This document shows positions 1-64,000 of a stretch of DNA of 64,000 nucleotides, piece after piece (the stretch's first letter is position 1; each line of letters starts with the position of its first letter). Both the position numbers and the translations under genes were made by a program. Below the pieces are notes generated by a model. The model was not told where the DNA came from and ran no database searches. It worked only from the letters and a program-made list of their open reading frames with translations. The stretch spans positions 128,001-192,000 of the forward strand of contig JBEKHN010000002.1 of NCBI GenBank assembly GCA_050012255.1, given 5' to 3'. The stretch is from Candidatus Bathyarchaeia archaeon (GTDB lineage: Archaea; Thermoproteota; Bathyarchaeia; Bathyarchaeales; Bathycorpusculaceae).

Positions 1-2
1 AA

Positions 3-452
3 TTGGTGTTGACTATTGACCTATTCACTTGGTGGGCTATCAGCATTTCCTGGAGCATCGCTTTTCTAATAGTAGCCGGCTTTTACCTCTATGCAAGCAG
101 CAGACCTAAGCGCAAAGAAGATACACGGGAAGAAAGCAAACGAAAGACGAATGATGAGCATTCAGTTAAAGCGCGCACGTACAAAACTCAACTGAAAGCA
201 ACGGCAGGAAGCATAGCCAAAAACTTCATTTTCGTTTGGATCCTGCTGGGTCTTCTTGTCTTCTACATCTTCTCAGTCCAGCTGGGCACAGGCACGCTGC
301 CAGAGGCGGTTTTCGCGGCGGGCAACATCGTTGTCGAAGCCCTTTTAGTCTTTTATTTGCTTAAGAACAGGGATAAAATCCCCACTGAAGAACAGACGGA
401 AAAGGCAGGACGAGAATTGCATGCTGAAGCGCGCGCTCCAACAGAGAATTGA
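3..452 (+). CDS. Hypothetical membrane protein (about 3 TM segments; start may lie at or before the window edge)
   Basis: 149-aa ORF with three hydrophobic stretches separated by charged linkers. Confidence 0.6.
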   Translation: MVLTIDLFTWWAISISWSIAFLIVAGFYLYASSRPKRKEDTREESKRKTNDEHSVKARTYKTQLKATAGSIAKNFIFVWILLGLLVFYIFSVQLGTGTLPEAVFAAGNIVVEALLVFYLLKNRDKIPTEEQTEKAGRELHAEARAPTEN

Positions 453-525
453 AACATGAAAAAGCAAACCGCAGCGCTCATAGTTACTTACTTGCGGGAA
501 GACCCGATGCACTTTGGAGCATTAT

Positions 526-1425
526 CTAGACAGTGGGTGGTGGCGGCGGAGGAAGCGGCTGAGCTGGTTCTTCAGGACTCTTTTCTTTCCCGATCCGGGC
601 TAGGACGATGGCGGCGACGATGAGCAGGAGAACCACAACTATGATTGGCAAGTATTGCTTGTAGTCTTCCCACAGACTGGTTGCTGTGGGAGCAACGGTC
701 GGAAGGGGAACGGTGCCTTCGGTCAACATCACGTAAGGCACGTCGAACGGTAGCTGAACGCTCTGGCTGAAGACTCCTCTGTAGAGCTCCGTGAGTGCGT
801 AAACGTCAAGTGTTGAAGGATAAACAACCTCGTTCTTTGACGAGGTGTAGTACATGAGCTCCGGCCCGTTCAACGTGCTGGGTGAAGAGGCATGTCCCAG
901 ACCAAGCGCATGTCCAAACTCATGCATTGCAACGTCTTTCACGAACAGGCTGCTCGCGGTTGCGGAGCTGGTTGTTACGGTAATAGTTATTGGGGGAATC
1001 GGCTCTTGCGTTGCTGGCTGAAAATCATAGGTCGTCAGGCCGACGATGCTGGAACCCGGCGGCATCCTGTTTGGAGTAAAGGTCACGAGCACGTCGTAAT
1101 CCTGCGTTGCGTTGATGCTGCTAACGTAGAAAACATAGCTCATTGCTGGCAGCGAAGTGTCGTTGAAGGTTTGAGTGTAGTTCCAGATGCTTTTCATCCA
1201 ATCGTCCAAAGCTTCGCGGACGGCAAGAGCGTAGTCTGGCACGCTCCACTGGTTCATGTCAACAAGAACCCTCAGAGGAAATCTGGTCCACCTAAACTCT
1301 TCAAGCTTAATAGAATAGGAAGACTGAATCAGCGCCGACTTCCCAGCTGACGAGGCACAACCAACAAGCAGTGCTGCTACTAGCAAAGAGCACAAGATCG
1401 ACTTCGCTTTGATGAAGATGACCAT
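526..1425 (-). CDS. Matrixin/M10-like zinc metalloprotease, exported and C-terminally membrane-anchored
   Basis: HEFGHALGLGH metzincin motif, Met-turn (ELMY), N-terminal signal-like segment, C-terminal TM helix and Pro-rich tail. Confidence 0.85.
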   Translation of the reverse strand: MVIFIKAKSILCSLLVAALLVGCASSAGKSALIQSSYSIKLEEFRWTRFPLRVLVDMNQWSVPDYALAVREALDDWMKSIWNYTQTFNDTSLPAMSYVFYVSSINATQDYDVLVTFTPNRMPPGSSIVGLTTYDFQPATQEPIPPITITVTTSSATASSLFVKDVAMHEFGHALGLGHASSPSTLNGPELMYYTSSKNEVVYPSTLDVYALTELYRGVFSQSVQLPFDVPYVMLTEGTVPLPTVAPTATSLWEDYKQYLPIIVVVLLLIVAAIVLARIGKEKSPEEPAQPLPPPPPPTV

Positions 1426-1554
1426 TCTGCGTGCCCTCTTTCAGGTCAAAGGTCCTGCGCAGAGATCCTGTTTCCAGTCGGATTCTTAAACGTGTTTTCC
1501 CTGAAAACCTCAAGACGCACGTTTCAGAACTTGATATCCGGTTCACACAGTTAC

Positions 1555-1853
1555 ATCAATCTCAGGAAAGTCTCAGTTCAGTACCTGAAGTGAGAACTGA
1601 CACTCTAAGCGGAAGCACCACACGTGGGCAAGCTCTGAGCAACGCGGATAAAATCAGGAGACGCAGTGATGGTGTAGTGCATTGAAAAGTCAGTACCCTT
1701 GCCAGCCTCTCTGCGAAGCCCTCGGCACGCGCTCAGCCTCAAGCCCGTACAAATCCGCTAGGGCCTTCTCCAGCGCCTGCGTGCAGTACTAGTACCCTAG
1801 GGGGGAGGGGGAGGGTGGAATAGACGGGTGAAAACGCGAATACAGGGATGTAG
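1555..1853. repeat. Dispersed ~300-bp non-coding element, copy A (inverted relative to copy B at ~9726-10035)
   Basis: Manual alignment to the reverse complement of copy B. Identical blocks: CGTGCAGTACTAGTACCCTAGGGGGGAGG (1780-1808), GTGGGCAAGCTCTGAG (1624-1639), TCTGCGAAGCCCTCG. Boundaries approximate. Confidence 0.85.
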
Positions 1854-1889
1854 CGGATGTAACGGAGAACAGTCCTCCTGGTCTGCGAC

Positions 1890-2708
1890 TCAACTTTTTC
1901 TTTCCAAATGGCTTATGAGGCTTTCAAACACCAGTTTTCCGTCTCCGTACTCGGACATCCGTTTCTGTCTCGTCCAGTCTGGCTGCTGCCACCAGTAGAA
2001 GGCTCTTTCCGGATGCGGCATCAAGCCGAACACGGTTCCCTCAGGGTTGCACACACCCACTATGTCATGAAACGAGCCGTTCGGGTTTGTCGGATAAGCG
2101 CCCTCTGCGTACTCGCCGCCGCTGTTGCAGTAGCGGAAGACAAGCTGATCATTCTCGTAAAGCCTCTCCAAGCACTGCCTCTCTTTTTCTTTTGCAAACA
2201 TGAACCTGCCCTCACTGTGCGCGACTGGCACACGAAGTACCTTTCCCCCAGGAATCTTCGACGTGAATACGCACTTTCCCCTGTTTTCATGCTTAACGCT
2301 AACCCATCTGCAATTGTACCCTGGCGGAAAATTAGTGGCCAAGGCTGCCTCAGGATAAAGACTAATTCCTTCAAAAGCCGGAAGCAACCCTGCCTCAACG
2401 AGCACCTGAAACCCATTGCAGATGCCGAGGATCGGACGGTTTTCGTCCACAAAAACTCTCAACTCTCTGCCCAACTTGGACATTAACCATTTCGCCCATA
2501 TGGCTCCAGCTCTAACGTAATCTCCGTAAGCGAAACCGCCTGGAAAGACCAACGCGTCATAGTCTAACATGCTTCGCCGCTTCACCATCTCGTTCGCATG
2601 CACAACTTCGGCTTGAACGCCCAGCGCTTCGAACGCCCGTCTCGTCTCAGCATCACAGTTCGTTCCGCCTACCCGCGAAACACAAACCCTGATCTCTTCC
2701 CGCTTCAC
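1890..2708 (-). CDS. purQ: FGAM synthase glutaminase subunit PurQ
   Basis: GTNCD, PGGFAYGDY, GICNGFQ and MPHPER motifs. Confidence 0.97.
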   Translation of the reverse strand: MKREEIRVCVSRVGGTNCDAETRRAFEALGVQAEVVHANEMVKRRSMLDYDALVFPGGFAYGDYVRAGAIWAKWLMSKLGRELRVFVDENRPILGICNGFQVLVEAGLLPAFEGISLYPEAALATNFPPGYNCRWVSVKHENRGKCVFTSKIPGGKVLRVPVAHSEGRFMFAKEKERQCLERLYENDQLVFRYCNSGGEYAEGAYPTNPNGSFHDIVGVCNPEGTVFGLMPHPERAFYWWQQPDWTRQKRMSEYGDGKLVFESLISHLERKS

Positions 2709-2711
2709 AGC

Positions 2712-5093
2712 CTAAGCCCTCCTGCTAAACGTTCGCTTCCAACTCGCCACCAGATCATTAAGCGAAACGTCAACGACAACCTCGCCCGCCAACCCTGTGA
2801 CACACAGTCTAGGAGACTTTGTAACCCTGCCAATCTCTGCAAAAACCCTGCCTTCCATTACCTCCTCAAAACGTTCCTTCGCCTCTCCAGAAACTTCTAC
2901 GAGGAAACGACTGTTCGACTCCGAGAACAGCAGAAAATCGTCACGGTTCAACTTCTGCGAAGAAACCTTCCTCAGATCCAGCGCGATCCCGTACCCACCT
3001 GCAAAAGCCATCTCCGCTGCGCTGACGGCCAAACCTCCTTCAGAAAGGTCGTGACATGCTCTGACCAGTCCAGAATCAATCGCCCTGGTCACTGCGCCAA
3101 AGGTCTTCTCAGCCTGGTTCCTCCGCACTTTAGGCACGGTTCTTCCGAGAACTCCATTCATTCTATAGTATTCCGAACCGCCGAGCTCTTTGAAAGTTCC
3201 TCCAACGAGATAGATCAAATCATTCGCGGCCTTGACATCCACAGACACTGCGGAGCGCACATCAGGAACTATGCCTAGAGCTGTTATCAACAGCGTCGGA
3301 GTCACCGGGCCCAGAGGTGACTCGTTGTAGAGGCTGTCCTTCCCCGAGATGAACGGTGTGCCGTATCCAATCGCGAAGTCATAACATGCCTCGCACGCCC
3401 TAACCAAGCTCCCAAGCCTCTCTGGCCGTTCAGGATTGCCCCACGTAAAGTTGTCAAGAAGAGCTATTCGTCTTCCGCCCACAGCCACGTTGTTTCGCAC
3501 CGCTTCATCTATGACAGAAGCAGCCATCCAGTAAGTGTCTATTTTTCCGTAGTTCGGGTTCATGCCGCACGAGATTGCCACACCCTTCCAACTATCATCC
3601 AAAGGTTTCAACACGGCAGCGTCGTTGGGACCGCCGTTCTTGCCCTGCAATGGCTTCAGCACCGTGTTCCCTTTCACTTCATGATCGTACGTTCGCACGA
3701 CGCTCTCTTTGCTCGCAATGTTAGGCGAAGAAAGAAGCCGCAAGACCGTTTCTGCGAGGTCTTCCTGTGTGGGAACTTCAGGCTCCTCCAAGTTTGCTAC
3801 TTTGTATTTCGCCATTTTCGTCATTCTAGGCGGCTCAAACAAGAATGAGATGTCCATTTCTGCAACTGTTAGGCCGTGAAAGCTCAGTCTTAGTGTTCTG
3901 TTTGAGGTCAGCTTTCCGATGGCCGCGGCTTCAACGTCTTCATCTTCAAAAACAGCTAACAAATGTTCGAGGTTTTCAGGCGGCGCTGTTAGGAGCATTC
4001 TCTCTTGAGATTCTGAAACGTAGATTTCCCATGGGGCTAGGTCCGCATGTTTCAAGGGAACTCTTTCAAGCTCCACCGTAGCGCCGCAGTCAAACTTTTT
4101 CGCGGTTTCGCCCACGGCAGAGGACAGACCACCACCGCCTAAGTCTGTGATTGCAGATGCCAGCCCGAGGTCTCGGATTTTGATTATTGCCCTCTTGAGC
4201 TTTTCCTCCTCGATCGGGTTGGCTATCTGAACTGCGGGGCGAGAAACCTCCTCTGATTTTTCCGTCAGTTCTGCAGAAGCGAAGGTCACGCCGTGTATGC
4301 CGTCCCGGCCAGTTTTCCCACCGGCCAAAACGATGACCTCATTCGATTTCGCGTCTTTCCTAAACTTCTTGAGTGGAAGAAGCCCAACACATCCGCAGTA
4401 GACCACGACATTCCCAACGTAGCTTTCATCGAAGTATATGGCACCGTTTACCGTTGGAATGCCCATGTTATTACCGTAGCTTCCTATGCCAGCAACGACG
4501 CCCATGTAAACGTATTTTGGATGCTTAACCCCAGCTGGAAGTTTCTCATAATCAAAATCCAGCGGTCCGAATCCCAAGACATCGGTGCACGCGATCGGGT
4601 CCGCCCAAACGCCTAAGATGTCCCGGATGACACCGCCTGTTCCAGTTGCCGCACCTCCGAAGGGCTCGACTGCAGATGGGTGATTGTGCGTTTCAACTTT
4701 GATTGCTACTCCGTAACCCTTGTCAAAATCGACTATACCAGCATTATCTTCAAAAACAGAGAAGCACCAGGACGGGTTGATTTCCTCCACAACTTTCCTG
4801 ATGTACTTTTTGAACAGGTTGTCGATTTCCTTCCCGCCGAATCTTATCTTGCCCTTGAAAGTTTTGTGGAAACAGTGCTCTGACCACGTCTGTCCTATCG
4901 TTTGAAGCTCCACATCAGTGGGATTCCGTCTTTTTTTTGCGAAATACTGTTTGGCCAGATTCATTTCTTCCAGGTTCAGGCCGATGCCGAGTTCACGGCT
5001 TATCTCAACAAGCTGCTCGTTTGTTGCATTGTTAACATTAACTTCAAAGACGGGAAAAGGGGTTTCTCTTCGGATGTAAAAGCTTGCAGTCAT
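2712..5093 (-). CDS. purL: FGAM synthase subunit PurL
   Basis: WSEHCFHK, KVETHNHPS, GRDGIHG, DLGGGGL and SESQERM motifs. Confidence 0.98.
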   Translation of the reverse strand: MTASFYIRRETPFPVFEVNVNNATNEQLVEISRELGIGLNLEEMNLAKQYFAKKRRNPTDVELQTIGQTWSEHCFHKTFKGKIRFGGKEIDNLFKKYIRKVVEEINPSWCFSVFEDNAGIVDFDKGYGVAIKVETHNHPSAVEPFGGAATGTGGVIRDILGVWADPIACTDVLGFGPLDFDYEKLPAGVKHPKYVYMGVVAGIGSYGNNMGIPTVNGAIYFDESYVGNVVVYCGCVGLLPLKKFRKDAKSNEVIVLAGGKTGRDGIHGVTFASAELTEKSEEVSRPAVQIANPIEEEKLKRAIIKIRDLGLASAITDLGGGGLSSAVGETAKKFDCGATVELERVPLKHADLAPWEIYVSESQERMLLTAPPENLEHLLAVFEDEDVEAAAIGKLTSNRTLRLSFHGLTVAEMDISFLFEPPRMTKMAKYKVANLEEPEVPTQEDLAETVLRLLSSPNIASKESVVRTYDHEVKGNTVLKPLQGKNGGPNDAAVLKPLDDSWKGVAISCGMNPNYGKIDTYWMAASVIDEAVRNNVAVGGRRIALLDNFTWGNPERPERLGSLVRACEACYDFAIGYGTPFISGKDSLYNESPLGPVTPTLLITALGIVPDVRSAVSVDVKAANDLIYLVGGTFKELGGSEYYRMNGVLGRTVPKVRRNQAEKTFGAVTRAIDSGLVRACHDLSEGGLAVSAAEMAFAGGYGIALDLRKVSSQKLNRDDFLLFSESNSRFLVEVSGEAKERFEEVMEGRVFAEIGRVTKSPRLCVTGLAGEVVVDVSLNDLVASWKRTFSRRA

Positions 5094-5341
5094 CGCTTTT
5101 CCTCAATGTTGACCGAGTAATTGTCCTTTGTTGGATTTGCCAGAAGCCTTTTGCACATCTCTTCAGCTTTCATCACAGCCTCCTTCTTTGACCGAGCTTC
5201 AAGAGTGACGGTGTAGACTTTGCTGACATTAGCAGTTTCAATTTCATAGCCAAGCTCTTTCAATAGCTGTGCGGTCGTCTCGCCTTCAGGGTCGCTGTGC
5301 CCGGGCTTCAGGCTTACCTCGATTCTCAGGCGGTATTTCAT
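5090..5341 (-). CDS. purS: FGAM synthase subunit PurS
   Basis: DPEG and LLANP motifs; 4-nt overlap with purL. Confidence 0.95.
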   Translation of the reverse strand: MKYRLRIEVSLKPGHSDPEGETTAQLLKELGYEIETANVSKVYTVTLEARSKKEAVMKAEEMCKRLLANPTKDNYSVNIEEKR

Positions 5342-5398
5342 AGGCTAAGCTTGGACCGAAATGGATTTAAACGCTTTTGCCACCATCAGAACAAACTG

Positions 5399-6475
5399 CT
5401 AATCCAAAATGATTTTCTTACCCTTGTGTAGGACCCTGATTCCCCCAAGGCCTGTTACGTGACCTATCTGTTCTGATTCTACTCCTGCTTTGTTCAAAAC
5501 GTCTAAGGCTTTGTCTGTGTCGGCTTTTTCCACTATGGCTGCGAATCCCCACCCCATGTTAAATGTTCTGAACATCTCCACGTCAGTTATTGGGGTGTTT
5601 AGCTCGCTTGCGGTTTTTTGGATTAAGTCGAAGATTGGCTGTGGTTTGAAGTTGTTGAATTCAAAACCTATGTCTTGTGAAAACGTGGCCAGACGGCCAA
5701 ACTTGAGGTATGCGTCGCCAGTGATGTGCACGGCGGCCTTCACCTCCAGCTTCTCTGTCAGTCTGAGAAAAGGCTTGACGTATATTCTGGTCGGTTCCAA
5801 GACTTCATGAACCAGTTCTCGTTCTAACCCGTCAGGAACAGCGTCAGCCTTATACTTCCCGCCCCATTGCTTGAAGAGAACTCTTCTGGCGAGAGATATG
5901 CCATTGCTGTGAAGCCCTGAACTCTTCAAGCCTATTATTGGGTCCCCTGGGCCCATGTTTCTTCCTGAAATCACATCTTCTTTAGCGACTTCACCTACTG
6001 CCGCGAAAATCATGTCGAACCCCTTGCCTGCACGCAGACCCTTTATCAGATCGGCTACATCGCCAATCTCGCCGCTGGGAACTATGCATTCTGACTCGGC
6101 TGCCCCTCTTGAAATGCCTCTCATCCATTCTCTGACAAGAGAGGGATCGGAAACCTGTGCGTGGATGTTATCCGCAATTGCGATTGGTCTCGCGCCGGAA
6201 CGTATGACATCATTGACTGCCATTGCCACGCCGTCAATACCAATAGTATCATATTCGCCTGCTAGCTGAGCAATGAGCACTTTTGTGCCAACTCCTTCAA
6301 TAGCTAGGTCCAGATAGCCGTCGTGAAATGGAAATATGTTCCCGTACGGAAGCTCGACAACTTTGCCGTATCGACTGTGTTTATAGGTCTGCTTCAATAC
6401 TTGCAACGCTTTTTTTGACTCAGCTCTTAGGTCTCTGTCAACTCCAGAGTCGGAGTAAGTGAGTTTTCGGGTCAC
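5399..6475 (-). CDS. purM: AIR synthetase PurM
   Basis: YSDSGVD, EGVGTK, SSGLHSNG, HITG and TFNMGWG motifs. Confidence 0.95.
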   Translation of the reverse strand: MTRKLTYSDSGVDRDLRAESKKALQVLKQTYKHSRYGKVVELPYGNIFPFHDGYLDLAIEGVGTKVLIAQLAGEYDTIGIDGVAMAVNDVIRSGARPIAIADNIHAQVSDPSLVREWMRGISRGAAESECIVPSGEIGDVADLIKGLRAGKGFDMIFAAVGEVAKEDVISGRNMGPGDPIIGLKSSGLHSNGISLARRVLFKQWGGKYKADAVPDGLERELVHEVLEPTRIYVKPFLRLTEKLEVKAAVHITGDAYLKFGRLATFSQDIGFEFNNFKPQPIFDLIQKTASELNTPITDVEMFRTFNMGWGFAAIVEKADTDKALDVLNKAGVESEQIGHVTGLGGIRVLHKGKKIILD

Positions 6476-6660
6476 TGCTAAGCCTTCCTGTCTAAAGTCT
6501 ATCTGGTTCTCGATTTATAAAACATCATTCCTTCTCTTCAAAAACCACTGACCCAATGAACTGCTCGAGATACAGTGAATCAGAACTAAGATTAGCATTC
6601 GAATTGGGAAAAGATGATTCTGTTTCGAGTCCGGCAGGACATTAGCGCTTTCTCAGAGCT

Positions 6661-7068
6661 CTATCTCTGCCTTAGTTGCGGTTCATACAAGATCGTCGGC
6701 CTTCTAATTCCATTCTCAGCAGCCAAAAGCATGCTCAGGAGCACGTAATACTGCCTTAAAAAGTCAAGCCCTCTATCACTTGCTCTGTACACGACCTTGC
6801 CCTCTTTTAGGCCTTCTTGGATAAAGCCCATCTCAACGAGAGAACCAAGAAATCGTTTGAGTTGACCGCAATTGATGCTCGCGTGCTTCATTATAGAAAA
6901 TCTGGCCTGTCCCGCATCCTTAACCGCCTCAACCATCAAAGCTATGATTTCAAAGTGGCTTCTATATTTCTTGCCCAGAGGGAAGCCGCACATACGGTAT
7001 TTCTTCTGCAAAGGTAAGCAAGACAAATCATGATCGATGGCATAATTCTCCATGATGGAACACTTCAA
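6661..7068 (-). CDS. Archaeal winged-helix DNA-binding protein (true start probably near KKYRSHFEII)
   Basis: YRSxxEII...SIMKHASIN...L.GFI...Y..SDRG pattern typical of small archaeal wHTH regulators. Confidence 0.7.
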   Translation of the reverse strand: MKCSIMENYAIDHDLSCLPLQKKYRMCGFPLGKKYRSHFEIIALMVEAVKDAGQARFSIMKHASINCGQLKRFLGSLVEMGFIQEGLKEGKVVYRASDRGLDFLRQYYVLLSMLLAAENGIRRPTILYEPQLRQR

Positions 7069-7240
7069 TCAATTAAAGGCCGTTTAAGCGTTTAAGGGAT
7101 TTTTCTGTAGACCTAGTTGAAAAATGAGAAAATCGAGCTGAAGAGTTGACATCTGAGTTGAAAGAATTGAATTTGAACGTCTTCTGAGACGAAGCATTAT
7201 TATATTGGTCAATTGACACTATTGAATAAGGGAAAATGGC

Positions 7241-7840
7241 TTGTCTCAACGTCGATTGCCGCCAGCCGAAATGAAAATTCTCGAAGAAGTGGCGAGGACG
7301 GAGCCTGTTGTCGGTAATATACGCTTACGAGAGGGAGAGTATCAATACAGCCTTGTCAAAGCAATCGCATCCTTCGAGTTAGAGTTGATGTTTCCAGATG
7401 TCAAAGACCTCATAAGAAGACTTTTTGGAGAAGAAAAATCGTCCGACCTCCAGTTTGTGCGGAAGATTCAGACCATCCTCAAGAAGATGGAGAAGAGCAA
7501 CATTGTCAGGATCTTGCCGAAGAAAAACCCTTGGCAACTCCAGAGATACGCGCTTTCAAGCTTCAAGTTTCGAGACAGCGACAAGAACCTTGTGGTTCTT
7601 GCAACGGACCAGCAAGTAAAACAGATGCAAGATCTGCTTCATTCTGCTTTGACCCAACAAGAAAAAGGAAGAAGAGACTACTTCAAGGTTCTTCCATTGA
7701 TGTTGGTTGTAATTGCATCGTATTTCGCGGTTGTATGGGCCCTCACACAGCCAGTCATCAACGCGGTCATTTTCATTTCTGGACTGTTTGTTTCTGTCAC
7801 GTGTTCCGTAATACTAGGAGAAATACTCAGTACAAAATGA
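7241..7840 (+). CDS. Hypothetical protein, possible N-terminal wHTH plus two C-terminal TM helices
   Basis: 199-aa ORF; LKKMEKSNIVRIL helix-wing-like segment; hydrophobic C-terminus. Confidence 0.55.
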   Translation: MSQRRLPPAEMKILEEVARTEPVVGNIRLREGEYQYSLVKAIASFELELMFPDVKDLIRRLFGEEKSSDLQFVRKIQTILKKMEKSNIVRILPKKNPWQLQRYALSSFKFRDSDKNLVVLATDQQVKQMQDLLHSALTQQEKGRRDYFKVLPLMLVVIASYFAVVWALTQPVINAVIFISGLFVSVTCSVILGEILSTK

Positions 7841-7892
7841 CTTTGAATATCGCGTCAACGTTTAATAATTCTGTATACCAAGAGAAGAAAAC

Positions 7893-9461
7893 GTGATTGA
7901 TTTGAGAAGAAGTATTTCGATCTTGTTGATTGGCTTGTCTTTAGCATTCATGTTTTCCTTTGCTAGATGCAAGGTGTCCGTGAAGGCAAGTTCGGAGGTA
8001 ATCAACGTTCCGGAAGACTTTAAAAAAATCCAAGATGCCATAAACAATGCAAGTTCAGGGGCGACGATCCTCATAGGCAACGGCACCTACTATGAATCTC
8101 TGACTATAAACAAAACCTTGACACTTCTTGGACAAGGCAGAGATGTGACAACCATTGATGGCAACGGTGCTAATTACGCAGTTTCAGTAACGGCTGACAA
8201 TGTGACCATTGAACATTTGACCGTCACGAACACAGGTGCAGGACCCTATGTCAACGGTGTTCACGCGGATCGGTGCAAAGGAGTTATCATTAACAATACT
8301 AAGATAGCGAAAACCTACACTGGACTTACTGTTTCCTTTTTAGGTAACAGTGTTTTTTCGGCCAACATCATCGCGAATAATACTAACGGGGTCTTGCTAC
8401 TCTACTCCAACAATAACGTGTTTTCAAACAACATTGTTCAAAGCAATTCTGAGGGAATCAGCCTTTATTATTCGAACAGCAACGTGTTTTCTGCCAGCAC
8501 GGTTTCAAACAATGTCGAAGGAGTTTTTCTCTCTTCGCCGAGTAATAGGAACTACTTTTATCATAACAACTTTCAGGATCCGGTTCAGGTGACGGAGGGG
8601 TCACCGAACATTTGGAGCTACAACGGAGAAGGTAACTACTGGAGTAGCTATAACTTCACTGGTCGAGACCCGGACGCTGATGGAATCGGCGATGAGCCTT
8701 ACTACATAGATGATACCAACAGGGACGACTATCCTTTGATGGGAACCTTTTCTGAGTTCAGCATCGTGATGAAACAGGAAGAGCGCTATGTCACAGTCGT
8801 TAGCAACTCCACAATTTCTGATTTCGGGTTCGAAATTGGAAAGGAAACTGGCAACAAGATACTCAGCTTCAAAGCGGCTGGTGAGAGTGGCACCACCAGC
8901 TTCTGCAGACTGATGATCCCAACGTCACTAATGGAATATCCTTTTACTGTCCTTGACAATGAAGGAGAACTCACTACTTCTGTGTTAAACGCGTCAGACG
9001 CGACGAGCACCTATCTGTATTTCACGTATGTCCAAAACGATCAGAATGTTGCAGTAATTTCTTCAATAGCGTTGCAGCAGTATAACCAATTGCTTGACAA
9101 GTACACGAGGCTTCAAACGGACCTTGACAACCTGAACTCCACGTATCAAGCTCTTCTGACTTACTACGACGTGAAGCTGCAAGCGGAGATCGACAGTTTG
9201 AACGCCACGTATCAAGCCGCGCTGAATGGCCTCAGCATGTTGTTGCAAAACTTGAGTCAACTCCAAACTAGCTATCTGGCATTGAGCTCCTCTCTTCAGA
9301 AGAACATGCTGGATCAATCTGATAATTTGCAAAACATTCATAATCTGACATACATCTTTGCCGCTTCAACAGCAGCCTTCTTGATAACTACCGTGTACCT
9401 GTCAACCCGTGCAAAAGCGACCAACAAGCCGAAGCCCTATTTTGGTGAAGAAAAGGAATAG
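7893..9461 (+). CDS. NosD/CASH right-handed beta-helix cell-surface protein with coiled coil and C-terminal TM anchor
   Basis: VPEDFKKIQDAIN, GTYYE, repeated Asn-rich beta-helix turns, GNYWSSY...DADGIGDEPY...DDYPLM. Confidence 0.85.
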   Translation: MIDLRRSISILLIGLSLAFMFSFARCKVSVKASSEVINVPEDFKKIQDAINNASSGATILIGNGTYYESLTINKTLTLLGQGRDVTTIDGNGANYAVSVTADNVTIEHLTVTNTGAGPYVNGVHADRCKGVIINNTKIAKTYTGLTVSFLGNSVFSANIIANNTNGVLLLYSNNNVFSNNIVQSNSEGISLYYSNSNVFSASTVSNNVEGVFLSSPSNRNYFYHNNFQDPVQVTEGSPNIWSYNGEGNYWSSYNFTGRDPDADGIGDEPYYIDDTNRDDYPLMGTFSEFSIVMKQEERYVTVVSNSTISDFGFEIGKETGNKILSFKAAGESGTTSFCRLMIPTSLMEYPFTVLDNEGELTTSVLNASDATSTYLYFTYVQNDQNVAVISSIALQQYNQLLDKYTRLQTDLDNLNSTYQALLTYYDVKLQAEIDSLNATYQAALNGLSMLLQNLSQLQTSYLALSSSLQKNMLDQSDNLQNIHNLTYIFAASTAAFLITTVYLSTRAKATNKPKPYFGEEKE

Positions 9462-9546
9462 ACGGCCTCTCAGCATTTTAACGCCATGGAGCAACGGATA
9501 AAAGCTCAACACGTTATCTCTTTTCTGCGAAGTCTTTGCAAACACT

Positions 9547-9620
9547 GCGGTCGTAGTCTAGCTTGGCCAGGACATCGGCCTCCCACGCCGACGACCCGGG
9601 TTCAAATCCCGGCGACCGCA
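9547..9620 (+). tRNA. tRNA-Gly(CCC), intronless, CCA not encoded
   Basis: Acceptor GCGGTCG/CGACCGC, anticodon arm TCGGC-CTCCCAC-GCCGA, T arm CCGGG-TTCAAAT-CCCGG. Confidence 0.96.
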
Positions 9621-9725
9621 TCAGCAGCTCTTGATTGAAGACTCACGCGCAGATCGGTGACGTGACAAAAAGAATCCAGTTAGTTTTGTTTGCTGTTCGT
9701 CCCGGAATCGGGTCTTGACAGGGAG

Positions 9726-10035
9726 CTAACATCCTCTGTTTCGGGTTTTCACCCGGTCTATTTCGCCCTCCTCCTCCCCCCTAGGGTACTAGTACTGCAC
9801 GTGGTCGTTGGGCAAGGCCCTTCTGACTTGATGCGGGCTTCGGGCCGAGCGCGTGTCGAGGGCTTCGCAGATAGCCACGGCAAGGATAGTGACTTTTTAA
9901 CGCCTTTCATGTATTGTGCGATCACCCCATCCTCTGGTTTCATCCACTAGACTCAGAGCTTGCCCACACACCTGTCCCTTGCTCTTAGGGTGTCTGTCCT
10001 TCACCCAGTCTGAACAAGCCATTTCTGGGGTTGAT
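9726..10035. repeat. Dispersed ~300-bp non-coding element, copy B
   Basis: Reverse complement of copy A; identical 29-nt core at 9773-9801 and 16-nt block at 9952-9967. Confidence 0.85.
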
Positions 10036-10071
10036 AGATTGGCAATCTTGGTAAATGGGCTTGCGTTGATT

Positions 10072-10995
10072 TCAACTCGTGCCAAGAAATTTTTTCAAGT
10101 CGTCAAGTGTTGGCAGGCCACTTCTCGCGCCCATAGTGGTGATAGACCTTGAGGCGACGAAATTGCCTATTTTTCCGGCTTCATTAATGTTCTTGCCGGA
10201 GAGTAGCCCGAATATGAAGCCAGCGTCGAAAGCGTCGCCAGCCCCGGTGGTGTCCACAACCTTAACTTTGAAAGGTTCCACCAGGTGGCTTTCACCTCTG
10301 TCTATAACGTAGCATCCTTTACTTCCCAGCTTTACAGCTAGGACTTCAACACCTTCATCAATTAGCAATCGTGCGCCGGCCTTATAGTCAGTCTTGCCTG
10401 TTAGCAATGCGATTTCACCTGCGTTTGGCATCATTACAGAGGTCTTGTCTATGATGGGCTTTAGTTTCGTCAATCCGATTCTCGCGTAAAGTGCTCCCGG
10501 GTCGAAACTCACCTTGACCTTTTCCGGCAGCCTGTCAACAAGTCTTTTCTGTGTTTCGAACGACTGTTTTCCAGCGAAGGATGATAAATGCAAGAATTTG
10601 GTGCTTGACGCATAGGCGCTATCTGTTTCGTCGATTTTTATCGTGTCGTTCACGCCAGGGTCGATGTACAATGCCCGTTCTCCCTCTTTGCCCACGAAAC
10701 CCATCACTTTGCCGCTTCTTCCTACCTTAGCAACCGTTACGCCTCTGGTGTCAACACCCTCTTTTCGAAGATCTTGAAGCAGCATTCTTCCTTCAGGGTC
10801 GCTGGCAACCTTGCCGATGAAGCCTACCTTGCAGCCAAGTCTTGCCATGGCCACCATGGTGTTTGCCGCTGAGCCGCCGCAAGCCTCTGAGTGATCGACG
10901 ACAAAACTTTCTTCCTCGGCAGCGGCTATTCTGTTCACTTTAAATAGCTTGTCAACGTTGAGGGCGCCGAACCCAATGGCATCGAGTTCGCTCAT
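10072..10995 (-). CDS. PfkB/ribokinase-family kinase (EhaT-like; possible nucleoside kinase)
   Basis: GGSAAN...ARLG and DTTGAGDAF PfkB signatures; ATGA overlap with upstream ftr-like gene. Confidence 0.92.
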
Positions 10996-11906
10996 CGAAA
11001 CAGCTCTTTCAAATTTATCTTGTAATCGCCTAGCTTTCCACCGTAGTTTCCTGCAGAAATCCTCACCACGCCATCAACGCTCAACGCCGCTTCTATGCCG
11101 GCCTTCATTGCTTTTCTAACAGCGTCCATTGAGATGCCGTTGATCACTATTTCTGGGATATAGTTGACGCCTTCTGGCACTTTGGACTCGTCTTTTAGCT
11201 TCCTTTTCAGGGAGGGGCAGTAGGGATGATTTGTGGTAGGTCCTATAAGGGGAAAGCGTGTTTCAGTCTTCGACCCGGCTGAGCAGACGTCGAATGGGGT
11301 TGTCACGCCCTCAACCTGATGTATGGCTTCCAGCGCTTTCTTTCCGGCATCGACTACTTGTTTTTTCGCTTTGCACATGTACCAGAAGTTGCCACCAGCG
11401 ATTCCTCTCGCATAGCCGATGAAACGCTCTATGAGAAAATCGGGCACCATGATTGGAACGACGAGCACTTTTTTTCCGTATAGTTGCTCTTCCCACTCAT
11501 GCCCGTCTCCGCAGTGTCCAACCCTTTCCATCATGTCTATTTTCCCCTCAGGCTTCACGGACAAAGCGTCGAACACCGCTGTGAAAGGCTTTACCAAGAT
11601 GTCTTGACGAATTCGGTAGGAAAGCTCCTTTTCAAAACGGCCAAGCATGTTTTCTAAAGGTTTCCCTCTATCTAGGCCCTTCCAGAACTGCAAGATTGCT
11701 CCTTTTCGGTCGTCGGGCGTTTCATTCTTCCCGAGCAGTCTTTCGACTCCGCTGTCAAGTCTGCCTATAACGCCCGACGGCGTTGCGGTCGCATCGTCAG
11801 CAGCCTTCTTAACTGTCTCTTCGTCGTCGGCGGTCACTATCACGCGACAGTATAATCCTGAAAAGGCTTCGGCATACGTGTCTTCAATCAAGTTTTTCTT
11901 AATCAA
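10992..11906 (-). CDS. Formylmethanofuran:H4MPT formyltransferase (Ftr) paralogue, divergent (EhaS-like)
   Basis: [43 protein letters not shown]; non-canonical [11 protein letters not shown] and [12 protein letters not shown] segments. Confidence 0.9.
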
Positions 11907-11908
11907 AC

Positions 11909-12991
11909 CTATCCTAACCTGCCGATAGCTTCTCCTCTGACCTTCTTTCTAAACTCGCTGCTCTCCTTCGCTAGGTCTTTCATGTTTTCTCTCGTTATTA
12001 TTTTGGCTTTGGGCAGTTCTCGAGGATGCAGTTTGAGAAAACGTTCTCGCAAGTCCACGTTCACTAAACTATTCTCTAGTGTTCTGCGATTCCATTTCGC
12101 CACTAGTTTTAGCGTTTCCGTTTTTCCGAACCTGACGAAAACGTCGGCGATCAGCGCTGTCGTCAAACTGTCCGCGGAAAGCAGTGCGATTTCAGCGTTT
12201 CTGACAGCGTATTGGTTCCCGTTGAACGAAACAGCCAGACCGCCGTTTTCCTTCACAAGCTTGAAGGCTTCCTCGTCAGTTATGCTGTCACCCACATACA
12301 TCGTGTCCGTTAAAGCCACGCCATCCTTGCCTGCGATGTCCTTTATTGCTTCAGCTTTTTCTCTGCCGCCAACAGGGTTGACTTCAGAATAGATTTTTCC
12401 GATTGGCATTTTGGCAATGGTTTTCCAGAAAATCTCGTCCAGCCTTCGAATTGTTGTCCGGGTCTCTTCTGGAAGGTCTTTTAGGCTCTTCGCTTCTGCT
12501 GGACTCTCGAACACGGGTAACTGCACGATTTCACGGCCGGCCTTTTTCAAGCAGTCTTTCTCCTCTGAGGTTATGGCGTATACATCCAAGCTGAGCTTAG
12601 TGCAGTAGGTTTTCTCAAACGGAAACTCAAGAGCCTTGCACAAGGCCCTGATGTAGTGTTCGTAGCTTGTGCTGACGATGTATGCCGGCGCAATGCTTCT
12701 CACGTGTCGAAGCGAGTCCCCTGCGTGTGCGATCAGGACGAGGTTTCTGGCAGAAAACTGTCTGATCTCCTCGTCTGTGACGTCGTAAGCCTTGAGGAAG
12801 GGTAGCACAAGCTTCAACGTGTCGCCTGCCTCGTAACCAGGTCTTCTCAACACGTCTGAAAGGACATCATCATACCTGCTTACGACGGTGAAGAGTCTGT
12901 CGCCCTGTGGGACAAAATGTGACAGCGTTTCGAGAGCGTTGTCGTTCTTCGAAATGGGTCCTTCACAGTCTGTGATGAAAAGCCTCTTCAC
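11909..12991 (-). CDS. HAD-superfamily hydrolase, EhaR/COG4030-like
   Basis: FITDCEGP motif I, VSTSY motif II, K and YVGDSITD motifs III/IV; GTGA overlap with purD stop. Confidence 0.85.
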
Positions 12992-14415
12992 GACTTGCGC
13001 CTCAACTTCTCCATGTGTCTTACGCTCTTCTCTATGTGGCTTTCTGAGGCTACGTCGGTTCGATTCCAGAGGGCTCCACCCCGTATTGCCTTCAAGCCTT
13101 CAAGGGAGATCTGCCGAGCTTTTTCTATGCTTTCGCTGATCCCCACGGCGCACACAGCTCTGGATTTGAGGGCGAAGGTCCTGCCGTCGCGTTTTTCCAT
13201 TGATGCCGGGTAGATTCGAATGTCGTCACCGTATTTCATGCTCAGTTCATAAGCTCTGGTCAAATCGACTGGTCTGTCAATGCTGTCTGCTTTGACAAGG
13301 CTTGGGAAGGTTTCTGCGTATCCACCGTAGGAAGGTGGAGCCTTGTAGGTTACTACCGTCGCGGCTTTTTCTAATTGGAGCCTTGTCAAGTTACCTTCCA
13401 ACATTTTGAAGCAGACATCAAGGAAATCATCCTTCAAAACGGGCATTATGTTGATTATCTCGGGGTCTCCTGGTCGACTGTTGTTCTCAAGAATCTTCAG
13501 TTTTCTGCGTGTGTGCATGAAAGCAACGTAGAAAGGAACGCCTCGAAGGGCTGAGCTGTCTTCTCCTTTCCATTCTTGAAAGATCGTGTTGACAACGTTC
13601 AGCTCCTTGGCGCGATCAGCATCGGTCAGAAAAGGCAACACGTCTCCGACGCCCTTGTAAGACCCCATTCCTCCAGTGTTCGCTCCCTTATCGTCGTCGA
13701 ACGCCCGTTTGTAGTCTCTTGTATCCGGCAGGGGTACGAGGTGTTTTCCGTCGCAGAACGCCTGAAAGCTTGATTCCTCTCCTTCGATTTTTTCTTCTAT
13801 TATCACTGAACCGTGCTGGTAGTTTGAGAGGAAGTGATCGAACAGTTGTTCTCGGTTCGTAAAGTCGTCACCCCAGACACCGACCCCCTTTCCAGCCGCT
13901 GGCTTGTCGGGTTTAACTACAGCTTGGTCAGCCAGTTTGTCGAGCCAATCGTAAACATCCTTCTTGACTTCTGCAAGGGTTTTGTACTCTTTTGGGTTGA
14001 ATATCTTAAAGCGCGGGTTTACTTCGGGGGTGACTCTTTTGAAAAGGAGTCGTTGTTGAACTTTGCTTCCTTCCAGGGCACATCGCTTTGTTGGACAGAT
14101 CAGGGGTATTCCTGTTCGTTTCTCTAAGAGATCTCGTATTCCCTCGATTATCGGTTTTTCAGGGCCGACAATGCCGAAGTCAATTCTATGTTTGTTCATG
14201 TCTGCGAATTTGCAGATTTCTTCAACATTCAGATCAGGTATTACAACGTGTTTTGCTGCCCTTTTCGCGTTGAAGGGGTTGCGTTGCTTATCGGCAACGT
14301 AGATCTCCACTTTGTATCTTTGGCTGCGGGCGAAAGCGTCAATCATGGCTGCTTCTCTTGACCCATAAGAAACAACGAGTACGCCTACTTTTTCCATGAG
14401 TAACCCGCCTGCCAT
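12988..14415 (-). CDS. purD: Phosphoribosylamine-glycine ligase PurD (start may be 14397)
   Basis: GSREAA, VGPE, AGKGV, GEESS, DYKRAFDDDKGANTGGMG and NSRPGDPE motifs. Confidence 0.96.
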   Translation of the reverse strand: MAGGLLMEKVGVLVVSYGSREAAMIDAFARSQRYKVEIYVADKQRNPFNAKRAAKHVVIPDLNVEEICKFADMNKHRIDFGIVGPEKPIIEGIRDLLEKRTGIPLICPTKRCALEGSKVQQRLLFKRVTPEVNPRFKIFNPKEYKTLAEVKKDVYDWLDKLADQAVVKPDKPAAGKGVGVWGDDFTNREQLFDHFLSNYQHGSVIIEEKIEGEESSFQAFCDGKHLVPLPDTRDYKRAFDDDKGANTGGMGSYKGVGDVLPFLTDADRAKELNVVNTIFQEWKGEDSSALRGVPFYVAFMHTRRKLKILENNSRPGDPEIINIMPVLKDDFLDVCFKMLEGNLTRLQLEKAATVVTYKAPPSYGGYAETFPSLVKADSIDRPVDLTRAYELSMKYGDDIRIYPASMEKRDGRTFALKSRAVCAVGISESIEKARQISLEGLKAIRGGALWNRTDVASESHIEKSVRHMEKLRRKS

Positions 14416-14444
14416 CGGATTGACCGTGAAGACCAGTTCTTGTG

Positions 14445-15950
14445 CTAGGCTCTAGGAACAGCTTCTTCCATTTCGTACAGTCTTTCTGTCTCTTCAAAAC
14501 CCTGCGAGAACCGTTTCTTCATCTCATCGGCTATTGCTTGAGCTAGCGGTGTTGGATATTTGCCTGTTATGCATCCCGTGCACAACTCGTCCTGCTTAAA
14601 CCCCGTTGCTTGTACCAAGCCTTCGAGTGACTGGTAGCACACGGCGTCTGCTCCTATGATCTTTGAGATTTCTTCCGTGCTGTGTTTTGAGCCTATGAGT
14701 TGGCCATATGTTGCCATGTCTATTCCGTACAGACATGGTCCGATTATCCGTGGAAAAGTAACGAAAACATACACTTTCTCGGCGCCCATCCTGCGCAATT
14801 TGTCAACTATGACCTTTGTCGTGTCCCCTCTGACGATGCTGTCTTCGGTTACTATGATGCGTTTTCCATCGATTTTGGGCCCAAGGATGTTGATTTTCCT
14901 CTCTATCGTTGGGCTTCGGTCCTTGCTAAGCAGGATGAAGGCTCTCTCGGTTACGTAGCGGTGTCTTCGTGAAGCCCTTTCCCACCTCAACCCAGAAGCT
15001 TCGTGAACGCCGAGGGCCGAGTCGTCGCCTGTTTCAGGCACGGAAAGAATTATATCCGCGTCCTTGACCACCGTCGGATTCTCTCTCACCAGGTTTCTTC
15101 CAAATTCTTCACGAATTTCATAGACGTACTTGCTGTCAAACCGTGAGTCTGGCCTTGCAAAGTATGCGAATTCAAAGGCGCAGAAAGCCTTTCCTTTCCC
15201 GTTTACGAGCTTCTGTCTTTCAAACCCTTTGTTTGAAACCGTGACGAGCTCTCCTGGCTGGAGCTCGAAATCTCTTACGAAACCGTTTATGTCTAAACTG
15301 GCGGTTTCAGACGAGAATGCATACGTTGAGTGGTCTTCGCTGTGGCCTGCGCACAACGGCCTTATTCCATGCGGGTCCTTGAAGGCGACGAGATTGCCGT
15401 TTTGGTCCATGCACGCCACAGAAAAGGCTCCGTCGATTTCTTCCATACATGTCCCAACGGCGGACGTTAGATCCTTTCCTTTCAAGAGTTCGATTAGCAG
15501 TTTGTAACAGATCAAATCTGCGTCACATTCATAGGCAAACTGTGGAAACTCCTTGCGTATCTCTTTCCGAAGCTCGAACGTGTTGACCACGTTGCCGTTG
15601 TATGAAACGGCGAGCCCATGACCTTGTCTTGAAGCCGTCACTGGTTGCGTTCCTTCCACGAGCGATTTCTCGTCGCATTTTCCAGACGTTGTGTACCTTA
15701 CGTTTCCAATGCCGACATTTCCAGGCAACCGGCCAAACCATTCTTGAATTGCGCTCGTTCTAATCTTCGGCACGAGGTCGAGGCTTCTGTGAACGTGGAA
15801 CTTCCCATCAAGATACGTGAGGAAACCGTGAGACTGATGTCCCCTGTGGTTTTCAGCCCGCAAACCCCAATAAATGTATTGAAACACTGGCCGCTTATCG
15901 TAGTTTACTGCTGCAAACACTCCACATGCGATCTTCGGCTGGTCTCCCAT
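14445..15950 (-). CDS. purF: Amidophosphoribosyltransferase PurF
   Basis: N-terminal CGVF, HRG, RYTTSG, CAFEFAYFARPDS, EDSIVRGDT, PCLYGIDM and CTGCITG motifs. Confidence 0.97.
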   Translation of the reverse strand: MGDQPKIACGVFAAVNYDKRPVFQYIYWGLRAENHRGHQSHGFLTYLDGKFHVHRSLDLVPKIRTSAIQEWFGRLPGNVGIGNVRYTTSGKCDEKSLVEGTQPVTASRQGHGLAVSYNGNVVNTFELRKEIRKEFPQFAYECDADLICYKLLIELLKGKDLTSAVGTCMEEIDGAFSVACMDQNGNLVAFKDPHGIRPLCAGHSEDHSTYAFSSETASLDINGFVRDFELQPGELVTVSNKGFERQKLVNGKGKAFCAFEFAYFARPDSRFDSKYVYEIREEFGRNLVRENPTVVKDADIILSVPETGDDSALGVHEASGLRWERASRRHRYVTERAFILLSKDRSPTIERKINILGPKIDGKRIIVTEDSIVRGDTTKVIVDKLRRMGAEKVYVFVTFPRIIGPCLYGIDMATYGQLIGSKHSTEEISKIIGADAVCYQSLEGLVQATGFKQDELCTGCITGKYPTPLAQAIADEMKKRFSQGFEETERLYEMEEAVPRA

Positions 15951-16045
15951 GACTGGGCAGTAAGGGAACCGCTATTTATCAGTTTTGAGCACATTTTTAA
16001 CTAAAAACCATGTCGCCTTTTACAAAAACAATGCCAAAGGAAGTC

Positions 16046-17365
16046 TCATGGGGTCAGTCTGAACTTGTCTCGAGGATAAAGTGTGGCTTCTCTGATGTTC
16101 TTCTTACCTGTTAACATCATCGTCAGCCTTTCCAGACCTATTGCCCAACCTGCATGCGGCGGCATTCCATAATCAAAAGCTTGCAGGTGGTGCTTGAAGG
16201 CTCCTGGGCTCAGACCCTTCTCTCTAAGCCGTTTCATGAGCAGGTCTTTTGAGGCTATTCTCGCACCGCCTGAAACGAGCTCCAACCAGCGCCACATCAG
16301 GTCGAAGCCTTCAGAGATTTCGGGGTTGTCGTCACGCGGCTTCGTGTAGAAGGCTCTTGTCCCTGTTGGCCAGTCAACTATGAAGTAGAAGTACGGATGA
16401 AGCTTGCCCAGCTTCCTATAGGCCGGTGTCGGTATGTCCTCTCCCCATGGAATCTCCATGCCTTCTCGTTTCAGTTCTTCGAGAACTTCAGAGTATCTTA
16501 ATCGTTTGAAAGGAACGTCCGGCACCTTCAAGCTGTGTTTCATCGTATGCAATTCCCTCTGACATTTTTCAGCGACGGTCCTGCAAACGTGCCGCATGAG
16601 TTGCTCAAGTATCTGCATTACATCTTCAGCTGTTGCGAAAGCCTGTTCGATGTCTATCGACACAAACTCGCTCAGGTGGCTCCGAGTATGCGACTCTTCA
16701 GCTCTGAAAAAGGGTCCGATCTCGAAGACTTTTTCCAAGCTCATGACAAGCTCTTCTTTGTACAACTGCGGGCTTTGAGCGAGGTACGCTTTTCTGTCAA
16801 AGTAGTCAAGCTGAAAGAGTGCAGAGCCTCCTTCTGTCGATGAGGCAATTATGCGAGGCGTGTGCACCTCTATGAAACCTCTTTCGAACAGGAAGCCTCT
16901 GATTGCTTCTACCGCGGTGTGTTGAACCTTGAAGGCTGCAATGTTTTTTTCTCGGCACAGGTCCAGTGCTCGTGCTTCCAAGCAAGTTTCGATATTTGCT
17001 GGGGTCTTGCCACAAATGTCTATTGGCAACTCTCGCGTGGCCGTGCCCAGAATCTTGATGTCCTTCGGTAGGACTTCGACGCCTCTTTGCGTCATGTTAG
17101 TCTTCTTCACTGTTCCTTTCACGGCTACGCTGTAGCGCCTCTGCAGTCCGTCGGACTTCGATATGACTTCGCTGGGGGCCTTCTTCCGAAGGATGGTGAC
17201 TTGAATCGTGCCTTCCCTGTCCTGCAATATTATGAAGCGAATTCCGCCCAAGTCTCTTATTTCCTGGACCCAACCGAAGAGGGTAACCTCTTGGCCATCG
17301 AGGTCAGGTTTAACGTCAGCAGAATAGTGTGTTCTGCGCCAATCATCAATGGAATCTAGTTTCAT
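16046..17365 (-). CDS. aspS: Aspartyl-tRNA synthetase (archaeal type)
   Basis: OB-fold N-terminus, YLAQSPQLYK, FRAEESHT and GMPPHAGWAIGLER motifs. Confidence 0.96.
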   Translation of the reverse strand: MKLDSIDDWRRTHYSADVKPDLDGQEVTLFGWVQEIRDLGGIRFIILQDREGTIQVTILRKKAPSEVISKSDGLQRRYSVAVKGTVKKTNMTQRGVEVLPKDIKILGTATRELPIDICGKTPANIETCLEARALDLCREKNIAAFKVQHTAVEAIRGFLFERGFIEVHTPRIIASSTEGGSALFQLDYFDRKAYLAQSPQLYKEELVMSLEKVFEIGPFFRAEESHTRSHLSEFVSIDIEQAFATAEDVMQILEQLMRHVCRTVAEKCQRELHTMKHSLKVPDVPFKRLRYSEVLEELKREGMEIPWGEDIPTPAYRKLGKLHPYFYFIVDWPTGTRAFYTKPRDDNPEISEGFDLMWRWLELVSGGARIASKDLLMKRLREKGLSPGAFKHHLQAFDYGMPPHAGWAIGLERLTMMLTGKKNIREATLYPRDKFRLTP

Positions 17366-17386
17366 GAGAGCCCTTCACCGTGCTGC

Positions 17387-17896
17387 CTAGTCCGCAAACT
17401 CTACTCGCAACGTTATGTTGCGAACTCTACTGGCGATCTCCTTTAAAGCCTTTACATCAAAAGACGGGTGTGTCACACGTCTTCTTCGCAGAATAACTCG
17501 AGTTTCCATGCTTCCGTCTGGCAACCATATCGTGTTAATCGTCATTATGCTGATGGGGGCAAAAAGGTCTTCCAGAAATTTTCTGTCATCGACGCCGTAC
17601 TCTAAAACACGAATGTTCTTGCCTGTCTCGTCGCCTATTGCTCTGACGATCTTCCCTCCGTAACCCAAGAGGCGTGGGACATCTCCGGGGCCAACGACTA
17701 TGGCCAAGGTGCCGTCGGCATCGATTGCCTTGTGAAAGTATAAGTTTTGAAGAGAGGGGTACTTTTCCTCTAACGACATCAGTATACGGGCGATTTTCAG
17801 GTCAAGCTCGCTTATTTCTCCAGACTTTACTTTAGCTAAACACTTTTGGCACAGCATACCACTCTTTAGACAGAAGCTGCAAAGCCCCATCTTCAA
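17387..17896 (-). CDS. NusA-like KH-domain protein with N-terminal Cys4 zinc motif
   Basis: CSFC...LCQKC and LLGYGGKIV (KH GxxG). Confidence 0.75.
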   Translation of the reverse strand: MKMGLCSFCLKSGMLCQKCLAKVKSGEISELDLKIARILMSLEEKYPSLQNLYFHKAIDADGTLAIVVGPGDVPRLLGYGGKIVRAIGDETGKNIRVLEYGVDDRKFLEDLFAPISIMTINTIWLPDGSMETRVILRRRRVTHPSFDVKALKEIASRVRNITLRVEFAD

Positions 17897-17962
17897 CTAC
17901 AAAATCGCCCTCCGCGAACAAAGGAGGGGCGGCGGAGCATTGAGACTAGCGAGAAACGATTC

Positions 17963-18241
17963 TTAGCGTTCAAGCGAGATCTCGATTGTGCTCACGTTTG
18001 AAGGCGAGCCACCCTCTTCTCTGGGTGCCATCTGCTGTGTTCCAATGCCAACATTTTTGACTTTTACGTCTGGCAGGAATCTGTGTCTGACGACTTCGAC
18101 GACGTCGACTGCTCGACTTATTGATCTCCCTCGTGCCTTGACGTTCACTTCCTTCGCTCCGCCGTGAAAGAGGGTTATGCATGCCAGTACATAGTTCATT
18201 ACTGGCTTGTTTCCGATCAGCACTGCGTTGCTTTCAGACAT
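17963..18241 (-). CDS. albA: Chromatin protein Alba
   Basis: [23 protein letters not shown] and VSTIEI motifs. Confidence 0.96.
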
Positions 18242-18454
18242 TTTGTACCGCCCTACTCCTAGTTTTCATTTTTTCTGTAGGCTCGATAACCTTCCTTCTC
18301 GGCAGATAAATACATTACGGTTTCAATTCGCAGTTGACAAAACGTCAAATCCCATCGCATTTGATCCAATTTGCCTCTGTCTTGCTAAAAACTTAAAAGA
18401 GAGCTACTATTGTAAAACTCTAACTTAACAAACTACAACGATGAGGAACAGTGT

Positions 18455-18913
18455 TTGGAAGCGCTGACAAGACGGTCAATGCAGCTACTTCGAATGCTCT
18501 ACGAAAGAGGCGAGTCCACAAGCACCTATACGCTTCGCTTGAAGCAAGATGAACTGGCAAAACAGCTCGGCATAAGCAGGCAGGCCTTGAACGTTCATCT
18601 GAGAAAACTCAGGGATCTACGCTACATACGTACGGGCAGAGGCTTCATAGACGTGACAGACCGGGGATTAAGCGCGCTTGGAATATCCTCAACGCCCGCC
18701 TTCATACTGATCAAGGTTTCACCGCTCAAAAGGAGTTACGTGTACGAGAAAGTCAAGGAACTTGCCGTTCAAAGAGCGTTTAGAATCGCAGGAGACGTTG
18801 ACGCACTTGCCGTGGTTGACAGGGAGAAGCTTGATGAAGTATTGAAAAAGCTGTCTTCTGTTGACGGTGTACAGGACACAAAGTCCTACGTCACGATAGA
18901 AGCCATAAGATGA
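18455..18913 (+). CDS. Lrp/AsnC-family transcription regulator
   Basis: HTH QDELAKQLGISRQALNVHLRKL; C-terminal RAM-like domain (GDVD...GVQDTKS). Confidence 0.8.
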   Translation: MEALTRRSMQLLRMLYERGESTSTYTLRLKQDELAKQLGISRQALNVHLRKLRDLRYIRTGRGFIDVTDRGLSALGISSTPAFILIKVSPLKRSYVYEKVKELAVQRAFRIAGDVDALAVVDREKLDEVLKKLSSVDGVQDTKSYVTIEAIR

Positions 18914-18925
18914 GGGGGGCGAGGG

Positions 18926-20062
18926 TTGAAGCTTTATGAGTATGAAGCAAAAACCATTCTTGGGAAACACGGCATCACAACGCCTCAGGGCGGATTGGCG
19001 ACGAGTGCGGACCAGGCTCGCGAAGTCGCCGCTAAGCTCAGGCTGCCAGTCGTGGTTAAGGCTCAAGTGTTAGTCGCTGGAAGAGGAAAGGCAGGCGGCA
19101 TACTTTTTGTCCAGTCGGTTGAGGAGGCTGAAAGAGCAGCAGAAAAGCTGCTGAGCATGAAGATAAAGGAGATACCTGTCAAAAGCGTCTGGGTCGAGGA
19201 GAAAATTCAGGTTAAGAAAGAGCTTTACTTTGGCATAACAACTGACAGACTTAACCGATGCTACGTTGCTGTGGCTTCTTCACTGGGCGGCGTGGACATC
19301 GAGGAAGTAGCTTCGAAAACCCCTGAAAAAGTGGTGAAAACCTCCATAAACCCCCAGCTCGGTCTCCGCTCCTTTCAAACCAAAGAAATTGCAACGAAGA
19401 TGGGTTACAGGGGCAACCAGATATCTGACTTGGGAAAAACCCTCGAAAGACTTTACGCTGCTGGGTTGGAAAATGACGCTGAATTGATTGAGATGAACCC
19501 CTTGACGGAGACTGCGGAAGGGAATTTTGTGGCGGCGGACGCAAGGATCATCGTCGATGACAACGCATTGTTCAGGCATCAAGATTACAAGAAGAGGCTT
19601 CTGGAAGGCGAAAGCGACCTTAGTCCACAGGAGACGGAAGCCATGAACAACGATCTGGCGTACGTTAGACTGGAAGGCAACATAGGCGTGATCGGCAACG
19701 GAGCAGGCCTCGTGATGGCGACACTGGACACGATCCAGTACTACGGGGGAAAACCAGCCAACTTCTTAGATGTCGGAGGCGGAGCGCCATCAGAAAAAAC
19801 GGCCCTGGCGCTGAAAATAGTGTTGTCTGATCCGCGGGTTAAGACACTCTTCATAAACATCCTAGGCGGGATCACGCGCTGTGACGAAGTTGCACGAGGC
19901 ATACTTGAGGCGAAAGAGAAGGTCGGAGTAACCACGCCCATGGTGATCAGACTCGTAGGCACAAACGACGCGGAGGGCAAGCGAATACTGAAAGAGGCCG
20001 GGATCCACGTGCTAGAAAGCATGGAAGAGGCCGCTCGGCGAGTCGTTGAAATGTCCAAGTAG
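18926..20062 (+). CDS. sucC: Succinyl-CoA synthetase beta subunit
   Basis: [36 protein letters not shown] and [10 protein letters not shown] motifs. Confidence 0.96.
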
Positions 20063-20076
20063 GGAGGCAACTGGCT

Positions 20077-20958
20077 TTGGCAATCATAATTGGCAAGAAC
20101 ACACGGGCAATCGTTCAAGGCATAACCGGATCTCAAGGAAGTTTCCACACTAAGCTCATGATCGACTGTGGAACAAGAATAGTTGCTGGCACCTCGCCTG
20201 GGAAGGGAGGATTGGAAGTGCACGGCGTTCCAGTCTACGATACCGTTGAGGAAGCCCAGGAAAAACGTCGTGCCAATGCTTCGATAATTTTTGTGCCGGC
20301 GCCGTTTGCAGCAGACGCAGCGCTTGAAGCGCTTGACAACGGTTTAAGAACGGTCGTGATAATTACCGAACACATCCCGATAAGAGACGCTATCGAAGTC
20401 ATGGCCTATGCGAGTCAGAAGAAGGCTAGGATAATTGGTCCAAACACTCCTGGCATAATAACGCCTGGAGCCTGCAAGCTCGGCATCATGCCTTCACACA
20501 TCTTCACGTCTGGCGGCGTGGGCATGGTTTCTAGGAGCGGCACCCTCACTTATGAGATAGCTGCCGGTTTGACGAGGAAAGGCTTAGGTCAGTCGACGTG
20601 TCTCGGTGTTGGGGGAGACTCGATAACAGGGCTAAATTTCACAGACGCCCTGAAGATGTTCGGGAAGGACCCTGAAACAAGAGCTGTGGTTTTGATAGGT
20701 GAGATCGGCGGCAACCTTGAAGAGCTGGCGGCAAGTTACATTGCGACGGAGAAATACCCGAAACCCGTTGTAGCATTCGTTGCTGGTCGTTCGGCTCCGC
20801 CGGGAAAACGCATGGGCCATGCAGGTGCGATAGTTATGGGCAGAGCAGGAACAGCTGAAAGCAAGATTGAAGCTTTCAAGGAAGCCGGCGTTGCAGTCGC
20901 TGAGAAACCAGGTGACGTACCTGAACTGTTGGCAAAAAAGGTTGACATCAAAGAGTAG
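20077..20958 (+). CDS. sucD: Succinyl-CoA synthetase alpha subunit
   Basis: [25 protein letters not shown] and MGHAGA motifs. Confidence 0.96.
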
Positions 20959-21038
20959 CCAATGTTGCCGCGGAGAACAAAAAGTATATTTGACACTGAA
21001 CCGTGTGAGTGTTAACCTCCGAAAAGTGGGACAAGAAA

Positions 21039-21200
21039 ATGCCAATATTGGATCCGCTGAAGAAGGCACTGGCTCAGAAGCACAGGCTGTACATGAAAAT
21101 ATGCCGCGAATGCGGTGCAAGGAACGCTGCGACCGCGACAAAGTGTAGAAAGTGTCATGCAAAGAACCTGCGGTGGAAGAAAAGAGAAATCGTGAAGTAG
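21039..21200 (+). CDS. rpl40e: 50S ribosomal protein L40e
   Basis: KICRECGARN...CRKC...LRWKK; ATG at 21039. Confidence 0.93.
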   Translation: MPILDPLKKALAQKHRLYMKICRECGARNAATATKCRKCHAKNLRWKKREIVK

Positions 21201-21222
21201 TCTTCGCCTGTATTCTGTTTTC

Positions 21223-21837
21223 TTACAGAACGTTGAACAGTGTTTCAATGTTAAAAACCGTGTTGGCGCATCCATTTTTTATCAGTGGAACGTGCTGGCC
21301 AACGACGTTCATGGCTTTCAACATGTCTCCTCCGAGTCTCACTTCTTCGCCGCAGGCGACTCCGACGACGCCTTCATACCGCTTGGCCTTTAGAATCTTT
21401 GGGATGCAAGAACCGCCTGGCAGGATGTAAACGTCATAGCCTTTCTTCTGGCCGAAGAGCACCGCTCTTCCTATGGGGCAGTCTGGTGAGCAGTGGGCGC
21501 ATACGTAAGATGGGATGCTCGGGTCGAAGGACGCCCTGCATCTGTTGTCCATGAACTTCCTGGAGCAGTGAGGCAGGAACAAGGCTCTCCTTTTTGTTTG
21601 GACGAATTTTTCTCTTTCAATGAGGTTTCTTGCTTGTGTATCCATCAGGTCTTCTAGAAGGGTTACAGCGTCGTACAAGTTGAGGCCTGTTGCCTCTTCT
21701 ATCTTGAATTTTCTTATGATCTCTTGTGCCGTTTTGCTAACCTGTTTATGCATGCCCTTTTGATAGCTGGCCTTAGCTATCTCAGTGAAGAAGAAGCGCG
21801 GGATTTTTGAGAGATCAAACGTGAACTTGTATGGCAT
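21223..21837 (-). CDS. DUF116-family protein
   Basis: LFLPHCSR, CAHCSPDC, ILPGGS, GVACGEE and L.KNGC.NT motifs. Confidence 0.8.
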   Translation of the reverse strand: MPYKFTFDLSKIPRFFFTEIAKASYQKGMHKQVSKTAQEIIRKFKIEEATGLNLYDAVTLLEDLMDTQARNLIEREKFVQTKRRALFLPHCSRKFMDNRCRASFDPSIPSYVCAHCSPDCPIGRAVLFGQKKGYDVYILPGGSCIPKILKAKRYEGVVGVACGEEVRLGGDMLKAMNVVGQHVPLIKNGCANTVFNIETLFNVL

Positions 21838-21920
21838 ACCCTAGCTTGTGGACAGACAAACCTTTAAGATTAACTATTGTATACTAGTCCAAAATTGAAG
21901 ATATTCAAAGCTGCGGAGGT

Positions 21921-22319
21921 TTGGCGTTGCAAAGGTTAAGAAGAAGAAGAGAAGAAAAGAAATCGGATGTTGAACGTGAGGGGGAGGTTTCGGAACTTGA
22001 ACAGCTTGCTGGGAACGACAGGGAAACCTACGAAGCATTGTGTGCAACGATGTTTCTCGACCCTAGGAAGATCGAGACTTCTTTGAAGCAGGCTGCTGAC
22101 AACGCTAAGAAGAGTGAAAAAGACGGGGATATGGCAAGGGCTGGGATGTGGTATGAGGTCGCTGGGGGGCTAGCGATCTACGAGGGAAACGTGAAGAAAG
22201 TCATCGAGCATTACGCTGATGCAGGAAGAGTCACAGGTCGACAATACGTGATATTGAAAAACCCTGAAAAAGCGGTGGCCGTTGCGCAAGAATATTACAA
22301 GAAGGTCCTGTTGGCTTAG
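21921..22319 (+). CDS. Hypothetical alpha-helical (TPR-like) protein
   Basis: 132-aa ORF with GGAGG ribosome-binding site; no family recognised. Confidence 0.55.
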   Translation: MALQRLRRRREEKKSDVEREGEVSELEQLAGNDRETYEALCATMFLDPRKIETSLKQAADNAKKSEKDGDMARAGMWYEVAGGLAIYEGNVKKVIEHYADAGRVTGRQYVILKNPEKAVAVAQEYYKKVLLA

Positions 22320-22368
22320 CCGCAGAAATATCTGGTCTTCAAGTCAAAAACCGTGAGTAGCGGTTTTT

Positions 22369-22794
22369 CTATTTTTCTTCTTCAGTATATCCCAAAAGGT
22401 CTCTAAGAGATCTCACTTCTTCTCTGAGCACACTCACTTCGCTTTCAAGGGCGTCCGCTCTAGACTCTGCAACTTTTCTCAAGTTTTCGATCTCGACCAT
22501 GAGGTTTGCCCGTTCTGTTTCCAGAGTTTTTATCTTCTCGCGGAGATTCGTGAGCGTCTGCATGAGTTCTTCCTTGATGCCCTTAATTCTTCCTACCATA
22601 TTTTTAATACTTGCTGTCTGTTGAATTTTCGTTTCATGTTCAACGGCCGATCTGAACCTAGCCTTGCAACTGGGACATTCGAATATGGCAGCAAGCTTGA
22701 CTTCTTCACCTTTTTTCAAGGGCTTACGAGAGGGAATCGGCCAAGTCTTGACAGGCGCGGCCACTTCGCAGCCGCATTTTGGACAGTTGACCAA
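22369..22794 (-). CDS. Cren7-like zinc-ribbon domain fused to a coiled coil
   Basis: CPKCG...PVKTW...IFECPSC..RFR followed by ~75 aa of heptad pattern. Confidence 0.6.
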   Translation of the reverse strand: MVNCPKCGCEVAAPVKTWPIPSRKPLKKGEEVKLAAIFECPSCKARFRSAVEHETKIQQTASIKNMVGRIKGIKEELMQTLTNLREKIKTLETERANLMVEIENLRKVAESRADALESEVSVLREEVRSLRDLLGYTEEEK

Positions 22795-22895
22795 GCAGAT
22801 TCCTCGTGTGATTTATGGCGTGCTGCGTCTAAAATCTGTTTTGCAGAAAAGCATGGAACGCGCTGTTGACGTTAAGAAAAAAGGGAGGGAGTGTG

Positions 22896-23870
22896 TTAGA
22901 TGGTCATGTGGAACATTAGCCTTTCAACAAGCTCTTTGTACCTGTTTCGAATGGTGACCTCGGTTACCTGCGCTATCTCGGCTATTTCTCTCTGTGTTTT
23001 TCTTTCGCCGGTCAGTACAGAGGCAATGTAACTTGCTGCTGCTGCGATGCCCGTGGGGCCTCGGCCTGAGGTCAGTTTGAGTTCTTTTGCTGCTCCTAGG
23101 ATTTTGTGGGCGATCTCTTCGACCTTTCCTTGCATCGTTAGTTGATTTGAGAACTTTGTGATGTACTGGCTTGGTCTCACGGGCGGTATCGAATAGTTCA
23201 GTTCCTTGATTAGAAAGCGGTAGCTCCGTCCGACTTCCTTCTTGTTCACACTCGAAGCTTGTGCTATCTCCTCCAATGTTCTAGCCAGTGCACACTGTCT
23301 GCAGGCCAGATAGATTGCTGCTGCTGTTACGCCTTGAATGGACCTTCCTCTTATGAGCCTCTCTTTGACGGCCTTTCTGTAGATGACCGAAGCTGTTTCA
23401 AGAATGCTCTTGGGAAGGTTCAGGTTGTTGGCAATCTTTGTGATTTCGGACAATGCGAAAGCAAGGTTGCGTTCCGTCGCGTCTGAAACCCTTATGCGAC
23501 GCTGCCATTTTCTGAGCCTGTAAACCTGTGCCTTCTGTCCTGGCGATAGGCTTTTCCCATAAACGTCTCTGTCGTGCCAATCAATCATCGTTGACAAGCC
23601 TTTGTCGTGAATAGTGTAGGTCAACGGTGCGCCTACCCTCGTTCTCTTGGCTCTTTGTTCATCGTCGAAAGCTCTCCACTCTGGTCCTCTGTCAGTTATC
23701 TTCGCAGCCAGGACGAAACCGCAGTTCATACAAACGATTTCTGCACATTCATAATCGCGCATGAGCCTTGCGCTGTGGCATTCCGGACAGGTCTGGATCT
23801 TTACGTGCTCAGGGTTCTGCGGCGATGCGGATGAATCTGGGTTTGCCTGAGCTTCGTCGCTTTCATCCAT
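22896..23870 (-). CDS. tfb: Transcription initiation factor IIB
   Basis: Zn ribbon CPEC...CMNCG, GPEWRAF, two cyclin repeats, [13 protein letters not shown]. Confidence 0.98.
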
Positions 23871-24120
23871 ACTTGTTTTTCTCCTTTCTCCTCCTTGAGG
23901 GGATTACGTAGACTGGTTTGTTGACTAATCTTTCAAGACCATGCATGGTGGGTCTTATTGCCACGTAAGGCGAGGACACTGGACCAAGTATGTCAAAAAC
24001 CTTTCCGACGGGTTTTAGGTTTTCATCGACGACTGTTTCGCCAATCCTCGGAATGTTTTCAACCTTCGTTATCATGTTCCGACTTGGGCTTATGTGAAGG
24101 ATTAGGCCTAGTCTCTGCAA
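23863..24120 (-). CDS. gar1: H/ACA RNP protein Gar1
   Basis: [15 protein letters not shown] motif; conserved gar1-tfb adjacency. Confidence 0.88.
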
Positions 24121-24511
24121 ATTTTAGTTTCCCCTCACGAAAAGCAAAATGCTTCAGCCAAGCAGCCTATTTAAACTTTTCTACGTTTAAATTTTAGGAA
24201 CGCGGTCATTTTCTAAAAACTGGCCTGCAACAGCCGATTTTAACCTTGATTATGATCGAGATCTGGCAGAAATTTGACTTGCGCGTTCTAAATGTCAGCT
24301 TTTCATTGTCCAAGCGCGTGATTTGCGTGAAAACTTCTGAAGGGAAAGACTTGTTCGTCTATTGGTACGGCAAAACACTTTTTCTCGGCGCAAGGTGCCG
24401 GACTGGGTCGAGGCTTATCATGAAAACACGTAGCAAAAGGTTACTTTGAGAGGTCGAAACCTTCATAAATAAGGACTGTTGATTAGACTGTGCATTTGAA
24501 GGGTGAGGCTT

Positions 24512-24892
24512 ATGTCCAAACCGTTTTATGTGAAGTTCGAGGTTTCGAAGGAACTTGCAGATGCGGCCTATGAAGCCCTGCAAATAGCCGCAAAAACAGG
24601 CGCTGTGAGGAAAGGCACGAACGAAACGACGAAGGCTATTGAAAGAGCTCAGGCCAAGCTTGTGGTTGTGGCAGAGGATGTACAGCCGCCAGAGGTTGTC
24701 GCGCACTTGCCTCTTCTGTGCGAGGAAAGGAAGATTCCTTACATCTTCGTCCCGAGCAAGGAGAAGATAGGCAGCGCGATAGGCATTGATGTTCCTGCTG
24801 GGGCCGCAAGCATCGTCAAAGAAGGAGACGCCACGGGACTGGTCAAGGAGATAGTTGAAAGAATCGAGCAGGCCAAAAGAGGAGCAAAGTGA
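24512..24892 (+). CDS. rpl7ae: 50S ribosomal protein L7Ae
   Basis: [21 protein letters not shown] and [14 protein letters not shown] motifs. Confidence 0.97.
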
Positions 24893-25122
24893 TGAGCAGA
24901 GAGGCAAGAGAGACTGAGCATATACAGCTTACCCCGGCCGAGGTAATTCAAGTCATCGGGCGCACAGGTGTGACGGGTGAAATCGCTCAGGTCAGAATAC
25001 GAATTCTCGAAGGAAAAGACAAAGGGCGCATCATAACGCGCAACGTTAAAGGACCAGTTCGGGTTCAAGACGTTCTCATGCTCAGAGAAACTGAGAGGGA
25101 AGCAAAGAAGATCAGTAGATAA
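24889..25122 (+). CDS. rps28e: 30S ribosomal protein S28e
   Basis: GRTGVTGE...RNVKGPVR...LRETERE. Confidence 0.96.
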
Positions 25123-25144
25123 ATTCGAATCAGAATCGCAGGGG

Positions 25145-25351
25145 ATGCCCATCATGCCGAGACCTAGGAAATGCTCATTCTGCGGTAACGATTTCCCAGC
25201 GGGCACGGGCATGATGTACGTCAAGAACGACGGGTCAGTCTTGTGGTTCTGCTCAAGCAAATGCAGAAAGAGCTCCTTGATGTTTGGAAGAGACGCGCGA
25301 AAGCTCAAATGGACAGCATACTTCGGGAAGGAAGAAAAAGGAAAAGCCTAG
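25145..25351 (+). CDS. rpl24e: 50S ribosomal protein L24e
   Basis: CSFCG...GTGMMYV..DG...FCSSKC...KLKWT. Confidence 0.96.
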
Positions 25352-25430
25352 AATTCCATTCGTAAAGAAGACGCACTAACCTTTCAGCTTCAACTGTCTT
25401 TTTCGGACGAGAATCCTGAACTGGCTTGTT

Positions 25431-25555
25431 TGGTAGCGGGGGGTTGATTTGAACAACCGCTAGAGGCAGCTTGATCTAGCTGCTATCTCTGGGTCCCTCA
25501 GAGCATTCGAGCTCTTATGAGCCCAGCGGGTTAATCCTGGCTACCCCACCCCGCT
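25431..25555 (-). tRNA. Initiator tRNA-Met(CAT) with two BHB introns (25495-25515 at 37/38; 25460-25484 at 47/48); CCA encoded
   Basis: A1-U72 acceptor AGCGGGG/CCCCGCT, GGG/CCC anticodon stem, CTCATAA loop; removing 21+25 nt gives a 79-nt cloverleaf. Confidence 0.93.
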
Positions 25556-25685
25556 GCTTCTTTTATGCTGACGGGTTGCTCTCTTAAATCTTTTACCAAA
25601 AAGATTTGGCCTACAAGCAGAGTTTTCCGCCCTCCTTGAAGTCGCCTGGAAGACGGAAACGTTTTAGACTCGCAATGCTCACCTA

Positions 25686-26351
25686 TTGAGTTTGGTGCAT
25701 CGAGGCTTGAACAAACCCTATCTCAGACAGACATCAAGTCCAACCCTTAAGAATCCGATTTTTGTGCAAGGTCTTCCCGGGTTCGGGAACGTTGGCAAGA
25801 TTGCAGCTTACCTGTTGATGAAGTTTTCTGGAGCGAAGCTTTTTGCCGAGCTGTATTCACCCTCCTTCCCAGACTATGTTTCAATCAATTCCAAGGGGAT
25901 CTGTCATCTGCCGCGGTACGAGTTCTACGCCGCACCTACAGAAAAAAATGATTTCATCATAATGACAGGTGACACGCAGCCCTCTTTCGACGATGTGGTC
26001 GCGCATTACGCGCTCTGCAGTGAAACGCTGGATTTCATCGAAAAGAGAGGTTGCAGCTTCCTTGTAACGCTGGGCGGAGCACCCGTTAAAGATGAGAAGG
26101 CACAGGTGTACGTGGCGGCAACTTCACCAAGAATTGCGTTGGAATTTATGGAGAAAGGCGCCGTGATTTACAGCAAGGGCAGGGTCGTCGGGGCTACAGG
26201 TCTCACGTTGGGGCTGGCAAAGGAGCGCGGCTTAGAAGGTGTGTGCTTGCTGGGGACAACGACGGGCTTCAGAGCAGACCGAGGCGCAGGTTTTGCCGTG
26301 TTCAAGTTTCTGATGAAGGCTCTGGGCAACGAGGTAAAGGAAGGGTTATAA
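25686..26351 (+). CDS. PAC2-family proteasome assembly chaperone
   Basis: QGLPGFGNVGKIA, ELYSPSFP, TGDTQP, TLGG and CLLGTT motifs. Confidence 0.85.
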   Translation: MSLVHRGLNKPYLRQTSSPTLKNPIFVQGLPGFGNVGKIAAYLLMKFSGAKLFAELYSPSFPDYVSINSKGICHLPRYEFYAAPTEKNDFIIMTGDTQPSFDDVVAHYALCSETLDFIEKRGCSFLVTLGGAPVKDEKAQVYVAATSPRIALEFMEKGAVIYSKGRVVGATGLTLGLAKERGLEGVCLLGTTTGFRADRGAGFAVFKFLMKALGNEVKEGL

Positions 26352-26360
26352 GAGAAAACA

Positions 26361-26612
26361 TTGATTTTAAGTTTTCATCGAGGCGAGCGAAGGTTGACGG
26401 AACAAAAGCAGAAGGCAAAAGCTGGCTTCTTTAAGTCCAAGTACTGGAGAATGCTTCTCGTGCTTGTGATGGGTATCTTGCTGTTTGGAGCACCATACGC
26501 AACGTACATTTTGCACACTCACTACACCATTTCAACGATCGCCGGGTTCGGAGCCGTCTTCCTAGGTTTGTTGCTGATGTGGTACCTGATTAGAACCAAA
26601 GTCATTTCCTGA
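26361..26612 (+). CDS. Small two-TM hypothetical protein
   Basis: Two hydrophobic segments; start uncertain. Confidence 0.5.
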   Translation: MILSFHRGERRLTEQKQKAKAGFFKSKYWRMLLVLVMGILLFGAPYATYILHTHYTISTIAGFGAVFLGLLLMWYLIRTKVIS

Positions 26613-26625
26613 GTACAAGCTGTTT

Positions 26626-26684
26626 CTGCCTCAGATACCCTAGAGTACATCACCTTTTCAGACATTATGATTCGTCATCGGCAG
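26626..26684 (-). ncRNA. C/D-box methylation guide sRNA
   Basis: Minus strand: CTGCC-G-ATGACGA(C)-ATCATAATGT-CTGA(D')-AAAG-GTGATGT(C')-ACTCTAGGGTAT-CTGA(D)-GGCAG, with a 5-bp terminal stem. Confidence 0.85.
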
Positions 26685-26785
26685 GTCTAAACGTGCGTGA
26701 GCCCTGTTAAAAATTGTTCGGTTGAAAGAGGTTAGCAAAACATATAGTCTAGCCAACGGCAATTACCTGTGTTGGACATTATTCT

Positions 26786-27151
26786 TTGAGCAAAGAGTGT
26801 GCAAAGATGAGCCAAGATGAGAAGAGCGCTTTGAAAACTGGGTTAACGCAGCCCGCAAAATTGGCTGATCTGGTCGCCTACCAGGAAGGTTCTGTCGTGA
26901 GTAGAACAATTGTCGAAAAGAAGTCGGGAACCGTTACGTTTTTCGCTTTTGATAAGGGAGAGGGACTGAGTGAGCATAAGGCACCATTTGATGCTTTGGT
27001 TTACGTTGTCGATGGAGAAGCAGAGGTCACGATTGCCGGCAAATCTTTTGTGCTGAAAGAGGGAGAGATGATCGTGATGCCGGCCAACAACACGCACGCC
27101 TTGAGGGCGACTCGAAGGTTTAAGATGCTCTTGGTGATGATCCGGACCTGA
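26786..27151 (+). CDS. Cupin-domain protein
   Basis: FDKGEGLSEHKAPFDA and MPANNTHAL motifs. Confidence 0.88.
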   Translation: MSKECAKMSQDEKSALKTGLTQPAKLADLVAYQEGSVVSRTIVEKKSGTVTFFAFDKGEGLSEHKAPFDALVYVVDGEAEVTIAGKSFVLKEGEMIVMPANNTHALRATRRFKMLLVMIRT

Positions 27152-27195
27152 GTATGCTTCAATATGCTCCTGCAGAGACACAAATTATATAAAAT

Positions 27196-27801
27196 ATGCT
27201 GAGAGATATACCAGTTATGGAGAACGACAAAGAGAAAAAACTTGAAGAAATGGTTAAGAAAGGCAGAAGTTCAGCCAAGAGAACAACAATAATCCTTGAG
27301 AAAGATGAAAGAGAGTTCATCGACTCCTTGATCCGTGAGGGAAAGGAACCTGGTATCAAACCTCTCATCTCCAAGATGCTAGATGTCTACAGAAGCATGA
27401 TGGTTTACGATTGGCGTTTTCCCGGCGAGTACTACTGCGGCATCAGCCGCATAGCCTTCGTGAATGTCGAACTGCTCAACATCCTGATCCAAAACACTCC
27501 GCGGGAGAAATGGCGCGAAATCGGCAGAACAATGGGTGAAGCTACAAGGGTGTCGATTGAAACCACTCTGGGAATACGAACACAGGACCGCGAGAAATGG
27601 TCAGATGTTTTCAAGCGGTTGCGAGTGCAGGGCTTTGGTGATTTCTATCTGAAGGACAAGTACCTTCTTATAAAAACGCCTTTCATTGGCGAATCTGAGA
27701 TCTGGGCTGGCCTACTGGAGGGCTTGTTTGATATAGATTTGGACGTGAAAACCACTTCTTCTCCGTTGGTTTTCGAAATGATAGAAAAAGACACAAAATG
27801 A
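27196..27801 (+). CDS. Hypothetical protein (possible RHH-like N-terminus plus V4R-like fold)
   Basis: 201-aa ORF; RTTIILE..ER.FID.L; WREIGRTMG...QGFG.F pattern. Confidence 0.5.
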   Translation: MLRDIPVMENDKEKKLEEMVKKGRSSAKRTTIILEKDEREFIDSLIREGKEPGIKPLISKMLDVYRSMMVYDWRFPGEYYCGISRIAFVNVELLNILIQNTPREKWREIGRTMGEATRVSIETTLGIRTQDREKWSDVFKRLRVQGFGDFYLKDKYLLIKTPFIGESEIWAGLLEGLFDIDLDVKTTSSPLVFEMIEKDTK

Positions 27802-27861
27802 ACGAATAGATCTTATACTTCATAAGCCAAGATTTGAAGGAAGGCTTGAGAGGAGAGTTAA

Positions 27862-28917
27862 ATGTCACTTCACGAAGCGATGCTTTACCAGAAGTTGGAG
27901 GACAAGAAAGTCAACTGCTACCTCTGTGCGAGAAGATGCCATATAAACGACGGAGGGACAGGCTTCTGTCTGGTAAGAAAGAACAATGGTGGCACTCTTT
28001 TTTCGCTCAACTATGCTAAAGCAATATCTGCTGGCGTGGATCCTGTGGAGAAGAAGCCGTTGGCACACTTCAACCCAGGAGCCTTGGTCATGTCCATCGC
28101 TACAGTGGGCTGCAACTTCCGCTGTCAGTTCTGCGACAACTGGATGATCAGCCAAGAGAAGGAGATAGCAGGCAACCCCCTTCCCCCTGAAGAGGTCGTC
28201 AAGGCTGCCAGAGACAACGACTGTCAGGGAATAAGTTACACTTACACAGAGCCCACGATATTCTTCGAGTATGCTTACGACACGTCCAGGCTAGCACATG
28301 AAGTCGGGTTCTTCAACACGTTTGTGACAAACGGTTACATGACACCAGAGGCTGTAAAGACTATAGCACCATATTTAGATGCTGCAACCGTAGACTTCAA
28401 GGGCGGCGGAGACCCAGAATTCTACAAGACTTTTTCAGCTGTTCCTTCGGTTGCCCCCATTTTCGAGGCTCTGAAAGAGATGAGAAGGAACAACGTCCAC
28501 GTTGAAATCACGAACCTAATCGTGCCGAAATCAGGAGATTCTCTAGAGAGAATAAAAGAGCTCGCAATTTGGATTAGAGACGGCATCGGCAAGGACACAC
28601 CGTTCCACCTACTGCGTTTTCATCCTGACTATCAGTTAACCTCAATCCCCGCAACACCGATCGAAACATTGGAGAAGGCCTACATGACCGCGAAAGAAGC
28701 TGGACTAAACTACGTTTACATTGGAAACGTGCCAGGGCATCCAAGCGAGAACACCTATTGTCCAAACTGCAACGAAATGCTGATCAAGCGGTACAGCTTC
28801 GCGGTCACGCGGTGGAATCTGACCAAGGACATGCGCTGTCCCGTCTGCGGACAAAGTGTCCCGATCAAGGGCACACTGCACCCAAGCGGGCACTCGCTTC
28901 CCTACGCCCTCTTCTGA
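27862..28917 (+). CDS. amrS: AmmeMemoRadiSam system radical SAM enzyme
   Basis: CYLCARRC, DPVEKKPL, GCNFRCQFCDNW, YTYTEP, RFHPDY and CPNC motifs. Confidence 0.92.
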   Translation: MSLHEAMLYQKLEDKKVNCYLCARRCHINDGGTGFCLVRKNNGGTLFSLNYAKAISAGVDPVEKKPLAHFNPGALVMSIATVGCNFRCQFCDNWMISQEKEIAGNPLPPEEVVKAARDNDCQGISYTYTEPTIFFEYAYDTSRLAHEVGFFNTFVTNGYMTPEAVKTIAPYLDAATVDFKGGGDPEFYKTFSAVPSVAPIFEALKEMRRNNVHVEITNLIVPKSGDSLERIKELAIWIRDGIGKDTPFHLLRFHPDYQLTSIPATPIETLEKAYMTAKEAGLNYVYIGNVPGHPSENTYCPNCNEMLIKRYSFAVTRWNLTKDMRCPVCGQSVPIKGTLHPSGHSLPYALF

Positions 28918-28950
28918 CAAGTCCAAAGCGTTGAGTAAGACTGATTAGAA

Positions 28951-30042
28951 ATGTGGAGACTCCATCGCCCAGATGCCCTTGCCGTTCTCCGAGATGAATC
29001 AGCAAAGAAAAGTCTGGCCAGATACTTCGCCGTCATGCAGGATGAGAAGCCCGCAAAATTCATTATCGCCAAGAAGCTTTCGGCCGAATTCAGTGAAAAA
29101 GATTCAGCTAATACGCTCTGGCAAAAACACGCAAGCCTTACTCAGAAGTTTTGCGAAATCGAAAGAGAAATTGACCATGGCCACAAAAACGTGGCGAAGA
29201 TGCCGACTCCAAGCAAATCTTACCTTGACCTGAAAATTGAAATCGCAAACAGAATTCTGCTTTCCTGCCACTTTTGCACACGCAAGTGTCAGGTCAACAG
29301 GCTGAATGGGCAACTAGGCTATTGCCGATGCGGTTCAAAGATTACGGTTTCAAGCATTTTTGAGCACACGGGCGAAGAGCCTGAACTTGTGCCTTCGGGA
29401 ACCGTTTTTACGATGGGCTGCACGATGCGCTGCAAGCACTGCCAAAACTGGACGATCTCTCAATGGGAGGAAACAGGCGAAGTCTACGAGCTGAACGCAT
29501 TAGCCGAAGAGGTGAAGCAACTGCGCCTAAACGGTTGCAGGAACATCAATCTCGTAGGCGGAGAACCGACGCCTTGGCTTCAACAATGGCTCAGCACGTT
29601 CAAGCGTGTTGACATCAACGTCCCGGTTGTCTGGAACTCAAACACGTACTACAGCCCAGAGACAGCCAATTTATTAGCAGGCTTTGCCGACGTTTACCTG
29701 TTAGATTTCAAATACGGACCGGGAGATTGTGCAGAAAAGATCTCTGCCGCTCAGAGCTACTGGGAAGTTTGCACTTGCAATCACTTGGAGGGTAACAGAT
29801 TCGGAGAACTCATAGCGCGCATCCTTGTCCTACCAAATCATCTGGAGTGCTGTGCAAAGCCGATCATCAATTGGATAGCCGAGAATCTGGGCGCTGACAC
29901 GAGGGTCAACGTCATGTTCCAGTACAGACCGGAGTGGCGTGCGTGCGAGGTTCCAGACTTGCGTAGGAGGCTAACAAGCGCTGAGATGGACAGGGCTATT
30001 CAACTGGCCAGAGAGGCAAATCTGACAAACTTCATAACGTGA
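28951..30042 (+). CDS. PflX-like radical SAM protein
   Basis: CHFCTRKC, HTGEEPELVPSGT, GCTMRCKHCQNW, GGEPTP and MFQYRP motifs. Confidence 0.88.
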   Translation: MWRLHRPDALAVLRDESAKKSLARYFAVMQDEKPAKFIIAKKLSAEFSEKDSANTLWQKHASLTQKFCEIEREIDHGHKNVAKMPTPSKSYLDLKIEIANRILLSCHFCTRKCQVNRLNGQLGYCRCGSKITVSSIFEHTGEEPELVPSGTVFTMGCTMRCKHCQNWTISQWEETGEVYELNALAEEVKQLRLNGCRNINLVGGEPTPWLQQWLSTFKRVDINVPVVWNSNTYYSPETANLLAGFADVYLLDFKYGPGDCAEKISAAQSYWEVCTCNHLEGNRFGELIARILVLPNHLECCAKPIINWIAENLGADTRVNVMFQYRPEWRACEVPDLRRRLTSAEMDRAIQLAREANLTNFIT

Positions 30043-30115
30043 AGTCCCTTCTTCGAGAGCGAAACGTATTTCTCAAGCTGCCCTCACTTCTAGACGCAGA
30101 AACGAGTGAACAAGA

Positions 30116-30322
30116 ATGCCATATTGTCCCGAATGTGGCGGCGAAATGCAGTACATGATAGCCACCAAGCACTACGTGTGCAAGAGCTGCGGGCTCTCTG
30201 TGACGCAGCAGGAACTGATGGAACTGAGAGAAAAACTCAGACCCAACATGGAGTCTGAGGAAGAAGAGCGTCAGAAGCAGAAGAAAGAATACCTGAAATG
30301 GTACTTGAGCAAGAAGAAATAG
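30116..30322 (+). CDS. Small zinc-ribbon protein
   Basis: CPECGG...CKSCG plus charged helix. Confidence 0.7.
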   Translation: MPYCPECGGEMQYMIATKHYVCKSCGLSVTQQELMELREKLRPNMESEEEERQKQKKEYLKWYLSKKK

Positions 30323-30416
30323 GACTAGCCCTCAGCTTTTCAAGACGAAAGCCAGCAAACAGCATAAAAGAATGAACGGCTTTTCAATGATCGCTCAAGC
30401 AGCGGAGAAGTCTTAA

Positions 30417-31250
30417 ATGAGCGTTAAGATGGAAATAATCTGCGTTGGCAACGAATTGTTGATCGGCAAAACCCTGAACACGAACGCTCAATGGCTAGCA
30501 AAGCGTGCCACCACTCTGGGAGTATTTGTGCACAGAATAACGGTCGTAGGCGACGACGTTAATGAAATTGCCAGCGCAATGCGCGAGTCTCTTAGACGCA
30601 AGCCACGTTTCATAATAACAACGGGTGGACTCGGCCCGACTTTTGACGACAAAACGCTCGGAGGAATTGCCAAGGGCTTAAGGCAGAAGCTTGAAGTCAA
30701 CGATGAAGCCCTGCAGATGGTCAGAGGGAAATATGAAGCCCTTCTGAGGGAAGGCAGAATAGAGAAGGTTGAGCTGACCCCTGCAAGAGTTAAAATGGCA
30801 ACGTTTCCAGAGAGTACAAAACCGCTGCACAATTCTGTTGGCACCGCCCCAGGGATGATAGCGAGTGCTGATGGGACGTTCTTGATAGCCTTGCCCGGCG
30901 TTCCCCCGGAAATGGAGGCTATTTTTGAGGAGTCGGTAGTGCCCATGCTCAAGAGAGACGCGGGGAAATCTGCCTTTTTTGAGGCAAGCATCTATGTCAA
31001 TGGCGTAATGGAGTCGAGCTTGGCGCCGCTGATCGATAAGGTTATGCATGAAAATCCTGATGTTTACATAAAATCGCATGTTTACACAAAGTCGCATCCA
31101 CAGGTTGAAGGAAGAAGATCCCATATAGAGCTTCACTTCTCCACAACGGCAGAGGACTCCAAGATCGCTAGGATCCGGTTGGGAAAGGCGATGACTCAGT
31201 TGTCAGAACTGATGCTGGAGAACGGCGGAAGAGTCAGCAAGGCGGCATAG
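30417..31250 (+). CDS. CinA-like molybdopterin-binding-domain protein
   Basis: GNELLIG..LNTNA, TGGLGPTFDD, GTAPG, LPGVPPEM and YIKSH motifs. Confidence 0.9.
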   Translation: MSVKMEIICVGNELLIGKTLNTNAQWLAKRATTLGVFVHRITVVGDDVNEIASAMRESLRRKPRFIITTGGLGPTFDDKTLGGIAKGLRQKLEVNDEALQMVRGKYEALLREGRIEKVELTPARVKMATFPESTKPLHNSVGTAPGMIASADGTFLIALPGVPPEMEAIFEESVVPMLKRDAGKSAFFEASIYVNGVMESSLAPLIDKVMHENPDVYIKSHVYTKSHPQVEGRRSHIELHFSTTAEDSKIARIRLGKAMTQLSELMLENGGRVSKAA

Positions 31251-31257
31251 AGAGCGG

Positions 31258-32052
31258 GTGAACACAACGGTCGCAGATTATCACGTTCACACGAAGGCTT
31301 CGCCAGACGCTGAGGGAAGCATGAAAGAATACTTGAAAAAGGCTGAACAGAAGAAGATTGAAGAAGTAGGATTCTCAGATCACATTTTTCTGCAGCATCT
31401 TGACGGTTATTCAGATTTTCTCGTCAATGCAATGCCTGCTTACGTTCAAGACTTCTTGGCTTTCAAAAAGAAAGCAGAAATACCGGTCAAACTAGGCGTC
31501 GAAGTGGATTTCTTTCCCGACATAATTGAGAAAATGGGAGCCTTCATTCGCAAGTACCCTTTTGACTACGTGATAGGGTCTGTTCATGTGATTGGTGAAT
31601 GGATAATTGACGAGCCTTCAACAAAAGATGAGTACTCAAGGAGAGACCCTTTCCAAACCTACGAGGAGTATTTCAGACTTGTCAGAGAAATGTGCGCATG
31701 CAGGCTGTTCGACGTTCTGGGCCATCCTGACCTGATCAAGATCTTTGGCACTAGGCCAGAGGAAGACCTGACCCAGATCTACGAGGACACTGCAGAGACG
31801 ATTGCAGGGTCCGAGATGTGTGCGGAGATTAATGCAAAGGGGTTGAATAGACCTTGTCGTGAGATCTATCCGGGTGAACAATTCTTGAAAATACTCCACG
31901 ATCACGATGTTCCCATAGTCTTTGGTTCAGACGCCCATGAGCTGAACGACTTGGGGAAGAATCTTGAAGAGGCCGTGAGACTTGCCAAGAAGGTCGGCTA
32001 TGCCGACGCGTGCAGATTCAGATGCAGAGAGAAAGAACTCGTGAAGATCTGA
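31258..32052 (+). CDS. PHP-family histidinol-phosphatase-like protein (HisJ/HisK type)
   Basis: DYHVH, SDH, GVEVD, IGSVH, GHPD and GSDAH motifs. Confidence 0.88.
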   Translation: MNTTVADYHVHTKASPDAEGSMKEYLKKAEQKKIEEVGFSDHIFLQHLDGYSDFLVNAMPAYVQDFLAFKKKAEIPVKLGVEVDFFPDIIEKMGAFIRKYPFDYVIGSVHVIGEWIIDEPSTKDEYSRRDPFQTYEEYFRLVREMCACRLFDVLGHPDLIKIFGTRPEEDLTQIYEDTAETIAGSEMCAEINAKGLNRPCREIYPGEQFLKILHDHDVPIVFGSDAHELNDLGKNLEEAVRLAKKVGYADACRFRCREKELVKI

Positions 32053-32163
32053 TCAGCAAGAGGATAGCGAAACAGGAAGTCTTTGCCAAGAGATGTGGTC
32101 TTTGAACGGAAAAAGCCTATACTTGAAGATACCGGTTTGGCAGCTTAAGCACGTCATCAAAAT

Positions 32164-32946
32164 GTGGATGGAGACCAGCGAAACATGTCTATGGTTTTCA
32201 TAGTAGGAACTGCGGGGTCTGGAAAGTCTAGACTCACAGCCGCATTTGGCGATTGGCTGAAGCTGTCTAAACAGGACGTTGCAATCGTGAACTTGGATCC
32301 GGGAGTGTCTGTACTTCCATATTCGCCAGAAATCGATGTTCGCGACTACGTTGATGTTGGAAAATTGATGGAGGAGTATCAACTGGGTCCAAACGGCGCT
32401 CTGGTAATGGCCGCTGACCTGGTTGCAGACCAGGTTGAAGAGATTTCGAAGGAGATTGAAGAGTTGCAGTCCGACATTGTTCTGGTCGACACCTCGGGAC
32501 AGATGGAGTTGTTCGCTTTCCGGGCGAGTGGACCCTACATCGTTAACGAACTTACAAAGGGGCCGAGAGTAATAGTCTACTTGTTCGACGCAGTTTTTTC
32601 GGTCAACCCGCTTAACTATGTTTCGAACCTTTTTCTCTCGTCAGCAGTCTACAACAGGTTTATGTTACCTCAATTGTATCTGCTTTCGAAATGCGACCTG
32701 CTTCCGAAAGAGGAGGTTAACAAGATCGTCGATTGGTCGACCAGCCAGGATGCTCTAGCCAACATCATCGAACAGAAACTTGAAGGGACAAGACGTTTAC
32801 TGAGTAGAGGCGTGATGCAAGCGATTTACAAGCTCGGACTAAGGTTTCCTTTGATTCCTGTTTCAGCCAGCACGAACGAGGGAATAATAAACTTCAACAC
32901 AGCCCTAGAACGCATCCTCGCCCAGGGTGACAAGTACACCTTTTAA
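32164..32946 (+). CDS. GPN-loop GTPase
   Basis: GTAGSGKS, NLDPG, LGPNG, DTSGQME and SKCD motifs. Confidence 0.94.
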   Translation: MDGDQRNMSMVFIVGTAGSGKSRLTAAFGDWLKLSKQDVAIVNLDPGVSVLPYSPEIDVRDYVDVGKLMEEYQLGPNGALVMAADLVADQVEEISKEIEELQSDIVLVDTSGQMELFAFRASGPYIVNELTKGPRVIVYLFDAVFSVNPLNYVSNLFLSSAVYNRFMLPQLYLLSKCDLLPKEEVNKIVDWSTSQDALANIIEQKLEGTRRLLSRGVMQAIYKLGLRFPLIPVSASTNEGIINFNTALERILAQGDKYTF

Positions 32947-33008
32947 CCTTGTGCAAGATGGAGAAATGATTTCAGTCTTCGCTACGGAGCGCGCGCGGAA
33001 GAGCTTAC

Positions 33009-33049
33009 ACGTTTTGCATATACGTTTTGCATATACGTTTTGCATATAC
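33009..33049. repeat. Perfect tandem repeat, 3 x 13 bp (ACGTTTTGCATAT)
   Basis: Read directly in the convergent intergenic gap. Confidence 0.9.
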
Positions 33050-33107
33050 AGTTGGCGAGGATTGTTGAAAAGCGCGTGCTAAAATGGAGGAAGGCAAATG
33101 TGGACCT

Positions 33108-33536
33108 TTATCGGTTGACTTTGGGGACATAATATTCTCTTACGATGCCCGCTGTCAGAGCAATTAGGCCTACTGCCAACAAATAGACCATTGGATAAAT
33201 GAATATTGAGAGCATGGTTTGGTACGTTGCTCCTGACGGCAACTGTGGAGAGAAGAACACTGCAAGCCACATTATGACGAAAGTGACGATGCATCCAATT
33301 CCTAATCCCACAGAGAGTCCGTTGACAAAAATGTTCTTATCGCCTCTGTTGTTTTGCTCATCGTTGAGCTTGCCGGTTTCGCAAGGTGGTTCTTTTTCCT
33401 CTTTCACCGTTGCGATGGTCTCATCTTCAGGCTTCGGTTCCGTTTGTTCTTCTTCCCACTCTTGATCAGTGTCTTCTACCCATGGCTCCTCATGATTCTT
33501 CAATTCTTGTTGGGGAGCTTGATCTTTAGCCTCCAT
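33108..33536 (-). CDS. Hypothetical membrane protein with acidic N-terminus and two TM helices
   Basis: 142-aa ORF composition. Confidence 0.6.
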   Translation of the reverse strand: MEAKDQAPQQELKNHEEPWVEDTDQEWEEEQTEPKPEDETIATVKEEKEPPCETGKLNDEQNNRGDKNIFVNGLSVGLGIGCIVTFVIMWLAVFFSPQLPSGATYQTMLSIFIYPMVYLLAVGLIALTAGIVREYYVPKVNR

Positions 33537-33638
33537 ACTGTTCGCCTTGGTTCTTGTTCTGGTCCATGCACTAATAAGACTATTCGATTCGAGATTTTGA
33601 CGTAGAATAAGAATTCAGAATACGCAGGAGTGAAAGGG

Positions 33639-33902
33639 TTATTTTGAGATGAGTTTGGGCGTGAGCTGTTCTATAGCGGTTTTCAGTTTGTTCCATTCGT
33701 CCAGGTTTCTCACGTTGAACTTGTGTTTTCTTTTCCATGCGTCCTCTTTTTTTTGCCACAGGTACAGGCCGATTGACCGTTTTCCATACGATTCGAAGAT
33801 GACAGCTGCCTCCCACCATTTCTGGCTCTTGAAAAGAGTGACGTAGTCAACGACTTTATAGAAGTCGGATATGGGTAGTTTTTCCTCTGTGCCTTCGGTC
33901 AT
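33639..33902 (-). CDS. Hypothetical protein (87 aa, Trp-rich, beta-rich)
   Basis: Protein-like composition, upstream TTTAAA box. Confidence 0.6.
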   Translation of the reverse strand: MTEGTEEKLPISDFYKVVDYVTLFKSQKWWEAAVIFESYGKRSIGLYLWQKKEDAWKRKHKFNVRNLDEWNKLKTAIEQLTPKLISK

Positions 33903-34078
33903 GATATTTCAACCCGTCCTTGATAAGGTCTTGTTTTTGGCATTTAAACGTTTCAACGGCAGGCATCAGGTTTTTCAGCGCGTGGTGTGGCCTCATAATC
34001 CGATGGGTTTGTTGCCTGTTGACGGCGATGAGTACAGGTACGTCATAGCGCAGGTTAGAAAGTAGGAAGGCTGAGTTG

Positions 34079-35194
34079 TCATGTGTGGTTAGCGTTGATG
34101 TTCTTTTTTGCCATCACATAGAGGGGGATTAGCAGAAGTGTGATGGCTCCCAAGAGTATGAAATAGCTCACGTAGCTGGCTTGTGGGATTAGAAAGTACG
34201 TGGGGGCTAGGTTCATGACTCTTCCAACCATGAGGCCGGTTTCCATCATAACCAGGATGCTCGCGTAATATTCTTTGCCAAAGGAGTCTCCGTAGTGGGC
34301 GAACCATGAGATTCGGAAGGCGTTTGCAAAGCCTGAGAGCACTGATAGGATTATGATGTGCTCTGTTGATGACGCGAATCCTATTCCGAAGTACCATGTT
34401 GCGCTGAGTGTTGTGCCGATTACGGCGAATTCGATGCGAGTTCTCTTTACGTCTGAGGCCCAGTTGACGGAGAATGTGATTGCTGAGATCATGACGCCTG
34501 TGACTGTTAATACTAGTCCCATGTTCAACACTGTTCCAGAGATGTTGTAAACGAAGAATGGGTAGGCCAGCCAATAGGATTCGGTCGCGGCAGAAATTAC
34601 AAACGTTGCGAGGAAAATGGCGAACGTCTTGTCTCTGGGCAGTGAGAATTTGTTTTCTTCAGGTTTGTAGTGAATTCGAGTTGAAAGGAGAAATGCGATG
34701 AAGTATAGAGCGACGCAGGTTGCAAAGAGCGACGTGAAACTGAATCTTTCGATGACTAAGCCGCCTGTTGCGGGGCCTACGATGCTTGCAAGGGATGGAA
34801 TTATCGTGGAGAAGAGGCCTATCGTTCGGGCTCGGGTTTTTGTTTCGCTCATTCTGAACAGGAGGAGGTTGAAGCTTGGCCAGAACGTTGCAAGGCTCGT
34901 GCCGTAAGCGAATCCGAGGATCACTGGGTTTCTGGTGTAGATCAGAGCGATGAAGAAAAGCATGCTCGTGAATATTCCAAGGCTCATCACGCGTTCAAAA
35001 TTCTTCGCGGTTTTCAGGAGTGCAATTGGGAGTAGGCCCAGTATCAGGAACGTGAACAGTAGCAATGCACATATCTCTGGCACGCCAAGTCCCTGGTCTT
35101 TGTAGTATATTGGCAAAAAGCTGCCTGTGAGGTTGCTTGTGAGAAAGAATAGAATCACAACTGCAGCCAGCGTCTTCGTGGAGTTGTTTTGCAC
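34079..35194 (-). CDS. MFS transporter
   Basis: About 12 hydrophobic segments; VGPATGG motif. Confidence 0.8.
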   Translation of the reverse strand: MQNNSTKTLAAVVILFFLTSNLTGSFLPIYYKDQGLGVPEICALLLFTFLILGLLPIALLKTAKNFERVMSLGIFTSMLFFIALIYTRNPVILGFAYGTSLATFWPSFNLLLFRMSETKTRARTIGLFSTIIPSLASIVGPATGGLVIERFSFTSLFATCVALYFIAFLLSTRIHYKPEENKFSLPRDKTFAIFLATFVISAATESYWLAYPFFVYNISGTVLNMGLVLTVTGVMISAITFSVNWASDVKRTRIEFAVIGTTLSATWYFGIGFASSTEHIIILSVLSGFANAFRISWFAHYGDSFGKEYYASILVMMETGLMVGRVMNLAPTYFLIPQASYVSYFILLGAITLLLIPLYVMAKKNINANHT

Positions 35195-35419
35195 TATTCA
35201 CGCCCTCAAGGACTCATTCTTCGGCAATAACGGAACATGGGTTAAATAACAATTGTTTCAGGTAGCCAGCGTTTCATCATTCTCAATGAAGAAATCAAAG
35301 GTTTTTGATGTAAGTATGAAAGGCACGATCGCAGATTGATGGCTGCTAAGCATTCCTTCCAAGATGTTGTTTGAGAAATTCAGTTTCAAGCTTGCGTCTG
35401 AGCTGGTGACATTATGGTG

Positions 35420-36628
35420 TTAGCAAGGCGGTATTTTTCCTTCGGCCAATTCCATGCAGAATTTCTGTATGTTTTCAAGTTCATCGTCTAGAACTTCGTT
35501 TATTTTGTGTCTGACCCTGTCTATGTTGTTGTTCCCCTTCATTATGACTTGTGCAGCTGCGATAGCTGGGTGGTCTATGGGGCCTCCTATCTTGCTTAGC
35601 AGCCAAATGTAGACTTCCTCCAGTTCTTCAACCTCTTTGTACACGTGCTCAGCTGTTCTGAAAGTTAGGAAGTTGTAGATTTTTCCCACGTGGCTCACCG
35701 GGTTTTTTCCTGCTGCGGCCTCTGAGCAGAACGGTCTGTTGAGCGATACCAGGCCGTTGACACGGTTTCCTCTGCCCACCTGTCCTGAGTCGCCGCTGTC
35801 TGCGCTTGTGCCTAACACCGTGAGGTACAACCCTCCTAGGCCTCTTCCTTTCACGTCCAGAGTGTTCAGCTGCGCGTCCACTGAGTCGAAGTCCGTGTTA
35901 ACTGCCACGTACTTGTTGATTTCCTCAGCGACCCTTTCCTTCTTTTCGAAGTAGTCTTCTTCGCTGCTTATGTAGCGGTCGACGAACGCCATTGCAACCG
36001 TGAGGTTGAGGTCGTTGCGGTTTCTGAAGGCCATGACTTTCACGTCTTCGCCCGACTCGGGAAAGCGCTTCTTGAACGGCTCTGAGTTCACGTATCTTTC
36101 AGTTTCTAGAACTATCTTCTCTGTTCTTGTCATAGGCGCGTAGCCCACCGCGGCTGACGTGTCGTTGGCGCCCAGCACTTTGCCTTTTCGTTTGAAAATG
36201 TCAGTCAGTCCGACTGAGCCGGGCTTCAGTTCTACCTGGTATTTCACGTGCTCTTCGGGGTCGACGAAGCGCATGTTCTCCTTGAACCAGTTCTGGGCAG
36301 CTTTTACAGCTATTTCGCCGACGTCGATCGTTTGGCCGTCGATTCTGGACGTTGCTCTGTCACCCAGCACGAAGAGTATCGGCTGCTTGATGATGCCGCC
36401 GTTGAACCTTGGCTCGGTTTCTCCGGCGACGAGCAGTGACTTGTCAACATTATGGTGAAGTATAGCCCCTGCTTTTTCCATGTACACTTTGCTGAGGCTG
36501 ATCGATATCCGGTCGGCCACTGCGTCGCAGATGTAGTCGGGGTGTCCGACGCCTTTCCTTTCAACTATCTCTAGGCGTTGTTTCTCAAGGGGTGTCTGTT
36601 TCAAGTCTTCTACGATTATGTTTCGCAT
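35420..36628 (-). CDS. mat: Archaeal S-adenosylmethionine synthetase
   Basis: ERKGVGHPD, ANDTS, GEDVKVM, GQVGRGNR and AGKNPVSHVGK motifs. Confidence 0.96.
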   Translation of the reverse strand: MRNIIVEDLKQTPLEKQRLEIVERKGVGHPDYICDAVADRISISLSKVYMEKAGAILHHNVDKSLLVAGETEPRFNGGIIKQPILFVLGDRATSRIDGQTIDVGEIAVKAAQNWFKENMRFVDPEEHVKYQVELKPGSVGLTDIFKRKGKVLGANDTSAAVGYAPMTRTEKIVLETERYVNSEPFKKRFPESGEDVKVMAFRNRNDLNLTVAMAFVDRYISSEEDYFEKKERVAEEINKYVAVNTDFDSVDAQLNTLDVKGRGLGGLYLTVLGTSADSGDSGQVGRGNRVNGLVSLNRPFCSEAAAGKNPVSHVGKIYNFLTFRTAEHVYKEVEELEEVYIWLLSKIGGPIDHPAIAAAQVIMKGNNNIDRVRHKINEVLDDELENIQKFCMELAEGKIPPC

Positions 36629-36724
36629 TGTGAGTCTCCTTTCTGCGAAGTTTACGCTGTATGGTTGCGATAAATATATATTTTACTGTATGATTCATAA
36701 GTTAAAATAACTGGTGGTTATTTC

Positions 36725-37258
36725 ATGTTAGTAACGGGCAGCTCTATAAGAGAGTTAAGGATTAAAGCAGGTCTCACTCAGAAAACGCTTGCGGCACTAG
36801 TCGGCGTTTCTCAAGCGCACATAGCGAAGATAGAAAGGGGTAAGGTTGATCCTCGGCTCTCAACCGTCAACCGGATCTTGGGCGTTCTCAAGCCTGGGCA
36901 GGAAAGAAAATGTAGAGACGTCATGACCAAGGGCGTGATCTTCGCCAAATATAACGAAGTCATTCTGAAGGCTAGTGAAATCATGGTTAGAAACGCTGTT
37001 TCACAACTTCCCGTGCTTGATGGAAGCAGAGTTGTAGGAACCGTAACAGAGCAGGGCATAGTGCGAAACTTGAGGTCGAGCTTGGCAAGCGAGAAAGTCA
37101 GCAAGGTTATGGACCCGCCTATGCCTGAGGTACGAGAAGACACGAGCATAGAAGCTGTTCGTGCGATGCTGGACAAAAGTCCAGGCGTGCTGGTTAGAAA
37201 GGGTGGAGAAGCAGTGGGCATAATAACGCGGTCAGACCTGTTGAAGACGATTTGTTGA
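36725..37258 (+). CDS. XRE HTH plus CBS-pair transcription regulator
   Basis: GLTQKTLA..VGVSQAHIAKIE.G.VDPRLST; SQLPV; GIITRSDL. Confidence 0.9.
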   Translation: MLVTGSSIRELRIKAGLTQKTLAALVGVSQAHIAKIERGKVDPRLSTVNRILGVLKPGQERKCRDVMTKGVIFAKYNEVILKASEIMVRNAVSQLPVLDGSRVVGTVTEQGIVRNLRSSLASEKVSKVMDPPMPEVREDTSIEAVRAMLDKSPGVLVRKGGEAVGIITRSDLLKTIC

Positions 37259-37273
37259 CAAGTTGAGTCAGGC

Positions 37274-38659
37274 TTAGAATCCCGCTTTCACCACGTCGCG
37301 TGGCTTCATAAGCTCTCTCAGAACTATCGTTGCATAAGAACCACGGTATAGTGTGAAATCCACTTTTATCGCGCGGCTTTGAGGGTCGCCCGCGTCGTCA
37401 GATACGTCGTTCAACGTGAAATCTAGCAGTGGAGCCGTGATAGCTCGCAGTTGTCCTCTCGAACCCATCTCCTGCATGGCTGGAACCTTGAAGTCATGGG
37501 GAGAAACGCCTTCTTCTTCGAGTATTCTGCTCTCGATTTCTCCCTGAACCCCCTGCGACGTGTGTTGTCTGAAGCCGATGAGTGGAATGGCCAGTCGCAC
37601 TTTCCCGTTTCGAACTGTACCGTTTATTTCTGCAAGATTCTCAGAGCTTGCTGTTCTATACATTGTCGGCAATGGCACTCCAGACTTTTCAACGTTTACG
37701 ACGTAGTCCCCAACTTCGGCCGCGTTCAGCGGAAGGCCATCCTTGATTCTGCTGCTCAGGAACCTGTTGAAGAGATAAGACTGGTACGCCTGAATGAAGA
37801 GTTCCAGAAGTTTGGTGGGCAGTCTCTTAAACGCCGCGGCAAAATCGCGGGGTTTTTCAGCTAGGCTTCTCAGCATCATGCGTTCGTACCGTAGCTGTTT
37901 TGGGTAACTTTTGAATGCTTGTTTGAAGTCTTGCGTTGCTTGCAACTCTTGACGTGCTTGTCTTGACTCGGGATGTTCATAGGGGCTCGATTTCGCCAAG
38001 AACAACATTGCTGCCCTCTTGAGGTTTCCCTTGACAAAGCCTTTTCCGACTAGATGAGTTATGGAGCGGGTTGTTCCGAAGCGCTGATGCCCAAAGAAGT
38101 TTGGAATTCCTCCGAGCCCGCGAAGCTCTTCCATGGTCTTCGCAGTTCTTATCTCGATAACGGTTTTGGGATGCTTTACATTTTTGATCCTTACTTGGAA
38201 ACTGTTTCCGAGAAGATAGTAAGAGGAAAGTCCAGTTCGCAAATAGCCTATGGGGCGTACTTCTATGTCCTTGAGGCGGAGCTTCTGAACGTCTTCAATT
38301 GCGACATCTTCGATCGTAACATGTTGGGCAGTTACGGCTTTTGCATCTTTTATGCCGGCGATTTGAATCTGCGTTGTGTGTATGCCTAATTGTTGGGTCA
38401 CGTTTCGGAGGGCTATGAACGTGTCCCAGTTTCGCTTGAACAAGACGCATAATAGATAACGATTTTTGACTGAAGAGGATCCAAGTACTGTTTGCTCAGT
38501 GTTTCCCTCAGACCTGTTTACTTCTGCCTTGGATCCATCAACTAGGAGTTCCTCAACCACAAAGTCCTCGGCACTCTGTCTGATTGTTCCGCCGATTCCT
38601 GGAGAGCGTGTTGCATAAACTTCTATTCCAATCGATCTCTCCAAACCTGGAACAAGCAA
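37274..38659 (-). CDS. truD: tRNA pseudouridine(13) synthase TruD
   Basis: EDFVVEE, AGIKDAKAVT.Q, PNFFGHQRFG and GSYATIVLRE motifs. Confidence 0.95.
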   Translation of the reverse strand: MLVPGLERSIGIEVYATRSPGIGGTIRQSAEDFVVEELLVDGSKAEVNRSEGNTEQTVLGSSSVKNRYLLCVLFKRNWDTFIALRNVTQQLGIHTTQIQIAGIKDAKAVTAQHVTIEDVAIEDVQKLRLKDIEVRPIGYLRTGLSSYYLLGNSFQVRIKNVKHPKTVIEIRTAKTMEELRGLGGIPNFFGHQRFGTTRSITHLVGKGFVKGNLKRAAMLFLAKSSPYEHPESRQARQELQATQDFKQAFKSYPKQLRYERMMLRSLAEKPRDFAAAFKRLPTKLLELFIQAYQSYLFNRFLSSRIKDGLPLNAAEVGDYVVNVEKSGVPLPTMYRTASSENLAEINGTVRNGKVRLAIPLIGFRQHTSQGVQGEIESRILEEEGVSPHDFKVPAMQEMGSRGQLRAITAPLLDFTLNDVSDDAGDPQSRAIKVDFTLYRGSYATIVLRELMKPRDVVKAGF

Positions 38660-38672
38660 TGTCTGCGCCTGC

Positions 38673-39035
38673 TCAAAGAAGCCGGAGTGCGCCCGTTATT
38701 CTATCTATCTTTTCTACAGGTGCAGGACCAATTCCCAGACATGTAACGGTTCCAGGCGGAATTTCTGTGAGGCCCCTATCAACTATCAACGCGCATGGCA
38801 AACCAGACTCTTTGGCCTGCATTTCCAGTTCAGCCATTGCTTTCTCATTCTTTACCTTGACCGCGATCTTGCATTGTCCTTCTTCAAGCCAGTCTTCAAA
38901 CCATTTGCTGCGATGTTTACGCGCCTGTTCCGCTGCCGAAACCGCGGCGTGTCCAGCCTGAGCCGCCGTCTTGCCCCTGCTCAACTTCAGGTCGGACCGG
39001 AAGACAATGACCTGTTTGTAGCGAAATTCAGACAT
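38673..39035 (-). CDS. pth2: Peptidyl-tRNA hydrolase Pth2
   Basis: KQVIV.R.DL, GKTAAQAGHA, DRGLTE and LGIGP motifs. Confidence 0.95.
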   Translation of the reverse strand: MSEFRYKQVIVFRSDLKLSRGKTAAQAGHAAVSAAEQARKHRSKWFEDWLEEGQCKIAVKVKNEKAMAELEMQAKESGLPCALIVDRGLTEIPPGTVTCLGIGPAPVEKIDRITGALRLL

Positions 39036-39076
39036 GCTTCCCTTTACCATTCCTATCAGTCTACGCTTCAAAGATT

Positions 39077-40303
39077 TTAAAGGTTCGCAAAAAAGCCCGT
39101 CAAGAAGAAATAGCTAAGAGCGGCCAGTGCGCGAGGGCTCCGCAGGAGATGCAAAAGCGTTCTTCCCTGAAAGTCTATGTCCTCCACTTTCTGAAGAGTT
39201 TTGTTCAAAGCGAGTCTTGTGCACAATCCGATTAGCCCGTCAAGTCTTCTGTCAGACATAGCGTCGAGCGTTTTCCTCATTCTGACCATCATCTTCGCGT
39301 CGAACCCTAAGGTTTCATCGCATCGGCTTCCGTAAGCGCTTAGGGACTTTGAGGAAAAGTCGTCTTGGCGAATAGCCTCGTGCGCAACTTCAGCACCGAC
39401 TGCTGCGCATGTCATCCCGAAGATGACGCCTCCCCCCGTAGTGGATTTCACCTGTGAGGCTGCGTCTCCGACTGCTAGGAATCCGTTTGAATAGGCTTTT
39501 GGTATTGGACCTCCCAATGTTATCGGGTGAGCCGTGATTTTGTCGATTTTTGCCTTGAGCAGTTTCTTTGAGGCCACGGGATGCTTGGCCACCAGCTTTT
39601 GCAGAAGCTCCTTTGGGTTTCTGGCCTTTGCTGCAAGTCCAACCTTTGCCTTCCCATCCTTCTTCGGTATCAGCCACGCGTAGAAGCCGGGAGCATAATC
39701 TGCTCCCAGGAAAACCTCAACCGTGTCGAGCTGTGTGTCCCTGACGTCTTCAGCTTCCGCCTCGACGCCGTTGACTAGCATACGCTGGCTGGGCCCTCGC
39801 AGACCTGTTTGCCTGAGTATTCTTGAGGATATTCCTTCAGCGTCTATGACCATCTTGGCCTGCCTGTGCTCGGTTTTGCCTTGCCGTTTTATCGTTGCCC
39901 CCTTCACGATGCCATCCTTGACCATCAGACTTTCAACTCTTGAGTCTAAGCAGTACTCTGCTCCTGCGTCCTGTGCTCTTTCTGCAAGGTACTTCTCAAA
40001 GAGGGCACGGTCGACCACGCAGGTCACGGGCGAAGCAAAGTGGACCAAGAATTTTTTGCCAGTCGGCGAATAGAAAGCAGCGCCTCGAAAAGTGTTCTCA
40101 ACGATTTCTACGGGAAGAGGGTGAATCCTCAGACGTTTAAGACCTCGTATGCTGAGGTGGCCGGCGCAGTGGGAGGGAAGGCCTATTTCGCTGTGCTCTT
40201 CATACACGCTGACGTTGATGCCTAGTCTTGCAAGTTTCAAGGCTGCGAAGGAGCCAGACGGGCCGCCTCCAACCACTATTACGTCTGCAACTTCCTTCAT
40301 CAA
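39077..40303 (-). CDS. Geranylgeranyl reductase-family FAD oxidoreductase
   Basis: GGGPSG, CAG, PGFYAWLIP and VGDAASQV..TTGGG motifs. Confidence 0.88.
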   Translation of the reverse strand: MMKEVADVIVVGGGPSGSFAALKLARLGINVSVYEEHSEIGLPSHCAGHLSIRGLKRLRIHPLPVEIVENTFRGAAFYSPTGKKFLVHFASPVTCVVDRALFEKYLAERAQDAGAEYCLDSRVESLMVKDGIVKGATIKRQGKTEHRQAKMVIDAEGISSRILRQTGLRGPSQRMLVNGVEAEAEDVRDTQLDTVEVFLGADYAPGFYAWLIPKKDGKAKVGLAAKARNPKELLQKLVAKHPVASKKLLKAKIDKITAHPITLGGPIPKAYSNGFLAVGDAASQVKSTTGGGVIFGMTCAAVGAEVAHEAIRQDDFSSKSLSAYGSRCDETLGFDAKMMVRMRKTLDAMSDRRLDGLIGLCTRLALNKTLQKVEDIDFQGRTLLHLLRSPRALAALSYFFLTGFFANL

Positions 40304-40338
40304 GATTTCAGCCAGATGTTTCCGCGCGGACTCGCAGC

Positions 40339-40578
40339 TTACGCTATCAGTTCAACCCGTCTCTTCCCGCGAGCCATAGAAGTCATACGGACTTTTCCGC
40401 TGATTTCTAGCCGCATCAATATTTCGTTGAAGTCTTTGAAGCCTAAGTCTTTAAACTCTTCAATCAGCGCGTCAAAGAGTTCTGCGTCGGTCAGGCTTCC
40501 CTTCTTCTCCAAAAGGTCGAGTAGGACGAAGTATGCGGGATGAGTTTTCCACGTCTTAGTCGGCATCGGCATGTGCAC
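40339..40578 (-). CDS. Small wHTH-like protein downstream of cdc48
   Basis: LTDAEL...NEILMRLEISGKVR helix-wing pattern. Confidence 0.6.
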   Translation of the reverse strand: MHMPMPTKTWKTHPAYFVLLDLLEKKGSLTDAELFDALIEEFKDLGFKDFNEILMRLEISGKVRMTSMARGKRRVELIA

Positions 40579-40584
40579 ACTCGC

Positions 40585-42756
40585 CTACGCAACTGGTGTC
40601 GCAGGTTTCTGCACTTGTCTGGCTTGCTGCATGAAGCCCTTGTACCATTTCTCCATGTCCGGTGTTGTTGAAGGTCCGATGCGTTTCCTTGCTTCTTCGA
40701 AGTCTCTGACGGTGACTTCCTTAGTATTTATGTCTCTTCTTAAAGCAATCATCGCCGCCTCACGGCAGAGGGCTTCTATGTCAGCGCCTGAATAGTTCCT
40801 TGAGTTGGATGCTAAAGCCTTCGCGTCCACATCTTTTGCCAACGGCATGTTCTTCGTGTAGATCTTGAAAATCTGGATCTTGCTCTCTTCATCGGGTTCA
40901 GGAACGTATATCAGCCTGTCGAATCTTCCGGGACGGAGCACCGCTGGGTCTACCATGTCAGGCCTGTTCGTTGCAGCGATGACAACTATATCTTCCAGAG
41001 TGACCATACCGTCCATTTCGGTTAGAAGTTGGCTTATGACCCTTTCGCTAACACCGCTGTCGCCGAAACCCAGACCTCGGCGCGGCAGGAGAGAGTCAAC
41101 TTCGTCGAAGAAGATCACTGCTGGAGCAGCCATCCTGGCTTTTCTGAAGACTTCTCTTATCGCCTTCTCTGATTCTCCAACCCATTTGGAAAAGATTTCG
41201 GGGCCTTTGATCGTTATGAAGTTGGCTGCGCTCTCAGTCGCCACAGCCTTCCCTAAAAGTGTTTTGCCGCAGCCTGGCGGTCCAAGGAGCAGGATACCCT
41301 TAGGCGGTTTTATGCCGAGCCTACTGAAGATTTCAGGGTTTTTCAGCGGCCATTCGACCGCTTCTTTGAGGTCCTCTTTGACTTCTCCGAGTCCTCCTAT
41401 GTCATCCCAGTGAACTGTGGGGATTTCTATGTACACTTCGCGCATGGCTGTCGGTGTTATCTCTTTGTACGCGTTGATGAAGTCGTCCATGGTCACTTCC
41501 ATTTTCTCCAGCACGCTTGGCGGTATACGTTCTTCTTCAAGGTTTATCTGTGGCAAGTATCTGCGCAGTGACTTCATCGCTGTCTCTCTGCCCAGAGCTG
41601 AAAGGTCGGCGCCCGTGTATCCATGGGTGATTTCAGAAAGTTTCTTCAGATCAACGTCTTCGGCCAGCGGCATTCCTCTAGTGTGGATCTGGATGATCTC
41701 GTACCTTCCCGGCTTGTCGGGAACACCTATCTCGATCTCTCTGTCAAACCTGCCGGGTCTGCGAAGTGCTGGGTCGAGGGCGCCAGGCCTGTTTGTTGCG
41801 CCTATCACTATCACGTTTCCTCTTCCAGACAGACCGTCCATGAGCGCTAGAAGCTGGGCGACCACGCGTCTTTCAACTTCCCCTGTGACTTCCTCTCGTT
41901 TAGGTGCAATGGCGTCCAGTTCATCGATGAAGATTATGCTTGGGGCGTTCTGCTGCGCCTGCTGAAAGATCTCCCTCAGCCTGGCTTCTGACTCTCCGTA
42001 GAACTTGCTCATGATTTCGGGTCCGTTTATGGAGAAAAAGTTGGCTTCTGACTCGTTTGCCACAGCTCTAGCCAAAAGAGTCTTGCCGCAGCCTGGAGGT
42101 CCGTGGAGCAGAACACCTTTCGGAGGTTCTATTCCGAGTCTCTGGAAAAGTTCAGGGTGCCTCAAAGGAAGTTCAACCATTTCCCGCACCCTTTGCATCT
42201 CCTCGTGTAGTCCTCCAACGTCTTCATAAGTTGTCCTAGGCAGTCCTTTTCCTTCAGGTGCAGGTTCGTTGAGTATTGTGAGTTTTGTCTCTGCCGTGAC
42301 TTTCACTATCCCATGTGGACGGGTTTTCGTGGTTGTGAACGGTATAGCATGCCCAAGCATCATCACAAGGGTCGTGTCACCCTCTACAAGTGTCCTTTCC
42401 ATCAAGCGGTTCTTCACAAAATTCGTGAAGTCCTCGTCAACGTTCAGTCTCATGTCGACTGGCGCAAGAGCGATGCTTAGGGCAGGCTTGACCTTGGCTG
42501 CCCGAACGATTACGTACTCGTTGATGGCCACTCCGGCGTTCTTGCGTGTGAACCCATCTATACGTAGCAGGTCTCGGTTTTGGTCTTCGCTGTAGGCTGG
42601 CCAGGCTATGGCTGAGGTTGTTCTCTTGCCGCAGATCTCTACCACATCGCCAGCTGATATGCCGAGCTTCTGCATCGTTTTTTGGTCAATACGGGCTATG
42701 CCCCTGCCTACGTCTCTCTGTCTTGCGTCTCCGACACGTAACTGTATCTCACTCAA
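40585..42756 (-). CDS. cdc48: CDC48/VCP-family AAA+ ATPase
   Basis: N-domain [10 protein letters not shown]; two AAA modules GPPGCGKT; RPGRFDR; TTG start inferred. Confidence 0.97.
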
Positions 42757-42849
42757 GAAAAATCCTCCCCATAATGTGGTACGTTCGAAACACAATGGCT
42801 TTCGGATATAAATGTATTGAGCATAAATGTTTTAAGCAACCGTTGAGGG

Positions 42850-43125
42850 CTACCTGCTCGTTCTTCTGACCATGAGGGTCGTTACCTGGCTTATGCCGTC
42901 TATCGTCTCAACCTTCTTCTCAAATTCTTCGAGCAGGCCAGTCTTGTCTTCTGGGAATTTGACCTGCACTAGAAGGGCCTTTAAACCGTAAGCAACGAGT
43001 TCCTCGCCATACCCGTGTACAGATGCAGACTCAGGCAGGTTGCTCTCAATCTTCTTCTTCATAGGACTGAAGTCTGAAATTATGTCGCTTGGAAAAATCT
43101 TGTACGTGACGACGACAAAACCCAT
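42850..43125 (-). CDS. ef1b: Translation elongation factor 1-beta
   Basis: KIFP...EELVAYGLKAL motif; follows the Zn-ribbon gene as usual in archaea. Confidence 0.88.
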   Translation of the reverse strand: MGFVVVTYKIFPSDIISDFSPMKKKIESNLPESASVHGYGEELVAYGLKALLVQVKFPEDKTGLLEEFEKKVETIDGISQVTTLMVRRTSR

Positions 43126-43148
43126 CTTAAAGTCTCCTCTTCCCCATT

Positions 43149-43337
43149 CTATGGGCCGATCAAACCGCACTTTGGACATTTGTACGGGCGTCCGAACTTT
43201 CTGCACTTGCCACACCGTTTTATCTGAATCTCCCCGCAGCTTGGGCAGAGGAATTTAGTGGCTTCAGCCCCAGGAGGTATCGGTTTGCCACAGCTCGAAC
43301 ATGAGACTAAGATCAGTGTTGACGTTTTTTCAGTCAT
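43149..43337 (-). CDS. Zn-ribbon RNA-binding protein (DUF1610/HVO_2753-like)
   Basis: CSSCG...F.CPSCG...RCGKCR...YKCPKCG..GP. Confidence 0.9.
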
Positions 43338-43452
43338 GCCGAATGTCCTCGTGAATGGTTCTCTAATCGCGAGACTTCCTTATATCTTATATGTCTCGGT
43401 CTTAGCAACTTTATTATTTCAGTTATCGCCAATATTGACGAGGGGCCATTTT

Positions 43453-44487
43453 TTGGGCGTAGACCTTCGCGACCTTGTCCCGAAAACGACTGTCAGGCTT
43501 GAGGACCTGAGCGGAAAAGCCATTGCCATAGACGCGTACAACGCGTTATACCAGTTTTTAGCCATAATCCGTCAGCCAGACGGTACTCCTTTGAAGGACA
43601 GTTCCGGCAGAGTCACGAGTCATCTCAGCGGTCTGCTATACAGAACGAGCAACTTGGTGGAGTTGGGCACAAAGCCGATCTACGTTTTTGACGGAGCGCC
43701 GCCAGCGCTTAAGGAAGTTGAAATCAAGAGGCGAAGAAAGGTGAAAGAAGAGGCGATGGTGCGGTATGAGCGGGCCTTAAAGGAGGGTAAGACTGAAGAA
43801 GCGCGCATGTACGCCCAAGTGACGTCGCAGTTGAAGGACTACATGGCGGAGGACAGCAAGAACCTGCTGGGTTTGATGGGAATCCCATGGATTCAAGCGC
43901 CAAGTGAAGGTGAGGCCCAAGCGGCCCACTTGACCAAGAAGGGGGCAGCAGACTACTGCGCAAGCCAGGATTATGATAGCCTACTGTTCGGTGCTCCAAG
44001 GTTCGTCAGAAACGTGACCATTTCAGGGCGGAGAAAGCTTCCCAGCAAGAACGTATACGTCGAAGTTGTTCCTGAAGTAGTCGAGCTGGAGCAGGTTCTC
44101 AAGGAGTGTGGGATAACTTACGAGCAGCTAGTCGATGTTGGAATACTGATCGGAACGGACTTCAACCCGGACGGAATCAAGGGTTTAGGGCCGAAAACTG
44201 CTTTAAAACTGATAAAGGAACATGGAACCCTTGAAAATGCCATTCAAAACATCAAGAACGCGGAGTTTCCAGTTGAACCTCAAAGAATCAGGGAGATTTT
44301 TCTGCACCCAACAGTAACTGACGACTACAGGATCGAGTGGAAGGAACCTGACGTCGAGGCTGTGGTGAATTTCATTTGTAGGGGAAGAGATTTCTCAGAG
44401 GACCGTGTTCGGAAAGCTTTACAAAAGATGCAGAGAGGAATCACTCAGGAAAAGGGAAAGACAACTCTGGAGAAATGGTTCGGGTAA
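43453..44487 (+). CDS. fen1: Flap endonuclease 1
   Basis: GVDL start, DAYNALYQFL, APSEGEAQAA, SQDYDSLLFG, GTDFN; C-terminal PIP box TTLEKWF. Confidence 0.97.
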   Translation: MGVDLRDLVPKTTVRLEDLSGKAIAIDAYNALYQFLAIIRQPDGTPLKDSSGRVTSHLSGLLYRTSNLVELGTKPIYVFDGAPPALKEVEIKRRRKVKEEAMVRYERALKEGKTEEARMYAQVTSQLKDYMAEDSKNLLGLMGIPWIQAPSEGEAQAAHLTKKGAADYCASQDYDSLLFGAPRFVRNVTISGRRKLPSKNVYVEVVPEVVELEQVLKECGITYEQLVDVGILIGTDFNPDGIKGLGPKTALKLIKEHGTLENAIQNIKNAEFPVEPQRIREIFLHPTVTDDYRIEWKEPDVEAVVNFICRGRDFSEDRVRKALQKMQRGITQEKGKTTLEKWFG

Positions 44488-44564
44488 TTCATCGGCCACA
44501 GCCGAGTGTACAGCGTCGGAAATCTTTAATTATGAACCCGTTATAGTATGCATCCTCTTCAGAA

Positions 44565-45878
44565 ATGGTGATGTCTATGGAGAAGGATCAGATAGCTCTG
44601 CCAATAGACGAGTTTCCCACTAAATGGTACAACATTGCGCCAGACTTGCCTGAGCCGCTTCCTCCGCCGAAGGAGCCTGAAACTGGGCCTTCGAGGATGG
44701 ATTTCTTGGGCAGAACCATGATTAAGGAGTGTCTCGGACAGGAAATGTCCAATCAAAGCTGGATCACTATACCTGAAGAAATCCGTGAGCTCTACATTCA
44801 CATGGGAAGGCCCAGGCCGCTTTATAGGGCCAAACGTTTGGAGAAGCGTCTCGGCTTGAAGAAGGTCAAGCTCTATTATAAACGCGAGGACTTGTCTCCG
44901 ACGGGTTCGCACAAGACTAACACTGCGATTGCTCAGGCTTACTATGCGCTTAAGGAGGGAAAAACAACCTTGAGCACTGAAACAGGTGCGGGACAGTGGG
45001 GTACAGCGCTTGCTTACGCTGCGCAGCTCTTAGAGCTCAAATGTGTGGTTTTCTGGGTTAAGTCCGTCTTCGACTGGAAGGCTGACCGCAGGGTTTTGAT
45101 GAATCTCTTAGGCGCAAAGGTCTATTCCTCTCCAAGCAAACAAACCAAGTTTGGCAGCGATTTTCTTTCAAAAAACCCGAACAGCCCGGGCTCGCTTGGT
45201 ATAGCAATATCGGAGGGACTGGAGTATGCAGAGACGCATGATGATACTGTTTACTGTCTGGGCTCGGTTTTGAATCACGTTATGACTCAGCAGTCAGTGA
45301 TAGGGTTGGAGACGATCAAACAGTTTGACATGATCGATGAGAAACCAGACTTGATCGTCGGCTGTCTGGGCGGCGGCTCTAACTTCAGCGGAATCGCACT
45401 TCCATTCATCGGCGAAGTTTTGAAAGGAAAAAGAGAATGCGACTTCTTGGCAGCCCAGTCGATGGCGGCTCCTAACCTTGTGAAGGGAGAATACAGGTAT
45501 GATTTTGGTGATGTCGCTGAATACACGCCGCTCCTGAAGATGTACACTTTGGGTCACAAAGCTGATATGACCCCGATTAAAGCAGACGGGTTGCGGTACC
45601 ATGCGGCTGGTCCAATCGTGAGCCTGCTGAGAAAGCATAATATTGTCAAAGCCGTGGCCTATCCTGCTGACGAGAAGTCAATCTTTGAAGCGGCTAAACT
45701 TTTCCTTCAGGCTGAGGGTTGGTTAGCCGCTCCAGAATCCAGCTATGCAGTCCGCGCCAGTATTGATGAGGCTGTTAATGCTGAAAAGGCTGGCGAAGAG
45801 AAAACGATCTGCATGAACATAAGCGGACATGGGTGGCTGGATTTGGAGGCGTACAAGGAAAAGCTAGAAATTTCATAA
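44565..45878 (+). CDS. trpB2: Tryptophan synthase beta chain type 2 (TrpB2)
   Basis: WYNI, GSHKTNTA, ETGAGQWG, GGGSN and GLRYH motifs; no trpA adjacent. Confidence 0.93.
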   Translation: MVMSMEKDQIALPIDEFPTKWYNIAPDLPEPLPPPKEPETGPSRMDFLGRTMIKECLGQEMSNQSWITIPEEIRELYIHMGRPRPLYRAKRLEKRLGLKKVKLYYKREDLSPTGSHKTNTAIAQAYYALKEGKTTLSTETGAGQWGTALAYAAQLLELKCVVFWVKSVFDWKADRRVLMNLLGAKVYSSPSKQTKFGSDFLSKNPNSPGSLGIAISEGLEYAETHDDTVYCLGSVLNHVMTQQSVIGLETIKQFDMIDEKPDLIVGCLGGGSNFSGIALPFIGEVLKGKRECDFLAAQSMAAPNLVKGEYRYDFGDVAEYTPLLKMYTLGHKADMTPIKADGLRYHAAGPIVSLLRKHNIVKAVAYPADEKSIFEAAKLFLQAEGWLAAPESSYAVRASIDEAVNAEKAGEEKTICMNISGHGWLDLEAYKEKLEIS

Positions 45879-45890
45879 ACGGCGATTCTA

Positions 45891-46614
45891 TCAGAATCTG
45901 TGGCCGTACTTTCCAGTCAATGGCACAAATGCTACGCCACCGAGATTTTCTTCCTTGATTTCTCCGTCGCTCGTCTTATTAATTTTGATCAGGTTTTGGA
46001 ATAGAGACAGGCTGCCGACTGGAATCAGCATGATTCCTGTGGGTTTCAACTGTTCGATTAGCACTTTAGGAACGTCAGGTGCAGCTGCTGTCACAAGGAT
46101 TCTGTCGTACGGAGCCTTTTCAGGGTAGCCTGCTGAACCGTCGGCGTGAATTATCGTCACTCGGTCGCCGTACCCGCAGTTCATGATGTTCTTTCGGGCG
46201 AATTCGGCCAGACCTTGCACAATTTCAACGGTGTACACGTGTCCCCACTCGCTTCGCGGCGCAGTTTTCGGCGCGATCAGCTCAGAAATTGTGGCGGCGT
46301 GCCAGCCTGAACCTGCTCCGACCTCTAAGACTTTGAGTCCGATCTCCAACTGCAGGGCTTCATTCATTATTGAAACCATGTCTCGCCTAGCCGGCAACGA
46401 GGCCTTGGCTATGTGGCGCAGAAGCCGTCTGCCCGAAGCCTATTGGAAGAGGCGTATCGACAGCACCGTAAGACCGGATGTTTTCGGGAAGGAACTTTTC
46501 ACGCGGCACTTTACGCATCGTCTCAATAACCTTCGGAGAGCGGAGAACTGCTTCCTTAATCAGGTTCTGAATGAGCTTTTCCCATTCGTTTTCTTCCACT
46601 TGAAGCACCGACAT
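45891..46614 (-). CDS. pcm: Protein-L-isoaspartate O-methyltransferase, interrupted by a 31-nt BHB intron; spliced join(46614..46413, 46381..45891) = 230 aa
   Basis: 5' part VPREKF...PLPIGFGQTASAPH; 3' part MVSIM...VLEVGAGSGW...APYDRILVTAA...VAFVPL, in a different frame. Confidence 0.92.
46382..46412 (-). other. Predicted archaeal BHB-type mRNA intron in pcm
   Basis: TG-CGCC-ACA-TAGCC...GGCTA-GGCG-AGA-CA forms h-B-H-B-h'; contains an in-frame TAG. Confidence 0.85.
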
Positions 46615-46711
46615 AAACAGTGGCCGAGTTGGTTATTAACATATTTGAATTTGAGAATAAGATGTTAAATAACAAACCCAGCCTAAAGATTAGACGCTAG
46701 CAGGAAGCGTT

Positions 46712-47152
46712 TTGAGCCGAAAAGAAAAAGCTGATTCGAACGCTGAAGAGCTGAGCAAGAAACTAGACCAGATAATTCACAGACTCGACCTTCTAGAAGA
46801 GTTGATCCTTGAAAAGCCAGAGTATGAGGGCTTAGCGGCATCTTTGCGTTTGACAAAAATGGGCATAGGCATGTATGGTGAGCCATTGAAGATTGCTTCT
46901 CGTCTAAAAAACGCTGAGACATACCTACGTCTAAGAGCCATTGCCCAAGACGAGATTTCACGGTGCATCGTTCAGGCATTGGCTGTGAAAGGAGCCTTGA
47001 ATGTTTCCGCTATAACACGGCAGGTGGCTTCAATGAGGGGAAAGGCAAGCAGACGCATAGTGCGTGACAGGCTGAAAAGGCTCGTAGAGCAGCGGGTTTT
47101 GTTAAAGACAGGCGGTCGGGTTCCCACTTACGAGTTGGTTGAAAAGGGTTGA
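46712..47152 (+). CDS. Hypothetical wHTH protein with N-terminal coiled coil
   Basis: NVSAITRQV...ASRRIVRDRLKRLVEQRVL helix-turn-helix-wing. Confidence 0.65.
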   Translation: MSRKEKADSNAEELSKKLDQIIHRLDLLEELILEKPEYEGLAASLRLTKMGIGMYGEPLKIASRLKNAETYLRLRAIAQDEISRCIVQALAVKGALNVSAITRQVASMRGKASRRIVRDRLKRLVEQRVLLKTGGRVPTYELVEKG

Positions 47153-47438
47153 TCACCGACTGGTCACTTTTGCACAGAACACCTAACTATTGTGACCACT
47201 CCTTTGTCAGCTTAAGGTGAGCAAGAAATGAGAAATGGATACCTGCGCAATATGAGCAGAAGAAACAACATGTTAACTCCTTCAGGAGAACAGGGTGCGA
47301 GTTCATCTAGAACAGTCGGAGCAGTTCCTTCAAGGTCGACAAAACCAGTAAACAGAGATGAAATCACGCTGGAAGACGTTTGGGCACGTTCACGATTTCA
47401 CTGTAATCTTGTGTAAACTATCTGGGAGGTGAAAGAAA

Positions 47439-47828
47439 ATGGTTGATGATGAAAAGGAGCGTGAAAAGAGGCGTGAGCAGAGTCCGGAGAACATCAAAGA
47501 AATACTAGGCGTGGTCTCTGCAGAAGTCCCGTCGCTGATCAAGAACATACTTGGCTCGGTTTTCTCCGAAGAAGCAGGAAGGAGCATGGGCAAGGCGGCA
47601 GCTGCATATTACAAGGAACTGAAGAACGGCGGACTGCCTGAACCTGTGGCTGTCAAGTTGACTGAAGACTACATGCGAACTTTCACAAGTTTAGGCGATA
47701 TGCTCAGAGGCGCTGGCAGAGGCAGATGGTCCGGAAAGGCTGGAGAAGACATAGGCGAAGAGATCGAAAGAAAAATCCGCGAAGGACTTGAGAAAAGAAG
47801 AAAAGAGGAAGAGGAGGAAGAAGAATAA
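47439..47828 (+). CDS. Hypothetical helical protein
   Basis: GGAGGTGA ribosome-binding site; YYKEL..GGLP...A helical motif; acidic tail. Confidence 0.65.
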   Translation: MVDDEKEREKRREQSPENIKEILGVVSAEVPSLIKNILGSVFSEEAGRSMGKAAAAYYKELKNGGLPEPVAVKLTEDYMRTFTSLGDMLRGAGRGRWSGKAGEDIGEEIERKIREGLEKRRKEEEEEEE

Positions 47829-47865
47829 CTTTCCCTCTTCTCTTTGTCTAACATGGTGATGAAGC

Positions 47866-48123
47866 TTGAGCGTTTCGTCGGTTTTCACAGAATTGTTCAA
47901 GTCATCTCCGCACTTGGCTCGAATGTCACTGCAACTTTTCTACGCGTATCTCACCTTAGGGAGTCGAGTGCGAAAGACCAGAAGGGCCTTTGAGGAAGAG
48001 CTTGTTCTCTCAGGAATGTCGAAAGTCGATGCCGAACGCATAAGCGCATGCTATGAAGAGCTCAAAAACAACATAACAAGCATGTTGAAGAAGGGAGTTG
48101 CGCGCAGTCTTGAGCAACGATAA
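47866..48123 (+). CDS. Hypothetical protein
   Basis: 85-aa ORF; FEEEL..SGM....A motif resembles the upstream ORF. Confidence 0.5.
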   Translation: MSVSSVFTELFKSSPHLARMSLQLFYAYLTLGSRVRKTRRAFEEELVLSGMSKVDAERISACYEELKNNITSMLKKGVARSLEQR

Positions 48124-48157
48124 GAGCTCAGGTTCTGCGCGCTTAATTTTGCATTGC

Positions 48158-49987
48158 TTATTTTACGGTTACTGATTTTGCTAGGTTTCTCGGTTTGTCC
48201 GGGTTGTGGCCTCTTTCGAGGGCCATGTAATAAGCTAAGAGTTGAAGTGGAACTACGAAGGGTATGGGTGACAACACTTCGGGGATGCCGTTGGGGACTT
48301 CGATGTAGTCGTCGGCGAGCTTTTTGATTTCTTCGTCGTCTTCTTCCAGGATGGCGATTATCGAGGCGTCTCTAGCTTTCATCTCCATTATGTTGCCAAT
48401 CAACGTTTTGTGCGTTTCATCCTTTGGACAAATGAAGACTACTGGGAAGCCGGGCTCAATTAGGCTGATTGGTCCATGCTTGCTTTCCCCTGCTGGGAAA
48501 GCTATGGCGGGCACGTAGGCTATTTCCATAAGTTTGAGTCTGCCCTCGTAAGCTGTGGCGGTGCTTATTCCGCGGCCGAGGAAAAAGAAAGTTTTTGAAT
48601 CCTTGTACTTTTTCGCGATCTGTTTTATCTTTCCTTCCTGTTTCTGGATTATTTCCTCAACAGTGTCTGGGATTTTGTTCAGTTTTTCCTCTAGGAAGTC
48701 CATTTCGTCTTGTGAAACCTTGCCTCTCTTCTTTGCAAGTCGTAGTGCTAGTTGAGCCATGACTGAAAGTTGTGATGTGAACGTTTTCGTCGCTGCCACA
48801 CCTATTTCTGGTCCTGACTGTTGTCCGATGTACACTCTTGATACCCTTGTTAAGGTTGAGCCGATTGTGTTGGTTAATCCGAGGATCGTTCCTGCTCTTT
48901 GGCGGGCAGCGTTGACGGAGGCCAGGGTGTCCGCTGTTTCGCCGGATTGGCTGACCGCGAGGATGGTGCTGTCTATGTTCACTGATTTGCCGCATTGTTC
49001 AACAAACTCTGAGGCTATGATCGGATAGCTTGGAAGGAAAGCGAGTTTGGAGAACATGTAGGATGATGCAAGACACGCGTGGTAGGATGTTCCGCAAGCT
49101 ACGAGGTAAACGTCGCGGGCTCGGTCAAGAAAAGTTGACATCAGGTCAGCGTAGTGCTCCTGCACCCTGAGCGTGTTCCGCAGGCAGTCTGGCTGTTCAT
49201 GAATCTCCTTTATCATAAAATGCGGATAACCCTGTTTAACCGCCATCTCAGGTGTCCACTCGATGATCTTGGGCTCGCGGACAACGACTCGTGAGTCTGC
49301 TATTTTCTTGATCGCAACGTTTCCCAGAGAGAGCGTAACGAGTTCTCCATCGTCAACTATGATTGCCTTGTTGGTCAGCGGCAGAAACGCCGGGATGTCT
49401 GAGGCGAAGTACACGGCTTTTTCATTGACTCCGACGACGAGCGGGCTTTCGTTTCGGGCGCACACTATCTTGTCAGGTTCCTTCGATGAGATGACCGCGA
49501 TGGAGTATGATCCTTGAAGTTTCTTCACGGCTTCGAGAACGGCTTCAGCGAGGCTCAGAGAGGAATTGTTCTTGAGGATTTCTTCGATAAGATGAGGAAT
49601 GATTTCTGTGTCGGTTTTAGACTTGAAAACGTGGCCGTGATTCTCAAGTTCAAGCCTCAGCTCAGCAAAATTCTCTATGATCCCGTTGTGGACGACAGCT
49701 ATCTGTCCGCTGCAGTCAACGTGGGGGTGAGCGTTCACCTGTAACGGTGCGCCGTGGGTTGCCCATCTCGTGTGTCCAACGCCGAGGCTTCCCGGCAGAT
49801 CATCCAGGTTGTGCACCATGTGGACTTCGTCTATTTTTCCCTGGTCTTTCTTTAAGTAGAGTCTTCCTTCATGTATAGTGGCTTCTCCAACCGAGTCGTA
49901 GCCCCGGTATTCGAGTCTTTTCAGCGCCGCGTGAATGACGGGTGCAGCGGCTTCGTCTTTGAGAATGCAGCCGAATATTCCGCACAT
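48158..49987 (-). CDS. glmS: Glutamine-fructose-6-phosphate transaminase
   Basis: MCGIFG, LEYRGYDS, GHTRWATHG, SQSGETADT and PRNLAKSVTV motifs. Confidence 0.98.
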   Translation of the reverse strand: MCGIFGCILKDEAAAPVIHAALKRLEYRGYDSVGEATIHEGRLYLKKDQGKIDEVHMVHNLDDLPGSLGVGHTRWATHGAPLQVNAHPHVDCSGQIAVVHNGIIENFAELRLELENHGHVFKSKTDTEIIPHLIEEILKNNSSLSLAEAVLEAVKKLQGSYSIAVISSKEPDKIVCARNESPLVVGVNEKAVYFASDIPAFLPLTNKAIIVDDGELVTLSLGNVAIKKIADSRVVVREPKIIEWTPEMAVKQGYPHFMIKEIHEQPDCLRNTLRVQEHYADLMSTFLDRARDVYLVACGTSYHACLASSYMFSKLAFLPSYPIIASEFVEQCGKSVNIDSTILAVSQSGETADTLASVNAARQRAGTILGLTNTIGSTLTRVSRVYIGQQSGPEIGVAATKTFTSQLSVMAQLALRLAKKRGKVSQDEMDFLEEKLNKIPDTVEEIIQKQEGKIKQIAKKYKDSKTFFFLGRGISTATAYEGRLKLMEIAYVPAIAFPAGESKHGPISLIEPGFPVVFICPKDETHKTLIGNIMEMKARDASIIAILEEDDEEIKKLADDYIEVPNGIPEVLSPIPFVVPLQLLAYYMALERGHNPDKPRNLAKSVTVK

Positions 49988-50199
49988 CTTTGGTCCTCAT
50001 CTGTTTGCAGTGAGGCTATTCGAACCGTTTTTGCGCTAATAAGCATTGTTAATAAGTAAATCTGAGCCCTAAAAGAAATTTCTGATACGTTTCTCATGTT
50101 ACAACATGGTTGGTTCACTTAACCGCCATCGTTTTTCCTTCAGCATTAAAAAAAATGTTATAAGGGTGATCTTTTTCTTCACTACACCAAGGGACAACC

Positions 50200-51165
50200 T
50201 TGCAGAAGAAACTGTTGTTACAAGAAGATGGGAAGACACAGAAGGTCAAGGAGATCACAGTACTCGACGACCCACAAAAGTTGAAGATGATTCTGAACAA
50301 GCTGAGCTGGAAGATTCTGGAGATGCTTTCTGAAAAAGAGATGTACCCGCTGGAAATAGCTAAGGCCCTCAAAGTTCACGAGCAGAAGGTGTACTACCAC
50401 ATAAGAAAATTGGAGAAGGCGGGAGCGATAACGGTCGTCAGGCAAGAGGAAAAGAAAGGAGCCACCGCTAAATATTTCAGAACAGTCTCTCCTGCTTTCG
50501 GGATCGAGCTTCCTCAAGGTTATACGCCGATAAAGAAGCTCTCTCTCTTGGGCATGGAGGGGCAGATCCAGAAATTCTTCCGAGAATTCATTAGGAAGGA
50601 TAGCTCTTTCGAAGGCAAGATAGTTGTGGGCAGCCCAACGCCCCATGGGCCATTCAAGACGAGCGCGCGAGACGGACATTACGCTTCTCATCTCGCCTTC
50701 TTTTTAGGCCAGTTTGTGAGGATGCCTGACGAATTTGCGATAAAACTTGACGTTGACGTCAAGGCTGAAAAGGAAGAAAAGAACAACCTGGTTCTTGTGG
50801 GCGGACCCGGCACAAACCTGCTTACCCAAGAGGTGAACGAGTACTTGCCGATAAGGTTCGACATGCGGCACTCGGAGGAGGGCTTCATGTTCGGGGGCTT
50901 GGTGTCCAAGAGAACATCTCTCGTTTACACCGCCGATAATGTTGGTTTGGTCGCGAAAATCGTGAATCCCTGGGACAAGGAAAAGCGGGTCATAGTCCTA
51001 GCCGGAAACAAAGCGGTTGGCACGAAAGCCTGTGTCCTAGCCTTGACGAATTTTTGGAAAAAAACCTTGGAAAACTACAAGGGTGACGAGACTTTTGCCA
51101 AGGTTATTCAGGGCTTTGACTTGGATGGCGACGGAAAAGTTGACTCGATAGAGGTTCTTGAGTAA
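50200..51165 (+). CDS. ArsR-like HTH fused to an alpha/beta C-terminal domain
   Basis: YPLEIAKAL..HEQKVYYHIRKLEKAG; IVVGSP; NLVLVGGPGTN; LAG...GT. Confidence 0.75.
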   Translation: MQKKLLLQEDGKTQKVKEITVLDDPQKLKMILNKLSWKILEMLSEKEMYPLEIAKALKVHEQKVYYHIRKLEKAGAITVVRQEEKKGATAKYFRTVSPAFGIELPQGYTPIKKLSLLGMEGQIQKFFREFIRKDSSFEGKIVVGSPTPHGPFKTSARDGHYASHLAFFLGQFVRMPDEFAIKLDVDVKAEKEEKNNLVLVGGPGTNLLTQEVNEYLPIRFDMRHSEEGFMFGGLVSKRTSLVYTADNVGLVAKIVNPWDKEKRVIVLAGNKAVGTKACVLALTNFWKKTLENYKGDETFAKVIQGFDLDGDGKVDSIEVLE

Positions 51166-51622
51166 CTTGTATCCCGTCGAATTGAAAGAGGTTATCCTTG
51201 CACGTGGACACAAGAACATCTCGGCCACGCATGAGACAACGATTGAAATCACGAAAGAAGCGCACTTGTCAGAAAGTGGCGATTGTATCATCGCTGTGTC
51301 GGCGGACAAAGCATTAGGTGACTTGAGTTCCGAGTTCAAAAAGAACTTGCTGAAGGATCACGCTGGTATCACTATTTCAGTCGACGCAGGAGGAGTCACC
51401 GAAACCCTAAGCGCCCATGGGAGCTCTCGCCTGATTCTAACCCACCCGACTGACATTGTTGTGAGGAAGAGCAGTTACGTCTGCAGCCGAACATTAGCGA
51501 TTCATGCAGACAAGTCAGCATGCGAACTTTCAAGAGATCTTGCTAAGAAATTGAAAAACAGCAAGCAGAATGTGAGAATAACACTGACCATGAAAATCTA
51601 CCGCGCTTTTTGCGAACGTTGA
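51158..51622 (+). CDS. DUF371-family protein
   Basis: GHKNI.ATH.TTIEITKE..L...GDCII and VVRKSSY...RTL motifs. Confidence 0.88.
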   Translation: MSNLYPVELKEVILARGHKNISATHETTIEITKEAHLSESGDCIIAVSADKALGDLSSEFKKNLLKDHAGITISVDAGGVTETLSAHGSSRLILTHPTDIVVRKSSYVCSRTLAIHADKSACELSRDLAKKLKNSKQNVRITLTMKIYRAFCER

Positions 51623-51646
51623 CGCTTTATCAGGACACAACAAGGT

Positions 51647-52735
51647 CTAACATATGTTTACGTCTAGGACAGCTTGCCATTCGTACGGTGCTGTCTCTCG
51701 AACCATCCTTGAGAACGGGACTTCTGTGACTTTTCTTCCAGTTTTTTCAACAGCTTCTGCAAGGCGGAGCTTTGTTGCTTCTAACGGGTTGGACACGCTG
51801 ACAAAACTGTAAAAGTGTATCATGCCTCCCTCGGGCTTGAGGGCTCTGCAGGCTGCGTCGACAAATTCGATTGCTTTTTCGGGCAGGTTCATAATCACAC
51901 GGTCTGCGACGCCCATGACCTTTTCGTCAACGACGTGTCTCGCGTCTCCCAAGAAAGGATGAACTTCGCCCACCGCCCTGTTGAGCCTGATGTTCTTTTT
52001 GAGATATTCAAAAGCGTGGGGATTCGCGTCTATCGCGTAGACTTTCACGTTTTGATGGGTTTTGGCTATGAGTATGGCGAAGGGGCCGACTCCCGCAAAC
52101 ATGTCTACTATCGTTTCGTTTTCCTTAACGAGAGAGGCTACTCTTTTGTGCTCATATGAGAGACGGGGCGAAAAATAGGCCTTGGCGACGTCGACTGAGT
52201 ATTGGCAGCCGAACTCTCTGTGGACAGTCTCGGTTTTCTGTTGTCCACCTATGACGCTGAATTCTCTCAATCGGTAGGTTCCGCTGACAGCGCCAGCTTT
52301 TGCCAGCACGGTCCGTACGTTCTTGTTCGTTTTGAGAATTGCTTCACCTATGATCTTTTTGTACGCGTCTAACTCTTGAGGGACCTCGATTATCGCTATG
52401 TCCCCCACGAAATCCGCGGCGTGCGACAGACTGGTCAACAGGTGAGGAGGCAATTCGGTTGAAAGCACTTCTGTCAACGATGGTCTTTGTTTCTTTCTTT
52501 CTTGGAGTGTACATGTTAGAATTTGGAATGTCACTCCATTTTCTCTGAGAGTCTTCAAAGTATCCTCTTGAGGTTGGCTGATGAGTGGAATGTACAGGAA
52601 ATCTTCGTCTCTCTGAACTTCAAATTTCTTATCGACGGCCCTCGCTTCATTTGCCAGAGCTAATGCTTTTTCGCCTTGTTTTTTCGGAACTCTTAAACAT
52701 CTGACTTTTTTCGGCATTTCGTCACGCAGGCTCAA
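51647..52735 (-). CDS. trm5: Trm5-family tRNA methyltransferase (m1G37)
   Basis: VGDIAII, YFSPRL, DMFAGVGPF and IMNLP motifs. Confidence 0.88.
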   Translation of the reverse strand: MSLRDEMPKKVRCLRVPKKQGEKALALANEARAVDKKFEVQRDEDFLYIPLISQPQEDTLKTLRENGVTFQILTCTLQERKKQRPSLTEVLSTELPPHLLTSLSHAADFVGDIAIIEVPQELDAYKKIIGEAILKTNKNVRTVLAKAGAVSGTYRLREFSVIGGQQKTETVHREFGCQYSVDVAKAYFSPRLSYEHKRVASLVKENETIVDMFAGVGPFAILIAKTHQNVKVYAIDANPHAFEYLKKNIRLNRAVGEVHPFLGDARHVVDEKVMGVADRVIMNLPEKAIEFVDAACRALKPEGGMIHFYSFVSVSNPLEATKLRLAEAVEKTGRKVTEVPFSRMVRETAPYEWQAVLDVNIC

Positions 52736-53520
52736 TTTTCTCGTGTTGCCGTGATGATTGTATAGAACAGGGTTAATCCAGTGTCTGTGAGGACGTATTG
52801 CTCCTTTGCTTCTTTGCTGGCCGCGTGCACGTATCTGCGAAGTGCTTCGGGCTTGATGGCAAAGTATTTTCCTTTGTCCTCGATCAGCGCGTCGTAGGTC
52901 TTTTTGTATGCGATGGTTTTCATCCTGAACACGTGGAATCCGTGAGTTTCGAGCAGTCTCTTCGTTTCTGAAGCTTTGTAGTATCTTTTGTGCGCCCTAG
53001 ATATCGTTCTCTCCAGCGTTTCGAAGAAATCTTCCTTGTCAGCTTCGTGTGGAGACAGATCGCCGTACACGAAGGTGCCTCCTTCTTTGAGCAATTGTCC
53101 ATAGTCTTCTAGCGTCTTTTCCTGGTCTTCGAAGTAATGCATAGTGCTCATGCACAGTATTCCATCGAAAGCTTCGGCAACGAAGGGTAGGTGTTCAGCA
53201 TCCCCCAAGATCAGTTCTGAATGCTGTCTGTAACCGAGGAGCTTGTTTGTCGCATTGTTCAGCATTTCTCTTGTTAAGTCAAGCCCCACGAAACTGGGTC
53301 TGATCTTTTCGAGCAGGGGCTTCGCGTTTCTTCCGCTTCCGACGCCCACTTCTAGCAGAAGCCTGTTCCCAAAACCTGTGAAAGCGTTGAGCACTTCGTC
53401 AAGTATTTCAGCTCCAAAACCGTTTTCAGATTTCCAAGTCCTGCTCTTCTGCTGGTCGTAATCTTTAGCCCTAATAGAATAATATCTCTGGACCGTCTTT
53501 TTGCGGGTGCTGTCGGCCAT
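52732..53520 (-). CDS. Class I SAM-dependent methyltransferase
   Basis: LEVGVGSG, GLDLT, GDAEHLPF and LKEGG motifs. Confidence 0.88.
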   Translation of the reverse strand: MADSTRKKTVQRYYSIRAKDYDQQKSRTWKSENGFGAEILDEVLNAFTGFGNRLLLEVGVGSGRNAKPLLEKIRPSFVGLDLTREMLNNATNKLLGYRQHSELILGDAEHLPFVAEAFDGILCMSTMHYFEDQEKTLEDYGQLLKEGGTFVYGDLSPHEADKEDFFETLERTISRAHKRYYKASETKRLLETHGFHVFRMKTIAYKKTYDALIEDKGKYFAIKPEALRRYVHAASKEAKEQYVLTDTGLTLFYTIITATREN

Positions 53521-53529
53521 GTGGTCTCT

Positions 53530-54567
53530 TCACTCTTTTTTTTCTACCTTGTAAAGCCCGTTCACCTTTTCAACGTTGAACCTAGCGTTCAGGATTTGTT
53601 CGGTAACCCAGATGTTTGTTTCTAAGTGTTCTGAAACTGCCCGCGTGAAGTAGATCGAGTTTCCTTTGGCCAGGGCTACGTATGGGATGAGCAGATCGGC
53701 CAAGTGCACGTCAACCGTGGGCTTGGCAGAAATCTCCGCGTAGAGTTTCTGGGCAGCCTCCTCGCCGACTTTTTCGCTTGTCTTCTTCAGTTCACCAATC
53801 GCGTCAGCTCCCAACACCGTACCTGTGTCAGTTTCGGCCCACAACACCATTGAGCTGCCCTTCTGCAGGGGGTTTGACGTGTCGTTTACTGCTTGAATCT
53901 CTGTTGCGTAGCCTTTTTCTCTCAGGTAGTCTTTTGCAGCCTTTGCTTGTCTTTCAGCCACTTTCCTCTCGGCTAAGAATGTGCAGACTGATACTCCTTT
54001 GATGGCTTTTATCTTGCCGAATGTTTCCATGTGTAAAGGTCTGAGTGACTCTGCAGGCTTCACTGTTGCCGTTACTTCGCCGTTTCCTTTTGGATAGTAG
54101 CCGTACTTGTGGACCTTCAGAGTTGCTTCCAAACCCATGCGGCAGAGAGTTGGCAAGAGGATGAAGCGCATGTAATTTGTTGTCGGCGCGTTTGAAACGT
54201 CGGTTCCACCCTTGGAAACGTGCAGGACAACGGTGCATTTGGCATAAGCACAGATCGGCAACACGGTCATCAAGAGCATCGGTATGCTTCCAGCGGTGCC
54301 GATTTCTGCCTCGATCTTGCCGCCTTCAACTTCTCTAGGCTTAAACCAGAGTTCGCGGGAATCAATTCTTGCGCCTTCGAGTTCAGCGTTGCACAGTTTT
54401 GCGGCTGTCAAGACTGCTTCCAAGTGTTGGGGTTTCAAACCTGGCTGAGGCCTGTTGTGTCTGACGTTGTAGATGTGAAGCGGTTGCCCCGTTATGGCTG
54501 CCAAAGCGACGGACAGTCTGAGGATCGTGCCGCTTCCTCCTTTCTTGCTACCGTCAACTTCGATCAA
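53530..54567 (-). CDS. rtcA: RNA 3'-terminal phosphate cyclase
   Basis: IEVDGS, RPQPGLKPQH, GGTDV, GYYPKGNG, VDVHLAD and HLETN motifs; TTG start inferred. Confidence 0.93.
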   Translation of the reverse strand: MIEVDGSKKGGSGTILRLSVALAAITGQPLHIYNVRHNRPQPGLKPQHLEAVLTAAKLCNAELEGARIDSRELWFKPREVEGGKIEAEIGTAGSIPMLLMTVLPICAYAKCTVVLHVSKGGTDVSNAPTTNYMRFILLPTLCRMGLEATLKVHKYGYYPKGNGEVTATVKPAESLRPLHMETFGKIKAIKGVSVCTFLAERKVAERQAKAAKDYLREKGYATEIQAVNDTSNPLQKGSSMVLWAETDTGTVLGADAIGELKKTSEKVGEEAAQKLYAEISAKPTVDVHLADLLIPYVALAKGNSIYFTRAVSEHLETNIWVTEQILNARFNVEKVNGLYKVEKKE

Positions 54568-54661
54568 GTATGCTCTGTGCGCCTCTCTTTCGGCTTGTGA
54601 GAAGAGTCGGAAACAATTAATAAATGGGTGAAGTATTAAGGATTTGGAGGATTGAAGGCTT

Positions 54662-55090
54662 ATGAGTACGGATAAAGCGAAGGTGGACAACCTGACCAGG
54701 AGAGTTGACGAACTCGTCGTGATCTTGAGCGGTATCGCGGAGGACTTGAGGCAGGTGTCCGCTTCGTTGAAGTCGCTGTCCGTTCAACAGATCACACAGC
54801 CTGTGGCTGCGCCGCCGCCTCTATCACTGGGCCAATCTCCGACTGTCGCCGGGGCGCCTCGGGCAGCCGAGAAGTCGAAGGCCATGGAGGACCTGCGGAC
54901 GATGTTCCCTGAAGACTTGGAAAACCTGTTGAACTTTGAGGAAAAAGACGATTACATCATCATCAAGCCGCGGCAGTTCTTGGGTTCTGACAACTTCTCA
55001 AAAATCGCCTCTGTCGTGCGTCAAGCTGGAGGAGAATACATCAGTGCCGGAAAAGCGTCGCACTTCAGAGTGCCTAGACAGAGGACTTGA
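54662..55090 (+). CDS. Hypothetical protein: coiled coil, Pro/Ala linker, small C-terminal alpha/beta domain
   Basis: 142-aa ORF, divergent from rtcA. Confidence 0.6.
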   Translation: MSTDKAKVDNLTRRVDELVVILSGIAEDLRQVSASLKSLSVQQITQPVAAPPPLSLGQSPTVAGAPRAAEKSKAMEDLRTMFPEDLENLLNFEEKDDYIIIKPRQFLGSDNFSKIASVVRQAGGEYISAGKASHFRVPRQRT

Positions 55091-55123
55091 ACACACTCTT
55101 TCCTCAGCATGTGAAAGCGTCTG

Positions 55124-55435
55124 CTAATATCTTATTTCAAAATCGTTGAACTCGCCTGTGTAAGGCTCCCAAGCAACTTTTATCACCGCGACTCTTGCCG
55201 TCGGAGGACCTCGCTTGCAGAACTCTACGAGTTGCTTCACGTCTTGTTCTTCACCTTCAAAAACAGCTTCAACCCTGTCATCCGGTAGGTTACAGATCCA
55301 GCCGTTCACGTGATGTTTTCTCGCCTCGTACCTTGCTTCTGACCTGTAGAACACGCCTTGCACTCTGCCTCCCACGAACACGTGCGCCCTGATTCTCATC
55401 GCTTCTCCCTGCGGAAGCTTTTCACTTAAACTCAT
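55124..55435 (-). CDS. acyP: Acylphosphatase (start probably 55399)
   Basis: GRVQGVFYR, GWICNLPD.RVE and GPP.A.V motifs. Confidence 0.93.
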   Translation of the reverse strand: MSLSEKLPQGEAMRIRAHVFVGGRVQGVFYRSEARYEARKHHVNGWICNLPDDRVEAVFEGEEQDVKQLVEFCKRGPPTARVAVIKVAWEPYTGEFNDFEIRY

Positions 55436-55512
55436 CTCTCTGCCTTGTAAACGTGTTGTTTCAGCACTTGTTTTAAAAGATGTCCGTTCGACCGTGATCT
55501 TGGTGAGCGTGC

Positions 55513-55848
55513 ATGCTTGAGAACTGTAACGGGAAATTGTTTGTTTACGCCTCGAGTTTTGCGTCTCGCGAAAAACGCTTGAAGCCCGTAAAGGTTGCTA
55601 CAGAGAAGATGGCTAAACATCTGAAGCTGAGTTTCGAAGTCAAGACCTTCACGAAGAAGTTTGAGCCGATTTACGTTTACTACAAGAACGGTGAAGAGGA
55701 GCCTATTCCTATCTATTGCGTAGGCGAGGAGCAGTCAAGCATCGAAGACATTTGCATGAGGTTGAGGAACATGATGTTTGTCTTGTCTTTCCATCCGAAG
55801 CATTCAGCTTTGAGGCAGAGAAGGAAAGAGATCATGCAGTTTTCGTGA
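55513..55848 (+). CDS. Hypothetical protein
   Basis: 111-aa ORF with upstream TTTTAAA box and GGTGA. Confidence 0.55.
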   Translation: MLENCNGKLFVYASSFASREKRLKPVKVATEKMAKHLKLSFEVKTFTKKFEPIYVYYKNGEEEPIPIYCVGEEQSSIEDICMRLRNMMFVLSFHPKHSALRQRRKEIMQFS

Positions 55849-56158
55849 ACTTCAGGCTTTGATTTTCAAGGTTTATGTCGTATATCTGGTTAACGTCAAA
55901 GTCTATGCCTAAGGTCTCATACTCTTGTTCTGTTAGAAACAGGATTATTTTTGGAATTGCGAAATCCACTCTTCCGGGAAACATCGGCATCTGCTGCTGC
56001 AGGGCTTGAAGCACGTCTTGGACAACCTTGGCTTCTTCTGTTTGAGGTCTGACTGTGAAGTGGGGAACTTGTCGGTCTTCGATCAGCTCTATTCGTTTTC
56101 CAAGGTTACCGTCCGGGTCATGGATGGACTCAATCTTCTGCACTCTTACGCGAAACAT
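55832..56158 (-). CDS. Arcadin-1-like protein
   Basis: DP.G...KRIEL.E...PKIILFLTEQEYE.LG..FDV...Y.I resembles Pyrobaculum arcadin-1 (from memory). Confidence 0.7.
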   Translation of the reverse strand: MFRVRVQKIESIHDPDGNLGKRIELIEDRQVPHFTVRPQTEEAKVVQDVLQALQQQMPMFPGRVDFAIPKIILFLTEQEYETLGIDFDVNQIYDINLENQSLKFTKTA

Positions 56159-56224
56159 GGTCTGTCACCACTGAAGAGGCTCAAGGAGCTTTATAGATTT
56201 CGGAAGTGTCTCCAACGTTCTGAC

Positions 56225-57154
56225 TCAGTCTGTGGAATCGTGCGGAAACGACTCATCCAGTCTTGACTGAATTTTGACCTCTTTCGGTTCGGAAACATGT
56301 TCTACTACCTCCTGCAGTTTGCGAAGAAGTCTGAGCTGTTGCTGGATCTTTTCTTCGTCTCTAGTCGGTAATTCTAGGACTTTCGGAGTGTCCTCAAACC
56401 TCTTGTCTCTAACGATGGCATGAAAAACTTGCAATCCTAATTTTCCTTCTCCTATGGCCATGTGTCGGTCGATTCTGCATCCTAAGTCTCCTTTCGAATC
56501 GTTCACGTGCAGCATCTTGAGCTTGTCCTTTCCCACCTTCGCGTCAAATTCCTTCAAAACGTTCTCGTATCCTTGATAGCCTCGGATGTCGTATCCCGCG
56601 GCGAAAACATGGCACGTGTCAAGGCAGACGTCTAGTGAATGGCTCTTTTCCACGCGTTTTATGATTTCTGCCAGTTCCTCAAAGCGTGAACCAATGGTCG
56701 TGCCCTGACCAGCCATAGTCTCCAGAAGAATCATGGCGTGTGAAGCCTTGGCACCGTTGAAAACTTCGTTTAACGCGTCGACCGTTCGACCGATCCCAAC
56801 CTTCTTGCCAAGTCTGCCGAAATATCCAGGGTGCATCACTAAAAGCTGAATTCCCAGCTGATCAGCAATTGACAATTCAGTGGCCAGCCTAGTTTTTGAG
56901 TTTTGCCAGATTGCATCGGTTGGCGCGGCTGGATTTACTATGAGGGGGACATGTGCGATGACCTGTTTGACGCTGCTTGATTGCCAGGCTGTCCTAAAAC
57001 TAAGAGTTTCTTCGGGTGATAATTCCCGAGTTTTCCACGTGCGAGACAGGGTGATGTAGGTTTGTGCACATTCGCAACCCCACCTTTCTGCATATGCAAA
57101 TAGTGTTGACAGGCCACCTTTACCGGGGTGAGCAGGAACGTTTGATCCAATCAT
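56225..57154 (-). CDS. nfo: Endonuclease IV (AP endonuclease)
   Basis: HPG, ETMAGQG, CLDTCHVFAAGYD, HVNDSK and DRH motifs. Confidence 0.92.
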   Translation of the reverse strand: MIGSNVPAHPGKGGLSTLFAYAERWGCECAQTYITLSRTWKTRELSPEETLSFRTAWQSSSVKQVIAHVPLIVNPAAPTDAIWQNSKTRLATELSIADQLGIQLLVMHPGYFGRLGKKVGIGRTVDALNEVFNGAKASHAMILLETMAGQGTTIGSRFEELAEIIKRVEKSHSLDVCLDTCHVFAAGYDIRGYQGYENVLKEFDAKVGKDKLKMLHVNDSKGDLGCRIDRHMAIGEGKLGLQVFHAIVRDKRFEDTPKVLELPTRDEEKIQQQLRLLRKLQEVVEHVSEPKEVKIQSRLDESFPHDSTD

Positions 57155-57403
57155 CTTCTCACTAGGTGTTTACTCGTGTAGCAAGGCCGTGCAACTCTTA
57201 TGATTTTTCTCACTTCTGCGGTCGTATTTGCAACGAGCCTCTTTGAGTCAAAGGTCCTGCAAAGCCCTGCCCCCCAAGCTGTTAACTGCTTTGCTGTTTT
57301 AAGCTTGTGCAGTGTGAGCCTTGGCAATTCCCAGCTAGCTCTCTCATGATTCTAGACTGGTGCGCGCGGGCAGAAAGACATAATAGTTCTTTGAAGCCAC
57401 GGT

Positions 57404-57691
57404 ATGATGAAAACAATGAAAACAAACATTGACGTCCTAATGGTCATTCTTCTTGTGATCTTCGTAGGGAGCCTAGTCGGGCTGATAATCTATGGCGAGG
57501 TGTGGCGCATCAACCTCTCGATGACTGACACACACATTGAAAACTTCGATCCAGAGCGCACGCGAAACGCTTTCATATTGTCAGTTGTCTGTATTGCGTC
57601 TGGGGGGTCCACGTTGTATATACTTGTTACGAGGTTCTCGCAGGAAGAAGAAAAGAAAAAGGTCTCTGCCTCCGGCGCCACCCATGAATGA
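57404..57691 (+). CDS. Two-TM hypothetical protein
   Basis: Two hydrophobic segments. Confidence 0.5.
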   Translation: MMKTMKTNIDVLMVILLVIFVGSLVGLIIYGEVWRINLSMTDTHIENFDPERTRNAFILSVVCIASGGSTLYILVTRFSQEEEKKKVSASGATHE

Positions 57692-57835
57692 AACACCGTG
57701 TTTCTGCTGTCTGCGGTCGCACAGGGAAACTTCGCAAACGACTGGAGGGCTAGCAAGTGTCAAAAACAGCGTTTGACTTTGTGAAATTTTATATTCGCTG
57801 CATGTTATATGCTTAACATGTCTGGGGGAAGTGGC

Positions 57836-57988
57836 GTGAAACTTGTAACCGTATTATTGCCCGAAGCTTATTTGGAAGGTTTAGATGAGCTTGTGAGAGC
57901 TAACATGTATCCGAGCAGAAGTTCAGCTATACGGTCTTCGGTGAGGGATCTGCTGAAGAAAGAGCTTTGGGAAAGACGCGGAAGATGA
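57836..57988 (+). CDS. Ribbon-helix-helix regulator (CopG/CdrS-like), 50 aa, absent from the ORF track
   Basis: Manual translation MKLVTVLLPEAYLEGLDELVRANMYPSRSSAIRSSVRDLLKKELWERRGR; stop overlaps next ATG. Confidence 0.85.
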   Translation: MKLVTVLLPEAYLEGLDELVRANMYPSRSSAIRSSVRDLLKKELWERRGR

Positions 57989-58644
57989 AGCTTTGCAGCG
58001 GAAGGAAACTTCAATACACAATTCCTCTGCCCGCAAGACTCATCAGTTTTCTCAGAGGTAAGTCGGTAAAAACTGTCTTGGAACTCGGCTGTGGTTATGG
58101 CAGAGCCTGCTTTTTCTTGCATGAGAACGGTCTTTGCGTCGCAGGCGTTGACTTAGACAAGGCACAAGTCGGATTGGCTTTACAGGAAGCAAAATCGCGG
58201 AGGATTCACGATGGACTAGACTTTGTGGTCAACGATGCTGGAAATCTGTGTTTCCCAGACTCCTCTTTTGACGCGGTCACGATGCTAGGAGTCCTCACTC
58301 TGGTTCCAAAAGCCGAAAGGCCGAGAATAATGAACGAAGTTGAAAGAGTCCTAAAACAAGTGGGCTACGTCTTCATCGAAGAGTTTGGCCGAACATGGGA
58401 GAATCCAGTTTACAGGAAGAGATACAAGGAGGACTTGAAGGTCACCGGTGAATTGGGCACAATCACACTTAGGGACGACACTGGCAGGGTTCTGCATTTT
58501 GCACATCACTTCACCCGCAGAGAGCTGCTCAGTCTTCTCAGAGGCTTCCAAATTGTCAGTTTCGAAAAAGAGGTTTTCACAAGCTATTATCACAGAAACT
58601 GGGTCAAAGGAAACATCATACTGGCCCAGAAACAGCGAAAATAG
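57985..58644 (+). CDS. Class I SAM-dependent methyltransferase
   Basis: VLELGCGYGR, GVDL and FPDSSFDAV motifs. Confidence 0.85.
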   Translation: MKLCSGRKLQYTIPLPARLISFLRGKSVKTVLELGCGYGRACFFLHENGLCVAGVDLDKAQVGLALQEAKSRRIHDGLDFVVNDAGNLCFPDSSFDAVTMLGVLTLVPKAERPRIMNEVERVLKQVGYVFIEEFGRTWENPVYRKRYKEDLKVTGELGTITLRDDTGRVLHFAHHFTRRELLSLLRGFQIVSFEKEVFTSYYHRNWVKGNIILAQKQRK

Positions 58645-58691
58645 GTTTTCTGCATCAAAATGGCTTTGTGTAGGCTCCACTTATTATAACG

Positions 58692-59468
58692 TCAGTAGCT
58701 AGGTTTTCCTAGGTCTCTCACTTTCTTGGCTGTTTCCGCAGGGTTTTCTGCGAGTGTTATCTCTCTTCCCACGATCAGATAGCGCGCGCCAGCCTTGATG
58801 GCCGGTCGAACCGTTGCACCTTGAGCTCCTATTCCAGGTGAGTATATTGGAACCTTTTCTCCCAGTATTTCGTGTACTTCTTTTATCTTCTCAGGGTATG
58901 TTGCGCCCACAACTGCGCCGTCTGCGTCGTATTTCAGAGCTTTTTTTGCGAAGTATATGTACTGAAACGTTTTCGTGCCGCTTTCAGTTTCGATTATTGT
59001 TTGCCCGTAGCCTTCAGCTGCGGCTTTGTGACTCATGTAGACGAGGAGGATCACCCCGCGGCCCAGTCGGCGTGCAACATCGAAGATGGGTTTCAACCCT
59101 TCTTCCCACCCTATGAATGGGTTGGCTATTAGGGCATCGAAGCCCGCGGCATAGTAGTACTCAGCGATAACTTGGTTCGTGGCGCCGATGTCATTCGCCT
59201 TGCAGTCCATTATTGTCATCAATCCGACATCGTGAGCCTTTCTGACAAGTTTTTCAACACCGTTAAACGTGCCCAGAGGAAGGACTAGGTGATGGTTGAA
59301 TTTAACAGCGCAAATATATGCTTGCACAGTGTCCAGAACGTGTTCTGCCTTCATGGAAAGGGCCCTTCGGTTTTTTGGGTTTTCAAACGGAAAGTCAAAA
59401 GCCAAAACGACGTTGGATTCCTTTTCTCTTGCTTTCTTTTCCATCTTGGCACGGAAAGACAAACTCAA
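58692..59468 (-). CDS. pyrF: Orotidine-5'-phosphate decarboxylase
   Basis: DCKANDIG.T, VVGAT, SPGIGAQG and IVGR motifs. Confidence 0.92.
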   Translation of the reverse strand: MSLSFRAKMEKKAREKESNVVLAFDFPFENPKNRRALSMKAEHVLDTVQAYICAVKFNHHLVLPLGTFNGVEKLVRKAHDVGLMTIMDCKANDIGATNQVIAEYYYAAGFDALIANPFIGWEEGLKPIFDVARRLGRGVILLVYMSHKAAAEGYGQTIIETESGTKTFQYIYFAKKALKYDADGAVVGATYPEKIKEVHEILGEKVPIYSPGIGAQGATVRPAIKAGARYLIVGREITLAENPAETAKKVRDLGKPSY

Positions 59469-59536
59469 ACGCCTCTCTCTACTTGGTGATAAGACTAAAA
59501 ACTCTTTTGCTTCCTACACTTGCCCAACTGTTGTTC

Positions 59537-60121
59537 TTAGCTCATGTCTAAATCCTTCAGCGAAAGCTCTTGTTCTAGAGCCGACAGGAAAGCCATGGTT
59601 CTCGCGTATCTTTCCTTCGCAATTCTCTTAGCCGTAACGGTGTTTAGCAGATTATAGATGGGCTTCAATTCTTCAAAGCAGTCTTTCACAACGGTTTCAA
59701 AAGGTCTCTTGCCTAACCAGTGGAATACTCTGGCAACGCCCGACGCTCCTAGCAGGTCGATTTTGTCAGCGTCCCAAACAATCTTCTCTTCCAGTGTTTC
59801 CAGCTTGTCTCTGAACGGAAGCGCGTGATGCAACACTATCCTCACGACTCTGTCACTCTTCTCATGAGGATAGTCTGTTCCGCTTAGAATCTCGCTTGCG
59901 AGTCTTGCTCCCGTTTCGTTGTGCGGTTCACCGACCGTTCGCCCTATATCGTGTAAGATGGCTCCTATCTGTACCAATTTGACATCTGCTTTTTCGCTCT
60001 TGGCTAAGAAAGTTGCAATTCTGAAGACTCGATCAACGTGGGAGTAGGAGTGAACGGTCCCTTCCAGTGGAGCCATCTTCTCTTTAACGGTGATTGTCAA
60101 AGAATCTATCAATGGTCGCAT
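59537..60121 (-). CDS. HD-domain phosphohydrolase
   Basis: H...H..RV, LHDIG, HH and DADKID motifs. Confidence 0.88.
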   Translation of the reverse strand: MRPLIDSLTITVKEKMAPLEGTVHSYSHVDRVFRIATFLAKSEKADVKLVQIGAILHDIGRTVGEPHNETGARLASEILSGTDYPHEKSDRVVRIVLHHALPFRDKLETLEEKIVWDADKIDLLGASGVARVFHWLGKRPFETVVKDCFEELKPIYNLLNTVTAKRIAKERYARTMAFLSALEQELSLKDLDMS

Positions 60122-60207
60122 GTTATCACGGCGATTTGTGGTGTGTTTTCTACACTAAATTTAAAAGTTAAACCTTATAAAACATAAAGTAAAAAATCGC
60201 ACACCGA

Positions 60208-60651
60208 GTGGCACGCATGAAACCTCAACCAGTGTTGAGCAGTGAGTTGCGCAAACTCGTTGAATCTCGCATGAAGAGCAATCTAGAGGGGATAGAGCAA
60301 ACGCTACAACAGATATTCGGAGCTCAGAAGCTCGGCCTGGAAGAATTGAGGGAAACAATAAAAGGACTTGAGGAGAGCTTCGACCTTCTGTCTCAGAAAT
60401 GGAACCTCCAGATCCTCTACATACTATTCCTCAGAGAGACCACGGGGTTCGGCGAGCTGAAGAAGATTCTGAGGGCGAACTCTCGCACCTTATCGGACAA
60501 ACTTAAAATGCTCAACCAGAATAGATACATCAGGAGGTCAGTGAACGAAGGTCCGCCTCTGAGAGTAGGATACTCGCTTACAACAAAGGGCCGCAATACA
60601 GTTCTTCTCGCACTGCCTTTTCTTTACTATTCCAGCAGCAACCTGACATGA
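60208..60651 (+). CDS. HxlR-family wHTH regulator
   Basis: KWNLQIL, FGELK, RTLSDKLK and PPLRV.YSLT.KG motifs. Confidence 0.88.
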   Translation: MARMKPQPVLSSELRKLVESRMKSNLEGIEQTLQQIFGAQKLGLEELRETIKGLEESFDLLSQKWNLQILYILFLRETTGFGELKKILRANSRTLSDKLKMLNQNRYIRRSVNEGPPLRVGYSLTTKGRNTVLLALPFLYYSSSNLT

Positions 60652-60735
60652 GAAATTAACAATTCTCCACATCGACTCCATTGCGTTTGGCGTCTGAGAA
60701 AAGGATATCAATGAAAAACCTGCGGATTATGTACC

Positions 60736-61284
60736 ATGGTGAAATATGTCTATCTTTCTGAAAACAAACTTGGCGAAGAACAAAGACTTTGCATCGGTTT
60801 GTTAATGAAAGAATGTTTTGGTCATGTCGATCCTATAGAAGCTAGAGACTGTTTTTGTGCCGAGAGTTTTGCAAGGATTCTTGCCTGCAGTAATGGGAAG
60901 CTTATTGGACATTTGAGGCTGTTCAAAAGAAGAGTCGAGTTTGAAAAAAGAGAGGTCATTCTTGGAGGTATTGGGGGAGTCTGTGTGTCAGAGAGCATGA
61001 GAGAAAGGGGAATTGCAACAAGGTTAGTTAGAAAAGGTCTTCAAGTTCTTAAACATGAGAAGGTTGACATCGCCTGCCTCAACGCTGACCTGTCAAGGGC
61101 TGGCGACAAGTTTTACGAAAAGCTAGGATTCACCTTGATGAATAGAAAAATATCCTTCGAGGACATAGGTGGAAGGCTGAGATACGATGACGGAACAATG
61201 TTCATTCCAGTTTGCTCAAAAGAGATCTATCAACGCATAATGGATGGCAAGAAAACCTTTCATTACGGAAGAGGTTATTGGTAG
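60736..61284 (+). CDS. GNAT-family acetyltransferase
   Basis: GGVCV...RERGIA and FYEKLGF motifs. Confidence 0.88.
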   Translation: MVKYVYLSENKLGEEQRLCIGLLMKECFGHVDPIEARDCFCAESFARILACSNGKLIGHLRLFKRRVEFEKREVILGGIGGVCVSESMRERGIATRLVRKGLQVLKHEKVDIACLNADLSRAGDKFYEKLGFTLMNRKISFEDIGGRLRYDDGTMFIPVCSKEIYQRIMDGKKTFHYGRGYW

Positions 61285-61320
61285 AGTCTCTGTTGTTACT
61301 TTGGTTGCTGAATGGTCTTT

Positions 61321-62085
61321 TTATTCAGAATTGTTTTGAAATACTTCGGCAGCTTCGATTTTTCCTCCTGAGCACTGTTTGATTAGTGACAATGCTGCTG
61401 CTACAGCCTCTCTCAGCCCGTTCCGCAATATCCCTGGAGCACCATATCCGACTATGACTACATTTCGTGTTTCAATCATAATCTTTGTGTGGTCAGAATC
61501 GCGGTAAGGATAGATGCTAAGGACCTGTTTTCTATCTGTTAAAACAAGAATCTTTCCCGTCAAAGAGATCGGTGCTTTCAAGCCAATTCCAGTGAAGGCT
61601 TCACCGTTTCTGGCAAAACGAACTTGAAACGGTGGAGCTATGCAGTCACGGTCGAATCCGCTCATTGGAACCATAGTTTTCACAGATGCCAGATTGTAAG
61701 CGTCCACAACCGTGGATATGTTTGGAAGCTCGTCACCACGCAAGACTCTTCGAACTAAGGCTTCACCAGCGGGCCTTGTCTTCGTTGGGTCAATGCCAAG
61801 CTTCCAATAAAAGTCCCGATAGTCTCTCACAGTCGAGTCATCTTTCAGGTCCACAATGTTATATTTGCTTCTGACCTCTTCGTACAGGATTTTCTTGAGT
61901 TGCCGGAGCTGCTCGTTGTCTTTTCGTGCAGTAACACCGTTGATCAGTCCTATACAGATCGCAAGTTGGGATAACTTTTCAGAGACTTCAGGGCTCCAGT
62001 TAACGTCTATTTGCATTTTCGTGCACCATTCAGTTCTTATTTTGGCCTCTGCATACTTAATAGCTTCAAGCAGAATCTCAACCAA
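61321..62085 (-). CDS. Stand-alone B3/B4 (PheRS-beta editing-like) domain protein; start probably 62016
   Basis: YRDFYWKLGIDPTKTRP..EAL.RR and VVDAYNLAS motifs. Confidence 0.88.
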   Translation of the reverse strand: MVEILLEAIKYAEAKIRTEWCTKMQIDVNWSPEVSEKLSQLAICIGLINGVTARKDNEQLRQLKKILYEEVRSKYNIVDLKDDSTVRDYRDFYWKLGIDPTKTRPAGEALVRRVLRGDELPNISTVVDAYNLASVKTMVPMSGFDRDCIAPPFQVRFARNGEAFTGIGLKAPISLTGKILVLTDRKQVLSIYPYRDSDHTKIMIETRNVVIVGYGAPGILRNGLREAVAAALSLIKQCSGGKIEAAEVFQNNSE

Positions 62086-62095
62086 AGGCTAAGAA

Positions 62096-62989
62096 ATGAT
62101 CGGTGAGCTTGCGGCGTTGGGCGCTGCTATCAGTTGGACAGTGTCAGCATTATTCTATGGAAAAGCGCTGCAACAGGCTAGGCCGATCTCTGCAAACATC
62201 ATTCGCCTGACGTTGACAGGCTCGATTTTGCTCTTGTTCCTCGTTTTTTTAGGCAAACTCACATTCTTGACTGATTTACCTATAGAAGTCGTTGCCATCT
62301 CAGCCGTCAGTGGCATAATTGGTCTGGGCTTAGGTGACACTTTATATCTGGTGAGTCTGAGCCGAATAGGCGTTGCACGAGCTGTTCCGATAACCTGCGT
62401 TTATCCATTGTTCAGCCTTGTATGGGCTGTTTTCCTCGTAGGTGAGCCGATCACTTGGGCCGTTGTCCTCGGGGCCGTCGTCATAGTTGGCGGGATATGG
62501 TTTCTTGGCCAGGGCATCCATGCAGGCGAAGTTGATACAAAGAAGAAACCGTTGGTCATTGGCATGATCTTCGCCCTTCTAACTGCCATAGTGTGGTCCG
62601 TTAGTATCGCAATGATGGATATCGCAGTGAGAGAAACGCCGGACCTGAACCACGCTTTGGCCATCAACACGATGAGAGTGATCGCAATTGCGGCCTTTTT
62701 ATTCGCGGCTTCTCCTCTGCTCGATCGGAAACTGGGCTTTCTGAAGGTGCCGAAGAAAACCGTGATGGCCTTGGTTGCTGGCGGAATCGTCGCACTGGGT
62801 CTCGGATGGTTTTTCCTGGCGTACAGTTTCGTGGAGATTGCACAATCTCGGGCTGTTCCAATATCTTCAACGACCCCCCTCTTTTCGACGCTAGCCAGTG
62901 TTTTCCTGTTGCGTGAAAAAGCCACTGCCCGAACTGCTCTTGGATCGATAATGATCGTGGTTGGAATTTTCCTAGTCTTTCTAGCATAA
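62096..62989 (+). CDS. DMT/EamA-family transporter
   Basis: About 10 TM segments in two EamA repeats (RAVPI...PLFS...E). Confidence 0.9.
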   Translation: MIGELAALGAAISWTVSALFYGKALQQARPISANIIRLTLTGSILLLFLVFLGKLTFLTDLPIEVVAISAVSGIIGLGLGDTLYLVSLSRIGVARAVPITCVYPLFSLVWAVFLVGEPITWAVVLGAVVIVGGIWFLGQGIHAGEVDTKKKPLVIGMIFALLTAIVWSVSIAMMDIAVRETPDLNHALAINTMRVIAIAAFLFAASPLLDRKLGFLKVPKKTVMALVAGGIVALGLGWFFLAYSFVEIAQSRAVPISSTTPLFSTLASVFLLREKATARTALGSIMIVVGIFLVFLA

Positions 62990-63077
62990 AACCGTTCTTT
63001 TCTGAAACCGTGTATAGCTTTTTATAGTGCGTGCCGTTCTAAGGGGGAACTTGGCGGATTTGCAAGGTAGAGATTGA

Positions 63078-63851
63078 ATGTCGGCGTCTCCGAGCGCTCG
63101 CGAGTCGGTTCTGGCCCGAAGAATCGCTGGCGAGATAATTCTCTCAAGCAAGCCTGGAGCTACTATGCGGAAGTGGCGTGAACTTTTCGCTATTTCACAG
63201 ATGAGACTTTCAGACAAGATGGTGGTTTCATCATCAGTGATCAGCGACTACGAAAATGGCAGGCGGCCGAGTCCAGGAGCAAGGTTTGTGAGAAGATTTG
63301 TTTGGGCCTTGCTGAAAATCGATGAAGAACGTGGAAGTCGTTTCACACACGAGTTTGCCAAACTGACGAGTTCGCCGAGTAACGCCATAATAGACCTTCG
63401 CGAATTCCCACTGCCCGTGCGCGTAGAGCATCTGTGCAAAGCCATCGAGGGCAAAGTCGTGGCATGCATGGACAGATACGTTAGAGAGATTAACGGTTAC
63501 ACTGTTGTGGACAGCAAGAGGGCTGTTGAAACGCTTTCAGGGCTGGAGTTCTCTCAACTCTTCGGTGTCACAACCGAGCGGGCGTTGATATTCACAAACA
63601 TAGAAGATGGCATTTCTCCCATGCTCATCGTGCGGGTCAGTAGTTTGAAGCCGCGCGTTGTGATCTTTCACGGTACCCAGCCGGACGAGTATTCGATACG
63701 GTTGGCGGAGTATGATGGCATCCCGCTCATATACTCCGGCCTTTCAAGTGTTGAGCGTCTGGTGAAATCTTTGAGAAAACTGTATCACATCGCCCTTCGC
63801 AGAAAGCTAGGCAGATCGGCACGTCCGCCGCCTCCACAAGTAAGCGCATAA
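63078..63851 (+). CDS. Archaeal XRE-type HTH regulator (COG1709-like)
   Basis: IAGEIILS..PG..MRKWRELF, SVISDYE.GRR.SPG and TERALIFT motifs. Confidence 0.85.
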   Translation: MSASPSARESVLARRIAGEIILSSKPGATMRKWRELFAISQMRLSDKMVVSSSVISDYENGRRPSPGARFVRRFVWALLKIDEERGSRFTHEFAKLTSSPSNAIIDLREFPLPVRVEHLCKAIEGKVVACMDRYVREINGYTVVDSKRAVETLSGLEFSQLFGVTTERALIFTNIEDGISPMLIVRVSSLKPRVVIFHGTQPDEYSIRLAEYDGIPLIYSGLSSVERLVKSLRKLYHIALRRKLGRSARPPPPQVSA

Positions 63852-63883
63852 GAACCGTTCAGATCTTGACAACATAAAATCTG

Positions 63884-64000
63884 CTAAGAAATTGAAGGGC
63901 TGACAAGTCCCCTTTTCAAAAACTCGTCTTTTATCCGCTGGAAGTCTTCCTCCAACTGTTTCTTGTATCGCGCGCTGTATAGAGCTGCCGCAGGGTGAAA
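63884..64000 (-). CDS. udg: Family-4 uracil-DNA glycosylase, C-terminal fragment (runs off window)
   Basis: Manual translation FHPAAALYSARYKKQLEEDF... Confidence 0.8.
   Translation of the reverse strand, partial: FHPAAALYSARYKKQLEEDFQRIKDEFLKRGLVSPSIS

Follow-up and report, generated by a model that had tools for sequence, protein, structure and literature searches.

De novo purine synthesis is among the best-charted pathways, and two GAR transformylases are known for its third step: PurN, which has the Formyl_trans_N fold with His/Asp catalysis, and PurT, an ATP-grasp enzyme, with 10-formyl-tetrahydrofolate or formate plus ATP as the source of the formyl group. Since 2011, the enzyme of this step has been missing in Archaeoglobi, Methanobacteriales, Methanopyrus and ANME-1 according to the literature, and here in most Bathyarchaeia too. 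In the passage of Brown 2011 (PMC3261824) that deals with this step, purN and purT are reported as not found in two Archaeoglobi, four Methanobacteriales (printed there as 'Methanomicrobiales', the species named being Methanobacteriales) and M. kandleri, in agreement with the original prediction that several purine-making archaea have no recognisable GAR formyltransferase. The corresponding section of Chadwick 2022 (PMC9012536) gives ANME-1, Archaeoglobales and Methanobacteriales as devoid of both enzymes, and does not link them there to the Ftr2 clade discussed below. With regard to the donor, the same part of Brown 2011 (PMC3261824) refers to the opinion that formyl-H4MPT does not work as a source of formyl groups, and reads the labelling of M. 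stadtmanae, in which C8 derives from the C2 of acetate, as fitting a folate carrier better. In our literature search, no paper tying the EhaR-Ftr2-PfkB gene trio to purine step 3 was found.

The ehaA-T operon, reportedly first described by Tersteegen and Hedderich in 1999, ends in Methanothermobacter with three genes, ehaR, ehaS and ehaT, that belong to the same three families as the trio described here. Indeed, EhaS is Ftr-like and EhaT ribokinase-like (Kaster 2011, PMC3087415), and homologues of our HAD-like protein carry the JGI name 'energy-converting hydrogenase A subunit R', thus bearing out a parallel that had been drawn earlier; orthology of the trio with the Methanothermobacter genes rests on source names and a cited tree. 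In the part of Chadwick 2022 (PMC9012536) that defines it, the 'Ftr2' clade comprises ANME-1, ANME-2a/b, Archaeoglobales, M. kandleri and Methanothermobacter. The role of Eha is given as anaplerotic in another paper (PMC3585446). Unlike the eha operon, the unit studied here (aspS / purF-purD-trio) is without any hydrogenase gene.

The window, a stretch of 64,000 nucleotides, belongs to a Bathyarchaeia genome (G000) of 2.35 Mb in 38 contigs, 98.54% complete. According to the ORF coordinates, purF is the first gene of the unit and the PfkB gene the last, with aspS 95 nt upstream of purF and a gap of 29 nt between purF and purD (Table 1). The co-orientation (all on the minus strand) and tight spacing originally described were found again: a 4-nt overlap joins purD to the HAD gene and another joins the Ftr gene to the PfkB gene, with 2 nt separating the HAD gene from the Ftr gene. 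Window ORFs and domain search place a NosD-like gene on the opposite strand after the trio, and the neighbouring purine cluster purM-purS-purL-purQ (1890–6475) follows on the same strand as the trio, the distance between the PfkB gene and purM being the 3.6 kb that had been claimed.

Table 1. Purine genes and trio genes of the window (positions are those of the window).
Gene or product	Position	Strand	Domains and matches
purF, amidophosphoribosyltransferase (purine step 1), 501 aa	14445-15950	minus	GATase_6/7 domains, TIGR01134
purD, GAR synthetase (step 2), 475 aa	12988-14415	minus	GARS_N, GARS_A, GARS_C
EhaR-like HAD-superfamily protein, 360 aa	11909-12991	minus	weak HAD matches, below cut-offs
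Ftr2 (EhaS-like), divergent Ftr paralogue, 304 aa	10992-11906	minus	PF01913 + PF02741
EhaT-like PfkB kinase, ribokinase-like, 307 aa	10072-10995	minus	PF00294
purM (step 5)	5399-6475	minus	TIGR00878, 249.6 bits
purS (step 4)	5090-5341	minus	PurS domain
purL (step 4)	2712-5093	minus	FGAR-AT_linker + AIRS domains
purQ (step 4)	1890-2708	minus	GATase_5

Steps 1, 2, 4 and 5 were said to be present and PurN/PurT of step 3 missing, and this now holds genome-wide: purF, purD, purSLQ and purM are there, whereas profile searches of the whole genome returned 0 matches to PF00551 (PurN-type), 0 to TIGR01142 at E ≤ 0.001 (PurT) and 0 to PF01808 (PurH). On these absences, the step-3 gap of the source genome is real. 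PurP, which serves the other formylation step, is encoded in G000, but split across two contig ends. Two Ftr genes were found in this genome, a canonical copy on contig C13 and the window copy, Ftr2; FwdC and Mch adjoin each other on contig C18, outside the window, and Mtd was not found in G000, consistent with the statement that no fwd, mch or mtd genes lie nearby. Since G000 encodes canonical Ftr, FwdC and Mch, it has formyl groups bound to a carrier at its disposal.

The trio is the best candidate for purine step 3 in the source genome. We propose, with a probability of roughly 0.6, that the EhaR-Ftr2-PfkB module performs the conversion of GAR to FGAR in archaea without PurN and PurT and, with the same confidence, that Ftr2 is the step-3 formyltransferase. 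Gene order, protein families, conserved catalytic motifs, phyletic pattern and operon slot form the observed basis of this proposal; the acceptor, the donor and all steps of EhaR and PfkB we infer. The module would be an analogue of PurN and PurT, not a member of their families: it would be their functional equivalent with a complementary distribution, it has no sequence relationship to them (neither profile matches anywhere in G000), and its proposed donor is a methanogen-type carrier. If Ftr2 is the step-3 enzyme, a textbook gap closes, and a methanogen-type C1 carrier would be used for the first time in nucleotide biosynthesis, contrary to the view of formyl-H4MPT as a non-donor. Three genes that have long passed for subunits of a hydrogenase or for a 'second Ftr' would then be re-annotated, with changes to the metabolic models of methanogens, ANME and Bathyarchaeia.

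Ftr2 is covered over its whole length by the distal and proximal lobes of FTR (PF01913, 143 bits; PF02741, 197 bits); it exceeds the threshold of the NCBI Ftr subfamily NF002554 (347.8 bits, above 297) and lies under that of the curated equivalog TIGR03119 (245.9 bits, cut-off 292.6). Canonical Ftr, which we take to be EC 2.3.1.101, formylmethanofuran:tetrahydromethanopterin formyltransferase, has the same two-lobe fold families, and its solved structures (PDB 1FTR/2FHJ/2FHK from M. kandleri, 1M5H, 1M5S) align with Ftr2 full-length (E 1e-49 to 1e-56), sharing with it the catalytic Glu and many Gly/Pro framework residues. The counterpart of M. kandleri E245, as counted on the 1FTR alignment (the residue number Glu245 is said to come from Acharya 2006), is E252 in Ftr2 of the window, and this oxyanion-stabilising Glu is kept in 22/22 Ftr2 and 22/25 canonical-type sequences. 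On the other hand, identity with known Ftr is only ≈38–45% (38% with the canonical Ftr of the same genome), nine residues are inserted near residues 75–90 and two are missing from the 'FPGG' loop, and the Ftr2 gene belongs to a purine operon that is remote from the fwd/mch genes. It forms a clade separate from canonical Ftr (SH-aLRT 99–100; 100 for the branch splitting them), and, with the second, canonical copy on C13, it is neither the only Ftr of the genome nor grouped with the canonical enzymes. The peptides first quoted as divergent (23 letters) are present in the window Ftr translation. Clade-specific residues of Ftr2 are P43, V46, G48, W75, R100, C132, W175 and I221-G222-P223, R100 being an invariant Arg where canonical Ftr mostly carries Gly.

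The retained catalytic Glu and the score above NF002554 would also suit an ordinary Ftr isoenzyme, active in H4MPT-dependent Wood-Ljungdahl or methanogenic C1 metabolism under other conditions or with cofactor variants, the pur pattern then reflecting lineage history only; the confinement of Ftr2 to H4MPT-type lineages points the same way. Since a canonical Ftr is also encoded in G000, and in view of the operon and distribution data given below, we judge this very unlikely.

A further homologue of Ftr is FhcD of the bacterial formyltransferase/hydrolase complex (PDB 6S6Y), which matches Ftr2 only at E 5e-27. FhcD takes the formyl group of formyl-H4MPT and attaches it to a furan cofactor at the primary amine, with Glu252 as catalytic residue (Hemmann 2019, PMC6926001); direction and type of acceptor are those proposed for Ftr2, although FhcD, unlike Ftr2, acts within an Fwd-like complex with bound prosthetic methylofuran. 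Given that FhcD runs in the formate-releasing direction (PMC6926001) and that PurP requires formate (PMC3087415), the trio could be thought to provide PurP and a putative ATP-dependent GAR enzyme with free formate, or with another activated C1 unit, by Fhc-like formate release from formyl-H4MPT or formyl-MFR. This appears hardly credible, as the unit contains no hydrolase partner, the Ftr fusions found with Fwd/Fhc-type domains are of canonical-type Ftr (35–37% identity) and not Ftr2, genomes bearing PurT and PurP need formate too and yet are without Ftr2, and step 3 would still be left without an enzyme.

The EhaR-like protein is probably a phosphatase or phosphotransferase. HAD motifs I–IV, with their nucleophile Asp, Ser/Thr, Lys and acidic pair, are complete (D8-x-E10, S107, K212 and G234-D235-S236-x-x-D239) and invariant in 38 sequences, as are G11, P12, R348, R352 and G360. 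At Asp+2 the residue is Glu, as is known for enolase-phosphatase. Its nearest solved relative is AF1437 of A. fulgidus (PDB 1Y8A), a structural-genomics protein matched by sequence at E 2.9e-30, with which it has in common motifs I (D-x-E-G-P) and IV (GDSI(S/T)D), identity in the structural alignment being 26%. A Foldseek search with the AlphaFold2 model (pLDDT 94.7) retrieved 1y8a (TM 0.78/0.89), followed by phosphoserine phosphatases at ≈0.46. The PfkB gene product matches PF00294 with 183.6 bits; its best NCBIfam is ribokinase (171.5 bits, cut-off 299.65), the ribokinase, ribose-1-phosphate kinase and nucleoside kinase equivalogs all remaining under cut-off, and among solved structures ribokinases and YdjH come closest to it, at ≈90 bits.

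As to the mechanism, Ftr2, with its Ftr fold and conserved oxyanion-stabilising Glu, would take a formyl group off a C1 carrier of the methanogen type and place it on the glycinamide moiety, at its primary amine. This carrier may be N5-formyl-H4MPT, in which case the acceptor would stand where methanofuran does in the direction known from FhcD; alternatively, it may be formyl-methanofuran. EhaR (HAD-type) and PfkB (ribokinase-type) would act upon the 5'-phosphate carried by the ribosyl intermediate, either in a cycle of dephosphorylation, formylation and rephosphorylation, in which one ATP would pull a roughly thermoneutral transfer, or in the salvage of dephosphorylated intermediates. We consider doubtful the most elaborate version, namely a third, non-homologous route of GAR formylation where Ftr2, as a recruited paralogue, takes the formyl group straight from formyl-H4MPT or formyl-MFR and acts on glycinamide riboside, a dedicated HAD phosphatase and PfkB kinase working before and after it and one ATP thereby rendering the near-thermoneutral transfer irreversible; a dephosphorylated riboside as acceptor is, in itself, rather unlikely. 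Were this route true, EhaR, EhaS and EhaT would be recast as purine enzymes instead of hydrogenase subunits, and their place in the eha operon would be explained, Eha possibly refilling the formyl-MFR pool that the module drains for biosynthesis.

A sub-variant of the module explanation, and not an alternative to it, is that Ftr2 alone formylates 5'-phosphorylated GAR, EhaR and PfkB having a separate, co-regulated ribose-phosphate or nucleoside role, such as salvage of dephosphorylated purine intermediates or supply of ribose-5-phosphate/PRPP. The R100 gained by Ftr2 could bind phosphate, which would suit this possibility. We think it somewhat less likely than not, as the coupling of the three genes is tight in most Bathyarchaeia, and genes with an accessory role of only loose connection seldom stay together so faithfully. 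Indeed, in 71 of the 73 evaluable Bathyarchaeia loci the EhaR gene comes immediately after purD, and in 46 of 68 a purF homologue is located upstream of purD; Ftr2 comes next in 64/76 loci and PfkB in 57/71. In one genome (G260) the order is purC-purF-purD-EhaR-Ftr2-PfkB-purE-purM.

The operon slot also bears on the isoenzyme reading, since in a Bathyarchaeia family without Ftr2 (G268, G299) a divergent PurN-like gene (PF00551, 62–66 bits) stands directly after purF-purD, thus filling the same position. Similarly, within one Bathyarchaeia family, a genus with a PurT-like enzyme is without Ftr2 and its sister genus has Ftr2, and one Bathyarchaeia genome (G028) that encodes canonical Ftr but no PurD has no Ftr2. 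Linkage to pur genes, which had been expected to be conserved, stands for Bathyarchaeia and fails elsewhere: the trio is beside pur genes only in Bathyarchaeia and in one locus labelled Archaeoglobi, and no PurF, PurD, PurM or PurL homologue occurs within ≈7 kb in 20 extended Halobacteriota loci, a point in favour of an isoenzyme. In these loci Ftr2 either has genes for a TPR protein and for an archaeal fructose-1,6-bisphosphatase as neighbours or is solitary.

Distribution was analysed in 201 Halobacteriota genomes (completeness at least 85%) and 201 Thermoproteota genomes (137 with PurD, 64 without), these two phyla being the ones sampled. Among Halobacteriota, 79 of the 83 Ftr2-bearing genomes have no PF00551 or PurT-like match and four carry both, whereas 113 of the 118 genomes without Ftr2 have one or the other; the remaining five have neither, and all five possess EhaR and PfkB. 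Ten genomes are PurT-like without PF00551 and none of them has Ftr2; the pattern is thus not simply one of 'no folate', and this too speaks against an isoenzyme. In Thermoproteota, exactly one of the three enzymes was found in 131/137 PurD-bearing genomes (Ftr2 in 22, PF00551 in 66, PurT-like in 43, where 30 of the 46 'PurT-like' matches of the phylum reach only 206–330 bits against a cut-off of 502 and may not be PurT), two in 2 and none in 4; without PurD, 59 of 64 genomes are devoid of all three. PurN or PurT therefore does not routinely co-occur with the module, being matched in 4/83 Ftr2-bearing Halobacteriota and 1/24 Ftr2-bearing Thermoproteota genomes, counts that overstate the number of independent events because related genomes are not independent.

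The trio genes travel together even if unlinked, EhaR, Ftr2 and PfkB being all present in 75 and all missing in 107 of the 201 Halobacteriota genomes, which weighs against Ftr2 acting alone. On the contrary, four genomes of one lineage (G050, G072, G081 and G089) retain an EhaR-PfkB operon together with PF00551 and without Ftr2, so that EhaR and PfkB need not depend on Ftr2. Moreover, in a group of Mcr-encoding Halobacteriota, Ftr2 is the sole survivor of a transferred EhaR-Ftr2-PfkB cassette, presumably beside the resident EhaR and PfkB genes, which are only 30–47% identical to the donor type. Both cases favour the action of Ftr2 alone and speak against an obligatory three-enzyme cycle.

As a minor observation, purF and purD of the window score under the cut-offs of their families (315 bits against 350 for TIGR01134; 248 against 288 for TIGR00877). 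For TIGR00877 this applies to 27 of 28 Bathyarchaeia purD matches, mostly at 206–270 bits, G023 being the exception listed, and two genomes of group f13 g33 have purD at 370–376 bits.

A search of the whole assembly (completeness 98.54%) retrieved no match to PF00551 (PurN-type) and none to TIGR01142 (PurT), the latter even at E 0.001, so that the absence of both known enzymes for the formylation of GAR (purine step 3), originally predicted from the window, is borne out genome-wide. PurH likewise had no match in the assembly. The only matches to PurP (PF06849), the formate-dependent enzyme of the other purine formylation step, lie at the end of contig C4 (121917–122252) and at the start of contig C1 (9–125; loci L133 and L134); the assembly has apparently broken the gene in two, an indication that these contigs are adjacent. 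Two Ftr genes were found, namely a separate canonical ftr, located on contig C13, and the paralogue of the window, here termed Ftr2, the two proteins being 38% identical to each other. FwdC and Mch adjoin each other on contig C18. Since canonical Ftr, FwdC and Mch are all encoded, both formyl-methanofuran (formyl-MFR) and formyl-H4MPT should, judging from gene content, be made in this organism, and GAR formylation is its sole formyl transfer without an assigned enzyme.

The tight packing of purF and purD with a HAD-like gene (EhaR), Ftr2 and a PfkB kinase gene (EhaT-like) on the minus strand of the window (contig C2, 128001–192000) was confirmed by ORF coordinates and family matches (see table). 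By the names given to its homologues, the organism belongs to Bathyarchaeia. The gap between purF and purD is 29 nt, purD and the HAD-like gene overlap by 4 nt, the latter is separated from Ftr2 by 2 nt, and Ftr2 and the kinase gene overlap by 4 nt. On the same strand, purM, purS, purL and purQ follow 3.6 kb downstream of this trio, with three other genes between the two purine clusters.

Genes of the purine block in the window, and PurN-like genes occupying the same slot in family f14 (Bathyarchaeia)
Feature	Position	Strand	Remarks
purF	14445-15950	minus	Pfam and NCBIfam family
purD	12988-14415	minus	Pfam and NCBIfam family
HAD-like gene (EhaR), 360 aa	11909-12991	minus	Pfam and NCBIfam
Ftr-like gene (Ftr2), 304 aa	10992-11906	minus	Pfam and NCBIfam
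PfkB kinase gene, 307 aa	10072-10995	minus	Pfam and NCBIfam
NosD-like beta-helix protein, 522 aa	7893-9461	plus	between the two purine clusters
199-aa ORF	7241-7840	plus	no family assigned; between the two purine clusters
winged-helix HTH_45 protein	6661-7068	minus	between the two purine clusters
PurN-like slot gene, f14	L147 6799-7635	minus	Formyl_trans_N domain
PurN-like slot gene, f14	L148 5923-6822	minus	Formyl_trans_N domain

The trio was then profiled against PurN and PurT in two samples of 201 genomes each, in which the counts span related, non-independent genomes and the genome lists were transcribed by hand; the predicted complementary pattern was recovered in both. The Halobacteriota sample (genomes at least 85% complete, chosen around the Ca. 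Mnemosynella locus L080) contained Ftr2-type matches in 83 genomes (E ≤ 1e-70, each with an identity of 50% or more), EhaR in 87, EhaT-like PfkB in 91 (E ≤ 1e-45), PF00551 in 107 and PurT-like proteins in 12 (E ≤ 1e-130), the whole trio being present in 75 and wholly absent in 107. Neither a PurN-type nor a PurT-like protein was found in 79 of the 83 genomes with Ftr2, the other 4 having one or the other, and one or the other was found in 113 of the 118 genomes without Ftr2. The remaining five, devoid of Ftr2, PF00551 and PurT-like matches, all carry EhaR and PfkB. Moreover, Ftr2 occurs in none of the ten genomes having a PurT-like protein and no PF00551, which argues that Ftr2 complements GAR formylation specifically and not general folate use.

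In the Thermoproteota sample, which includes the present assembly, Ftr2 was found in 24 genomes (23 of the 29 sampled Bathyarchaeia, plus one partial match elsewhere), PF00551 in 70, PurD in 137 and PurT-like proteins in 46 (E ≤ 1e-60), 30 of these lying far under the curated cut-off. Exactly one of the three systems was present in 131 of the 137 PurD-bearing genomes (Ftr2 in 22, PF00551 in 66, PurT-like in 43), two in 2 and none in 4, including G023, where a contig terminus holds a fragment of Ftr2; among the PurD-less genomes, 59 of 64 had none. The alternation extends to sister genera of Bathyarchaeia, g33 having a PurT-like protein and no Ftr2 and g34 the reverse, and one bathyarchaeal genome (G028) has canonical Ftr with both PurD and Ftr2 absent. 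The assignment of the trio to purine step 3, to which we give a probability of roughly 0.6, is well supported by comparative genomics.

Linkage to pur genes was examined in 80 loci retrieved with EhaR (47–90% identity), 78 of them labelled Bathyarchaeia, Bathyarchaeota or Bathyarchaeales and the others uncultured archaeon, 'Candidatus Acidoferrum sp.' (a MAG contig) or Ca. Mnemosynella. The gene directly upstream of EhaR is purD in 71 of 73 evaluable loci, with purF ahead of purD in 46 of 68; downstream, Ftr2 was found in 64 of 76 and PfkB in 57 of 71. One genome (G260) has the order purC-purF-purD-EhaR-Ftr2-PfkB-purE-purM. The expected conservation of this linkage thus holds in Bathyarchaeia and fails in Halobacteriota, where none of 20 extended loci has a pur gene within ~7 kb; pur linkage is accordingly characteristic of Bathyarchaeia, with a further instance in the Ca. 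Mnemosynella locus. The latter (L080, MTMI02000007.1, Ca. Mnemosynella biddleae, NCBI class Archaeoglobi) shows the bathyarchaeal order purD-EhaR-Ftr2-PfkB, with proteins 49–67% identical to those of the window, and represents either a whole-block transfer or a mis-binned contig.

In the bathyarchaeal family f14, which has no Ftr2, a divergent PurN-like gene lies immediately after purF-purD. Its products (278–299 aa) score 62–66 bits with PF00551 and 73–77 bits with the PurN model, below the cut-off of 150, and may be a PurN variant with a non-folate carrier. PurD is itself divergent: the window protein and 26 of 27 other Bathyarchaeia PurD matches (G023 being the listed exception) reach 206–270 bits, short of the 288 that TIGR00877 requires, and the PurD of two genomes of family f13, genus g33, which have a PurT-like gene, scores 370–376 bits. 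This PurD subfamily accompanies the PurN-like slot variant as well and hence looks lineage-specific rather than trio-specific.

Ftr2 aligns over its full length with solved Ftr enzymes (E 1e-49 to 1e-56). The oxyanion-stabilising Glu is E252 in Ftr2, corresponding to residue 245 of the 1FTR chain by our own count on the alignment, and is conserved in 22/22 Ftr2-type sequences; a passage of PMC6926001 gives its FhcD counterpart as Glu252. The predicted separation from canonical enzymes was recovered in two trees. The first, built on 58 Ftr representatives of 270–400 aa, drawn from the 150 top matches of an exhaustive search, together with both proteins of this genome (cluster members of ten representatives carrying the generic labels Thermoproteota, Crenarchaeota and Aenigmarchaeota), divided a canonical Ftr/FhcD clade of 41 rows from 19 non-canonical rows including the window protein (SH-aLRT 99). 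In the second, with Halobacteriota sequences added, 22 Ftr2 and 25 canonical rows fell on opposite sides of a branch (length 0.68, support 100), the groups having been picked from the first tree and identity, and the branch support being the only independent part. Residues G17, P43, V46, G48, W75, R100, C132, W175, I221, G222 and P223 each occur in 85% or more of the Ftr2 sequences but seldom in canonical Ftr; R100, C132, G222 and P223 are invariant across 27 sequences. A search for longer Ftr proteins found a single one, of canonical type (36% identity), the long representatives carrying Fwd/Fhc-type domains (Amidohydro_3, GXGXG) or no recognisable domain; no fusion of Ftr2 to EhaR, PfkB or a Pur protein turned up in it, which is weak evidence. 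A control-free complex prediction of two Ftr2 copies with EhaR as partner scored 0.01 and 0.00 against a mark of 0.32, a verdict of no support that counts neither for nor against an interaction.

Homologues of EhaR bear the JGI name 'energy-converting hydrogenase A subunit R'. The one solved structure related to it, 1Y8A, is that of Archaeoglobus fulgidus AF1437, a protein of unknown function; the AlphaFold2 model (pLDDT 94.7) matches this structure with TM 0.78/0.89, phosphoserine phosphatases coming next at ~0.46. All HAD catalytic motifs (motif I being D-x-E-G-P) and a C-terminal tail R-x3-R-G-x6-G are invariant in 38 sequences, the motifs across two phyla. The PfkB kinase is ribokinase-like, falls under the cut-off of every named equivalog and reaches only ~90 bits against solved ribokinases.

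On these data, Ftr2 would move a formyl group onto the amine of glycinamide. The acceptor would present H2N-CH2 on a five-membered oxygen ring, much like the aminomethylfuran head of methanofuran; by this likeness it could bind where methanofuran does, the formyl group then coming from N5-formyl-H4MPT. Bacterial FhcD runs in that direction, from formyl-H4MPT to a furan-cofactor amine, as a section of PMC6926001 describes. Equally, formyl-MFR might be the donor and the acceptor might take the H4MPT site. For chemistry at the ribosyl 5'-phosphate, a kinase of ribokinase type and an HAD phosphatase acting on small substrates would be fitting. In the relevant passages of Brown 2011 (PMC3261824) the step-3 enzyme is missing and purine labelling data are called inconsistent; a carrier-bound donor could reconcile them, purine C8 deriving from acetate C2 via serine and methylene-H4MPT in M. 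stadtmanae and from a CO2-derived pool in M. smithii. An anaplerotic role is ascribed to Eha in part of PMC3585446, and the trio in the eha operon might tie the hydrogenase that refills the formyl-MFR pool to a biosynthetic drain on it.

In a section of Kaster 2011 (PMC3087415), EhaS and EhaT are treated as subunits of Eha for which a metabolic function is unlikely. Chadwick 2022 (PMC9012536) includes an uncharacterised Ftr2 clade and, in a separate section, the missing enzyme in overlapping lineages, which the sections concerned do not tie to Ftr2. Adam 2022 (PMC9635834) makes no mention of EhaR/S/T, Ftr or purine, and a full-text literature search found no published link between Ftr2/EhaS and GAR formylation. 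If true, the assignment adds a third GAR formylation system, on a known fold, and a question standing since 2011 becomes directly testable.

In an Mcr-encoding Halobacteriota group, where EhaR stands alone, Ftr2 shares 67–70% identity with the bathyarchaeal type, the two nesting together in the tree (98 SH-aLRT). Its surroundings in five genomes (L135–L139, in G119, G080, G060, G096 and G038) contain a decayed EhaR 3' end of 18–60 residues, the last ~18 codons being recognisable in 5/5 (E ≤ 1e-3), and in two of them a remnant of the PfkB 5' end (29–50 residues); the shortest EhaR remnant (L138) is 78% identical to the window EhaR over 18 residues. Apparently, the whole cassette was transferred and Ftr2 alone retained, to accompany the EhaR and PfkB genes already present. 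These small EhaR-C-terminus-like ORFs, which lie ahead of Ftr2, were also considered as a docking peptide, a reading rejected because of their varying length, one upstream stop and the decayed PfkB N-terminal remnants downstream; remnants of a transferred cassette fit better. Four related genomes (G050, G072, G081, G089) have an EhaR-PfkB operon and PF00551 with no Ftr2, and their relative G105, a small genome with the order asd-EhaR-PfkB-Ftr2, has all four. These patterns point to Ftr2 as a putative exchangeable catalytic core. Retention of Ftr2 only, together with EhaR-PfkB lacking Ftr2, shows that absence of Ftr2 need not entail loss of EhaR and PfkB, which weakens the case for an obligatory phosphatase/formyltransferase/kinase cycle.

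Elsewhere in Halobacteriota, EhaR and PfkB are paired in an Archaeoglobus-like group whose Ftr2 lies at another site. EhaR neighbours in this phylum include a TPR protein, FBPase_3, a class II aldolase-like protein, a DtxR-type repressor, FeoB, S6e, aIF5B, a small GTPase, SAM synthetase, Nre, Alba, a CBS protein, an amidohydrolase and a tRNA synthetase, none of these loci offering a gene indicative of substrate. An Mcr-less group (L113, L115, L117, L118, L119) joins EhaR, a small TPR protein, an archaeal fructose-1,6-bisphosphatase (PF01950) and Ftr2, with a class II aldolase-like gene also within the cluster in L118 and L119, a link of Ftr2 with gluconeogenic genes. A small MMR_HSR1-type GTPase gene adjoins EhaR or EhaR-PfkB in L140–L143 and in L120, L122, L123, L126 and L127, that is in two different Halobacteriota groups, and may represent conserved synteny.
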